Shown in pieces: positions 1 through 64,000 of a DNA stretch of 64,000 bases (its first letter is position 1; the number at the start of each line of letters is the position of its first letter). The translations under genes and the position numbers were made by a program. This DNA is from Salisapilia sapeloensis CBS 127946 (lineage: Eukaryota > Protista > Oomycota). The DNA is taken from assembly GCA_023334545.1 (NCBI GenBank), contig JAADVB010000023.1, positions 59,671-123,670 of the forward strand. The letters are read 5' to 3'. Below the pieces are notes generated by a model. The model had not been told where the DNA came from. It saw only the letters and a program-made list of their open reading frames with translations, and did no database searches.

Positions 1-1233
1 AACGGAAGTTTCTATCGCTGGAGTAGTCGAAAGTGCACCGACGTCCAAGTACAAGCACACGACGGAGCCATTCATGCGCTAGCCTACCATCCCTCTGACT
101 CAGCGCGATTTATCTCTGCTGGAGATGATGGCAAAATAAAAATCTGGAAGTTGTCCTTCGAGTTATTGCGCACGATCGACATGAATGCAGTAACTGAAAA
201 GCCGACTCGTGATATCACTCATCACAAAAGAATACCTGTTCGTGGCGTACAAGTTTCTGGAAACAAGTACCTCGTTTCCACTGCAGACGGAAAGATCTTT
301 GAGGTTGCAGATAAAGAAGGCATATTGTCGTCTTGGGGTTCGAGTTCGAAGAATATGAAAGTGCACGTCGATGGTCACTACCAGGGAGAGCTGTGGGGCT
401 TTGCGATGCACCCCACACGAGAGAAATTTGCCTCTGCTGGGGACGAAGGAACCATTCGATTATGGGATTTGAGATCTCGTTCGCTGCTATCATTGCGAGA
501 GCAAAAGAGTGCGAAATCTTTACCTCGAGCTCTTGCCTTCTCATGTGACGGCCTGCACTTGGCAGTCGGATGCTCAGATGGAAGTATTACAATTTTGCTG
601 GAATCCTTAAACCGTGTGGTGACATCTTGGAAGTGCTCACACAGAGCCGTACAAGTGATCCAATACTCAGGAGACGGACGCATCCTTGCCGTCGGAGCAC
701 ACGATTGTAAGGTACATCTTTACAGTACGCATTCTTACACGAGGCTCGGTGAAGCTGTTGGTCACTCTGGGACGGTCATGCATCTCGATTTTGCAAAGCA
801 TTCGAGCTCCATCTTCCAGTCTACATGCACCGCGTCTGAGCTTCTATTCTGGGAGCTTCAAGCAGCAGGTGGGAGCAAGAAGCTGGTCGTGAAGCAGATC
901 AAGCATCCGAGCCGCCTTCGAGATGTTAAGTGGGAATCGTGGACATGTCCGTTTGGCTGGAGCGTCCAGGGCATTTGGCCGAAAGAAACTGACGGCAGTG
1001 ACATCAATGATCTGTGTCGTAGCTCGGAAGGAACTAGTCTGGTGACAGGAAATGACGATAAAGTGGTTCGTCTCTTCCGATACCCGTGTGTACTGAAGGG
1101 TGCTGATGCAAAAATGTATGTCGGACATGCGTCTCACATCACGAATTGCCGCTATTCGTTGCGTGACCAGTACGTCGTGACCACAAGCGGCAGAGATCGA
1201 GTGATCTGCCAATATCGATTTGTATACAAGTAA
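1..1233 (+). CDS. EML/EMAP-like WD40-repeat microtubule-associated protein, C-terminal part (5' end outside window)
   Basis: Frame 1 is open from base 1 (NGSFYRWSSRK...AHDGAIHALAYHP...SAGDDGKIKIWKL) to TAA at 1233. It has several WD40 repeats and EML-typical segments: GHYQGELWGFAMHP, WESWTCPFGWSVQGIWP..TDGSDIN, GNDDKVVRLFRYPC and GHASHIT. Confidence 0.85.
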   Translation, partial: NGSFYRWSSRKCTDVQVQAHDGAIHALAYHPSDSARFISAGDDGKIKIWKLSFELLRTIDMNAVTEKPTRDITHHKRIPVRGVQVSGNKYLVSTADGKIFEVADKEGILSSWGSSSKNMKVHVDGHYQGELWGFAMHPTREKFASAGDEGTIRLWDLRSRSLLSLREQKSAKSLPRALAFSCDGLHLAVGCSDGSITILLESLNRVVTSWKCSHRAVQVIQYSGDGRILAVGAHDCKVHLYSTHSYTRLGEAVGHSGTVMHLDFAKHSSSIFQSTCTASELLFWELQAAGGSKKLVVKQIKHPSRLRDVKWESWTCPFGWSVQGIWPKETDGSDINDLCRSSEGTSLVTGNDDKVVRLFRYPCVLKGADAKMYVGHASHITNCRYSLRDQYVVTTSGRDRVICQYRFVYK

Positions 1234-1316
1234 TCTGACGAAAAGAATTGCCAAAAACGTTATCATGAATAGAGTACATCACGTTCTCATTGTCCATACG
1301 TTGCATACGCCTCAGT

Positions 1317-2301
1317 TCAGTCCACTCGATAGTCAAAGTAGCGCTGATCTATGTAGTTGTTTTCGAAGCAAAATTCAGTCATGGCTTCAGTCAAAATATG
1401 GTTCCACGGCTCTTGCTCTTCCCCTTCTCTCTTTAGCCGATTGAGCAGATTCCGAACGTCATAAAACATAATGTCACGATCAACACGGTCGTTGAGCAAA
1501 TTGTGAATCTGCCGGACATCCATTCCAGCATCTCGTAGCTCTCTCACTTGCTCAATCTCTTCATTCGTCCAATTGGTGCGATTGCTCACAAAGTTCTTAT
1601 ACTCATCTTTAGACAATTCGTGGTTGTGGGTCGTATTCACTTTGGAAATTCGAACCACGTGCTTTTTTGCTTTTGGCATACGAACAAGCAAGGCGTTAAT
1701 CTTTGCCGGGCAGTTATGGCATCGCATACTTTTCCGCTTTCGCTTGCCTGTGCCACGAGAGCGAAACTTGCCTCCATATACGCATTCGAACGTAACTGAG
1801 TAGCATCCCCACGATTCGTCGAGATACTCATCATCGTGTGGAAGCTTTTGGGATGTGTCATGTCTCGAGTCCAAACGAGCATTTCGAGTTTTAACTGACG
1901 TACTGGTTCGATTCCGAAAACACTACATGCCTTCAAGTAAGCAAGGATACATTTTTAAAGTAGAGGAAAATAGTATACTGAAGAAAACGTACTTGGTGTG
2001 TGCTGAGCTGATATTGGCGTAGGTACGAATGAAGATCATCCCACGAATTAAAGCATCGCTGACTTGGAGGCTCTGCGGTAATCTGTATGACAGGAAGGTC
2101 ATTTTCATTATTTTCTTCAGGAGCTTGTGCTTCATGTGTTCCTCGCTCCGTGCTAGCACTCCGTTTGCTTTCCTTTCTCGGACGATTATCATGCATTCCA
2201 TCGTAGTCTGCTTGGTCCAGCAGAACCTGAGTGCCATTTCTTGCAAATGCACTATCTGTAGAGAGCCCAGTTGGCTTCCCGTGCTCTGTAGTATTGGACA
2301 T
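1317..2301 (-). CDS. FAR1/WRKY-like DNA-binding protein (MULE-derived, no catalytic domain seen); 2 exons
   Basis: ATG at 2301. A GT..AG intron at 1992-1923 (70 nt) joins FNSWDDLHSYLRQYQLSTHQ to CFRNRTSTSVKTRNAR. Next comes ECVYGG..RSRGTGKR..CHNCPAKINA..THNHEL (FAR1-type C-C-H-x-H), then an HTH-like segment. Stop at 1317. Confidence 0.7.
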
Positions 2302-2525
2302 GGACGACAAATCGCTCAAATGTGCGCTTTGTTTTTTGTTGTTCCTACTCCTTGCTACTAGCGCTTAATTTACTTCGCTTTTATATTGAGTAGTTTATGT
2401 GGGTCACATTACTTTTCTGTTGTAATTTTTAGCTTCTGGTAGCAAACCATACTGTTTAAGCAGCCAATTTGCCTTGCTCAGGCTCGACCAGCATGGGATT
2501 AAAAATGTGCATAACGCACTTATTA

Positions 2526-2730
2526 GAGGATGTCAAATCTGCCAAAATTGCAAAATATAATAAGGTGTCTGATTGCCAAATTATCGGGTATAGTTCCTAA
2601 AAAGTCAAAGATTTTATTTCTAGTGTTCGTGCGTCGATTCATTTTATTTTGAAAATCATATGAGTAGAAGCGAAAGTTGAGAATCTTACTGGAAAAATTA
2701 AGTTGTGTTTTTGCAAAGTTTGACATCCCC
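2526..2730. mobile_element. MITE, copy 1 (family shared with 51738-51935)
   Basis: Imperfect terminal inverted repeats GAGGATGTCAAATCTGCCAAAA / TTTTGCAAAGTTTGACATCCCC. The first ~85 bp closely match 51738 onward. AT-rich and non-coding. Confidence 0.7.
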
Positions 2731-2986
2731 ATTCTACAGCTATATGCAGGAATTCCGAAATGTATCGGCTCGACAATTTATTTGTTTCGTTCCAATCATT
2801 TACTTTCCATCTTTCTAGAGTCCAACCCACTTACTTGTTTTTAGCAAGTATTGCAACTAGTAATACCTAATGAGTTTATAGCTCCTCAAGGGATGTTTCT
2901 CGTGGTAGAAAACAGAATAATACACTTGAGTGCGCTGTAGCAAATTTCAAACCGGTCTAGGGTTTACTTCCTACTTCTTGCTCTCG

Positions 2987-3034
2987 GCTTCAACTTACCG
3001 CTTCAACCTACCGCTTCAACCTACCGCTTCAACC
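2987..3034 (+). repeat. 13-bp tandem repeat (GCTTCAACCTACC) x ~3.7
   Basis: Read directly: gcttcaacttacc gcttcaacctacc gcttcaacctacc gcttcaacc. Confidence 0.9.
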
Positions 3035-3058
3035 TTTTACTTTAACTCTAAGCACGCA

Positions 3059-6000
3059 TGTCAGGCTTGACTCAGATCCTCTTCCTGCAACACATCTGGG
3101 CTTCAAATACAAGAATGCCAGCTATGATCCTTTTGCTAGTTCGAGAGTGTTATCGTCCTTGACGATCACGCGCGAATCTAGACGAGTGCGACGCGTCGAG
3201 ACCAGGATCAGGTCCGACTCTGTCAGATTCACTGGACGAGACTCCTCGTAGCCTAGAAGCACTCTTTAATTTCCTTTCTAAGTCTGAAGTCAATATCGAC
3301 TTGCATACACAACAAACGACTTATCTTTCTCTTCGTTTGTGACAGTTAACTAACTATTAAAGCGTGACAAAGCAAGTTTCTGTCATGTGGAAACCCAGAT
3401 CAAATGGATTCTAACACCACTTCAAGCTTGCGACCCCGTCGTGCTCGACGCACGCACTAAAGGTGTGCGGTGGCACCATCTACCCCTTCATCCTTAAAGA
3501 TGCCCACGACGGCCGTTCGCCTTTCGCTTATTGAACAACGACGTCTAATCGCCAGTCGGTAGCGTTGCCGGAGCCCGTGGGTCCGCCTTTCTCCGCTCCA
3601 CCAGCCTCTGGGCACACCTCCAGCCGCCGTGATTATAGTGCGAGCGAGGAGGACAATGCAACAGCGTCCGGACACCCCAGTAGTGGAGGTGTCCAAGACG
3701 ATTCACCAGTATCATTCTGAGCTCCCCTCGCCACAACGCGATCCACCGGCCGAGCTGCCAGAGCTGTCACCCTCGCCTCGAAATGCTTCTGAACATCTCC
3801 CCGAGGGGGAAGCCCGAGCAGGACTTCCTCTCCCACCCTACCAATAGTCTTTTCCTCCACCTGCTGCTGGCAATGAATTTATGATGCAATTTGGTCAAAC
3901 GATGATGCAGCAGCAAACATAATTCATGAACCAAATGTTTGCAATTTACACACTCTCACAACGCCGGTCACCTCAGAAGAAGAAGAATCCTTCCACGTTT
4001 GACGAAAAAAACAGTAAAGACATCGAGTATTTTGTATGCATCACGGAGGAATACAATTCGACTGATTGCCGCGTTCGCATGGAGGCTGACACAGCCGAGT
4101 TTACGACTCTTGTCTACGCGAATTTGGGCCAGGTGACTCGAACCTTCGTGCATGAAGTCAAGATAGCACTGATAAATGAGGATGGCGGCACGTCACCACT
4201 AGTGTGGCCGCTCCTAAAGGCCAAGCTTCATGAACGTTTCCGTGAAAAGGAGTTTGAATGTAAGGTCTTATCCTAGCTCTATCAATTGCATCCGACAGGC
4301 ACGCAGTAAAAATACACAAGTCGCTTCCTACATCTTTTATCTAAGCTTCGACCGTTACCGGAGTTCATCAAGCATTGGGTATATCAGCAGGACGTTATAG
4401 CGGAAGCTAGCACCTTCGTATCACAAAACATACCTGAAAGTCTATGGAAGGTGATCGATCTTGCCCAGCAATTTGAAGATTCGAAGCGCAGCCAACACGG
4501 GCGCCAAGGTACATCGCAAACCAAAGTTGAGATGAAGCCCACATCTATGGAAGGTAGTAAGGGCACGGAGGGTTCAGGAACGAGACGCGTGGAAGATAAG
4601 TGGTGCTCATTTTGCCAGGTTCATACTCATTACATCGCTGCCTGCCGCAGAGAAAAGGCGTCCGAGACTGCTAATTGTGGCGCCAAGCGCCAAATACCAC
4701 CGAGTCTCCACTACCATGACGATGTGGCCGAGATCCACCATTGCGAGAACAATCTGTATGAACACTTATCCCACACTAGCACTGTTAGAGGCGCAAGTGT
4801 CTCCGCCTTCGTCGACAATGGAGCGTCTTTCAATGCTGTTGATCCTCGCGTCGTCGAGCAACTTGGTCTCAACATAGTAGAATGCGCTAAGCCGTTTGAA
4901 CTCACCATCGGAAAAAGTCAGAAGGCTATCATCCCACGCCGAGTGACAAGTCTGCAAGTCCACCTTGACAGATTTTCACCGTACTGAACGAATGCCTTCG
5001 TTCTTAACGTTTTAAAAAGAAAAAATCTGCTGTTGGGAATGCCATGGCTTGAAGCAGTTAATCCTAAAGATGACTGATAGCACAAAACCATCAAGGCCCG
5101 AGAGACCGCTGACACGCAGGCCTTCCATCCGTGCGTTTATGGTACACTAATCGGCACCTTTGAGGATGAACGACAGCTGTACGACAACCGTTCAAGTGAT
5201 AATCAACGGGACCTTGCGCACAACAACGGCTAGAAGAGCACGCAAGCTATTAAAAATGAAGCTTACAGGCGATGAGTATATATTCGCCGTAGCGGTCACA
5301 CTGTCCAAGGCTGAAAGCCAACTCACTACCGACTGGAAAGCCTTGCGTGGTCATCCGTCTGAATCAGTCCTACACAAATACATTAATACCGTGTTTCGGC
5401 CAGAACTTCCTTCGATGCCACAAACGCGTACCCTAGACATGGAGGCCGAAGTTAAATTGGCAGCCAAGATCCCTGTCGTTCGTAAGCAATATCGCCTGAG
5501 CGACGAAGAAGAGCGCGCTGTCAGCTGGAATGATCAGGCCGTCTATATCGCCTTCTTCTCTCCGACCGTTTGCCCTAGAAAGGCAGTAGGATGGTGAACT
5601 TTATATGACTTCCAAGCCCTCAACGCCCTATTTTGATTCCCGGCTACTTCTGTTCCACGGCAAGAGGACGTATATGACGCTATGGTAAAGGACGCCTTTT
5701 CTCCGCGATGTATCTGCTATGAGGATTCTTCCAAGTCCGTCTATACGAAAAGGGTATTCCTTTCACAGCCTTTTCTACACCTGACGGTCTATTTAAATAC
5801 TTCGTGATACCTATGGGCCTTTCCTCGAGCCCTTCAGCCTTTAAACGCATGATTTAATCTGTCTTCAAAAAGCGAAGTCACACCTGCTAAGCCTACGTTG
5901 ACGACCTGCTCGTCTACACGCCTAGCGATGACATGCAGGAACACTTAGTAGCCTTAGGCAGGGCTTTTGTGCGCTACCAGAAACAGCAACTCTATGTCAA

Positions 6001-7975
6001 AGTAGTCAAATGCATCCTCGGAGCCTCTGAGATTCCCTGTCTGGGAGATTTCATTGGACGTGACCTCATTTGGATGGAACCTGATAAGGTGTGCGCAATT
6101 CAAAAATGGCCAGTTCCTCAAACCAAACGCGAGCTTCAGTCTTTCATTGTCACCCGCGTCTATGTGCTTTAATATTGTGTCGGATATGCATAAATATCGG
6201 CTTCACTCACCGACGTCACGCAAGGCTAAACAAAGAATGAACGCATCAATTTGACGGACGAACAGCTTTGCTGTTTCGAAGAGCTAAACCTGAAGCTTTC
6301 TTCACCGCCAACTTTGGTTCATCACTTCCGCTTCACATAAAAATGAATGCTAGCGACTGCGCTATCGGTGGTTACCTGTATCATCTAGACAACGCAGGTC
6401 AGATGTGAGTCATTGCCTTCGACAGACGAAACCTCCCCACAGTCGAACGCATGTACCCTACACGCGATGAGGAGCTTATGGATGCCTTACACGCCATGCC
6501 TATATGGAAAGTGTACTCGATTGACAAGCCGTTCTTTATAGACACCGATCATCGCACTCTTAAATCGATTTTCCAGCAATCTACATGCTCGCAGCGTCTT
6601 GCTCTATGGCTAAACGAACTCAGTTTCTTTCAGTCAAGGTCTCTATGGGTTGCTGGATCAACCAACCTTGCGGCTCATGCTGTCTCGTGCAGCCCTCAAG
6701 TGCACGACGACGATGAGCCAAGTTGCATCTCCATCGCTTATCTTCTTAGACAGTTTCGTCACCATCACTCTTTCATCTCCGTCGACGACGCTTATCAGCA
6801 CTACATGCGCCGAAGACCCTCCATCCCGACACAGTGCAAGCGCTTATATCCTTCGGATCCTCTCTTTGGTCCATTTGTTTGTCACCTTTCCGTTGACGCA
6901 TCCTCTACGACCATTTAGGTCAACCTCAATCAGACCATTCGAGCCAATGTGCAGCATTTCTTTCTTGACGAGGGCCTCCTATACTTCCAACCCGGTCCCG
7001 AACACTCCTGCTGCCTTTGTATTCTTATGGGCATTGATTTGCGTAATACAGTTTTGTCTAAATGCCATGATACACTCGCACACGGACGCCCACGTGTCCA
7101 AAAGACATTGCTTGTCGCTCAACAGAGCTTCTATTTCCTAAGCATGTACCGCATTGTGACCATGCGCGTCCGCTCATGTGAACTATGTCAATTGGTTAAC
7201 GTTTCTCACCGAAAAACCGCCTTTTGCACCCAGTAGACGTTCCACAGGCGCGATCAATCCACATCTCGATGGACTTTATGCTTGATCTTTCACCATCAGG
7301 GACACATTTTTACGACACCATCCTTGTCGTCCTGGACCAGTTGGTCAAGCGTGCTCAGTTACTTTTCACCCGCAAGTCGGCTACAGCAGCGGACACGGCT
7401 TGCCTATTTGTCGACGAATACGTCCGCCTCTGCGGCTTTTCTTTGTCCATCATCTGTGACCGCAATCCTCGCTTCTTGTTCAGCTTCTGGAAAACGATCT
7501 CCCAATCCCAACACACGCAGATTCGTACCAGTACGGCATTTAAACCTTTAGCTCATGGTCAGGACGAACGCAATCACGGTTTCGTTAACGGTTATTTGTG
7601 TGCCTTCGTCTTGTCACGCCAGCACAACTGGGTCACGCTTCTACCTATGGCAAAATTTGCATACAACTCTCGCGTCCACGCAAGCATTGGCATGTCCCCG
7701 TTCACTGCCCACATGCGATACATGTCAGGGGAATTCTCTTACCTGTGCTCAAACTTACACGTGCAGTAAGGGAAGCTTGATAAAACTATAAGTGAATTAT
7801 ATTGATACTTTAGATCCTATCCTACCCTGCACATCCTTACCCTAAATGTACCTCCCATATGCTATGGAAGAATAGGTAGGTCATCTAATCAAGTACCAAC
7901 TAAGAACCAAAAGTAAACAAAGTGGCGTTAACCTAAAGTAACGGTACGTGTGCCCGTTACACACTTAGCGTGACA
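3059..7975 (+). mobile_element. Decayed Ty3/Gypsy LTR retrotransposon (gag-PR-RT-RNaseH-IN)
   Basis: The domains appear in Gypsy order. Gag zinc knuckle CSFCQVHTHYIAAC (~4600-4645); protease AFVDNGASFNAV (~4800-4840) and LLLGMPWLEAVNP; RT PFTAFSTPDG..PMGL..YVDD (5894-5905); RNase H ASDCAIGG..TDHRTL; integrase HHCC finger and ISMDF..CDRNPRF..FAYNS..GMSPF. Many stops and frameshifts. The candidate 5' LTR (TGTCA 3059..3369 TGACA) and the right boundary are tentative. Confidence 0.88.
7723..7961 (-). mobile_element. Solo LTR, family copy A (truncates the Gypsy integrase)
   Basis: Reads TGTAACGGG...TGACA on the minus strand. Aligns by eye with 8797-9038 (inverted) and 15103-15355 (same orientation), for example GGGAAGCTTGATAAAACTATAAGTGAA and ACCTCCCATATGCTATGGA. 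Confidence 0.75.
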
Positions 7976-8796
7976 GGCATGGAGGCTAACCTGCTGGACC
8001 GGATAACGATATGTTGAGAGCCTACTCGCTCAACCGTCGAGTCACAGTGATCCTGAGGGTAGAAAGCGGCTTTGTCCATTAGGACGATATCATGTAGATC
8101 CATATTGAGTTCGTGGAGTTCTACAAACTCGATAAATCAACGGCTCGATTGACGAAACCTCATTGAGCAGTTTCGACACATTTATTTGTCTGCGCAAGGC
8201 TAATCCAAAACCTACCATGAACCATGTCACCCAGTTATCAGACGGGACAAATGTCTCAGCATTGTCGATGCTTTGTTCGCGCTCGTGCAGCAATAACGCC
8301 GTTTCTGAGGTCCAGTCGCGCGTCAATTTCTCCTTGCTTATAGACCTATCAACGATTAGATCAAAGAGCAATACTTCCACATTTGCGAGCAACTGTGACG
8401 GAAGTCACAACGATAGCCCTTTAAACTTAAGGGAAGCGTAAAACACAGAGCATGAAACTCTTGTTTTAAAAGTACGGAAGGTGTGTAAGACACTTGTGCT
8501 TTAGAAAGCAAAATGAGAATTGATTGTATTGAGGCTTAATCCGAATACTAGACTTAACGTTTCTATATACCTACTAAATCCTAATACAATCTCCTTAATC
8601 TTACTCTTAGTATTGAAAGGTCTAACGACCATTCATGTTCCTTGTACCTTTGTATTAGCACCACATGCTCCAATACAAAGATCCACTTCAAGATCCGGTA
8701 TGTTACCCCAGCTTGGGATACATTCATGTAAGTTCCCGTTACACACACAGCTTTCGAACAGCACCAAGAAGACGCTTGCGGTGATCTTGCGCTAGC

Positions 8797-9038
8797 TGTA
8801 ACGGGCTTCTACCGTTACTTTAGGCTAGCGCTACTTTACTTTTACTTTGGTTCTGTGCTGGTACGTATTAAGATGACCTACCCTTTATCTGATACAAGAT
8901 ATATGTAGTACTTGTAGTCAGAAACGATGTGCAAGCAGGAAAGATCTAAAATACCAAATAAACATTCACTTCTAGTTTTAAAGCGTCTTCCCCACAATGC
9001 ACGTGTAAGCCTTCACGGGTAGCAAGAGTCTCGTGACA
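8797..9038 (+). mobile_element. Solo LTR, family copy B
   Basis: TGTAAC...GTGACA termini, 242 bp. Flanks CTAGC / CTTGC give a 4/5 match to a 5-bp TSD. Ends are homologous to copies A and C. Confidence 0.75.
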
Positions 9039-10611
9039 CTTGCTCTATGCTCTTATACTGCCTTAGCCACTTCCGTTAAGTAGCTGCGCTATAATTCCAT
9101 TATTTTTCTGCAAGAGTATCGAGCAGTGCGAGTCGGTACATCACTACCGTGGATAAAATTCAATTTTATTGTCTCAATCTCTGTAGCGATGTCGATAGAC
9201 TCGCGTTGGCCAGGTATCGTGAATCGTACAATGAAAGCTCAAATGAACTTGATATATGTATTGTTTCTTATGGTTGTGCTTATAAAGAGGGCATGTTAGT
9301 GTAGCTTATTGTAAATTGGATCTTGACAGAAATGGTTGTCCTTCATGCGGCTATGCATCCTTTCAATATCTGCTTTGTTTCCATCGGGGATGTGTACTTC
9401 GCAGAGGCCATAACTCAATTCTACGATATATCTCAGAGGATTTAAATATTGATAATATTTTGTGATATTCATCTTGAACTCATATCGCCGATACGAGCTA
9501 ATATATAGGGCACGTGTATTTCCTGTGTGGATCGCTTAGGAGGGTGCAAAACCGGAAATTGTACAGCTTGTGTAACCTTCTCAATTTGGGCTATTACTTT
9601 TACAAATTCACCGTTCGCTAGTTTGAGCGAATTATTTTAGAGTATCTTTCCATGAGCAAGCGCGAGATACAGGCGTGGAAGCAGAATACACGAATGCGTC
9701 AGCAAGCCTAGCAGGTGGGCTAGGTAATTAGGAGTATAGCATACACACTTTTCACTTCTTCTTACCAAACCGCAATAAATGCTCACATGGAAGACTGGAA
9801 TGTCTTTTATGCAGTCTACAAGGTAAAAAGTAATCCATTGTTAGGATATGTAAAGTGCATGCGTTATTTTCATGTATAGTGTCTTACCATGTATTGCTTA
9901 TATACATTTAAAGGCAATTTGCCAAAAGTAAGAGATGAACTGAAGGAAAGCTTCAGCGCAATCACTGAAACTTCGTTTATTTTGACAAATGTACAACAAA
10001 ATACCAGTATCACAAGGTTATATCCTGTAGAGCTGCCATAGTTAATCCAATACCTATTTTAACTTCATTCATTGTTTTATTTTTCACTCCGTATAGGATG
10101 TAGATATGAATTCCTCCATTAATGAGGCTGTAATGCTTGTAGATGTAAATGGCTTGGAGTGATTGCTGTAAGCGTACATTGAAATATATATCTATTTAAT
10201 TATGCCGATAATGACTTAGTAAGCGTAGCGACCACCATATCGTTTTTCATGCATAGGTACCTCCACAAGACGCACGTATGTCTCAATGCTGTTCATTTGT
10301 CTTCGATCCACCATTTAATATTCAAAGTAGATGAAACTACGTTGAAGTGCAGAAAAAAGATGCGATAGATGTACCCACCTGGTATGTACTTCTTAATAGG
10401 AGCATTGAATGGCCAGGAGTGTCTACTCGACATATCATGATTGAAAAAATTTCAAGACCAATCAAAGCCTCTAATCACCTCGCTAAAATTGGACGGATTC
10501 AAATTGCGACAATATAAACCTGTATTTAAAAACAAACTACTTATTTGAATAACATAAAAACTCGCACAATTTTGCTGATTATATAACTACATTATCAAGT
10601 GCTTAGTACGT

Positions 10612-10692
10612 GACAGCTTGGCCGAGTGGTTAAGGCGATAGACTAGAAATCTATTGGGGCAACCCGCGTGAGTTCAAATCTCACAGCTGTCG
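10612..10692 (+). tRNA. tRNA-Ser(AGA): tRNA-Ser, anticodon AGA
   Basis: Full cloverleaf. Acceptor stem GACAGCT/AGCTGTC; D-arm GCCGAGTGGTTAAGGC; anticodon arm ATAGA-CTAGAAA-TCTAT; long variable arm GGG-GCAA-CCC; T-arm GTGAG-TTCAAAT-CTCAC; discriminator G. A T5 Pol III terminator follows a few bases later. Confidence 0.97.
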
Positions 10693-11417
10693 AATCTTTT
10701 TGTCGATATCAGAATAACTTTGCTGCTGTTGTTAGATACACCTACATTTACACGCTCGATCATATAATGACCACAATATTAATGTCTAAAACATTTTAAT
10801 GAAACTCAATTTTAGTCGAACGACGCTTTACAAGATGTTCAAAATGAGCTAACATAAAAAATTTAGGTTTTAACTTAAAGTTGTGGGAGTAAAATCAAAG
10901 TTTGTGATGCTATCTATCGCTATGCTCGTTTCTGAGCAGGTCGATACTCTGTGCATCAAAATGTCATCAATAATGGTTAAAGCTCAGCTAAATTAAACAT
11001 ATTTGAAAATTATCTTCATTAAAGCTTTTTCATGTTGGGTTTCTGATGTTTGTATGCTTGTGTAACCGATAGCTTATGTAATAATTTGTTAGCTCTAGTC
11101 AAATTGAAATCAGTGGTCTACAGCTCAATAACGTACAGCCTATATATTTTAGTCGTGGATAAAGTATAAAAAAACTTCACTTCTTGTTTGTTCGTTCCCA
11201 ACTCGCTTTTCGATCTTGTGTAGACTGATTATATTTACCAAAGATAAATGCAAAACTGTAAGGTTTTGATATTGCTCTCCAAAAAGTCCCAATTGATATG
11301 CTTAAGTGTTTCTCAATTGTTACGGAAAGATAAAACTTCGTTGTCTCCACGAACATTCTGGTATCAGATTGATTTCAACCGGTTGCTAGTTGTAATTGTC
11401 AATTTAGAAGTTTATTA

Positions 11418-13035
11418 CACTCCGCGCCAGAAAAAAGTACACCCTGGCCTGGAGTCTGCTTGTCGGTTTATCTCTGGACACAAGTAGAGTTAGATGGTCG
11501 CAGTAGAACACAGGGGACCCTCGGTGATATCAAATACGTGGTTTGTATTAACAATTGGAGTTTCGGAAGCGTTTCCTGGACTAGCATACAAAAGACAAGT
11601 TCATAGGGCTGCGACATAACTAAAGTAAAGGCGACATATTGGGACAGCATACAAACTTTCATATTAAAAGTGCAGAAACACCAAAATGACAGGGCTGAAT
11701 GGCTTCGCGTTCCCATGTCGCTGCCGTTCCTAGACAAACAAGAGCCAGTCATTTAAAGATTTTTAATGGGAAGAGGAAGAGAGCTTACAACGGAGGAGTA
11801 CTGGTGGATGTTCAGCCTGTACGAAAGCGGAGTATCCAGCAGCTCCATCGCAAAACAGTCCGGCCGTGGCCGGATAAGCGTTAGCGTTAGGCGGGTCGTC
11901 CGGTTCGGGCACAGCTCCGGCAGCAAGCAAGAAGGGTCCTCGAGACGTAAATCTAGTCGAGCTCGAACCATGAGCGAGCGCAAGATCAGGCTTGCGGTTC
12001 GAGCGGCGGAAGGCGAGACGAGCGGCGCGTTGACCAAGCGTGCGATAGGATCGAAGGCTTCTGTCCGTACTATACAAAGATTGTTACATATTATTGACTT
12101 TTAGAGTATACTAAGATGAAGCCTACGCTACCGCTGTCTATTGCCCACAAAAGAGCTCGCATGGCGTGGGCCGAGCAGTACATTTTGACACCAGGTAATT
12201 CATGTTTCTATTTTTCTAATTCTTACTCTTTGTTACTAATTATCTTAACTTCTGTACATACACGTTGTCCTAAACTGTTTCTCGGATGAAAATTTTAATC
12301 TTGACGGTCCCGATGGATAAAAATCTTACTAGAAAGATATACGCAAGAAGCTTAGAGACTACACATGCAGACAGAATGGTGGTGGAGGTATTATAGTGTG
12401 GGGTGCTTTTAGTATATTTGAAAAATCTAAATTGGCTATTCTACGCGGTCGACAAAATTCCGGTGACTACATCTATAATATTTCTGTATGTATGCTTCCT
12501 TATGCCCACCTAGATCATGGCACTGACATCTCGTTTTATCAAGAACGCCATCATTTCACGTAAACTGTGAAACGATGCCTTATTTTGTTGGAACAAGAAG
12601 CCAGTGACATGAGCTGGCCTGCTCGCTCTTCTGACTGTATTGCTATAGAAAATATATGTTCGTTGATGGCGTCTCGTGTATAAAAACGGAAAATAGTATC
12701 GAACGGCGGATGAACTAGAGCAAGCTATATCGAAGGTATGGTCAGAGATCGAACTGGAATACCTAGAGCGCCTCATCGATTCCATGACTCGGCGTTGCCT
12801 AGTCTTCATCAAGACAAACGGCGGACTGACATCATATTAAGTCAATATTGATTATGAAAGTTTGTATGCTAGTCCAGGAAACGCTTCCGAAACTCCAATT
12901 GTTAATACAAACCACGTATTTGATATCACCGAGGGTCCCCTGTGTTCTACTGCGACCATCTAACTCTACTTGTGTCCAGAAATAAACCGACAAGCAGACT
13001 CCAGGCCAGGGTGTACTTTTTTCTGGCGCGGAGTG
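11418..13035 (+). mobile_element. Tc1/mariner (Tc3-like) DNA transposon with 175-bp TIRs and TA target duplication; transposase disrupted
   Basis: TIRs at 11418-11592 and 12861-13035 match at 174/175. TA lies at 11416-17 and 13036-37. The transposase starts MGRGRELT at 11766 and has remnants of FSDExFNLDGPDG, GGGIIVWGAFS and WPARSSDCIAIENI, with stops and frameshifts. Confidence 0.95.
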
Positions 13036-14746
13036 TATCTGCTTTGCTTCTTTAGATATTTGATCCGCAAGATTAATGAGCTCATTTTACCTTGATTCCT
13101 TACCTCGTACCTGTACCGCATCATTAGGCTCTTAACAGATCAAATAGTAAATGTAAGTTGTAATCACTGCGACAACATTTTCCTTAAGTTTTGGATAGCA
13201 TTCAAATCCCAAATGTAGTTTGGTCAGTTGTGCTGGTTCGGTATTCGAAGTCCATGATCTTCAAAGGCCACGATCATCAAGAGTCACTATCTGCCAACTT
13301 CAAGATTACTATCAACGGAAACTTCAACTTCAGTGGGACACTTCATATTTTTATTGACTCTTTCTATGAATCAACTTCGTATACGAAATAGTGCTGGAAA
13401 TGCCGTTGAGCATACCAGTAGAGCGTCCAGTGAGATCGTTATAGGGACTTACCGGTAGAATAGGCCCTAAAGTAGGTAGCTCAGCTCATTTGGCAGTCTA
13501 CCTTTTAATAAACAAGCTACATTCAACAACTACTTGAAGCGCTATTCGCAAGGCAGCACATCGATATAGAAAACCGATTTATTACGTTTAAACTACTAGT
13601 CTAATTCCTGCAAGGCATATAACGAAAATATCATGTTAATGAACACAATTTCGTTGATCCCAGGTCAGATAAGACGTAATAATCATGAATCAGGACACAG
13701 AGACAAAATCTTTTGTAGATGATTACTACTTTCTATCTTTCGCTGTATCCAGGACGTTGTAAGAATAGATTATTACGCTATAAATGATGCTTGGATTTCA
13801 CGATTGCAATTTGCCTTTCCGTGAATTAATTGCGCATAAGATATAGAGTGACATTTAAACGCATATAAGAGTAGAGAAATTTTCAATGCTTGATGTATGT
13901 AGCAGTCTTCGACAACCGAAGACGGTAGCTAGGTTCAATTATTGGTTGGTAATAAAGTTGCTCAGATTCTGGTTTATCTATCCCTCGCCTGTCAGATTGG
14001 CAAATCCTGTTCATCTTTGCTTGAATTGTACCAAGGATTACAAAATCCATCTGTGGCATTTAAGTCTTAATTCGTTCGCACCGGAGAAGATCAATGGCTG
14101 CAGTTCAGTTTATATATCTGGCATTTGGATGCGCCTTTATGTCCATTAAATGTTTACTTATCTATAAGTATATTTTTTACTCTCAATATAGTAAAATGTT
14201 TCATAATCTTCAGGTACCCCAGAAAGGCGCCATATTTGTATGTATAAATTTAAACCAAAATACATTTAGGCTGACCTAGATAGCTGCAATCACACAAATA
14301 CACTAAATTGCTCATAGCGTACATATTGAATTAAAGATAAAATAATAGCTCGAAAATTGATTTTTTCCCGTTTTACAGCTATATTCTCAACGAGAGTATA
14401 CAAAATATTCGTTATCACTTACACATATAGGATAACCTCGAAGGGTAAAGGACATCTAATTATGCATACCAACAAATAACCAAAGTAACCAAAACAGCTA
14501 TAGTCTCGAAAGTAACGATGCACTGTGCCGGTTGCAGGTGAAGCTTGCTCCACCTGTGTTAAGGTGACACTCGAAGTGACATACCTGCTGGAATAATATC
14601 TTAGTAAGTATGCGTACATGACAATGACAGTGATAGAGGACAGACTGCTGAACGATCTTAATATAGACGTCAGTATCTTCTCCATTCATGGAACACGTCA
14701 CTGCATGTTATATACAGTAAAAATTCTAAGTGTGGAGTAATTTACG

Positions 14747-15000
14747 ATGAATGCGCCTGCTAGCAAGGGAGGGCGAGCACAGTTTGCCAAGGAGCTAAAC
14801 GAGCACATTTCAGAGGGTAATACGATAATATATGGTGATGAGACTACCTTCAATATCTACCTTTCTCGTAAACAGGGGTGGGAACGCGCTGGTCAGGCAG
14901 CCATTGCGACCCTGTCGCCGTACAAGGGAAAGAAAAATTGCATGTAAATTATTGTGCCTCGTTCGGAAGCGGAATTGGGCTAATGTATACGCATGGCGGT
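14747..15000 (+). pseudogene. IS630/Tc1-like transposase fragment
   Basis: IIYGDETTFNIYLSRKQGW resembles the first catalytic Asp motif of IS630/Tc1 DDE transposases. The fragment is truncated. Confidence 0.55.
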
Positions 15001-15102
15001 ATGTAAAATGTAGAAGAATCACAATTCGTCGCGCACCCGTTTATCCCTGCAAATACACAGAAAAGTACAAAAGCAGTCCAGGGAAAAGAAGATCGTCGTC
15101 TT

Positions 15103-15355
15103 TGTCACGGGACTCTTACTACCTGGGAGAGGCTTACACGTGCGATAGGGGAAGCTTGATAAAACTATAAGTGAACTTTATTTGATACCTTTAGATCGTG
15201 CACTACTTTATACGTCTTTCCATTAAATATACCTCCCATATGCTATGGAGGAATACGCAGCTTATCTAATTATCTGCACCAAACAAGTACCAAAACATAA
15301 GAACAAAAGAAAGACAAAGTCGCTAACTACAGTAACGGACGGAGCGCCTGTTACA
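15103..15355 (-). mobile_element. Solo LTR, family copy C
   Basis: On the + strand it reads TGTCACGGGACTCTT...CCTGTTACA and aligns with copies A and B. No matching TSD. Confidence 0.75.
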
Positions 15356-15399
15356 GCTGGAAGGTTTGCGCAAGAACGGATGCCACGAAGACTACCAAG

Positions 15400-16880
15400 A
15401 AAAGAAATAGCTCCTCACAGAGCTTGTCGAGATACTTGAAAGACTCGAAGAGATAAAGACTATGAAGTAGTTCAAGCGAGAAAAGCTCGAGAGTGAAGGT
15501 GAGGTGATCCGGTCTGCAGGCCTCCAGACGATGACAAAGCAACGAGAAGGTACACAACGACAGAAGAATATGGTTTCTGTGCCTGCGTCGTCTAAAAGTG
15601 AAATCGTTGGTATGCTTGCGAAGTAAGTAGATCTTGGCGAGAAAAAGTTTGAGCTGCGAAAAAAAGTGGCAGAGAATACACGACGCTTATTGGAGCCTAT
15701 GAACGAAAATCAACGATGCCAGTTTGAGCTAATTGAGCGACTCATAGGAGGAAGTAACCAAAAGCAAATAGACGTAATACATGACAGTCAGTACAAAGAA
15801 GCCTTTCTAATTACTACAAATATGTCTTGCGCTATCTATCGATTTTGGGCTATGCTAGGGTGCTATACGCTAGTAATCGGCTAGACTAAGAGGCCGAAAG
15901 TTAAAACAACGAGCTGTATACGTTCCCGTTGAAACAAGTCAACAGGTTTTGCAAAGCAGTGGCCACAGCATAGTACTTAGCAACCGGCTGCAATAGGGCC
16001 TTTAAGCTCTTCTTGAAATCGATGAACGCCCAGTTCGTGGTGATAGTGCCAAAACACCACTCGACTAAGAGTCGGACGCGACTCATATTTCTTATAAACG
16101 CTGCTTCATCCATCGTAATACTGTTTCTTTTATGTGGACAGTCAATCGTGTCACGCATCCCATAAGCTAAATCGCCATACACAACAAATCGTTGGCCTAA
16201 AAACACAATGCTAGTGCCCAGCATCTCGGAAGGCCACTTTCACGCAACATGCGAGCGTCGTATCGTCTCTTTGTTCACGGACTCGCGAGATGTACAATGA
16301 TACCATCTGGAGTGTTCACGGACTGAAACTTGACTGCATGTGTGTGCTTGTGTCCGTTGTAGGTAGATCGATGATTTCTGATGGACGTGGCATGGCTCGA
16401 ACGTTACCATCAATAAAGCCAATGCAGTCATTTATTGGACTGCCCTTCGCCTTAATACACTATCTAAAACGAGAAAGAGGACTTTTGTCAAGTCGGTGAA
16501 CATTCCACTTCAGTAGAGACTTTTGTTGTTGTAAAGGAAGTACATCATGGCGTTAAACACGCGTGATATTGTCCTTTACTTTAGCCCAAAGGACGTTTCC
16601 AGATCAAATAAGCGCGACGGGTATGCCAGTCGCTTCAAAAGGAATCAAGTGGCAAGCAATGCGTCGCCACATCATCTATTTTTAAGCTGCAGAAGAGACG
16701 GAATCTTAAACAAGTCCACCAGATTACGAATCTGTGATGCATTAAATCGAAAGTGTCTTTTCCATAGAACATCGCTCGCTTCAAAGGGTCGAAACTCGAA
16801 TGGAGTCAGCCGTTTCTCGTTTCCTGTGCTATTCGCAACCTGTTATGCCAGTCGTCCACTTGCTACCATCGTTTTACTGC
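15400..16880. mobile_element. Decayed PIF/Harbinger element (transposase on minus strand ~16880-15901; partner-ORF remnant on plus strand ~15400-15790)
   Basis: Minus-strand remnants include LLKRLAYPSRLFDLETSFG, VPDGIIVH, YGDLAYG and MSRVRLLVEWCFGTITTNWAFIDF (DDE_Tnp_4-like). A convergent charged coiled-coil remnant lies on the plus strand. No TIRs found. Confidence 0.7.
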
Positions 16881-18899
16881 GTTGTTGTGTGAAAAAAATA
16901 GTTTCAAAAACTTTTTGTAGCGCAAAAAGCCTAGATTTGAAATATATCACAAATCTTATGAGGTATTTCATTTGAAAAAGTCTTGTGGCGCAAACTCTCT
17001 AATATTCACTAAAAATCTGTATTGATTACGAGGACGGGAGTAACCACAATACAGTTAAATACCCCGCAAGTGGGCTTGTCCAAAGGGTTCTAGACTTATT
17101 AAAGTAGCGAGCAGCTATCCCCCCAATCGACTACTACCGGAAAAGCGTTGAAGTTTGCCACGCCATGACTGAATTAAGAAAATTGGAGTGACTACATGGA
17201 CGAAGCAAAAGGAGGGGAAAGCAAACACTTAATTATATAAACCGTTAGAGACGGATTAAAAACAAGTTGCCGAGATGCTGAACGTTTAGCGAACAGTGCT
17301 TGCAGATTAGAAGGTGGACCTTAAGCTTACCAAAAATGTCGTGTGCTGTAGTTCGGAAGTTGCGCTCTGATCAACAAGCTAGACCGCATGCTTACAGAGG
17401 TTCACTTGCATCCATCCTTCAGCTCAAAAATTGCCTGAAGTTTGGGTGCGTAAAGCCTGTTTTTTCTCACGAAAAATACGCTGATACGCTAGGACACTAC
17501 ACGGGCGCCATCGGGCGCCACGCCATAACACACAGCATGCCTTTGGTAACCAAAACGGTATCAAACACGCAAGACTACGGGCTAATCATCAGCCCACCCC
17601 ACATGAAAAGAGCGTCGCTCATGAGGCTTTAATCTTATCGGTCAAATCAATACTATGACTAATTTACAGGGAAAGAGACCAAGACAAGAACACAGGAAAA
17701 CACGCTGCTTCCCGTCCTCGGAAACATCGACACAGCAAGATTTCCATCATGAAAATTTAAGGATGCTCATATCATGTCATTAAGAACACTGATAGGGAAC
17801 CAACCCTAATACACCGTCCGCGATCGTTTGCTCAGACCGTTTGGGAGACTAATAATTTTACGGACGCATCACTTCTTTGAACAGAGCGGCACATGAAGAA
17901 ACTTAATGATATCGCGTATACAACAGAAGATAAAACTATTTAAGGCAGCATCGACTATTCCACGGATTGGTAGATCATCATGTAAATGCGTCAATTTGGC
18001 GGCAGCTTATCGTAGATAGAGCTACTAGGGGCTAAAAACTTGATATTCACGTAGTGTCGCTTGCTTTCAGGAAATGTGATTTATTTGTGGCAAAAGATGT
18101 GCTCTCAAATGCCTTCTGATGTTGGAATCTGGTCGACATGTCCGCTCCTGATACCTGAAACTAGTCGCACTGTAATTTAGAGCCAGCAATTAAGCTTTCT
18201 ACTCCCTTCATGCTTAAGTTGCATCTAACTTCAGCCATTCTGCGATCTGCCTGAAAGCGTGCGACCGAAGAAGACATCAGGCCAGCATAGTTACTTCCAC
18301 AATTTATCACAAAAAGCTTTGTGCTGTATCAGCAAAACTGCAAGTCAAACTCCTGGAATTAAGATACCAAAGCTGCGACAAGACCTATATAGCGTCTATG
18401 AAAAGAGCGATAAGGAAAGCTATGGAATTACTAGAATTTTAGCATTACGATGTGGACAAAGTTAAAAATATTAAAACGAGTGAAAAGCTTAGTATTGTGT
18501 GTGCTGCTGGTTATCGTAGTTAGCCACATTTACGCGTTGCCAAACACAGGGAGACAACACTATTATACGGCGCCTTTTGGCCGATCCGCACTTAAATTCA
18601 TGGTCTTCGCGTACGATTTTGGGCTACCGCGTTTGAATTCGGACGGAACATGATGACCTCGAAAAAAGAAAAGACTTTTGTATTGATTTTCTTTTACGTT
18701 TTACTGGCCAATCTCTGTTATTAAAGTTGTGTTGAAGTGGGGGAGTCTGCTCATTTGCTTTACTGCACTGATGCGAGTTTACTGTTTCGTGGAGCAAATT
18801 TTCCGCAGCTAACGCCAAGCATGTCTGACAATGTCATTTGATCGTCATTCCTTGTGGTACATTAAGCATATCATTTCTTTCAGCTGAAAAGAAACATTC

Positions 18900-19534
18900 C
18901 GCAGCACTATTATTGATATGAAGTACTATTTTAATCGAATGGAACATCGTTGAGTACGGACCCAATCGTAAGCATTCAGCACATTAAAACTTAGTCTGTG
19001 CAAAAGATTCCATGTTCGTTGCGTGACATGAGCCATTACCGATGATGAGCGTCTCCCGGTACAGCTAGCCACGTTCCGCTACGCAGCGTAGTAAACCTCT
19101 CATAAAATTTGCAATACACTTCTGCATTAGATGCCCCAAGCTCCCGTTCCTTATAACTTAACCCATGTTTGCTATGAAGACTACTACATGAATATTTTCT
19201 CCTTTGTTAACTGCATTCATTTTCAGTGACCTTTCCCCGGTGCGGCTCCATCTACAGCCACGAGCATACCAAATATTGAAGTTAGTTTCGTTTATGAAAT
19301 AAATTGTCATTTCCCTTTTAACGGCTTCATGTGTATTCTGCACGTGTTCTTTTCTTTTCTTTTCTTTTTGTTCTCTGTGGTGTTTCGGGCAACCGTATCC
19401 CGATGAAGGTGTTTGACGGTAAGACCTTGGCCGTTTAGGGTCTTCTTGACGATTTCCGGATGAACCAGCACATTACATGTTCGCTGTATGAGATCCCGGA
19501 TTTGAGAAAAAGTATGAAGAGGATTAGCTTCCAC
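18900..19534 (-). pseudogene. IS630/Tc1-like transposase remnant
   Basis: Contains an HTH-like segment (EANPLHTFSQIRDLI..VHPEIVKKTLNGQGLTVK), IYFINETNFNIW..GENIHVV, and a degenerate LRLGPYS motif near 18960. Confidence 0.6.
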
Positions 19535-19619
19535 ACCTTTAATTAAAATCTTTATATGTTCATATAGTAATTTCTGATTATTGTTTCTGCCTCATATTTT
19601 TCTTGTCAGCTATTCACTG

Positions 19620-20760
19620 GTTACTCTTGGGATGATGTGACATCGCTTCTCGCAGCTGACATAATATCGTTGAGCTGAGAATCGACGACCGTCAGCTGAT
19701 CAGAAGGAATGTCGAAAGAATGAAGGAAATTTGACCAATCTAGCGCCCAGGGGCCTAGGTTCCACTTCGGGAGCTGGGTCCCAGGGAGGTCTAGGTCCGG
19801 ACTAGACCCGAGTTCCAGGGCTGAGAACAGACCGGAGCAACAAAGACTGGAGATGATGAGTCCGAGCTCCGAGTTTTTACACGGAAGGCGCTGAGCTAGC
19901 ATGGTATGGAGGTTCAAGAGGGACCACAGGACAACGAGGATGAGGAATGCGAACGAAAGGCCGGGCCCGGATCAGGACCCCAGGGTGAAAGATCTGGACC
20001 TAGGCACCTCAGGGGTCGAGAACCGGGCTGAGACTCAGTACACGGATGATGATAGTACAACAGTATGTTGGATGATACATGACATGAGAAAGCACAACAG
20101 ACGGTTGAACAAGAAAATATAGCCAGCAATTGAAATTTGTATAAGCAGAATACAGAAGAGAATTTGCACTGGAATTAGCAAGCGCACGTGTGGTCACGGT
20201 GCGTCCTAGTTTGAGTTAGGGTTTTCACCACCCTCGGAAATAACCCTGCCGCGCTAGCGACCTATGTCTGCGTGTGCACTTCATATTCACCTTCGGAGAG
20301 CGTGTGCGTTACTCGCTGTGATTCGTCCTCACGTTAGTGCGTTCGGTGGTGACACGGATACACCGAGGCCTTCATCTACAAAAGAGAAGACCCTTGCTCA
20401 TACCCGAGCCCCCTTCGTTACTCATCTCCCTCATCGAGAGGAAGATTCAAATAAGATACTGTCCGGAGGAAATGTCAGATGCTCCGTGGACCCCGTCGGT
20501 CAAATAACTGTGACAGAGGCAATAGTATTCAATCAGGTTAAGGGCCTGCACCCGATCCGCTCCTGTTGTATTACCGGAGTACGGCGAGCGAAGTAAGAAA
20601 ACCCGCAATCCGAAGAGTGGCCGGTAACTACTATAATGAACGTACCTGGTGCGCGTTTCGGTTGCACTAGAAAACTTTCAGTGCAACCCAGGTCCTAGAT
20701 TCTAGGGCCCGCATCCAAGGTCTCTATTAATCAGGACCTCCATCTCTAAGTTTCTTACTT
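19620..20760. repeat. Unclassified GC-rich repeat or retroelement remnant
   Basis: Recurrent GGACC/CCTAGG/CCCAGGG motifs at 19740-20040 and near 20690. No recognisable protein domain. Confidence 0.3.
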
Positions 20761-21235
20761 TGAGCAATTTTCAAAGACACTTTGGATCATCGCACAAAGG
20801 GTGCTACCACACGCCTGAGTGGAAAGCGGCAAGCACATCACCACATTATCCTCGCTTTGATGGCCCAGTGAGAAGCAGTTTATATGGGAAAGTTAATTTA
20901 TTGCGCTTCCAATTTCTAGTCGTCATTCTTTCAAGCAAGGTCGAGGATTCGCTCCTGTATATGTTTGTGGTCGTATGTGTGCCTCGTCATGGTTCATAGT
21001 CTGGTTAAAAAGTGAAAACGAAAAATCTCGTAAAATTCAAAGTTTTTGCAAATATTGTGTATCTTTGCTTTTCAGCCAAATTCGAGCGTCGAAAGTCCGA
21101 ATTTCGAATTTCGAAGTTTTATCCGAAATTAATAGAAAGATTCTAAATTTGAATGTGCTAACGGAGACGCCGTTTAATACTGTAGTAGAAGCCTATCGCT
21201 TTTCGTTTTCGTTTGATGTAAACAATAGACGCTAA

Positions 21236-24058
21236 GGCCTTGGTCCAAAACTTATTATACTATCCTCACCTACGATACGTGACTCTTAAATAAAGGGATC
21301 ATTATGGGCCATGAATATATTTTCATTCTCATTTAGACGCTCACACTTACTCCTATTGCCGCCCACCTTCTCCTAACGAAACGCAATGGTGGTTGCCGGA
21401 CAATCGAACGCTGCGCGTACCAGTCCTCGAACTCGTGCCAGTCGCTCTACTCGCTCTACCCGCACCATCCAAACCTCTTAAGTTGACTTTGCCACCCAAG
21501 CCGAGTCTACCACTCGCTCTATCCGTGTCGCTCACGCCGTGGCTGTCGAGTCTTCAACTTTCACTGAGCCTGCCACACTTGCCGCGCCTCCCACCTATGC
21601 AGAGCCTGCTGCCCATGCTGTTCCCTCCGAGGTTGAAGCTCATGCCCCATGTTCCGCCGATGGTTTGCATGCTGTGCATGCTACACCTCTCGTCCATGGT
21701 TCGCACGCTTTTCATTACATGCTTACTTCCCATCCTATGCCTGCTTTCCGTCCCGTGTTAGCTTCCCGTACCGTGCGTATAGCGTCTTAGATCTATGTCG
21801 CGTCTAGTACGCATGCTGAGCGTGCTGCCTATGACGTCCATTTCGCGCCGACCGTGTATACCGCACCTGGCGAGCTTCCCACTCATTCCTTGCCGACCTG
21901 CATGCTGACACGTCGGGTTGCACTATCATTGATGGACAGGCAATTCCGCGTTGTACTTCGCAATGGACCGACGAGCTAGTCAATGCGTTGTTCAGAATCC
22001 ACTTCGAGGATGCCACTGTTGCCGATTGTCTTTTGCTCGGAAAGACGAACAAGGAAACGGAAGTGACATGGACAATTTTTGTGGCTACGCTTACATAAGA
22101 GACATCTGTGACCATAACGGGGAAGCAGCTCCGCAGCAAGTGCGCCAAGCTAAATACTGAGCATCGAAATTGTTGGCATAATCAGGACGCCGTGTCACTC
22201 AAGTTACCCAGCTACACAGGATGACACAAGAACTGGTAACCTGGGGTGATCGAACGTAACCAGGACAGCAGGAAGATATCTCCTTATCCAGGGAAACGCA
22301 CATCCCTCGAGTCTACTCTCGAACCTATTCAATATACCTCACTCTACTATTTGATCTCTACAACTCAAATCGCGTTACTCTAACAGAAGGCATTTGGATG
22401 AGATTGGCCACACGGGCAATATTGCCACCCATACAAGACCCCCTTTTTACATGCCGATTTTGTTCAAATAGGTTGTGGGCCGTGGACGGATTGCAAGCGA
22501 GTCCGTTCTTGACACGGATTCGATGACACCCGATCGCGACAAAACGGAGGATGGCGAAGTAGCCATTGGCTTTCCCACGGACGGCGGCGCCGAATCTTCA
22601 CGGAAGATGCAACGGGCCGGACCTCTTCGGCAAACCGGCGTGAATCTTCTTGCCAGTGAAATGGGCCGCGACATGACGGCAATGGCTGAAGCGATGTAGG
22701 CTGAACACCCCGAACTTGACATCAAAGCACTGCCCCGCACCCAGCATGAACAGCACGTTGACTTAGCACTGCAGATCGTTGAGATGCAGCGTCAGCAAGG
22801 CTCGTTTATGGAGAAGCTAGTTCAGGCAATGACAGAGCGTTAGCGCAGTAAACACGGCCAAGTATATCATACAGTAGTTTTAATGGCGTCTACCAACAAC
22901 TTTCCATTCCTGCTAGATGTTATTCTTGAATTAGAGCCACTTTATAATCTCACACTTCTTTCCGCACTCATGATTCTCTAAGATCTCTACCAACCGACAA
23001 TTCATGTTTGTGTCGTAGCTCATGTCCTGGTCTGGGAGTTCAACAACGAAATAATCCTGAAAATCCGCTAGCATTTTGTGCAAAGCTATACACACAATGA
23101 TAACAGTCCCTACTCTACCTGCCGATTTCTCATCTAGTCTTCGCAAAAGCAAATGCCAGTGATTCTTAACAATCCCAAACGCACGTTAAACGACGGTCCT
23201 TGTGCGCGAATGCGGGTAGTTATATAGTCTCTTAGGACAGTCGAACGCTTCACCTTCGCTTAATGGCGTGAACAAGTGACCCCACAGCTTGTATCAGGAG
23301 TCTCAGACAAGGTGGAGCCGCTCTGGAAGCTGATTTATAATGTGCTGAAGAAATCCAGAACGATTGCACAGCGACTGGTCGTTCCTTGAGTCAGAGCGGA
23401 CAGAGCATGAGAGAAAACTTGCTCTGCTGTCCGCTACGACCTGGATGTTGACGGCAGGGTAGCCTTTACGGCAGTACCACCCCTCGTGATTAGCATTTCG
23501 TTCTACAGCGATGAGGGTTTCATCGATAGCACCGACCATGCTGGGGAAGCCGTATATCAGCTCGAAGTCACGAGCCATGTATTCCAGGCTTGCGTCATCG
23601 AGAGTGCAGTCAAGATGCTCCTCGCTGAGATTTTTGAGTACAGCGAGGATATCGTTGACGGCTACCAAGCCTACAGTCTTGCTGATGCCAAATGTGGCAC
23701 AAGCAGACTGGATTGTACCTCAGCATGCAAGATAGTACATGCAGACGGCAACCTCTTGAAGGCAGTATTTAAGACGGTCTCAGGTGGACCAGTCGCCGCC
23801 GCCCACAGCCAAGTAGGTTGTGATAGCTGTGAGCACAGCTCAAACGGATATAATAGTGGCACGGTTGGTGTCCATTGATGGTCAAAAGAAAGTAGTGGTA
23901 ACCTGGTAGCCTTGTAAAACAAATATATTATTTTACACAAGTGTCAAATTAACGAGAATGATTCCTTGAGAATAGAATTAGAGGGATAAGTTTCGCGTCA
24001 ACCAATGAGTGTCATTTTTTTAGGATGAGAATAGATTTTAGCATTTTGGACCAAGGCC
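21236..24058. mobile_element. Full-length decayed PIF/Harbinger transposon (15-bp TIRs; partner ORF on +, transposase on -)
   Basis: TIRs GGCCTTGGTCCAAAA (21236-21250) and TTTTGGACCAAGGCC (24044-24058), flanked by TAA and AAA. Transposase on the minus strand at ~23878-22931: MVGAIDETLI..WYCRKGYPAVNIQVVAD..HSRTRTVV*RAFG. A convergent disrupted ORF starts at ATG 21386. Confidence 0.88.
22171..22385. mobile_element. Candidate Copia-type solo LTR nested in the Harbinger partner ORF
   Basis: TGTTGG...CTAACA termini, 215 bp, flanks GAAAT / GAAGG. Protein-like sequence resumes on both sides (..QVRQAKY* / HLDEIGHTGN..). Confidence 0.4.
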
Positions 24059-24395
24059 AAAATCTTAACAGAAATGACACTAGCTTTGTAGCGGCTATGT
24101 TCGTTATCGTTTGCGAGTTGCCTACAGTACCTACACGAGGTAAACGGTGCATTTTAACGCTGACCTATTTGTAATTCATGGTGGGCGGAATGCAGCAGCG
24201 AATACTACGCGAAAGAACCGGCTGAAGCAGGGTTTGCCTCCTGCGACAGCTATCACCATCAAGCTTTTCAAGATATGTCTTATGGACCGGCTGGTAGCCG
24301 TCGCAGTCGGCAATCGAGATATCTTTCACTTGGCTCTGTGCGCCTTTCATTTCGCACGCACCATTCTAGGGAAAAGGGTCGAAGTGTAAACGACA

Positions 24396-25280
24396 ATGGA
24401 GTCCTTGCATGCTTGGGTATCGGACTATGTGAAAGGTGACACCGTGAACTACAAAACTGAAGTAGAGATGAGTGGTTCGAAGTGGACGCTTCTGATCCGA
24501 TACTCAGTCTTCCGAGCCTTTTACTTCGATTTGTTAGCACAGCACAGCAACTTTGTCTTCGACTTTCCACCGAAGGGATTCTTCGTCAATCCTAGTCCGG
24601 AAGAGAGGCAGGAAACATTGTCCGCTTTCCTGCAGCACACCGTCAAGTTCATTCAGTCCTTACCAGAAGTCCCAGAAGCTACCGAGCTGCTCTTGGACGA
24701 TCTGCTGAAGATCTCCTCTCACGCTAATCAAGATGTGAAGCCTGTCGTTGAGGCTCCAGAAAGAGAGAATTTGCTTGCAAAAGAGGCGAATACAGCTTAT
24801 ACCGTCGACGTTCCTGTCAAGGAAGAGGATTCAGGTGATGCTGCAAATCAGAAGCATGACAAAGTGGATCAAAAGCCTGTCGATGAGGAACACGACATGG
24901 CGTATCCGGAGAAAAATACTGAAGTGGAGACAACAAAACACGAGCTAAGTCCGGAAGTAGAGCCTGTAGTCGCTGCTTCAACTGCCACGGAAGAGCAACA
25001 GAAGGCAGTGCCTCTTCCCGCTAAGCAAGAAGTACCCACTGCACAAAAAGACAAGAAGGAGTTGAAATCTGTATTAGCAGACACACCAAGTCGACCGCCA
25101 AAATCTAGCGGGCTGTCAGAGGCTCAGCGTCTGGCTCGTAATCGTCGTCGCAAAGCCAAGAGGAAGAAGAAGAGTAGCTTCAAATACGGAGGAGAAAAGG
25201 CGAATGCACCAGCGTCTACTAAATCGAGTGCAACGGTAGATAGCGACGAAGACCAGCGCGAAAGTGCTTTGCAAGCTTAA
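24396..25280 (+). CDS. PX (Phox) domain protein with acidic low-complexity middle and basic C-terminal stretch
   Basis: N-terminal WTLLIRYSVFRAFYFDL..FDFPPKGFF..EERQETLSAFLQ matches the PX RRYSxF / PxK / R motifs. Intact 294-aa ORF. Confidence 0.85.
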   Translation: MESLHAWVSDYVKGDTVNYKTEVEMSGSKWTLLIRYSVFRAFYFDLLAQHSNFVFDFPPKGFFVNPSPEERQETLSAFLQHTVKFIQSLPEVPEATELLLDDLLKISSHANQDVKPVVEAPERENLLAKEANTAYTVDVPVKEEDSGDAANQKHDKVDQKPVDEEHDMAYPEKNTEVETTKHELSPEVEPVVAASTATEEQQKAVPLPAKQEVPTAQKDKKELKSVLADTPSRPPKSSGLSEAQRLARNRRRKAKRKKKSSFKYGGEKANAPASTKSSATVDSDEDQRESALQA

Positions 25281-25471
25281 TGCCATATACTTTTTAGATC
25301 TAGTCGCTGTCGATACGCAAACACTGCACCAAATAACGATGGCAACGTTTTGCCTTTGCAATATATTGTCCTGCTATTCACTTCTACGCCTCCTCGCAAT
25401 CACTATACGCTTACCTTGGCATGGTTCGCAAAAGATTTCTGCTTTCGCTAGACTGTAACGTTCGTACCATG

Positions 25472-26838
25472 TCAAAGCAACATCGACAATTCGATCAAAT
25501 CGTTCCGCAATTCAAGACGGTCCTCGGACTACAGGTAATTAACGCCCATATTAGTTGCCAAAGTGTACTTTGTCTATACAATGAAGAACGTACTAAGGCC
25601 TGAAGTTCACCGCGAAGTTTGTTGATGTTGTGATCTTCTTTTTCAACCACCTGAATATGAGGCACTAGGACTGGCACTTTAATGACTTGTACTATGTCTT
25701 CTTTCTTCTCAAGTGCAAGCTGAGACGTCTCGAGTTTTTCTTCCAGCGCTTTAATCTGTTTGTCTTTAACCTCTAGCTGACGCTGATAGGACTGCTTGTC
25801 TTCGGCTAGTGACTGCTTTAAGTTTGCTACAAGAGCGCTTTTGGTATGGATCTGGGTTTCCAACCAGGTATTTCCATCCATGAGAGCTCCAACTTGCCCA
25901 CGCAGCTCTTCTATATCGGTGTTGTACTTTGTATTAAGAGTACGGAGCGTCTGCATCGCTTTGCTGTAATTTTTCTGTGTTGACTCCAATTCTAATTCAA
26001 GTTCTTGGATTCTGGAAGATGCTGATGGAACAATGGTAGACGGCGTCTCACTTACACTCGACCGACGCAATACTTTCTTAGGAGAACTGTAGCTATCAAC
26101 AACATACGTTTTTGGCTGTGGTATCTGCGGAACTAATTGATTACCAGCAGTACTACGTCCATCGTTTGTTGACGACATACTGGTCCCCTTCCTTGGAGAA
26201 GTAGGCACTTTTGTTGGCGAAGGTAGTGGTTGTGTGATCGCTTTGGACTCTTTGGGAAGCTCAGACGGCTGTAAATCCCGACGAAAGCTTCTGAACGTGC
26301 GCCGTACAGGAGAAGCAGACTGCTCTTGGCTTTCAGCTTTCAAAGCTGAATCATCTTCGCAATCCTCCGGAGGTTCAATGACATTGTAGATCTAGCCGAG
26401 ATCAATGCGATTAGATATATCTTAATTTGTCCTGTGCAGTATTGGGCTGTGATAAATTCACAGACGCTTACTTCTTTACGACGAACAAATACGCCGTGTT
26501 TGACGGGGCAGGAAAAGTACCTTGTCTTTTCAAATATACCATCACAGACGCCTGACGCTTCATCCAGCGCAACACCGTACCATTCACCCCCTAATGATAC
26601 ACGATTCACATAATTAGTTGTTGCTCCCTGAGAAACTGAGTATGCACAAATCTAGAAGCGACATACCTGCATTCTTTAGCTTGCCGACGTATTGGACAAT
26701 ACCACAGCGCCTGTGTGACAACATGACTCGAGTTCCGACTGGAATAGTGGCGATGACACTAGCACCAGCTAGTCCCGCTGATGAAGTGACTACGCTGGCA
26801 GAGCGCATGCGTGATTTAGTAGGCGAAGTCGATGCCAT
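25472..26838 (-). CDS. CAP-Gly domain protein with C-terminal coiled coil; 4 exons
   Basis: Introns at 26666-26591, 26471-26392 and 25593-25529 are all GT..AG and frame-preserving. They give GIVQYVGKL..GGEWYGVALDEASGVCDG..RYFSCPVKHGVFV (CAP-Gly), a Ser/Pro/Thr-rich linker, a coiled coil and ..ELSMLL*. Confidence 0.85.
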
Positions 26839-29075
26839 TTATTAAGGCTGAATTCCACACGTGTGCTTTGCTGTTCTTTTTGTTGCTATACTTTCGGCCT
26901 CGCGCGATTCATATGCAGTGGAAAGTCCGGCCACGGATTCAGGTTACCATACGATAGCGACGTAGCAAGTATGGGCCTCAAGTCCTGATTCGGCGGTAAA
27001 GCAGGCTTTTGGAATTGAAGATAAGAACAAAGGACCAAGTTTGCATTTCCGGTTAAAAATAGGGATCGAATATTTTCGAGGTAGAGTAGTTTCTTTTCAT
27101 TCATAGAGGTTTGCAGTTGATGATGACCGCCTCTTTTAGTTGTACTCGGCACGATGGATGTGCCTAAGTAGCTATATAGCTAAACTCGCGCTTGTAAGCG
27201 GCTACAACTACACTTGACTCGGACCTAAATGCATGCTTGACAAAAAATATCTCTAATTGATTATATCGATAGACATAGCTTTTGGCGGTTCATTGTACAA
27301 ACCAAGCCTAGTGCTACAGCCAGAAAGCCAGATACATTCCTTTACTGGTTAAGTGTGCGATGAAGATCAAGACATTGAAACGAAACAAAATTAAATCGAG
27401 GTAGTGATCATAGCACCCGAAAATAATTTGCGAATCGAGGACTTCACAGTGTCCACCCAGAGCTTTCGTCTTGAAAAAGGTATTAAGACGATTCTCTGCA
27501 CCGTTGTTGAGACGTTAGCTCGAGCTAACATATTGGAAGAAGGAAATTCTGGTAAAGATTTATTCAGTTGAACTCGAAATCTTGATTTGAACGCAGTGAA
27601 TCCATTTGAGAATGATGCCGGCAGCAAGATGTGAGACCGTAGTCACTTGTCAAATGCACATTTCTCCTCGAAGCAGAAATTGTATGAAAAGTCGAAGCGA
27701 AGAAGATGATAGGAAGAAAAGAAGCACACAAGGTGCATCCAAAGATATACATAAATGAGCAAAGCAAATATGACAATATGTGATCCTTATTGCATGTAGC
27801 ACCATCGTCTTGGACCTCGTACATAATACATGGCCAAGTAGACCACTTTGTTTGCTTGTAGCGCTTGAAGCGAGTGTAATCCCACAGAGAGGACCTGAAG
27901 AGATGTAAATTTCGCCACACTACGTTGCGATTGATGTTGAAGTTGACCTTGTCAATTCAATCAGCTGTGTCGTTTCTGATAGATAGGTCGGAGCAATTAA
28001 GTCAGCTTAAACAATTTTTTAACATTGATCTCAGCTTCGAAACCAGTTTTGCTCGAAGCATAATTTTAGTACAAGTTGGGGCATGGTAGTTGAGGAGAGA
28101 TGGCAGTAAGCCTTCTCCATTCGCGGAATCCACCGGGTAATGATAGTCTAGTAGCCGATACGACCATTCACTTGACAGCTTACTTGTGAAACATGGAAAT
28201 TTCGGAGCAGTGGCAGCGAACGAGCATGGAAACTAGATGTGAGACCAAACGCGTAGTATTGAAAAAGCTTGTTGGACGAGGAGAGAGAGCGGAGAAATGC
28301 AGGTAGACGTTGGCGGCGTCTGTCCAAATGAAGCGACATTTTTCGGGACGTTTAGGGTTCGGTCGACTTCCACGGTGGAAACCCCAGAAAAAAGAGACAA
28401 TATCGTTGTACCCGTGCTAAGATGGTTGGTAGGCTTTGCAAGCTACTGCATGAATCGATAAGCATATCTGATTAAATTGCGCTAAGATTTGGACTATTGT
28501 GCAGTACAATGACGACTTGGAAGCAACGCTTGAATTCGCCACTTTCGACCTACTGGTTTTACCACTCGTCAACTGTGTACCTTCCACTTGGAAGTCCTTT
28601 TTCATAAAAGACAGGAAATGGACGCTGGATGACCGCTACAAGGAAAGGGCAGCGTGGATGTATCAAATGGATGTCCGTCCAATGCCTTTTTCACTATCGC
28701 GTGCGTAAAGCTGTCGCTCTTTGCTCGGTATCTTGGAGTCCGCAAAGTTGCCGCTGCTTTCGTCCTACAGCTCCCTCCCAAAGCTAGATCTGTCCAACCA
28801 TAATTGAAAAAACATAAAAATTCTCCTACGCTTTCACCTGTCCCCATTATATCAGTAGCGAAGACACTGGAACAGCTACTTTCTCGCGAACAACTAGACT
28901 TATATCTTTGAGCATATTGCCTAGCTTCACCGTCTTTGTTGTCCATCCCGGTATCTTACTATCAGGGAGAGTGAAGAAGTTGGTTCGAGTCAAGGAAGCG
29001 ATTTAACTGGCTCGAGGTGTCCTTCGTCCAACGACGATTTCATACTTGCACGAGAAACCTTCTCAAGCAAAAATC

Positions 29076-31037
29076 ATGCACCACCCATACTCGCCGTCCC
29101 AGCGCCTAGTACGTCCTCGCACCGATCAGTACGAGGAACCACCGTCGGACGTAGACGCGGTCGAGTACAGTCGGCGACATTACGTGCCTGCCGGCTACGC
29201 TCGGAATGTCGCTCGGTCACTCCAGCCGGTCCACCACTATTCCGGCCACACTCCTCGCTCTTACGGAGCGTACGACCGTCCGTTCGACGCCGATACCTAC
29301 CGTACGTTGCCTTATTTTGGTATATTTATCCGCCATTTCCAGCACTGGATCGATTCCCAGTCCAACATTCTTGCGGACTTTGATAAAACAGACTAAAAGC
29401 TGCATAATCTTCCTCCAATAGCACTGAAAATTTGACCCCCACTAACGATCTATTGCTGTGTAGAAATGATGGAGAACGAGAGAGGTTTAGTTCCGGACGA
29501 GCGAGATATAGCTCTGGACGAACGCTACGATCGCGCATCCATCGGAAACGAAGAGGACATGATGGAACACCAGATGTATTCAGGAACGCCCTTGTACATG
29601 CGAAACATGTCAAATCCTACTTCCATCACGCAAAACGACACGTACGGTGCTCGGCCGACCTCGTACATGGGGTCGAGCACCGACCATAGCTCGTACGACT
29701 CGAGCCGGCAGGCTCGGAGTATCCCTGCGCCTGCCGTCTACAAGTCAGACTATGACCGTCATCAGCTTTTGCGAGAGAGACTTGAAAGGAAAATAGGAAG
29801 GCGAATAGAAGAACGGGCGAGTGCCCCCATGGACACTGCGTCACGGCAGAGCGCGTGGATGAACGAGCACGAGTACGAGGACCGACGGGCGGTCCCTCCT
29901 GTCTACGTGCCTCGATCAGAGCCTGCTGGTCTACAAAGATCCTATGGCCTGTATAGAGAGGGGGCGGATCACTTTAGTAATGTAAGCAGGTGCAGCACTC
30001 CGCGTTCACAATACGATGATCCGTATGCGTCGATAGTGCACGAGCAGCGTGCAGGAGACAGTAGGTGGCGTACGAATCGAGAAGCGCTGATCGGCAACAG
30101 TCTCTCTTCTTATTCAGGCAATACGTATCGTCCAGTGAGCAAAGAGGACGCAATTGCGAGCCACGACATAGAAGGGAGGAAGGAAGAGGTGGCGGAGGAG
30201 AAAGCTCCTGCGCCGAGATCGTCGGTCGAGCCGAGCTCAACGGACCGTAGCAGCAGTCTACAGGAAGTTTCAGGGTCAGACTCGCTTCGGAATGACTCGG
30301 GTTGGAACATCACGAATGCGGACGACGGGGTGGATACTAACGGCAGGAAGTGTGGTCGAAAGAGTATGAATTACAGCTCTGCGGAGAAGCGAGAGCGCAA
30401 TCGAGCTGCCGTCAAGAAGTGCCGGGCGAGACAGGCTCTCAAATACAATTACCTGCAACAGAAAGCGGAGGCTCTAGAAGCGGAGAACAAGAATTTGACT
30501 GCATTGATGGAGTCGAACGAGACGCTGAGTAGTGAGAAGCAGTTGGGTCTGCGCCGAGGGATCCAGATGGATATTCTGCTCAAGATCAAGGAGATTTTCA
30601 CGCAGAGTCTGCCGAAAGACTTTGCGCTGGATGCCGACGCGATCTGGGACCTGAACTCGGTGTTGGCAGTGTCGATGCCGTCGCGGTGCTACTACGGCAT
30701 CGAGAGCATCAAGGAATTTTGGCGGACGTCGCTGCGCATGCGGAACAAGGGCAAGATCCGATCCTTTTGGGCCTGGCTGTTCCGACTGCCGCCTGGCGAC
30801 CGCTTCCACGAGTTTGAGATCGAGCCATTCTCGCCCACTTCGAACCTTTACTTTATGTCGTGGACGACCAAGTCGAACCCACCGCTGAAAGGCTCGATCG
30901 TCATACTCTTCGGCCAGAGCCATCGAGTGACGCTCCACGTCGAGTGCTTCGGGTGGCTCATTTGGCGCTACCTCCTTACGAACACGCCGTTCCCAGAGCA
31001 GAGCAACCAGCCACCGCCGGCAGGGCAGCGTGCATAA
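29076..31037 (+). CDS. bZIP transcription factor with long disordered N-terminus and C-terminal folded domain; 2 exons
   Basis: ATG at 29076. An intron at 29302-29463 (GTACGT..CTAAC..TAG) is in frame with ORF 29466-31037. Basic region KRERNRAAVKKCRARQ (N-x7-R) is followed by the zipper LQQKAEALEAENKNL. Confidence 0.85.
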
Positions 31038-32212
31038 GCAAGTAGAACAATTGAACACTTTTCGGAATGAAACTTGGTGGAATGGATTGGACACTCTGTT
31101 TACCCAGCTGCAAGAGGCCTTGGAGGTGCCTTTTCAAGGATTGAAATGAACGATTGGCATTGTGACTATGGGACACTGTACGAATTTCTTGTCTAGTCTA
31201 TCACTACGAGTATCAGGAAAGCTAGTAGCTCGTAGCCTTGGAGATACTGCAGTCTATATCGGTGGACACTCCCTTGGATAGTCTTTGCTAAATTATAAGC
31301 TCAGTGCTAGTAATTTACCACCCGAACCGAAATGGTGTGGACTGGTGTATAAATATATGGGTAGGACTCTGACACCCTTTAACGGCCTTTCAAACCCGTG
31401 TCTTGCACAAGAGAGCCTATTTCTCTACTTGCCTTTCTCGCTGAAGTGGACTAAAGATCGCATGGGTCACTAGAACGCGTGGATGACCGTTGACGCCTCA
31501 GCGGGATCGTCGATCTCGTAAAATTTGTAGAATCGACGACACGTGGCCCAAAATAATTGCGAAAGTTAGTGAAAACTAAAGTTAAGAGAATCTTTGATGG
31601 AAGTGCATTCGCTAACAGTACGGTCCAAACGATCACTGGTGGCATCTATCGCTAGATTCCGCTAGCTATCCAGAGCCTAGCCTCGAATAATTTGGTCTGA
31701 AGGAAGCCGGTCGAAACTGTCCTTTTTGTCCGAATAGGATTGATTCAAGCCATATGTCCTAGAAATCGGGTACCTTTCGACGGTAATCCAGCACTTTTAT
31801 GCGCGTTTTAGACCAAAGCCACGGATCGACGACGTGATCGATAGACGATCAAATGGGCATGCCGACGATCTTATCCATCAAGTCCAACAGCATTTAATTG
31901 CTACGTTTGCCCATGACCACCTGCATGTGCCGACGGTATCTTGGCATAGAGTAGCGGCGTTTTCGCTATATAAGGTTCGGGTATTCCTCGCGGCACTCCA
32001 TCGTCAATCGTTCTTTGACACGGATATTTTGCCCGGCGCCACTCATTGGGCCGTTCGGTCGTATTTTTCCCAGAGAATTGACACTTTTAGAGCAATTGCA
32101 CGAACCAAAGGGCGTCGGAGGATCAGGACCAGAGTCCATTGCCCGAAGCGAGAGCTAGCGACCCCACCAGCACACTTTCCCATAGTCGACGTCTTTCTCT
32201 GTCCTCGATAGA

Positions 32213-33537
32213 ATGGACTCGGACTACTCGCTCCAGACCGACGGACCAGACGCCAAGAACGGCCATGCATCTACTGGAGACACGTCCATTCGGTTTGATA
32301 ACGCCGGCGGGCCGGCGTCCAAGACGAATCGCCTGGTCGACCGAGAAGATGTCCAGTTCCTGCGCTCCAAAGGCCGATGGAAGTACGTGTTTCTGCCACA
32401 TGTGCACTCAAAGGATAAAGTAATGAATAACGTCTGTGTCTCTTGTTCACATGCAGCATCAAGCGACAGAAGGTGCCGCAGTACTGGCGATTGTACTTGC
32501 AAGATCCGTTCCACAGTCTCGTCAACATGCGCTTGAGCAAAGTTATTCTCGCTCTCCTCCTCCTTGTACGTCCGTCTCTCGCATATATAGTAGGCTCGTG
32601 TGCTTATCTAGACCGATAGTACGTCGTCGTACTCTGCTTCTTCGCCGCGTTGTACACGACCGTCCAGAAGCGCTGTGATGCCGGCATCGACTCGTACTTT
32701 GACGGATTCGCCTTCTCCGTCTCGGTCTTCTTCACCATTGGTTTCGGTACCGGCGGAGACGACGTCTTCTTCCACGAGTGCGCGTGGGTGCAGACAATCA
32801 TTACGGTTGAGTCGCTCATGGGCGTCCTCATGGATGCGCTTGCCTTTGGCGTCGTCTTCCAGCGAGTCTCGAGAGCCCAGGGCCGAGCCAACACGGTCGT
32901 CATGAGCAACAAGGCGTGCGTCCGACGACACCAGAACGACCTCTACTTTACCTTTCAGACGTGCGAGATGCGCAAGCATCAGCTCGTCGAGGCACACGTC
33001 CGCGTCTACGTCATCCGGCACGACCTGGCGTTCGGACCGCAGTACTACTTTCAGTCATATCCCATGCGTCTCCAGCACCCGGACGACGAGCTAGGCGGCA
33101 TGCTGCTTTTGGCCCTGCCTTCCCTCGTGGTCCACCGCATGGACACGTCCAGTCCGTTGATGCCGATTGCAGAGAACTGTCCGGTGCATCCGAATCCGAC
33201 GGTCGGGTACTTGTACCCGGACAGGGACCAGAACCATGACAGCCACTGCATCTGCGACTCGGACGGCAAGGCGTGGAAGAGCGAGCAGGAGCTGCGCGCC
33301 TTCTGGGAAGAAGCTCAGGTGGAAGTCGCGGTTTTGATCGAAGGCATCGACGCCGTGACGTCGGCGTCCATCCAGGTCCGCCACTCGTACAAGTCGGAGG
33401 ACATTCTGTTCGACCGCCGCTTTGCCAGCTGTGTGAGCGTGGACAAGACGACGGGTGGCGCCATCGTGGACTTTACCAAGTTCCACGACACGGAGGAGCT
33501 GGAGGCGTCCTGTGCCAAGGTCAACGGACGCGCATAA
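32213..33537 (+). CDS. Inward-rectifier (Kir/IRK-family) potassium channel; 3 exons
   Basis: Introns at 32383-32456 and 32566-32619 restore YLQDPFHSLVNMR followed by M1. Filter TIGFG; flanking Cys pair; M2 ESLMGVLMDAL. The cytoplasmic domain has HQLVEAHVR, PSLVVHRMDTSSPL and EVAVLIEGID..QVRHSY. Confidence 0.92.
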
Positions 33538-33583
33538 CAGATCGGTCTCACGATTCCTTTCATTAAAAATATAGCTCCTGTTC

Positions 33584-34486
33584 CTACCACCCATACTTGG
33601 CGTGCGTCTCGGCCTTGGTCTTCATGTTCCGACCCTTTTGCTCCAGCAGATCCTGCTCCATGCTCTTCGCATCGAACGCCAGTTGGTTCAGCTGATGCTT
33701 CTGACGCTGCAGACGACTCGGCTTGCCTGTGGACACTTTCATGCCGGCGCGAGCGTTCCAAAAACTAGCGCTTACATGCACTTCCTGGTCGCGTTTCAGC
33801 TCCCCCGTGGCGTCCACCGGGGCTTCCCACGCATGCGCATCTGGACCTTGGATTTCCACGACGCGATCGGCGACGGCGTTAAAGTTCCCTTGTAGCAACT
33901 GTCGTTCAATCTCTCTTTCCCTTTTCTTTGCACGCTTCGAACTAGACTCTTCCTCTTCCTCGTAGACTGGTAGCGGCGGAGGATCGTAGGTCGGATGCAT
34001 GTATTCCGGTGGTGGAGGCTGCTCTACTGCAGTGCTTTTGTCCACTGGACGCTGTGGTGGATTTGGTGGGGCCATCTCGTGCTTTGGAGCTGGAAGAAAC
34101 GGAAGTGTAGTGGACTGAGGAGCGGCCGTAGGCGCTTGCAAAGGTTTTGGCTCTCCTCGCAGTCGCTTATTCTGGGCTAAGAGCGAGACGGAGGACGGCA
34201 TCTCGTTCGGATCTTCCGCAGCATACGACTGATCGTCGTCGGAGTCTGAGTCGAACTTGGTAGACGCTCCAGATTCTAGCAACTTTTGAATATCCGGTGG
34301 CAAGTGCAGCGTCGTTCGCTTCATCTTCCGCTTCCGTCTTTTGGGGGGCGATGAAGTCGTGTCTGCTACATCCTCTTCTTCTTTCGTAGTAGTAGTGGTA
34401 GGTTCAGCTACTGGAGCATTGTCTGCAGGAGTATCTTCTGGCTCACTGTCGGATGCACTCGAGTAGTCTGGCAATAGCGACGCCAT
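33584..34486 (-). CDS. PRCC: PRCC-like proline-rich (spliceosome-associated) protein
   Basis: Pro-rich body. The C-terminal PSRLQRQKHQLNQLAFDAK..MKTKAETHAKYGW is typical of the PRCC C-terminal domain. Confidence 0.8.
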   Translation of the reverse strand: MASLLPDYSSASDSEPEDTPADNAPVAEPTTTTTKEEEDVADTTSSPPKRRKRKMKRTTLHLPPDIQKLLESGASTKFDSDSDDDQSYAAEDPNEMPSSVSLLAQNKRLRGEPKPLQAPTAAPQSTTLPFLPAPKHEMAPPNPPQRPVDKSTAVEQPPPPEYMHPTYDPPPLPVYEEEEESSSKRAKKREREIERQLLQGNFNAVADRVVEIQGPDAHAWEAPVDATGELKRDQEVHVSASFWNARAGMKVSTGKPSRLQRQKHQLNQLAFDAKSMEQDLLEQKGRNMKTKAETHAKYGW

Positions 34487-34691
34487 GATCTCTTCTAACT
34501 CTTCTGCTCAATACTTTCTCGCCGCTTCCGATATTCAATTTGCTCCAATCGTGCATCCACATCATACTTTTCCACCAATCCCCATCTTCTGCACCAGCTT
34601 CAATATATCCCACAAAACCGCCGTCTTTCACCTACGTTATAGCCCAGGCGTTCATTCGAGTGTCTATTTACTGAGACGCAACAGCAGCTGA

Positions 34692-36596
<1,905 letters not shown>

Positions 36597-36629
36597 TTAC
36601 CTCTAACACGATGCCTTTTGCGAGTCAGT

Positions 36630-38147
36630 CTATTCCTTTGCATTTAAATCAAGCGCTTCTACGTCTTTCTCTAGCTTTTCCTTCTCATGCGCATTCTCCT
36701 GCTGCCCGTCCGCCGTCGCCTGCATGCTGCTCACCAGATACTCCTCGTCCTGCTCCTCCATGTACTCGGTGGAGAAGTCCGCAAAGTCCGCCTGCAGTTT
36801 GGCTTCCTCCGCCTTGCTCATCTTGCCTCTGCGTTCCGCCTGGAGCGTCTTCAGCTGCCTCTCTCGCTTCTTCTTGTTCGCCCGCGCCTCCTTCGGAATC
36901 ACCTTCCGGACAAGGATAATGTCCGGAAGCTCCGACCGTTCTAAAAGACGCAGATGGTTGGTGCTGATATTGGACGTCGTCATGTCATACCCTTTGACGC
37001 TGTCTCCAGACGACAGCAGGCCGCCGAGGTGACTGCGGACGATGAACGTCGTATCATTCACGCCAAAGTCGCTCTCTCGCGCGACCTCAATGTCTGCCAC
37101 TGTGAATTTAGGTGATGGCTGGTCGTCCAGAGGTTCCACGTCGAGCACAAAGAACTCGGACAGGTGAGGAGATGTCTCCAGCGGCTCAAAGTAGTTGCTC
37201 CAGAAGCGGTCGCTCGACAGCTCGGCCTTGGCGCCAGACATTGGGTCCACGAGGTGGATGAGTGACGTCGTGCGGGAGCAGAGCACCAAGGGAGAAATGT
37301 TTCTGCAGGCGTTTGCTACCTTCTTGGGCAGAATGAGTAGATCGTCCTTGCAGACGGAGGCCACTTCCACTGACAACGTCGTCTGGAGGTTGGCCGATCC
37401 CTGTGACTTGTCCTCGGAGATGAGTTTCGTCGAGTGCTTCGACCGGATGGGGGCACAGGAGCCTAGGAACTGCACGAATCGATCGGCGACGGATCTCGTG
37501 CCAAAGTAAAAGTCCATTCCGTCCTTGACTGTCTGGATGCCGATCGCATGCGAGTGCGCGTCGTGCTTGAGAATCTCCTGCTCTAGTCGGAACATCGTTC
37601 TCTTGTGGGAAGTCTATTCGAGTGAATTAGTACGGAAGATCAATCTCATTTATATGCATGACGAGCGGACCTTTTGGCGGACCTGAACGAGCGCTCGCCA
37701 AGTATGGTCGTGATACTGCTTGGTGCAGTCTGGGCACTTGGCGTTGTTCACGACGAACGTGACGACGCAAGTATTCTGGACGCTCGCGTGTGCCGCAGCC
37801 ACTTCTCGTTGGAGCGTGAGCTTGACCTTGATGCGCTTCGAGTGCGGCTCGGTCCAGACGAAGGCGGCGTCCACGAGCTTGGCCTTGTTCAGTCCGTGGA
37901 CGTGTTTCAGGCACAGCGCCATGAGCTCTGCCGACTCCCACTCGCAATAGAGCCAGGCGCTTCCGTAGCTAGATGTGCCCTGGCCTTTGCCTTTGGGTGC
38001 GTATCGCAAGCAGCCTTTGCATTGATACATTTCGTTCGTGAGCTCAATGCCGTCGCTGACGTCGACCTCGGCGGCGACGCACGAGGCGCACATGTTCATG
38101 GCATTCGACTCGATTTGCACGCCGCATACGCAGCAGAGGATGGCCAT
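36630..38147 (-). CDS. NMD3: 60S ribosomal export adaptor NMD3; 2 exons
   Basis: Zinc motifs CCVCG, CASC, CKGC and CPDC; WESAELMALCLK; LVDAAFVWTEPHSKRIKV. An intron at 37670-37614 joins VQVRQK to TSHKRTMFRLEQEILKH. Confidence 0.95.
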
Positions 38148-38171
38148 CGTTATTGAGTTCGGAAGAAGATG

Positions 38172-38187
38172 GAGAAATGAAGAATGG
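38172..38187 (-). promoter_or_regulatory. Oomycete INR+FPR-type core promoter of NMD3
   Basis: The minus strand reads CCATTCTTCATTTCTC. This matches the INR (YCAYTYY) plus flanking CAWTTY element and lies 24 nt upstream of the NMD3 ATG. Confidence 0.65.
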
Positions 38188-41001
38188 ATAGGAAAACAGA
38201 AATCGGTTTCTTCGCAGACGGCGAAGAAAATTATGTGTGGTCAAGAAAGAAAAGTACAGAATCAGATATACTTTTTGTTACATTTAGTGCTTGAGAATGA
38301 AGGCGTGGTGGTGGAAGCGACCGTCGCCGACACGGGCGGCAGTCGTCGAGTCCTCGCTCTGACTCCTCTTCCGTCGTAGGCTCTGTGGTTCTGTAACTGG
38401 TCCCTCCTTTCGCTTGTCTTCGCTGGAGCTTCGGGCAGTACGCGTCTTTGTCTTTGTCTTAGTCTGACTTTCGGCATGCTTGGGCACGTATTTGGTCGAG
38501 TTTGACTGAGGTACTTCCATGCAAAAGAATGCTAGTCTTTCGTTTGGTTGAAGTACGCGGTTCGAGGTAGCTTGGGAAATAAACGCTCTAGTTGCAGCTC
38601 GTTTGCATACGTAAAAGACGTGCGTCTACACTCCATCGTCTCAGCATTATTATCGTAAGTTTCGCGACAAAGAAAGTGACGTTGAAGCAGAATCTCCAAT
38701 CTTTGCTAGGCTACACTAAGGAAAGAAGCCATGCTTTACGGCCTCATAGGCAATTCGCCATATATGAAAAATTCATTTCCTAGGTAGCCAAACCCAAAGT
38801 GGTAACCTACTCTTCATTGTATCCTAGGAATGCATAGACGACACAGAATCCACCATCTTTGCTGGATTTTGAGCCTGCAGATTCCACCGAGTGGATACGG
38901 CATCCATGCAGTATGCCTACGCTCCAAAAGGAAGATCATGTACTCGACCTCGAGGAACATGCGTATGATGTAGTACACGCAAAATTTCTGACTTTGTTTG
39001 GAATGGTGCTTGGTGGTACTTGCCTTCGAAAGATTAATTTTCGTTTGCAGATGCATCATCCTGTCAGAAGCAACAACGGGTCGTCTGATCTAATGCAAGC
39101 AATCCACAAACACAGACTTCACAACCAGGTATCTTGTAGCATGCACACTCCCGCAGATTCTTCCAAAGTTGCTATTTGAAATACATTCAAGAGATAGATG
39201 TTCTTTCATGTTCCAACTCGATGTGTGCGCTATAAGGACTATGGACTGTCAGCACACGACCAGAATGATATTGCAAAGCCGAGAAGGATAAGCAACCTAT
39301 GAAATATCCATCTACGTTACACAGCAACTCGGACATTTAAAAGAAAAGAAATTGAAATGTATTGTTGAATATATATCAATAATGCTTCGAGCAATTTGCT
39401 GCTCTTCTCCACTTTCTACTTCACCAAATACGAGGTATCCTTCCACCCAACGAATTTCAAAATAATTTCCTAAGACATCCATCCAAGCCAGATTATTCAA
39501 AGCAAGGCATGGGCTGCGGGTCATAGGATGCTGATAAGGACAGCCTAATGAAGCCTTGCATGTGCATAGGCTAAGACTCTGCTCAGGGTGAACCACCATC
39601 GTTCTGCTTTGGCGCGTCGCTTTTGTTTCTTAAAAGCAGAGTGCGCATCTTTATCTTGAGTGACTTCGGTATCTTCGCGTTCATCTTCTGCCAGGAACGT
39701 CGTCTCCAGCTTCTTGTCACTGAGCCAGGCAGACTGTTCACGTTGCTGCTTTTCGATCTTGGCTTTCATGAAAAAATGATGGCGAGTTGGGTTGGCAAAC
39801 ATACTGGCGTGCATCGTGCTGAATAGTGTAGTTTAAGGCGACTTGTGCTGTTGGAAGCTGGTTGGAAAATGAAGCGTCCTGTGTATCTGTGGTCTATAGA
39901 ATGAACGCTCATCTTTGATAACAACAAAATGATTGTAACCCTCGTCCAGTCCACGTCAAGTGACTTGGCAGGTGTATATTGATTCAAGTGGATAATTTAA
40001 ATCTTCCGTGGTTCGACAGAATGTACGAGTGCAAAAGCTCCGGTCATAGAGTGGGTGTGTTGCCTCCTTTAGTCCTTGTGTAAGCGCTTGAAGCAAAGCA
40101 ACTTTCGTTAACTCGACATCCATTCCGTGGAGCAAGGAGCAGGGACCATCACTCACATGAGCACAAGCACTGTTCGTCACATCGTCACAGCTATGTCTGC
40201 CGCACGGAATGTATCCTGGAAGCTTCCCTGTGGGCAACTCTGCCATCGCTAATCAATCCAGCAGTGGACGGTGCGAAACGTACCAGACCAAGAAAATACT
40301 CTGATTACAATGTATGTGACCGAAGCATTTAAGCACGAGGATGAAAAGCCCTTGCCTCGGGATATCTTAGATCGATTCACTGACTACCGGTGGTAACTTG
40401 GAGTCCATTCCCAATTCGGACAGCCATTAACCAATCGACCTGCGGTCTACCGCGTATGACTAACGTAAAGATGAAGCCCCATACGTCCACTGTCAACAAC
40501 ACTCGCCAATAAGCGTTCCGAAAGACCAAAGACCAAAGGAGACTATACGAACGTCAGGATATTGCCCGAGACGAGAAGGCAGACGGACTGAAGACAGTAA
40601 AATGCCAATTTCACCATTAAAAGCTATGCCAAGAGCGATAAGAGAAGTTTAGGGAATATACCTGAGGCATGACATTTCTTCCTCGGCTGATGGCACGTCG
40701 TGAGGACCGCTCCTAGCTAGGATGCCGAAACGCATTTAATATATCAAACTATTGGATAAATGGAACCACTTCAACTGATCAATGTTTTTAAATGCGTCCG
40801 AGAAGAATGCGTACATCTCGACGTGGTGTTTAGATGGAAGAAGACTGGTATCCGACATGGCGCCAGATCCGATGATTTTCGCGCCTTCTTGACTGCATAC
40901 GATTGGCTCGGAATGCAACATTTTAATATTAATGTTTTGGGATTGGTCCCCGAGTTGAAATTTTCGCACAGCCTCCGACACCAAAGACGCCATTTATCGG
41001 A

Positions 41002-43284
41002 ATGCGTCGCCAGCACTATGCCAGCAGCAGCCATAGCAGACCATCCAGCAGCGGTGGTAGATACCCAACGTACAGTGACGAGAGCCGATATAGAAGCGTG
41101 CATGTAAGTAACACTGGCGGCTTCAATCTCTCTGCTAACGACTTTGACACGTCCAATGGGGTGCTGCAGCGTCGGCACAGTCCTCCATCCACTCCACATC
41201 GCCGACCAAGTGATAGTGCAATGCACAAAGAGCTTTCTTCACCTCGAGCCAAACGGCCTGCTCCGTCTGAAGAGCGGTCCGTCCAGATACGCACAGGCGG
41301 CCGAAAGTTAGCTCCGAAGCCACCGGGGAATCACTACGTGGCGCTAGGACGACAAACCAGCCACAACTCTCGCAAACGGTCAAAGAGTCGGTCGAGCGAG
41401 CGACCTGCGCCCCAACAGTTTACTCCTAATACTTCTAACGATATGTACTTGGGCGGAAAGCAGCGTCCGACGCCTGCGGATCGTGATCCATCCTCTGCGA
41501 CGCGAGTGGCAATACCCTCAGAGCGCGATTATTCAACTGGAAACCAGGCGCAGACACCTTCAGCTCGTAGTTATTCAGCTGGGAAGCAGACGCCGACACC
41601 TTCACATCGTAGTTATCAGACTGGAAATAATGTGCGTTCAGAGAAGAGAGAGCGTAGTCCAAGTGCAGCTAGGTCTAGATCTAGGTCGAAGAAAGAGACG
41701 AGAGGACGTAGTCTGAGTACAGGTAGGTCCGAGGCAACGAAAAAGACGATAGAGGAGGGAGACAAGTTCCGCACAGAGTTGGAGAAGGCCAAGGATGATC
41801 TGGAAAAGAGCCAAAAGGAGCTGGAGAAGCTCCAGATGCAGAAGAAGAAGATTGACGAGCAGATCCAGACGCAGCAGTATAAAGTCATGGACCACAGCGT
41901 CGTGGTGGAGTCGTTGGAGAAGCGTCAGAGGCTCCAGCAAGAGTTTTACGGCCAGCAGCGTGGCGGGGAAGAGCGACAGAAATCGTCCAAGCGTCGGCGC
42001 ATCGTAGACGAAGATGATGAGGAGGAAGAAGACGATGACGATGACGTCGTGATCATTGAGCCAGAGCAGGTAAAGCAGGAGCCAGCGAGAGACGCTCCAG
42101 ACAAGATTCCGGAAGCCTCTGTCGATCGCGAAGCGCAGACGAGTCGGTCCTGTGGTGGCAAGTCGTCTCCAGAGCTATTGTCCCAGTGGCGAGTAAACTA
42201 CTTTCCTGACAACATGCCTCGAAAGGCGCGTCTCCTGGCGTTTAACCCTGCCGTACCGGAACTCTTTACGACGGCATCGGACGATGGGGCCCTCAAGATC
42301 TGGAGATACGACTCGAAACGACAGAGTCTCGATGGCGTCGTTCAGTTGGACTCGTACGCCCTTCGGAATGAAGCGCCGTGCGCCGAAAGCATGTGCTGGA
42401 GTCCGGACGGCAACCGCATCGCTCTGGCCTTTCGAGATCCATTGGACAACAAGGGAGAGTTCTGCGTTGCCAGGCTGCACAACATGGAGCTCCGGAACTG
42501 CCAGCGTCCGCAGAAACTAGCAGAGGACCGACTCACGCGCATGCGGACGGGACTGCATCCTCGAGGCGTGACGGCCGTCCAGTGGCTGCCGGAAGGCTCT
42601 GGAGAGGCGCTGACGAGCAGGCGGTTGGTGACTGCCGGTCGCCACCACAGCATCATGATCTGGAACGTCCAGCAGTCCAGCATTGACAATGGAAGAAACC
42701 TCCATGTGCAGCACAAGAGCGAGGTGCGCAGTCTGTGCATCCACTCGGACCGGAGAAGAATGCTGAGTGGCGGTCTGGACGGCCTTGTGCTCTTGTGCGA
42801 CATGGAGCGTGGGGACGTGGAGACAGTGGTGGAGAAGCGGAAGCCGACGCTGTGCAAAATGAACGACGTGAGTGAGAACCCGATGGACCCGAATCTCGTC
42901 ATGGTCAGCAGCATCTCTGCGACGGAGCACAAGCTCTTGATGAAGGATTTGCGTGTGAGGGGAGAGGTGATGTCTCTCCTGGCTGGCACGCAAGGACTTA
43001 GTCAATATCTTGTGCCTCGATGGAGACCGAATGGGAACCACGTTGCGTGCGGAAACAAGCAAGGAGCAGTGAACGTGTGGGACATTCGGTGTGGAGATGG
43101 AGACGTGAGTCCCCACCAGACCCAGGCTATCCACAGTACGTGCTCTAGTATCTTTATTGAAGTGCATGCGACTGATATGTGTCTTGTAGATAAAAGCGTG
43201 CTGCATGCGAATTGGCACCCGACGGAGAATGCGCTGGTGACGGTGTCGTCGGACCGGAATTTAGGATTGTTAACATTTCGTTAG
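41002..43284 (+). CDS. WD40-repeat protein with Ser/Arg-rich N-terminus, coiled coil and acidic/basic patch; 2 exons
   Basis: C-terminal WD repeats include LFTTASDDGALKIWR, LVTAGRHHSIMIWN, LSGGLDGLVLLCD, VACGNKQGAVNVWD and LVTVSSDRNLGL. An in-frame 54-nt intron lies at 43136-43189 (GTACGT..TAG). Confidence 0.85.
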   Translation: MRRQHYASSSHSRPSSSGGRYPTYSDESRYRSVHVSNTGGFNLSANDFDTSNGVLQRRHSPPSTPHRRPSDSAMHKELSSPRAKRPAPSEERSVQIRTGGRKLAPKPPGNHYVALGRQTSHNSRKRSKSRSSERPAPQQFTPNTSNDMYLGGKQRPTPADRDPSSATRVAIPSERDYSTGNQAQTPSARSYSAGKQTPTPSHRSYQTGNNVRSEKRERSPSAARSRSRSKKETRGRSLSTGRSEATKKTIEEGDKFRTELEKAKDDLEKSQKELEKLQMQKKKIDEQIQTQQYKVMDHSVVVESLEKRQRLQQEFYGQQRGGEERQKSSKRRRIVDEDDEEEEDDDDDVVIIEPEQVKQEPARDAPDKIPEASVDREAQTSRSCGGKSSPELLSQWRVNYFPDNMPRKARLLAFNPAVPELFTTASDDGALKIWRYDSKRQSLDGVVQLDSYALRNEAPCAESMCWSPDGNRIALAFRDPLDNKGEFCVARLHNMELRNCQRPQKLAEDRLTRMRTGLHPRGVTAVQWLPEGSGEALTSRRLVTAGRHHSIMIWNVQQSSIDNGRNLHVQHKSEVRSLCIHSDRRRMLSGGLDGLVLLCDMERGDVETVVEKRKPTLCKMNDVSENPMDPNLVMVSSISATEHKLLMKDLRVRGEVMSLLAGTQGLSQYLVPRWRPNGNHVACGNKQGAVNVWDIRCGDGDVSPHQTQAIHSTCSSIFIEVHATDMCLVDKSVLHANWHPTENALVTVSSDRNLGLLTFR

Positions 43285-43881
43285 GAATAGATGGTGGAGA
43301 GTTTACTTTGCATGTCGTTCGGTTCGCAATGGGGATCTGGAGCTCATACGCCATTAGTGGAAGGTCTTTCGAATGGAAGGAGACGTAGATGAAGCAGCTC
43401 TAGTGGAAGTGCTACGTTGGGCATCGTCGGAGGAGATTGCCGGCTACGTGTCAATCTCGTGGAAACTTGGGTTGGCATTTGCTTTATGCTTTTATAAAAT
43501 CGAAGGACTAAGATGGTCAGAGGACCGCTGGCCATTAAGAGTAGTGGGCTGTTGATCAATTTGCTATTTATATTCGTGGAGCAGGACAGGAGAGACACTT
43601 GAAACGAGAAGACGAGCGTGTCCATTGTCACTGCCCTTTCAGGATCGAATCGAACGTCGACAAGATGGGACAAGACCACCGTCTCAGAAAATAGGGTCCG
43701 TGGAAGAAAGCGTGCACTTTTGTGCGCGCCTAGTAAAGTGGGTCGCGTGTGGTCGCATCGTACGCACGTTGGGAGCAATACCAGCCAGAAGGCGTCGACG
43801 AGGGAGCTGGCCATGGCCAAGTAGGAATTTAATCTACTCTTGCATATCTTTAGTCGTCCATTCTAATTCTCCCAACTGGAT

Positions 43882-46212
43882 ATGGCCAATAGGGACAACG
43901 GACGAACGACTCCCGGAGGTTCCCACGCCAAGCCGGAGGAGGACGTGGCACTGCCTCCAGGATGGAAAAAGCGTGAGAGCAAGTCCCAGAAGGGCAAGTA
44001 CTATTTTATATCGCCCAGTGGAAAGACCCAGTGGGCGCCTCCATCCGTCAAGCGCAAGAAGAGTAAGTCGAGCCTTGTGCATGTTGAAACCGGTTTACTA
44101 ATATCTTGTCGTGGCCATTGTAGGCAACCAGACTTTTTCGTGGGTGCATTCCGTCGAGATCGAGTTCAGCGAGAAGCGTCTCGGTGTCAGTCTGCGAGAG
44201 GTGAAGCAGTCGCAGGAGACGCCATACCCTCTCTTCCAGGCAGAGGTGGATGACCTGCCCAAGGTCGGTGGAAAACCAGGTCCGGCAGAGCTTCACAATT
44301 GGAGCGTCAAGCCCCATCAGTACGTACTTGCCGGATATATGCTAGTTTATACGATGCTTATAAGGGTGGTAGACGACTGACGGTCGGAATGCGACTGGTG
44401 TCTCTGGATGGTGTCCAGCTGGCAGGAGACAGCTACGCCATGGTCGTGGAGAAGATCAAGAGTGCTTCGAGACCTCTCAAGATTGTCTTCGCCAACGCCA
44501 GTCGGGGCACATACGAAGATAATCCGGACGCTGTGCCTCCAGAGGAAGGAGATTTCCAGTCGTCGGACTTTAACTCCCACTCGTCGCTACGGTTCGACCC
44601 TGCCACGAAAGCCAAGCGAGACCTCGTGACTGTACTCGTGTCGGACGATTTAAGATCAGAGTTGTGGAAGATGGAGATGCGAAAGCTCCTTCGGCAGATT
44701 GGCCAGCGGCAGCAAAAGTACGCGGTCGTGTCGAAAGCGTACAACAGATTGAACAAGGACAGACTGGACTTGCGGAAGGAGAACGACAGGCTGCTGGTGG
44801 AGAAGCGCCAGTTTGAGCACACGATCCAACAGCTCAAGGAGCAGGAAAAGGAGGGCGACAACCCAGAGCTGAAGCGGGCGGACGAGCTGGGGAAGCGCAA
44901 TACAGAGCTCAAGGACGACATCTCCAAGATGACGAGCGGAAATAAGAGTCTGCAGAAGAAGCAGGAGGGTCTGGAGAAACAGTTGCAGGAGCTGCAGGCG
45001 CAGGTGGACGAGAAGATGGCGAGTGCAGAGGAAGACAGGAACGCAGACGACGAGTTCTTTGCGCTGGACCCCAAGATGACTCCCAAGAAGCAGTTGCACG
45101 CGATGAAGCGTAGGCGGAGGTTCATGGAAGACGAGCTGGCCAAGGAGCAAAAGAGGACGAGCAGAGTGCTAAAGGAGATGGAGCAGCTGAACAAGCACTT
45201 GTCCAATATGGACAAGGGCACGGACGGCAAGGCCGAGGAAGAGGAAGAGAACAAGAGCGAGAGCGTGGAAGAAAAGAAGGAAGGCAAGGCGGACAAGCCG
45301 GAGCAGTCTGCTAAGAAAGAGAAGCCAAAGACCAAGACCGAGGAACTGGAAGCCAAGATCCAGGAGCTGAGGCAGAGACAGAGAAAGGTAGTGGAGACGC
45401 TGAGTAAGGCAGCGCAGAACGGAGACCAGGCGCTGGCTCAGGACTGTCAGAAGAAGCGACATGCCATTAAGGAAGAGCTTCGGAACGCACAGGACGAACT
45501 GAACAACCTGAAGGGAGGAAAGGTCTCGTCGAGTAGCAGGCCAGCACCGAAGAAGGAAAAGCCCTCTTCTCAACCATCACCGTCGTCATCAGCGGTGGAG
45601 GCAAGCCCTAAACGGCCCCAGATGGCGTCGCCGAAGATGCGGAAGATGAGTTCCGTGAACGAGGCAGACGATCTAAATGTGGATCGGATGCCGACGCTGA
45701 CAGGGTTCTTGGAAAAGGGTCCGACTGAGTGGAGCAGCAAGAATCTCATTGGCAACATGAAGAAGATGAGAGGAGCTCGAGAGCGGTGGTGCGAAGTCAC
45801 GAGCGACGGGTACTTGAGGTACTACAAGCGCCGAGGAGACGCCGAGATTCGAGGAGAGATTGAACTGAACGACCCGAGCCTCGAGGTCGTGTGTCCCGAC
45901 GAGCGCAGGGGCACCGAGTTCATTCTTTCCACCAGCACGCAGCAGTCCCACTTTTTCACCAAGAACCCGCAGGAGCTGGCGCGGTGGGTCAAGACGCTGC
46001 GGAGTGCGCACCGGTACTTGATGCAGCAGCGAAAGAAGAAGGCCGGGACAAAAACAACAGAAGCGTTGAAGCGAAACACGAGCGGACCAAAGGAACAAGA
46101 ACAGGGCGCGTGGAAAAGTAAAGTGGAGTTCACAATGGATTCAGGCGAGGTGGACGACTTTGATGTACCGGAAGACGAGTCCATGTACGGTCGCGCGACG
46201 CTCGGATTTTAG
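43882..46212 (+). CDS. WW + PDZ-like + coiled-coil + PH domain scaffold protein; 3 exons
   Basis: Introns at 44063-44123 and 44320-44372 join three ORF-track fragments in frame. WW: LPPGWKKRES..YYFISPSGKTQWAPP. PDZ-like: RLGVSL..VGMRLVSLDG..VVEKIKSASRPLKIVF. PH: LTGFLEKG..RERWCEV..LRYYK..ELARWVKTLR. Confidence 0.85.
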
Positions 46213-46317
46213 TTTTTCTCGTAGATGTCTTTTCATTAACACCCTTTGTCTTACTTGGCAGTCCGTCCTAAGGAGGCAAGAAATTGGATTTGAATTTTCG
46301 TTTTCATTTCATGAAAT

Positions 46318-49300
46318 CTACAGCACAAAGTACTTACTCCGCTGCTCTTCGTCATTCGCAGGAGGAGTCGGCGTCGCACGAGCCACCTCCTGAGCACCAG
46401 GGAAGTAGCTCTGGCCGCCCTCCACTGCGTTTAACATACTCGAGTTGTCCTGCGACCTGCCTGTACTCGTGTACCCGTCCTCGCCATTGTGGCTGCTCGC
46501 CTTGCGGCTGCGACTCGATAGACGGTTGCCGTAGCGGTATCTCTGTGCAGCGCCTCTCGACGTCGGGTGCGTATCCGAGGCTTCGTTCACCACTCGATGA
46601 CTCAGCTTCTTGGTGAACTGCTGCAGCGCCAGCTGGCTGTCCTCCGACTTGGGCAGAGCTTCATCCGCCACCGAGTTGGTGCGCTCAACCGCCGGCGCGC
46701 CGATCTGCGCCGTCTTCGGTTCATGGCGCTTGCTCATGGCTAGCGGAGCGTCCTCTTCGTCGTCGGAAGACTCCTTCTGGTAGACCATCTCGTAGAAGAG
46801 GCCTCCTTTCTGGACCAACTGGTTATACTGGCCTTCCTCCGCGACGCGACCGTTGCTCAAGACGAGTATCTGGTCGGCGTTCAGCGCAGTAGACAGTCGG
46901 TGCGTGACACTGATGATCGTCATGTTCATCTTGCGACTCAGACGCTCCAGCGTGGCGACAATCGACGCCTCCGTCTCTGGATCCAAGGCACTTGTGGCTT
47001 CGTCAAGTAGCAACAGACTAGGTCGGCGACAGAGCGCCCGGGCGAGACAGACACGCTGCGCCTGACCTCCACTGAGACTGCAGGTGGCGTGTTGGCCGAT
47101 GACCGTCTCGAAGCCGTCCTTGAGGTCGTTGATAAAGGAGCACTCGGCCAATCGGGCAGCCTCTTCGCACTCAATGTTCGTGGCAGACAAATTGCCGTAT
47201 CGGATGTTGTCGTAAATAGTTCCGTTCAAGATACCTCCGTCCTGGAACACTACGGCCGTCTGGTCCATGAAGCTCGTCTTACTAAAGTTGAAGATGTCGT
47301 GACCGTCCAGTCGGATGCAGCCACCGTCGGCCTCCTCGAACTGCATCAAGCAAGCCAGAAGGGTACTTTTACCACATCCGGACGGACCGACGATGCACGT
47401 GTAGTTGCCTCGAGGGATGTTGGCAGACAATTCATTCAAAACGTAGTGATCGGACGTCTTGTCGTACTGGAACACGAGACGTTCGATACTCAAATGCTGC
47501 TGCATCTTGGGCAGGTCCGGCAGGTTCTTGTCTCCGTCGTCGTCGCCAGGCTGGTTCGTCAGTCCAACGATGATGTCATCAATACGCTGGAGACTGCTGG
47601 CGTTACCGATGGCAACACGCATGAAACCTCCAAGCACCGTGACGGGACTCGACACTCGGTTGAGAAGCGTGACGAAGCCAAAGAAGTTGCCACTGGAAAT
47701 CTCTCCCCGCCACACCTTCATCGCAAGAGAGGCCGTCATGATAGCTGTGAAGATGTACATAGCACTCTCAACGTAGATCTGGACGATGCTCGACCAGAAG
47801 TCCTTGCTGAACTGGTTCTTACGCAAAATGCTGCACGTTCGCTTGAAGCGCGTCATCAGAGGCTCCTGGATGGCGTAGGCACGCACGACCTTCTGACAGC
47901 CAATTGAGTTCTGGAACTCGGCCGCCACGTACGCGTTCTTGGATCCAAACTCTTTCGAGCGCTGGGCGGCGAAACCCTGCGGACCAGACGACAGGAGCAC
48001 AGCTGAGAAGGCAAAGGCCATGAGACCGATGCTGTAGTCCATGTATAGTGCGTATCCGAAACCAAAGATGACAGACACGAGGGGGTTAATTAAGTTCCAG
48101 AACACGGCTTGCCACAGAGCGTTGACACGAGCAACATCACTAGAGAACAAGTTGTTCAGGTCTCCCTCCGATCGCTCGGCAAAGAAAGACGTGCCTTGGT
48201 GGAGAATGATGTCCAGCAGCTTGCTCTGCATCCGCTCGGTCGCCTTACTGATCATTTTGGACTGGAAGTAGCCAATAGCATAGTTGCCGAGCACGAACGG
48301 CACACACAGTCCCAAGATGCCCAGGATGCCCATCTTGAGCATGCCCTCATCATGCTCCTTTTCCTCGAGCGTGTTGAAGGCCATCGTGATGGTGTCCATA
48401 AAGTATGACATAGCAGGGTTGATGGCTGCATTTACGCAGACGACGAGGAAGCAGAAGATCAGGTCGGCCGTCTGGTTGGACCAGTGCGACAGCGTCGATC
48501 GGACCACGTCGAAGATGCCGTACGCCATGTTGGACGCAGACGCATCGATATCACGCAAGTGGGCCAAGAACTCTGTCGCTGACAGCGTGTTCGGTCGGTA
48601 CTGGAGCGCCCTTTCGAGGAACATCATGAGCTCATCTCTCGTCATGTCACCTTCGTCTCGTCCACAGATAATGACAAGATCCGTCTCCATCATCTCGATC
48701 GCCAAGGCAGAGATGCCAGGAATACGAGTGAGCGACGAACGCAAGGACTCGATCGATACTCGGAAGTGGTCACCGTTCGCACGAAACTTGTGAAGCTTCT
48801 TGGAGAAAATTCGAGCGCGAGGTTTGAGGATGAGTCGGCAAGCCACGACGCACAGGTATACGAGGGAGAAGCAGTAGTCGAATGAGACTTTGTCCTTGTG
48901 TCCGTCCTCGTCTTCGTCCGTCGCCATCGTCAGGTGCTTGTCTCCGATAGCGTATCGGCAGCCGAGGACGGCGACGAGGATCAAGAGACATAGGAGATCT
49001 GCGATATTTGAGTGGGACCGGAAGAGAGCACCTCGCATGCCGAGCACACGTATGCACATGTCGACGAAGTAGCATAGCATGAGTCCGCTGCTGAAGTATC
49101 TGGATCCCTTTGCGGCAAACTCGTTAAAGTAGTCTTCCTTGGGGGAGAAGGAAACGGAGAGTAGCTGTATGAAAAAGTCGAGGAAGAGCGCAAAGGTTTC
49201 GCTGTAGTGCCATTTTCGGGAGTCGATGACGCGGAGATAGAAGAGTCGGTGGCCCTTGCCTGGGACAGCCGCGGAGCTCTTGATGGTGCGCGGGTCGGAG

Positions 49301-49449
49301 GCCTCCGGCAGGGGCCCTCCGATTTTGACGAAACCGTCCGGCTGCATGTTTTCAAAATTGGTCGCGTCGCCGCTCATGGTATAATCGGACACTGGACTCG
49401 GTTCGAGAGACCGAGCAGGCGCTTGGGAGTGTTGCATCCACGTACACAA
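46318..49449 (-). CDS. ABCB-type half-transporter with N-terminal voltage-sensor-like 4-TM domain and EF-hand-like segment
   Basis: Single uninterrupted ORF; the start may be the ATG at 49377. NBD motifs: GPSGCGKST, VVFQD, LSGGQAQR, LLLLDEATSALD and VTHRL. The ABC transmembrane domain precedes the NBD. The N-terminal segment YFVDMCIRVLGMRGALFRSHSNIADLL resembles the Ion_trans S2-S3 signature. Confidence 0.9.
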   Translation of the reverse strand: MCTWMQHSQAPARSLEPSPVSDYTMSGDATNFENMQPDGFVKIGGPLPEASDPRTIKSSAAVPGKGHRLFYLRVIDSRKWHYSETFALFLDFFIQLLSVSFSPKEDYFNEFAAKGSRYFSSGLMLCYFVDMCIRVLGMRGALFRSHSNIADLLCLLILVAVLGCRYAIGDKHLTMATDEDEDGHKDKVSFDYCFSLVYLCVVACRLILKPRARIFSKKLHKFRANGDHFRVSIESLRSSLTRIPGISALAIEMMETDLVIICGRDEGDMTRDELMMFLERALQYRPNTLSATEFLAHLRDIDASASNMAYGIFDVVRSTLSHWSNQTADLIFCFLVVCVNAAINPAMSYFMDTITMAFNTLEEKEHDEGMLKMGILGILGLCVPFVLGNYAIGYFQSKMISKATERMQSKLLDIILHQGTSFFAERSEGDLNNLFSSDVARVNALWQAVFWNLINPLVSVIFGFGYALYMDYSIGLMAFAFSAVLLSSGPQGFAAQRSKEFGSKNAYVAAEFQNSIGCQKVVRAYAIQEPLMTRFKRTCSILRKNQFSKDFWSSIVQIYVESAMYIFTAIMTASLAMKVWRGEISSGNFFGFVTLLNRVSSPVTVLGGFMRVAIGNASSLQRIDDIIVGLTNQPGDDDGDKNLPDLPKMQQHLSIERLVFQYDKTSDHYVLNELSANIPRGNYTCIVGPSGCGKSTLLACLMQFEEADGGCIRLDGHDIFNFSKTSFMDQTAVVFQDGGILNGTIYDNIRYGNLSATNIECEEAARLAECSFINDLKDGFETVIGQHATCSLSGGQAQRVCLARALCRRPSLLLLDEATSALDPETEASIVATLERLSRKMNMTIISVTHRLSTALNADQILVLSNGRVAEEGQYNQLVQKGGLFYEMVYQKESSDDEEDAPLAMSKRHEPKTAQIGAPAVERTNSVADEALPKSEDSQLALQQFTKKLSHRVVNEASDTHPTSRGAAQRYRYGNRLSSRSRKASSHNGEDGYTSTGRSQDNSSMLNAVEGGQSYFPGAQEVARATPTPPANDEEQRSKYFVL

Positions 49450-51737
49450 ATAGGGAGTGTAGTCAGGTGAAGAGACGACTACGACGTGGCTGCTATGGGC
49501 TGAAGGAGGTGGACGCAGTGCAAGATGAAAATTCGAGCCGCTTCCTCTTCCTCGCTGTCCCTATCACTTTGTATGTGGCACTATCGTTTTGCTGGCCAGA
49601 GGACGGCCAATCGGAGTCGCTCACTAGCACAATCGTGCGACCGAGTGAACCCTTTTCATCCACAAGCGAGACACACTAAAGTGGGACAAGACGGCCGTCG
49701 ACTTACAGATGAGAAACGCGATCGAGGCGTGGATGGGTACCGGCCACGCGTTAGTTGGAGCGTATAGTCTTTCAATCAGCATGCCGGAGTGATGGGAATA
49801 CATTTCTCAACAAACTCACGGTCTTGAATGCGCCAATTGACGGACCAGCCTTTTCGGAGCCACGTTTGCCGCCAAAAGGTGCGAGACAATTAACCTAGGT
49901 GGATGGGTGCTTTCGTCAGCCGCAGCTGGATTCCATTGCCGTGTTGACGTTTCTGCTAAGCGTCGCTATTTTGCACGCAAAACCAGTGAATTACAGCTTA
50001 GCGCATTCGTCGCACTGAACGTTCCCATAAAGCTCAGTCTTTCGGCCGCTTCTCCACTGTATCGAGGCCGTTTCGCCACGATGAAGTCGATGGATACTGC
50101 TTCGAACGCAATTCCCGCAACACATGGGATAGCTTGACAAGCCAGGATTTTTGAAAAAGTGCCCGTTTAGTTTATACTGTCATGTGTAATAGGTGCGGCG
50201 GTAGCTTTATGTTCGACGAGCGTACCGTGCAGGATCTACACGACTCCTAGCGTAATTGTGCGCGAGTTTGCGTCCCAGCTACTCGTCTCTCCATTGTGCG
50301 CTCATAAGCTAATCGACGTGTTGAACGGACACCTTGATATCTTGTAGACAGTCATGTTGCCTCCTATAGCTTATTATTCGTATCACATACGACGAGCGAT
50401 ACAACAGGACATCCGTGTCAAGCTTGCCCATATCGTGCCAGATCGCATCGAGAAGGCATTGGATGGCAGCGGACATTTGCTGTATTATAAAATCGGACAT
50501 GCAAAAGCGAGCAAAGGTGCCGCTACGCACACCCCAATTGTCAAAAATTAGGATACGTGCTATGGAGTGGACCGTGCCTCAAGTACTCAAGAGATGGACC
50601 GTGGCTCACGACGGAAAGGCAGAGATCAACTGCATCCGATTGTAGTACTTTTTGCAAAGAGAGCGCACGTCTATTTCCCGGAAGAAGCAAATGTAATCCA
50701 GACCGAATTTTGTTGTCAAGTAGTCGATGGCCCCAGGTTCCCGCGGATTAACCTTTCCCGAGACAGCTTGGACACACTTTCCTGCTTCACCAAGTTTGCA
50801 ATCTTGTTTCCAGCAATGCTCATGTCCACGTAGCGGTTCATCTGATGCTTACACGATAAAGCGCTGCTGGATTTCTTTAGTTGCGCACATACCGTACACC
50901 ATGGCTATTCATTCTTCCCGGTTTTATGTCGAGGTGGCAGCTCACGTTATCTGTGATTGTTAACACCTGCAGCTGCACTACGTGCACACATTCAATTGAC
51001 TGGATTTCTGTTCCTACAAGACACCGTTGGGAATCGACTCGAGGTACAAATTCTTGCTTGAGTTATATTCAACTACAGCGCTGAAAAATGAACATTCGGA
51101 CAGAATCCTTTAAGTAGAGCGATCGTGAAGCAAGGCGGTGTACTCTCGGACAGTTGCTGTGAACATCTTTTCTTGCTAAGATCCGCAAGATCTCGGTATG
51201 TTTTCTCCCTGGATCTAATCAAGAGGACGAGAATTTCCTTTCATTTCATGCTCAATTTTCCTTGATTTTTAAAGACGGTATTTCTGCAACGAACGCAGGT
51301 ATCTCTGGTGGCTGCACATTCATAAATCAACCCGGACGGTCATCAGGGCAAATAACAGTGCGCGATCATAAATTGCACAAATAGCCTGGCTGTAGTATCT
51401 TGCGTGTAGTACAACCTTGAGTGCAAAACAATCACTTTTGTTTTCAAACGTCAGGTGTCTTTATACGATTGTTCCTTTACTCATCGATTCCTGCAAGTGA
51501 GCACTTGCAACGTCGAGTGCGTTAAAACGCAGCAACCTTGGGCATATATTTTGCTGTACCTACATGGCTTCCCCTTGCCTCTATGGCCACTCAACTTCAC
51601 AAAAGATGGTTCTTTGTAAAAGTAGGTATGACTCTCTTGAAACCCGCATTTGCATGCGGCGTCAACGAGGGACCGCCACTAGTTTAATAAACAGTGCTCT
51701 GGCAAGAGGATCCGCAAGTTTTCTAAATGTGTTAATA

Positions 51738-51935
51738 GGGCGTGTCAAACCTGTCAAAATCGCAAAATATAATGAGGTGCCTGATTGCCAAATAATCAGC
51801 CATAACTCCTAAAAGTATCGAAAGTTTCATTTCGAGCGCTCATGAATCAGTCAGGCTCCAAATAAGATCAGTAGAGTTGAAAGATGAGAATCTTATTTAA
51901 GAAAATGAGGTACTTTTGCCAGGTTTGACACCCCC
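51738..51935. mobile_element. MITE, copy 2, with TA flanks
   Basis: TIRs GGGCGTGTCAAACCTGTCAAAA / TTTTGCCAGGTTTGACACCCCC. TA at 51736-37 and 51936-37. Homologous to 2526-2730. Confidence 0.75.
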
Positions 51936-52748
51936 TACTGAAAAGATTAGAAAATTAATTTTAAAAGGCACATCCAACAGCTTTCACTGAAGGTTTTTAT
52001 TTGACTTTATTGACACTTCTATTCAGTAGGAACGTAAGAGCTCGTTCATGGCGGCATAACACCGTTCTTCCAATGAAAATTGCTTGAATTATGATTCGGT
52101 CTTTCATCTACATAACGCATGTTGCCTCTCCTTCGAAACCATGCTGGTCTCTGTAAAGCTCTTGTAAACCAGGCTTTTAGCATAATACTTATAGCTACAT
52201 TCTTGTCTCTTTCGCAAAAAAGCGTAGATGACAGCCACTAGAGTCCTTTGACAAGATAGCAGCAGCCCGTAGGTTTTCACTCCCATCCGAGACGGTTACC
52301 CCGGGTATCAGATGCAATCGCCTGCATCACACGAAGAGGGAAGAGAGAGCCAGAACCGGCAACTCTTCCCTCTAGGCTTTCACCGAGTGAGTCTTAGAGG
52401 GTACACAATCGATGGAGCTCCGTTCGTCTGATAGGCTGGTAATGCCGTCTGATTTGCGCCTTCAACCACGTAGCCATCGTAGTCTAGCTGATCGAACGCA
52501 TCGCACAAAGAAATGCTCCTTCGCGCCTTCTCTATTGTCGGCCTAGCACTACCTGTTACACTTTGTAAGTGGTAGGTGTGCTTTAAAGTTAGCGCAGGAT
52601 CGAGAGAGCATGATAACTGGGCCCGAGACCGCTTCGCGCATCTGAGTGGCTACATCTCCTCCTGACTAGATCTGTGCAAAGACAGGACTGAGTACCTCTT
52701 CGATCACCATCTTCATTTTTATACTCGACTCCTTCAGCTCAAGCAACC

Positions 52749-54113
52749 ATGACCAAGGAGGAGACGCTAGCGGAAAAGTTCAAGGGCATACTGTGGGCGC
52801 CCAAGCTCGCCTACATGTTCAGCAGCGGCGGCAACTCGGCCCTCATCAACTTCCTCCCCATTTTCTGCCAAAATGTGCTCAATATCTCCAAAGTACAAAT
52901 CGCTACCCTCCAGACAATCCAATGCATCTGCGGCATGATCTCTCCCCCCGTATGTGGAGCAATCGCCGACTACATTGACAACCAGCGTCTCGTCCACATT
53001 GTCACCTTCCTCTCTGGCACGGCGCTCCTTACGCTCTTTCAATTCGTCGACTCGTTCACGATGGCTGCCGCCCTGATTCTTGTCGGTAGCTTTGTGTACG
53101 CTGCTGGAGGTGCATTGCTAGACACGTCCGTTCTTTACCTATTGAGCAAGGAGGGTGGCGAGTACGGAAAGCAGCGCATGTTTGGTGCGGTCGGATACGG
53201 CGTGTTCGCTTACGTTACGGGTGGGATGGTTGCACTCTGGGGCATCGAGTGGTCCTTTTACAACCTCTTCATCCTATCCTTCTTGTCCGTCGTCTTCCTC
53301 AACCGCATGCCAGCCCCGAAGAAGAGTGACAATCCGAAGAAGCAAGAGACGTCTGCTCTACTCGAGACTGGGGAGCAGGAAGAGGAGCACACGCCGACGT
53401 TGGCGGAAGGGCTCAAGACGTTGCTGCATGAGCCAGACGTGCTGGTGCTTTTCCTTATCGTCTACTTTATGTCGATCATGTACGGCGTGCTCTCTAGCTT
53501 CCTTGCGCTCAACCTTTACAACTTGTCAGGAGAGAACCCTCAGATCGTCGGCATTGCAATTATGTGCGAGACATCAAGTGAGCTTCCAGCCTTCTTCTAC
53601 TCCCAAAAAATCATTGACAAAGTCGGAACCGTCAACGTTTTATTGCTCTCCTGCGCAGCGTACTTTGCTAGAGTCACGTGCTATGCACTCATGCCGAACG
53701 CTTGGGTGGCCATTCCCTTCGAGTTCCTCCACGGCATCTCCTTTGGCATCACGTGGGCTGCTGTCACTCAATACATCTACGAGCGAGCTCCACCCGGAGC
53801 AGAGGCAACCGTCATGGGTCTTTTGAACGCCGTCCAGAACGGTATTGGACGGGCGACGGGCACGCTCGTTGGTGGTATGCTTTACGAGAGCTTTGGTGCT
53901 CGGACGATGTGGACCATTACGGATATGTGCGTACCTCTAGCTTTGTGCGGCATCGCAGTCTTTGCTCGTCTCAAGAGCCAGGACGAAGACAAGCATGACG
54001 AGGAGATGCTGGAAAAGGCCGCCTTGTTCTCTCCTCAGCAATCCAACATCTCGGCTATCAAGTCTCCAAAGTTCACCGAGAACGAGAGTCTGTCGTACGA
54101 CGAGTCCAAGTAG
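52749..54113 (+). CDS. Major facilitator superfamily transporter (MFSD6 / MFS_1-like)
   Basis: About 12 hydrophobic segments in two halves. Motifs CGAIADY, EYGKQRMFGAVGYG, CETSSELPAF, EFLHGISFGITW and GIGRATGTLVGG. Confidence 0.9.
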   Translation: MTKEETLAEKFKGILWAPKLAYMFSSGGNSALINFLPIFCQNVLNISKVQIATLQTIQCICGMISPPVCGAIADYIDNQRLVHIVTFLSGTALLTLFQFVDSFTMAAALILVGSFVYAAGGALLDTSVLYLLSKEGGEYGKQRMFGAVGYGVFAYVTGGMVALWGIEWSFYNLFILSFLSVVFLNRMPAPKKSDNPKKQETSALLETGEQEEEHTPTLAEGLKTLLHEPDVLVLFLIVYFMSIMYGVLSSFLALNLYNLSGENPQIVGIAIMCETSSELPAFFYSQKIIDKVGTVNVLLLSCAAYFARVTCYALMPNAWVAIPFEFLHGISFGITWAAVTQYIYERAPPGAEATVMGLLNAVQNGIGRATGTLVGGMLYESFGARTMWTITDMCVPLALCGIAVFARLKSQDEDKHDEEMLEKAALFSPQQSNISAIKSPKFTENESLSYDESK

Positions 54114-54377
54114 ACATTCGTGTAGTTAGCTTTCCACATGGCTATTGAGTCTCAAACATCGCTACGTTTGTACGTCTTGTAAGACAAATGAATAGATGAA
54201 GTTTTACAGTGCCTGCTTGGATACTTGTTGGCAATGGTGGGTACTTGGACTCGACCGACCTCGATAGTTGCATTGTTGATTTCGATACACTGGAAAGCTC
54301 AAGCGAAAACAGTGATTGTGAACAATAAAAGCATGTGCAAATGTATTCTAGCCTTTGCCTCTCCTAACCTATAGTAT

Positions 54378-57300
54378 CTATGCCGTCGCTTGCTCCACGA
54401 ATTCCTGCGCCAACTGCTTCACGTGAGCCACGGACTGCTCGTCGCCATGCTTGTGCTCGAAGGCGAGGTACTTTTTGAACAAAGACTTCATCTTCTTCGG
54501 AGCGAACTCCATGGCCAGCAGACGCTCGAACAAGGAACGCACCGAGCCCGTGTCGTCCGCAAACTTGATCTCCTTGTCCAAATAGACATTCCAAAGATCT
54601 AGACGCTTGGGGTACGTCGACACGATGCCTTCGAACACCGTCCGAGCCTTCTCCACGTCATCGTTCTCGTACAGCAACTGACCATAGGCCAGGATCACTG
54701 GCAAGTGCTTGTGCTTGGGCAGACTCTTGAGACTGCGCTGCAGCGTCAGAGCAGCTTCATCCTTTTGCTCGTGCTTGACTTGCAGTTGGATCGTGCGCTT
54801 CCACGTCTGCTTGCTCTTGCGGAACTTCTTCTGCATCGTCTTGGTCGTGTTCATGGCATCTTCCAGCTCGTTCGATCGGTCGTACAGGTCCACGAGATGC
54901 AAGTACACGTGCTTGGGGTTGTTCACACGCAAGGCATCGTTGAAGACGCGGCGGAAGCTCTCGTCGTCGCCAAAGTCGTGCTCCAAGTTCAGGTAGGCAA
55001 GCCAGACGTTCAACTTCTCTCGTTCCTCTCGGAAAGACACAGTCGACGTAGCGCGCTTGGCAACGTCTCGCGCCAAATCCGTTTCGGTGAGAGAGACGTG
55101 GAACGCCATGTACTGGATCCAGAGGAAAGAGCTATGGGGAGAAACAGCCAGTCGACGCTCGTAGTCGGCGGAAGTTTCCGGAACGTCCTCACCCTTGGCA
55201 ATCGCCTTCTCTCGAAGGATCACCCACTCGTCGTTTTTCTTCTTGGACGCAGGAGCAGAAACCTCTTCCTCTTCTTCTTCATCAGACGACTCACTATCAT
55301 CCTGCTCATCCAACACATTCGCAAAGCCATCCCACGTAAACTGGGCATTCTTTGTGGAATTTTCTTCTCCAGAAGTGTCTTCATCACTGTCACTATCGTT
55401 GCCCAACTCCATCGCCTCGCTCTTGGCGGCCATAGGAACATCTTCTTCCTCAACTTCTTCCTCACTCGCCTCTTCCTCGGCCTCTTCATCACTCGCCTCT
55501 TCTTCCATATCCTCGTCTTCACTTTCCTCATCTGAGCTGTCTTCGCCCTCAAAGTACGAGGGCTTTAGTCCAAAGCCTAGCTTCCGGCCTTCAATCTTGA
55601 TGACCTTGGCCTTGACATAGTCGCCAGCAGAGAAGAGGGTCTCGAGGTCGTCCACCTTTTCGTCAGAGATTTCAGAAATGTGTGCCAGTCCTGAGAGAGC
55701 AGTCTTGTCGATTTTAACAAAGACACCGTACGGTTTGATGGACGTGATGTGACCCTTGACCGTCATGCCAACCTTTAGATCCTGCAGCTTCAGCGCGTTG
55801 GCATCTTGCGACACGACAGAAGCCTTTAGACTGAGTTCAACGCCCTTGTCTGTCGCCTTCACCACTCGGCCGGCCACGATTTTACCTGGTGCAAACTCAG
55901 ACTCTGGGTTGTGGACAAAGTCATCGCTAAGTTCACGCAGCATGACACGTCCGGACAGAACACGATTGAGACGCAAGAAGCATCCGCTCGCAGACGTCGA
56001 GACTACAACTGCCGGAACCAAATCACCAGCCTTTGGGGCCTGCTTCTCTTGCTGAGCAGCCACGTAGGCCTCGGGGTCAGCAAGAGCATCTTCACGCAAG
56101 CTAGCGTCGATTTGATTGCCAGAGGCCTTGGCCACAATCACAGCACGTACGAAAGCTCCATCCTGGACTTCAGCCAGCATTTCGTTGCTCCACTTAGAAG
56201 GTGTTCGAAGCTCAGTGATGCAGACGCGAGCGTAGACATCAGCTGCAAGCTGGACCATGACCGAAGGAGCAGCCACAGGTGTCCTCTTCTTGGCAATACG
56301 ACCCACGACCGTTTGACCCACCTCCACTTGAAGCTCACTGGAACGGACGAGCGACAACTCTACGCTTTTGCGATCGTCGTCAACATGGACTACACTCGCC
56401 TCGACTCGAGTGCCGATCGGGAAGTCCTCCTTGTGCTTTACGATCTGCTCATACTCTTCGGCCACTTCAAGTGCCGAAAGGAAGCCTGTAACACAGTGGC
56501 TCAAGCGCACGAGGAAGCCTCCAGTCGCATGCTCGACAACGACACCGCTGACCCGCTTGCCAGGCTGGAGCAGCTTTCTACCAGCGCTGCCTTCAGCCCA
56601 ATCCGGACGCACCAGTTTCTTGGCACTGATCTTTTCTTTAGCAACTTCTTCCTTCTTGATAGACAGCGCAATGAACTGGTAGCGAGGTGGGTTCGACTCA
56701 CTCACAGGCAGCTGCTCTTTCACACCTTTCTGCTGAATAGCCAAGATGCGAGCCTTGACGCGAGAGTTGGCAGAGTAAGCATCGAACGGATGGCTCTTTC
56801 CAGGGACCGGGTCAGCATCGACGATGGACACACGAGAATTTACCGTACCGCAGCTGTCGTCTGTTTTGAGCTTGACATCCATGAACGATTCCATAATGGA
56901 AAGGATACGTCCTTCCACCAACTTGCCCACCGACAAGTCGTCCGAAGAGTACTCTGGCAGTTGCTCCCAGTCTTCCTGCAACGCAGCGCTGCCACGTGCT
57001 TTCTTGGCGTTCTTGCTCGTCTCTCGGTCGACGGTCAAGAGAGGGAGGGCGTTAAAGGGAGAGTTGGGGATGTTCATCGATGGATCGAGAACACGGCAGG
57101 CAGGAATCTCCGCACCGACTTCCAACTCCAGCGTTTCCGTCGAGTCGGCTGGTCGCCACAAGTCTGCCGCTCCGACGATAGCCAAACGGTTTTCAGGCTT
57201 CTTGCTGCTGCGCTGAAAGACCACAGTCGCCAACTTTTGCGTTGAGTTGATGGCAACGACCGTCGCATTGGACACGCTAGAGTCCTTTTTCAAACGAGTC

Positions 57301-60053
57301 TTGCTCTTCTTCTTCGACACGAGGGAAGTATCAAGAGACGCAAAGTACACCTGTCTGTCCAAGTCGTAGTCCACGAGAGTCAGCTCCTTCTCCAGACCTT
57401 CTTCCCAGCTGTCCGAGTCTGGTGCATCAGCCACAAGCACAGTGGCCTGCTCGTCACCCTTTGACATGGTAAACACGGCTCCGTACGGACGCACACCAAC
57501 AAACTCTGCCGTCTCCGTGCTGCCAATCGACCACGGGGACTCGACAGCGTACTGTTCTAGCATGGCGGTGGTGAAATGTGGAAGGGCACTGCCGTTGACA
57601 CCCGTCTGGAAGTTGTGGAAGCCGACAACCATCCGGTCGTTTTCAATCTTCTCCACTCGGCACAGAACAGTCTCACCAACTTCAAATCGGCCGTTGTCCA
57701 CCTCTGTCACGAACGAGTCACTGAGGTAGGCCTTTGGACACAGTGCTGCCGTGTCATTCAAAAACTTTACGAAAACGCCCTTGGTGGCGTTAATGGATGC
57801 CACGAAGCCTACAAGCAGCTGTCCCTTGGTCACATCACGGGTGCTCGACGGAACACGGAACGTCTCATCCTCTACGTGAGCGAGCAACAGAGGCTTGCGA
57901 GTCAGCGTTAAGAGTCCGTCTTGAGCCTGGGACAACACTAGCAGAGGACTGGGGATCTTGTCACCGGCATGAACCGTCTCGATGATAGACTCAACGAGCG
58001 CAGTTTGACGAGGAAAGTCTGTGACGTGTACGAATGGCAATACGGCTTCCAAACCATCCGCCGTCTGCAATCGGAATCGTGTGTTCTCAACGTCCGTGAC
58101 AGTCACCGTGTCGGCTTCAAGCATGGTGCCGATCAGCTCGGGATTGATTGCGTTTTTCGACGTAGACGTGCTAGCGGTGACATCGAAAGAGAGCACTAAA
58201 CGCTTTTTCACAGCATCGCATTTCGTCACACGTGCTTTGACGACTTGGTGCAAAGTGTACGCGTCTTCGATGCGGTCAACACCAGCAGCATGCAGCACAG
58301 CAGCGGGAACGAGTCCGAAAACGCCGTCGTAGAAAGTGACGAGAACACCGTATTCAGCAATTTTGGTGATCGTTCCTGTTGTGACCAGGCCCATGTGGGC
58401 ATCCTCGTACTTGCGCAGCACCGGGAGCTCGGATTCCATCAGCTGCTTCTTCATTGTCAACACGATCTTGCCGCTGTCTTCAATTTTCAGAACACGAGCG
58501 TCGACTTGACTGCCAACGTCATACTTGCCAGCCTTCTTCTTGCTCTTCTTCTCCTTGTGAAGCTTTACGGCCGGCGGCAAATGCGCAGTTGGCACCAGTC
58601 CTTTGACGCTGTCGCTGATTTCCAGCAGCATCCCAAAGGACTCGGACGCAAGAATCTTGCCGCTAACCTTTTGCCCAGCCTGTAGGTCGTTCGTGCGCAA
58701 GACTGTTTTCTCCAGCGTCGAAGGCTTGCAGCTTACAGCCAGCAGATTGTCAAAGGGAGAGAATCCGATGACTCGAGCGCGAACGTCCTGGCCGATCGTG
58801 AACTTCTTCTCAATCTTATCTACGTGCTTGTCGTCGACATTCGAAATGTGAACAAAGCCAGGAATGAACTGGTCCCAGTTGATGTTCTCGCCCTCCATCT
58901 CTTCGTCTTGCGTCGGAACGGCAGAACGGAGTGAAACCAACATACCAATGTTCGGGTCTAGTCGCTCCACCTTGGCTTGGTCGACAATATCGCCGACCTG
59001 CAGCTTGGGCTGCGTCACTTCAAGATGGACAATGTGTGGCGCCATAGACAATGCAATCTCTTTCTTGATGAGGTCGATGCTGATGACTCGAGCTCGACCT
59101 TTCATGCCTTTCTTGACTCGCCCACTCCAGTCGTGTGTTGCAGGGAAACTCATGTGACCTTGCTCGACAGTTGCCTGGAAGTAGGATAGGAAGTTGACCT
59201 TGAGACCGTTTGCCAGCACTTCTTCTACTCGGACGTTGAGAAGCATACCAGGTGACAAGGTATCGATTTTAAATTTGTCACCACGAGTGACTGCCTTCTC
59301 CGTTGCCTCACGAGAAACAGAGAGCGTCGCTGTGCGCGTGTACGAGTTCATGGTCTCTACTTTGGCAAAGAGCACTTGACCGACTTTCGCGTCAGACAGC
59401 TCTTTGCTCTGGATGAAGGCGTTCAGGTTGCGAATGCCAGTGGACACCACTGCTCCGTGATCTTCGATCGACGAAACACAACCGAAGAGAGTGAGCCCAC
59501 TCACAATTTCGCTGGCAGTGAGGTCACCTTGGACACGAGAGAGGCGAAGAGATAATTGTACATTCTTCTGACCACTCTGCTTGCCAGTGGACAGCACAGA
59601 ACAAGGCACAAATTGGCCGACGTGGAAAAGGTCAGACAAGGCAACCGATGTCTCTGCGTCTTTGCCCTTACCGGAATCTAATCTGGAGTGGAAGAGGTCG
59701 CTACACTCGGCTCTGGAGACGACGCCGACAAGTCGGTTTGGCAAACTGATACTGAGTTCTTCCGTGCCGACGTGACGAACGATACCTAGCAGTCGCACAC
59801 CGTCGACCAGACTTTTGAAGCTAGTAGCAACAGCCTTTTCTTCTTTAGGCTCGTTATTCTTCTTGATAGCTGTCCGTGGCTGTGAAAAGCCTGCCTTGTC
59901 ACTCTTGGTCGTCTTGGAGCGCTTGGCTGGGCGCTCTTCCGCTTCGACACTAGGTGCAACCGGTCTACGACCGAAGAGCGTTTCGGACGTTGCAGTGGAT
60001 GTTGCCGACCGTTTGCCGGTAGCGGCGTCTTGTCCACCTCGTGGAAAGCTCAT
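54378..60053 (-). CDS. RRP5: rRNA biogenesis protein RRP5 (multiple S1 repeats + C-terminal HAT/TPR repeats)
   Basis: Starts MSFPRGG at 60053. Repeated S1 motifs (e.g. VKGHITSIKPYGVFVKI), an acidic linker, then PETSADYERRLAVSPHSSFLWIQYMAF, REKLNVWLAYLNLE, KRLDLWNVYLDKE and KKMKSLFKKYLAFE. Confidence 0.95.
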   Translation of the reverse strand: MSFPRGGQDAATGKRSATSTATSETLFGRRPVAPSVEAEERPAKRSKTTKSDKAGFSQPRTAIKKNNEPKEEKAVATSFKSLVDGVRLLGIVRHVGTEELSISLPNRLVGVVSRAECSDLFHSRLDSGKGKDAETSVALSDLFHVGQFVPCSVLSTGKQSGQKNVQLSLRLSRVQGDLTASEIVSGLTLFGCVSSIEDHGAVVSTGIRNLNAFIQSKELSDAKVGQVLFAKVETMNSYTRTATLSVSREATEKAVTRGDKFKIDTLSPGMLLNVRVEEVLANGLKVNFLSYFQATVEQGHMSFPATHDWSGRVKKGMKGRARVISIDLIKKEIALSMAPHIVHLEVTQPKLQVGDIVDQAKVERLDPNIGMLVSLRSAVPTQDEEMEGENINWDQFIPGFVHISNVDDKHVDKIEKKFTIGQDVRARVIGFSPFDNLLAVSCKPSTLEKTVLRTNDLQAGQKVSGKILASESFGMLLEISDSVKGLVPTAHLPPAVKLHKEKKSKKKAGKYDVGSQVDARVLKIEDSGKIVLTMKKQLMESELPVLRKYEDAHMGLVTTGTITKIAEYGVLVTFYDGVFGLVPAAVLHAAGVDRIEDAYTLHQVVKARVTKCDAVKKRLVLSFDVTASTSTSKNAINPELIGTMLEADTVTVTDVENTRFRLQTADGLEAVLPFVHVTDFPRQTALVESIIETVHAGDKIPSPLLVLSQAQDGLLTLTRKPLLLAHVEDETFRVPSSTRDVTKGQLLVGFVASINATKGVFVKFLNDTAALCPKAYLSDSFVTEVDNGRFEVGETVLCRVEKIENDRMVVGFHNFQTGVNGSALPHFTTAMLEQYAVESPWSIGSTETAEFVGVRPYGAVFTMSKGDEQATVLVADAPDSDSWEEGLEKELTLVDYDLDRQVYFASLDTSLVSKKKSKTRLKKDSSVSNATVVAINSTQKLATVVFQRSSKKPENRLAIVGAADLWRPADSTETLELEVGAEIPACRVLDPSMNIPNSPFNALPLLTVDRETSKNAKKARGSAALQEDWEQLPEYSSDDLSVGKLVEGRILSIMESFMDVKLKTDDSCGTVNSRVSIVDADPVPGKSHPFDAYSANSRVKARILAIQQKGVKEQLPVSESNPPRYQFIALSIKKEEVAKEKISAKKLVRPDWAEGSAGRKLLQPGKRVSGVVVEHATGGFLVRLSHCVTGFLSALEVAEEYEQIVKHKEDFPIGTRVEASVVHVDDDRKSVELSLVRSSELQVEVGQTVVGRIAKKRTPVAAPSVMVQLAADVYARVCITELRTPSKWSNEMLAEVQDGAFVRAVIVAKASGNQIDASLREDALADPEAYVAAQQEKQAPKAGDLVPAVVVSTSASGCFLRLNRVLSGRVMLRELSDDFVHNPESEFAPGKIVAGRVVKATDKGVELSLKASVVSQDANALKLQDLKVGMTVKGHITSIKPYGVFVKIDKTALSGLAHISEISDEKVDDLETLFSAGDYVKAKVIKIEGRKLGFGLKPSYFEGEDSSDEESEDEDMEEEASDEEAEEEASEEEVEEEDVPMAAKSEAMELGNDSDSDEDTSGEENSTKNAQFTWDGFANVLDEQDDSESSDEEEEEEVSAPASKKKNDEWVILREKAIAKGEDVPETSADYERRLAVSPHSSFLWIQYMAFHVSLTETDLARDVAKRATSTVSFREEREKLNVWLAYLNLEHDFGDDESFRRVFNDALRVNNPKHVYLHLVDLYDRSNELEDAMNTTKTMQKKFRKSKQTWKRTIQLQVKHEQKDEAALTLQRSLKSLPKHKHLPVILAYGQLLYENDDVEKARTVFEGIVSTYPKRLDLWNVYLDKEIKFADDTGSVRSLFERLLAMEFAPKKMKSLFKKYLAFEHKHGDEQSVAHVKQLAQEFVEQATA

Positions 60054-60056
60054 ATC

Positions 60057-60071
60057 GGCAAATGATAATGG
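60057..60071 (-). promoter_or_regulatory. INR/FPR-like element just upstream of the likely RRP5 start
   Basis: The minus strand reads CCATTATCATTTGCC, 3 nt before ATG 60053. The match is imperfect, but it favours this start over the ORF-track start at 60143. Confidence 0.35.
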
Positions 60072-60659
60072 TTTGATGCGATTCACTGGTCCAAGTGGGA
60101 TGTAGCCATTCCTGTAAAACAAAGTAATTCTGATGGGCATCAATTATTACAGGATCTTCAACCTTTTACTCCATGCCACTCCACAGCAATCAACTAGATT
60201 GTACATAGACCGAAGGTCACCTGAGTATACTTTTGCAGGGGGCGAGGAGCTAGCAGGTGTGCAAGAGGAAAAAGTAGAGTAGAGGCTTTGATCTTCCATC
60301 GTTTAAACTGGTTTTCGGTAGAGAAGTCTAGGAAACGGCCCCCTCGCGTCATCCGAATGATGTGCTCTCGCTGGCATTCTTTCCAGACTAATTTAAGTGC
60401 ATAAACTTCGAAAAGTGCGAGGAAAGCTGACTGCTCGGCAACCGAGCGCAGTCGCAAGAGGTGAGCAGGTGGCTGTTCGAACCTCTTCGGCCTTCTAATA
60501 TGGATGCCTTGGTGCAAAGTGGCTTCAACACCAGAAAAAGTGCTTTTCCTCAAAACTGTCGACTGATACAAGGAGTCGATAAGATATCAAGCTTCACTTC
60601 TCATTCTGCTCTCGACAGCACAGGCCGAAAATCCCAACCATCCACTCGTAGACCTACAA

Positions 60660-61346
60660 ATGTCCAAATCAGCGACCCTAACTGTACGCGTTGGCATCCG
60701 GTACGTTGTGCCGAGGGAATGCAGCATCGAGTCGCTGCTGCAAAGTTTCCAACATCCTTCTTGGGTCAGCTTTGTGCTTCAAACATTCGGCCCCAAGCTC
60801 CATAGCGCTGTGCCAGCTATGCCTGGATTTTTGGACGATGCCCAGGAGTTTAAAGGAGACAAGAGCCGCTGTTCAGTATGTCTGTCCGATGATGGAGCGC
60901 AAGTGCAGCTACCCTGCGGTCACGCTTTCCATCAAGCATGTGTACAGACTTGGTTTGAGCGCAAAAGCACCTGTCCCGTCTGTCGGTATCAGGTACCGAC
61001 TCTACTAGAGAGCGGTCGCTACGGCGTATGTAGTATGACCTCGGCACTGGTGCTACCGGATCACTTCCAAGGACAAAGTCAAAATAGTGTAATCGCGGCC
61101 ATGCTTCCGGAAGGACTGACCGTTCGAGTCGTTGTCCAGACTCAACTGAAACAGCTTCAAAGTGATGTCACTAGGACGAACAACGTCTGTGTGGTAAATG
61201 CAGCGTGGGTCCACTCCAATAGGCAATCCATCCGTCATGAACAAACGGGATTGTCTGATGTGCGTCAAGGTGATCAGGTGCGAAAGAGGCAGAGAGAGGA
61301 GGAAATGGAGGTTTCAGCAAAGCGTCAACATCAGCGTTTGTGTTGA
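60660..61346 (+). CDS. RING-H2 zinc-finger protein (putative E3 ligase)
   Basis: CSVCLSDDGAQVQLPCGHAFHQACVQTWFERKSTCPVCR gives the C3H2C3 pattern. The start is ambiguous (60660 or 60819). Confidence 0.85.
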   Translation: MSKSATLTVRVGIRYVVPRECSIESLLQSFQHPSWVSFVLQTFGPKLHSAVPAMPGFLDDAQEFKGDKSRCSVCLSDDGAQVQLPCGHAFHQACVQTWFERKSTCPVCRYQVPTLLESGRYGVCSMTSALVLPDHFQGQSQNSVIAAMLPEGLTVRVVVQTQLKQLQSDVTRTNNVCVVNAAWVHSNRQSIRHEQTGLSDVRQGDQVRKRQREEEMEVSAKRQHQRLC

Positions 61347-62899
61347 GTTAGAAGCAGTTCGTGGTCATGGATGCCCATGAGCCCACCTCGATGTGAACTT
61401 GGTAGTTTTTGTATGAAATTGCATAGCAATGTTAATAGACCACTTTAGTCAAACTTTTCTGTCGTGGTTCATTGACTCGCCGGATTTAAATCGCATGGCC
61501 TATAAAATGGAATATTCATGATTTTCGAAAACCATGATGACAGGAAATGCGATGCGAAGAGGACTTTGCTGAGCAGTTTTCGGAAAGGTAAATGTAAAAA
61601 AAACTTTAGACCGTGTTCGCGCAGAATACCCATTATATGTAATTGGTCATTCACATCTTGTAGCTCTACTAACGATGACCAAATCAGGCAATACCGCGTT
61701 CGTTTAGAATCGCCGATTTTGCTTTGCCACTTGCCACTGGAAACCTAGCGTAGTACTTCAATATGACTCTCCCGCCAAAGCAGGAGTGCAAAAACAAGTT
61801 TTTGATGCTGGCAATAGATATACCGACTTGTGTTGTTAATTCATCCCGCCTCTCGTGCTCTATCCTACGTTCAGATTGATATTCCCGTTGCCGTGCTCGA
61901 TGTAGCGTGATCTATGTGAGATTGGCAACATTTGAGCTTGTCTTTTTCGGGACAAATTGTACCTAACTTAAATTACCCTCTTAATATACCGTTTTCCTCT
62001 GTCTGAAAACATAGGGCCGCGTTTTTAAAAACTCTCCATAAACGCCGGAGAAATATATTTTAGCACCTTCGTTCATTAAGATTTGGTACAGAAATATTCA
62101 ATAAAAGTGATGTAGTAATCGATCAAAACGGACCTCTGGATCAAGAGCTATTCACAATGAAAAACATGAATTTCGCGTCTGTTGGTTTTTAAAATTGTGC
62201 AGCACTTTATAATTTGCTTTGAACTACTCAAACGCCTACCCAGTTTCTACGATCATAGAAAAGTTCATTAAGCGTTTTGAACTTTAAGGTACCGTTTAAA
62301 CTTCTCTCTAGCTATACCTGCCTTTTGAATGGTGTCGATCCCAACTCAGATCGACATGGTCACTAAGGTCAATGTTCCATCCTCACCCTCTTCCGACAAG
62401 GAAACAGGAGCCAACCATTCCACTTGACCCGCTCCCCGCTCCCCACTCTCCTCTCCCATCTCTCTCTTCGGAAGACACCGAGCTGCTTCAACTTTTGCAG
62501 AACATCCATCCTAGTGCCATAGATGGTTGTCAACGCAACATGACATAGATCAAGAAAAAGGCTCTTCGCGCCTACCATGCTGGCCGTCTTCCGTTATCAT
62601 TTCCTCCCGGCTTTACTTCCGAGACTCATTCTGTCGCTCAGAGGACCAAATTACTGGACTTGTCATGGGCTATCTATTACACGGACACAATGCAAATTCT
62701 TCCCGAGCGTTTTGTACGCGAACTTAAGAAGGGGGCCGGAAGTGACGACGAATGCGTCATCATTCCGTTTGCGGTTGTTCAGGACGCTGAAGTCCTGATC
62801 AGAAAGAGCACGAAGTTACGACGAAGAACGTTCCATGGGAAGACAGACAATGACGTCCGTGAGCATTTCCCATGACGCACTCCAAGATATTTGATTTCA

Positions 62900-63560
62900 G
62901 TATGCATTTGAGCTAGACGACCTCAACCAACCAACAGGGTAGGACATAGTCTAGCTTTCTAACATTTTCAATTCAGTTGCAATTTTGCTTTCTACTACTC
63001 AAGTGCCTTCCTTCTCTCCACCGAGCTTCGGATACCTTTTAGGATCCGTTTGAATACCTCTATCTTTCCTTCACCTGGAGATAGAGAAGAACCGTGTCCC
63101 GTTACACCGACTAGTGTCTTCGTAAACGTATTGTCGACACTCAGTCCCCGAACAGCATAAGGCTTAGAGGCAATAAGACCTTGTTGAAAAATTGTGCTTA
63201 AGCGACCAAACTGACTGGTTTTGGTCTCGAGTTTAGTCCTATGACGATGGTTTCTAAGCAATCTCAAATACGCTGGTAAAGACGAAAGTCGAAGTTCCTT
63301 ATCTTTGATGAATAATTTCCTAAGTCTGTCAATTGCTCTGAAACAGTTCTTAAATTTAACTACGACCCCCGTCCTCTTAACATGCACTTTAAACTCCCCA
63401 GGTGTCAGAATCCCACTTCTGTCGTTAAAATAACGACGAACAATATCATTTTGAGCAAGTTGCTTGGCGGTCCACTTTCTGTTCAAAGAACATTCAAAGC
63501 TTTCCAATGTAAAGTCAGTAAGACAAGAATATGGTATGAATTTTGTTGATGGCTTGAAGT
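62900..63560 (-). pseudogene. MULE/MuDR transposase remnant
   Basis: Contains a C-x4-C-type segment (THEGCAFIVQFA), LSSLPAYLRLL, a LSVDNTFTKT first-Asp motif and KGIRSSVER. Truncated and degenerate. Confidence 0.6.
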
Positions 63561-64000
63561 TGCTAGAAAAAGCAAATTGTACAATAAACGCACAACCTTC
63601 ATGCGTACACACCGCCTTATATGCACGCTTATTGCTTTAACCACTCTGAATGACCTTTTAGCACTGTCATTGCATTCAATGACGGCCTGTATAATGTCTT
63701 CTTTCTTTGTATACGTTGTCGTGTCTAAAAACGACATGCTGATAGAGGCGCGAAATAAACTTGAAGTTGGGCACTTTTAAGCTTAAAGATGCAAATATGC
63801 TTGTAAAGATGGGATACGCTATCTCTGATCGTTTTAGTTTAAGAGTTTTCTGATATGCGATCACATTGACGAATTAATGGAAACGATTTGGAAACGGATA
63901 AAAACGGACAATGGGCATAAGCAGTTACGTACAATTGACAGGGAAATACCCATGGCACAGTCAAGAAGATTACGTCACATATCAGTGCATTCCTATGAGA

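Follow-up and report, generated by a model that had tools for sequence, protein, structure and literature searches.

Can a voltage-sensor domain (VSD) be built into an ATP-driven pump? The question is raised by an open reading frame (ORF) of 1043 codons on the minus strand (46318-49449) of the window, the 64,000-nt stretch of Salisapilia sapeloensis DNA analysed here, in which an initial annotation made from the letters alone saw a VSD-like four-helix module and an EF-hand-like segment fused to a complete ABC half transporter. The ORF is uninterrupted, and its coding sequence (CDS) holds, from N- to C-terminus, the VSD, a linker domain, an ABCB-type transmembrane domain (TMD), a nucleotide-binding domain (NBD) and a tail (Table 1). 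ORF, Pfam and RNA data agree that a four-helix module precedes a full ABCB-type TMD and NBD in a single frame, and each motif quoted by that annotation was found where it had been placed: FALFLDFF in S1 (aa 86-93), CYFVDMCIR in S2 (aa 126-134), LFRSHSNIADLL in S3 (aa 142-153), the acidic loop DEDEDGHKD (aa 178-186), the basic helix RLILKPRARIFSKKLHKFR (aa 205-223) and, within the linker, CGRDEGDMTRDELMMFL (aa 262-278).

As for the exporter core, Pfam scans identify ABC_membrane (PF00664, aa 330-602, E 1.6e-29) and ABC_tran (PF00005, aa 671-820, E 2.2e-28), and its best PDB matches are halves of ABCB1, ABCB4 and ABCB11, along with MsbA and ABCB6. An ABC_membrane domain of six helices with a single NBD behind it is the architecture of an ABCB-type (type IV) half transporter, and the P. 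sojae orthologue carries the name 'half transporter ABCB family'. All NBD motifs are intact, so by its motifs the domain is predicted to be catalytically competent and, by analogy with the ABCB half-transporter family, the protein is expected to work as a homodimeric ATP-driven exporter. The segment ahead of TM1, in which S, T, H, W and Q are invariant, is presumably the elbow helix of the exporter.

Table 1. Features of the VSD-ABC gene and its product; positions are those of the window and all features lie on the minus strand
Feature	Residues (aa)	Position	Basis
CDS, first ATG to in-frame stop, unspliced reading, 1039 codons		46318..49437	ORF list, ortholog alignment
5' untranslated region		49438..49660	RNA contigs of two runs, ends 49592 and 49660
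N-terminal cytosolic motif GFVKIGGPLP-x-SDPRTIK, conserved	39-57	49279..49335	Alignment
S0, pre-S1 amphipathic helix	65-76	49222..49257	AF2 helix 4-15 of model; conservation
S1, with mid-membrane Asp D91	78-101	49147..49218	AF2 model, conservation
S2, Y127-x-x-D130-x3-R134	111-144	49018..49119	HMMER alignments, conservation
S3, D151 in F-R-S-x-x-N-I-x-D-L	146-167	48949..49014	HMMER alignments, conservation
S3-S4 external loop	168-189	48883..48948	Alignments; present in RNA
S4 and cytosolic extension, one continuous 37-residue helix	190-226	48772..48882	AF2 model, conservation, charge
Linker: family-specific cytosolic helical domain, ~90 residues	227-312	48514..48771	Conservation, AF2 pLDDT 77
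'EF-hand-like' loop inside linker domain	262-278	48616-48666	Segment of the initial annotation
Pre-TM1 segment, D-V-V-R-S-T-L-x-H-W-S-x-Q	313-335	48445..48513	Conservation; adjoins ABC_membrane start
ABC exporter TMD, six TM helices	330-602	47644..48462	Pfam ABC_membrane
NBD, all catalytic motifs	671-895	46765..47439	Pfam, PDB matches, motif check
Walker A GPSGCGKST		47362-47388	Motif check
Q-loop		47236-47253	Motif check
LSGGQ		47062-47076	Motif check
Walker B LLLLDE with catalytic Glu		46996-47016	Motif check
D-loop SALD		46981-46992	Motif check
H-loop with His		46894-46908	Motif check
C-terminal tail, poorly conserved	896-1043	46321..46764	39% and 21% identity
End motif (S/N)KYFVL		46321-46338	Ortholog alignment
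Intron, GT..AG, 70 nt		46268..46337	RNA contigs, three runs of the same organism and one of a relative

Voltage-sensor homology of the N-terminal module

Sequence profiles together with fold establish that the N-terminal four-helix domain is a divergent, genuine homologue of ion-channel VSDs, as had been suspected from its motifs. Pfam Ion_trans (PF00520) matches 24 of 38 orthologue N-termini; two paralogues exceed its gathering cut-off of 25 bits (P0032, 33.0 bits; full-length P0099, 32.9 bits), while the protein of the window scores below it (15.5-15.9 bits). When the PDB was searched with a family profile (A3), VSD proteins made up all 60 of the best 60 matches, among them NavPaS (E 4.4e-6, with matches at all four VSD repeats, two of them significant), the VSD of the transporter SLC9C1 (5e-5) and NavAb/CavAb (about 1e-3). 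A single-sequence phmmer search of the PDB with the best Ion_trans-scoring member gave no match. The AF2 model of the module (pLDDT 80) has four long helices, and the top 50 Foldseek matches to it are nearly all VSD or VSD-like. VIA superposition on VSDs yields Z 12-13 with an rmsd of 2.0-2.5 Å over 106-130 residues; because de novo four-helix bundles attain the same Z of 12-13, however, the fold alone is not diagnostic. A shape search of the ESM Atlas with the VSD model returned unrelated families only (TM < 0.5).

An ordinary TMD0, the alternative that the initial annotation had held against its own proposal, was rejected: no TMD0-bearing ABC chain appears among the sequence or fold matches of the module. 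TMD0s (TAP1/2, ABCB9/TAPL, ABCB6, ABCC/SUR) are likewise additional membrane domains that precede the exporter core, but they are not known to be VSD homologues.

Our alignments further show that the S2 motif is retained throughout the family (Y in 23, D or E in 30 and R in 29 of 30 members), with Y127, D130 and R134 taking the places of the aromatic F56, acidic E59 and basic R63 in NavAb S2. D151 of S3 is invariant (30/30) and aligns with the S3 Asp of NavAb; the S2 aromatic, S2 acid and S3 Asp of a charge-transfer centre are all present. D91 of S1 is found in 29 of 30 members, a conserved Arg (R165) marks the outer end of S3, and S0 holds a conserved L-x-x-I-D-S-R-K-W-H-Y. A polar network of D91, Y127, D130, R134, D151, R205 and K209 is conserved. 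The charge distribution fits an N-in topology, which puts the linker and the end of S4 on the cytosolic side, at the start of the exporter.

S4 itself is another matter. It follows an external loop with a net charge of -5, which includes an acidic insertion of ~19 residues that is confined to this lineage and lacking from Phytophthora and Pythium orthologues. Its outer half is hydrophobic, R205 is the sole Arg of its membrane part, and behind it come K209-P210-R211-A-R213-x-F-S-K217-K218-L-H220, so that aa 205-226 carry a net charge of +8. The basic residues after R205 stand at +4, +6 and +8, with Pro at +5; the step is thus four residues instead of three, and the membrane part lacks a run of at least three Arg/Lys with one at each third residue. 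None of the profile searches aligned it with a canonical S4, S1-S3 being the only helices in register, and four paralogues have His in place of R205. The end-points of structural alignments put R205 near R3 of Ci-VSP or R5 of Nav1.7 VSD4, which is a rough estimate. The doubt about voltage sensing that the initial annotation had attached to its Arg-poor S4 is thus well founded.

A separate ESM Atlas feature search listed Ion_trans-type clusters at scores of 0.72-0.84, below the tool's reliable level, and is recorded here as a lead only.

Possible roles of the module in the exporter

On balance, we lean towards an oomycete ABCB-type half transporter with a VSD-derived regulatory module that is at most weakly voltage-dependent, rather than a classical steep sensor, and hold this slightly more probable than all else. 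Estimated from alignment ranges only, R205 would probably lie in or just below the charge-transfer centre of Y127, D130 and D151. Beyond the membrane the long S4 helix would extend, polybasic and cytosolic, through the linker to the pre-TM1 elbow. By this route small S4 displacements could bias the inward- or outward-facing state or the ATPase cycle, much like the control that SLC9C1 exerts on its transporter through its own long S4. Membrane potential, anionic lipids on K-P-R-A-R-x-F-S-K-K or protonation of the acidic network might cause such shifts. Since one Arg and one Lys could pass the centre, voltage dependence, if there is any, should be shallow; we put it at roughly one or two charges for each domain. 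Coupling to the exporter through the linker is something we purely infer.

A VSD fossil that serves targeting or assembly, i.e. a non-sensing TMD0-like domain that helps the protein to traffic, assemble as a dimer or bind partners and keeps its internal charges only for bundle folding, strikes us as somewhat unlikely. The N-terminal membrane domains of ABCB half transporters (TAP1/2, ABCB9, ABCB6) do have roles in trafficking, assembly and partner binding, and in addition to an S4 that is charge-poor and cannot be aligned with canonical ones, S1-S3 are the least conserved structured part of the protein (36% identity to Saprolegniales vs 58-65% for ABC core and linker). This account is at odds, however, with charge-transfer-centre residues and S4 Arg/Lys that are nearly invariant family-wide, old paralogues included, and with the missing TMD0 matches described above. 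Moreover, S4 extension and linker are conserved as well as the NBD, which suggests a coupled function.

At the other extreme, the protein may be a genuine voltage-gated ABC exporter, whose S4 crosses the field so that membrane potential switches ATP-driven export. We consider this decidedly unlikely, even though all three countercharge positions are intact and the charge-transfer centre keeps its aromatic cap, S4 has a conserved Arg and Lys and a long SLC9C1-like extension, sequence and fold searches both rank the VSD of SLC9C1 near the top, and zoospores, in whose membranes the protein is abundant, respond to electric fields. A single Arg in the membrane-embedded S4, the missing every-third-residue pattern, a helix broken by Pro210 and His for Arg in some paralogues all argue against it. 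That this is a primary active (ATP-driven) transporter under direct VSD gating, the first of its kind, we rate as unlikely: the two VSDs of a homodimer would move R205 and K209 through the conserved charge-transfer centre, and S4 extension and cytosolic coupling domain would switch export with membrane potential in zoospores and hyphae.

The known effectors of VSDs comprise one secondary transporter (SLC9C1), a lipid phosphatase, pores and a proton path. To these an ABC pump would add a further type, through which ATP-driven export would be tied to the electrical state of the membrane. SLC9C1 is the only transporter among the VSD proteins of a 2024 review (PMC13095418). It resembles the oomycete protein in that its VSD, also a leading fold match (8pd2, Z 12.1), is covalently fused to the transporter and its long S4 runs into cytosolic helices that control transport. 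It differs, however, in being a secondary transporter rather than an ATP-driven ABC pump, with a VSD C-terminal to the transport domain, an S4 with a canonical basic run and measured gating charge, and a cyclic-nucleotide-binding domain where the oomycete family has its linker. The voltage-sensing phosphatases Ci-VSP, TPTE and TPTE2 place an N-terminal VSD before a cytosolic effector and, compared domain by domain, match the fold best (Ci-VSP, TM 0.71 at 15-19% identity; TPTE, rmsd 4-5 Å over 150-164 residues). While they share the S1 Asp and a polybasic stretch directly after S4, their effector is a PTEN-like phosphatase, not a transporter, and their S4 bears Arg at each third residue, four to five in all. 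VSDs of cation channels (NavAb, NavPaS, NALCN, TPC, CatSper) align in register over S1-S3, with the same S2 aromatic-x-x-acid-x3-base and S3 Asp, and two family members pass the Pfam cut-off; the oomycete proteins, in contrast, have no S5-S6 pore domain after their charge-poor S4, and that of the window stays below the cut-off. Channel-like or VSD-cyclase fusions of alveolates and stramenopiles put Ion_trans-type S1-S4 on a non-channel effector in the same organism group, yet they are a separate gene family with guanylyl or adenylyl cyclase effectors and S4 helices with typical voltage-sensor motifs.

One such cyclase fusion, P. parasitica PPTG_13136, is described in the same zoospore membrane proteome in which the P. 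parasitica orthologue of our protein, PPTG_09717, is abundant with 30 unique peptides (PMC12223298). Given this abundance, the family is likely relevant to how important pathogens of plants and animals live. Should voltage sensing have been lost, it would still be a natural case of a VSD re-used as a transporter accessory domain, and in either event the family brings an unclassified, highly conserved coupling domain.

The linker domain and calcium

That domain, the cytosolic linker, is the best-conserved part of the protein (84% and 65% identity). The EF-hand-like segment that the initial annotation had seen in it did not withstand analysis. Neither Pfam nor profile search against the PDB gave a significant match, and EF-hand proteins are absent from the latter; EF-hand HMMs do not match the segment of the window, and EF-hand_8 reaches just two of 38 members at E 0.12. 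Four fold searches of the linker AF2 model returned nothing significant: some EF-hand proteins occur among the weak matches (recoverin, Z 4.9), and a search independent of Foldseek is led by unrelated non-EF proteins (Z <= 6.0), all below the tool's noise level. The loop, C-G-R-D-E-G-D-M-T-R-D-E, has Cys, Arg and Glu at positions 1, 3 and 5, and all 38 sequences share its Cys, Gly and Arg. Because positions 1 and 3 are invariably Cys and Arg rather than Ca ligands, canonical Ca2+ binding is excluded and we reject the EF-hand. The Foldseek and profile searches proposed earlier have thus yielded the expected VSD matches for the N-terminal module but no EF-hand for the segment behind it.

Regulation of export by Ca2+, or proton conduction through an Hv1-like VSD, is in our view highly improbable. 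While the loop retains the EF-loop Gly6, a hydrophobic position 8 and Glu12, several EF-hand proteins occur among the weak fold matches and the mid-membrane S1 Asp is reminiscent of Hv1 D112 and Ci-VSP D129, the HMM and fold results and the loop residues above count against the former. As for the latter, S4 (...V-A-C-R-L-I-L-K-P-R-A-R...) lacks the R-x-W-R-x-x-R of Hv1, and an Hv1-like channel was rejected.

Transcript, start site and family

RNA contigs from three runs are collinear with the genome from 46337 to 49592 or 49660 and cross both VSD and ABC core without an internal joint, so the continuous transcript that had been called for exists; single gene, single transcript and VSD homology are established. 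An annotation artefact, in which two neighbouring genes or an intron-containing region are read as one ORF - the general risk in raw eukaryotic DNA - is effectively refuted by these contigs, by dozens of oomycete genomes in which the same module and ABC core are predicted, and by a 1012-aa orthologue detected by proteomics. Translation starts at ATG 49437, which matches M1 of the orthologues and is preceded by in-frame stops in the RNA contig translation; the start at TTG 49449 is artefactual and stems from a bacterial ORF caller.

Oomycetes have kept the fusion in every order sampled, as one copy in Peronosporales, Pythiales and Albugo and with an expansion in Saprolegniales; purifying selection is evident domain by domain. 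An exhaustive HMM search found only 26 matches among 1.84 billion representatives. ABC domains occur in every full-length match of the module, the named ones checked are all oomycete, and outside ABC proteins this search found no copy of it, only family members and short fragments. Public records label the family only as generic ABCB half transporter, and our literature search found no published description of a VSD-ABC exporter fusion, in keeping with the initial annotation, which knew of no characterised one.

At the other end of the gene, the C-terminal tail is probably disordered. Splicing of the intron (Table 1) drops the final six codons and the stop, converting ...SKYFVL-stop into ...RRTAK-stop with a new stop that ends at 46251. 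The C-terminus kept in orthologues is the unspliced ...KYFVL form rather than the spliced one, and KYFVL is found in 21 of the 22 orthologues listed, the exception being Albugo with RYYML.

The voltage-sensor-like module and the ABC core

Our analysis verifies a 1043-codon ORF (46318-49449, minus strand), in which all motifs quoted in the initial annotation were found in place. The TTG at its start stems from bacterial ORF calling, and in our alignment the orthologues' annotated start corresponds to the first ATG (49437). The nucleotide-binding domain (NBD) has a complete motif set (Walker A, Q-loop, LSGGQ, Walker B including the catalytic Glu, D-loop, H-loop), and the closest solved relatives of the ABC core are the halves of ABCB1, ABCB4 and ABCB11, then MsbA and ABCB6.

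That the N-terminal module is a real homologue of voltage-sensor domains (VSDs), as initially proposed, is borne out by Ion_trans matches, profile searches against the PDB and a VSD-like fold. On its own, the N-terminus of the window's protein scores 15.5 bits with Ion_trans (PF00520; E 0.01, profile positions 4-85), which is below the Pfam cut-off of 25 bits. In the Pfam scan, 24 of the 38 orthologues matched Ion_trans, every other family was matched by at most one, and two Aphanomyces members exceed the cut-off (P0032, 33.0 bits; P0099, 32.9 bits). P0099 is a full-length protein also carrying ABC_membrane and ABC_tran, and its public precomputed annotation already lists PF00520. When searched against all PDB sequences, a profile of the 38 orthologue N-termini retrieved almost only VSD proteins, with marginal E-values. 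Using A3, a broader profile with Saprolegniales paralogues added, the best 60 PDB matches were all VSD proteins; NavPaS was matched at E 4.4e-6 (all four VSD repeats, two significantly), the SLC9C1 VSD at 5e-5 and NavAb/CavAb at about 1e-3. These alignments are in register, with S2 Y-x-x-D-x3-R matched to the aromatic, acidic and basic residues of NavAb S2 and S3 F-R-S-x-x-N-x-x-D to the W-x-x-F-D motif.

In the AlphaFold model (aa 62-335, pLDDT 80), a short S0 helix precedes four long ones, and the S3-S4 loop forms a hairpin. Foldseek against PDB and Swiss-Prot placed VSD proteins on top (Nav1.7-VSD4/NavAb chimera, E 2e-3; Ci-VSP, TM 0.71), with TPTE and TPTE2 at 4-5 Å rmsd across 150-164 residues, and VIA-align returned NALCN DIV, Nav1.7 VSD4, Ci-VSP, NavMs, TPC2 and SLC9C1 at Z 12-13 and 2.0-2.5 Å rmsd over 106-130 residues. 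Because designed four-helix bundles score equally, we take the fold as support for the sequence evidence rather than as stand-alone proof of homology. An ordinary TMD0, the extra N-terminal membrane domain of some ABC transporters, is rejected: no TMD0-bearing ABC protein occurs in any sequence or fold match list for the module.

Domains, conserved residues and intron of the VSD-ABC gene (protein positions in aa of the 1043-codon ORF, intron in window positions; residue counts over 30 diverse family members)
Feature	Position	Strand	Location	Evidence or conservation
ABC_membrane	aa 330-602			Pfam, E 1.6e-29
ABC_tran	aa 671-820			Pfam, E 2.2e-28
Asp	D91		S1	29/30
Tyr	Y127		S2	23/30
Asp or Glu	130		S2	30/30
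Arg	R134		S2	29/30
Asp	D151		S3	30/30
Arg	R165		S3 outer end	29/30
Arg	R205		S4	25 Arg, 4 His, 1 Lys
Lys	K209		S4	29/30
Pro	P210		S4	25/30
Arg	R213		S4	28/30
70-nt GT..AG intron	46268-46337	minus		RNA contigs, 3 same-organism runs and relative; sole joint found

S4, the linker domain and possible coupling to transport

The outer half of S4 is made up exclusively of hydrophobic residues, and beyond R205 basic residues follow at +4, +6, +8, +12 and +13 within a near-invariant L-K-P-R-A-R-x-F-S-K-K-L-H; none of our profile searches aligned the family S4 with a canonical S4. Site conservation therefore indicates that the countercharge side is intact and that the gating-charge side is left with roughly one Arg and one Lys. 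The charges of the loops (S1-S2, -2; S2-S3, +2; S3-S4, -5; after S4, +8) fit the usual N-in topology, which puts the S4 end on the cytosolic side, as the N-terminus of an ABC exporter requires. The external S3-S4 loop (48883-48948, minus) carries an acidic, His-containing insertion of ~19 residues (…TDEDEDGHKDK…), which both the mRNA and the transcript of a related organism retain and which is absent from Phytophthora, Pythium and Albugo orthologues. The Saprolegniales loop differs: it has ~30 residues, with the pattern G-W-T-N…N-Q-x-E-x-Y conserved.

Conservation in the protein peaks at aa 227-312, where identity reaches 84% with Peronosporales/Pythiales orthologues and 65% with Saprolegniales, the same level as in the NBD. 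In the predicted model it folds confidently by itself (pLDDT 77). Neither Pfam nor PDB gave a significant sequence match for it, fold searches of PDB and the AlphaFold clusters returned nothing significant, and a Foldseek-independent search of 48,161 chains had unrelated proteins on top (Z <=6.0). We treat aa 227-312 as a putative family-specific coupling domain.

Since a 37-residue S4 helix, a polybasic cytosolic stretch, this domain conserved like the NBD and, directly after it, the exporter's pre-TM1 segment stand consecutively, the position of S4 may be passed on to the transport cycle, as happens in SLC9C1. Voltage-sensing phosphatases have a phosphoinositide-binding linker, which the polybasic stretch brings to mind, so an anionic lipid could be signal or cofactor. 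On balance, we favour a VSD module that is regulatory and weakly voltage- or lipid-sensitive. An intact charge-transfer centre with its conserved Arg/Lys pair points to an S4 either fixed in position or moving by one or two 'clicks'; a module with a purely structural or targeting role is a possible, though distinctly less probable, reading. With so few gating charges left, steep voltage gating of the exporter seems unlikely to us. Ca2+ or proton-channel readings are highly improbable. While the proposed EF-loop retains Gly6, a hydrophobic position 8 and Glu12, its positions 1 and 3 are an invariant Cys and Arg, so canonical EF-hand binding of Ca2+ is rejected; nor did the segment have any significant sequence or fold match. 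Of the initial interpretation, which finds partial support, the VSD-ABC fusion stands as real and conserved, and the EF-hand is not supported.

An oomycete family in searches and literature

With the N-terminal region as query, a word-indexed search returned 45 proteins of ~1000 aa, all source-named ones being from oomycetes. A profile searched exhaustively against 1.84 billion cluster representatives gave only 26 matches at E <=1e-3; all full-length ones have ABC domains, and all named ones looked up are oomycetes. The same architecture recurs in oomycete orthologues, with one clear orthologue each in Peronosporales, Pythiales and Albugo among the matches and many paralogues in Saprolegniales. 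The family's ABC core forms its own clade, whose members are 38-83% identical to the core of the window's protein, followed by ABCB1-like full transporters at 28-31%. Two distant members (ABC core 38-41% identity) are P0114 (L001:64-3054), which has a VSD-like N-terminus, a lone S4 Arg and ~220 extra residues ahead of the exporter, and P0115 (L004:3001-5988), which retains R-L-L-V-R-P-S-A-R but no longer has the Asp of S3.

Existing annotations call the orthologues 'half transporter ABCB family', 'ABCB6' or hypothetical. In P. parasitica, the orthologue PPTG_09717 occurs in the zoospore membrane proteome (30 unique peptides; 45-101 spectra in cell-body membrane and 24-50 in flagellar replicates; cell-body:flagella 1:0.19), where it is classed merely as an ABC transporter and where a different family, a VSD-cyclase, is described (PMC12223298). 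A 2024 voltage-sensor review counts channels, Hv1, TMEM266, voltage-sensing phosphatases and SLC9C1 as VSD classes, with ABC proteins unmentioned (PMC13095418). Our literature searches, combining VSD or voltage sensor with ABC transporter in oomycetes or Phytophthora, found no account of the architecture, which does not prove that none exists elsewhere. In this family a VSD is joined to what would be a new effector class, the ABC exporter.

Transcript, C-terminal intron and flanks

That the fusion is an annotation artefact has next to no probability, since RNA contigs are collinear across the ORF without any internal joint, in line with the single transcript anticipated. In three same-organism runs they follow the genome from 46337 to 49592, 49660 or further, and contigs of a related organism (95-99% identity) span the same region. 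The donor of the C-terminal intron is made by the S-K-Y codons, and splicing turns the last six codons from SKYFVL-stop into RRTAK-stop with loss of the C-terminal KYFVL motif. As the unspliced KYFVL end is kept in 21 of 22 orthologues listed (Peronosporales, Pythiales; Albugo has RYYML), the unspliced reading must also function somewhere. Splicing and intron retention may yield alternative forms, whose relative amounts the contigs do not give; the VSD-ABC finding is unaffected by this intron.

RNA contigs also run unbroken (45300-46340) from a convergent plus-strand neighbour (ORF end 46212) into the VSD-ABC gene, whose stop lies at 46318 (46251 if spliced), the two 3' ends being ~40-105 bases apart; the UTRs of both genes probably overlap. 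Upstream, an ATG (49657-49659, minus) in frame with the main one is followed by stop codons and either opens a short upstream ORF or falls slightly beyond the transcript start. Finally, orthologues from Peronosporales and Pythiales conserve a cytosolic N-terminal motif (G-F-V-K-I-G-G-P-L-P-x-x-S-D-P-R-T-I-K; 49279-49335, minus).
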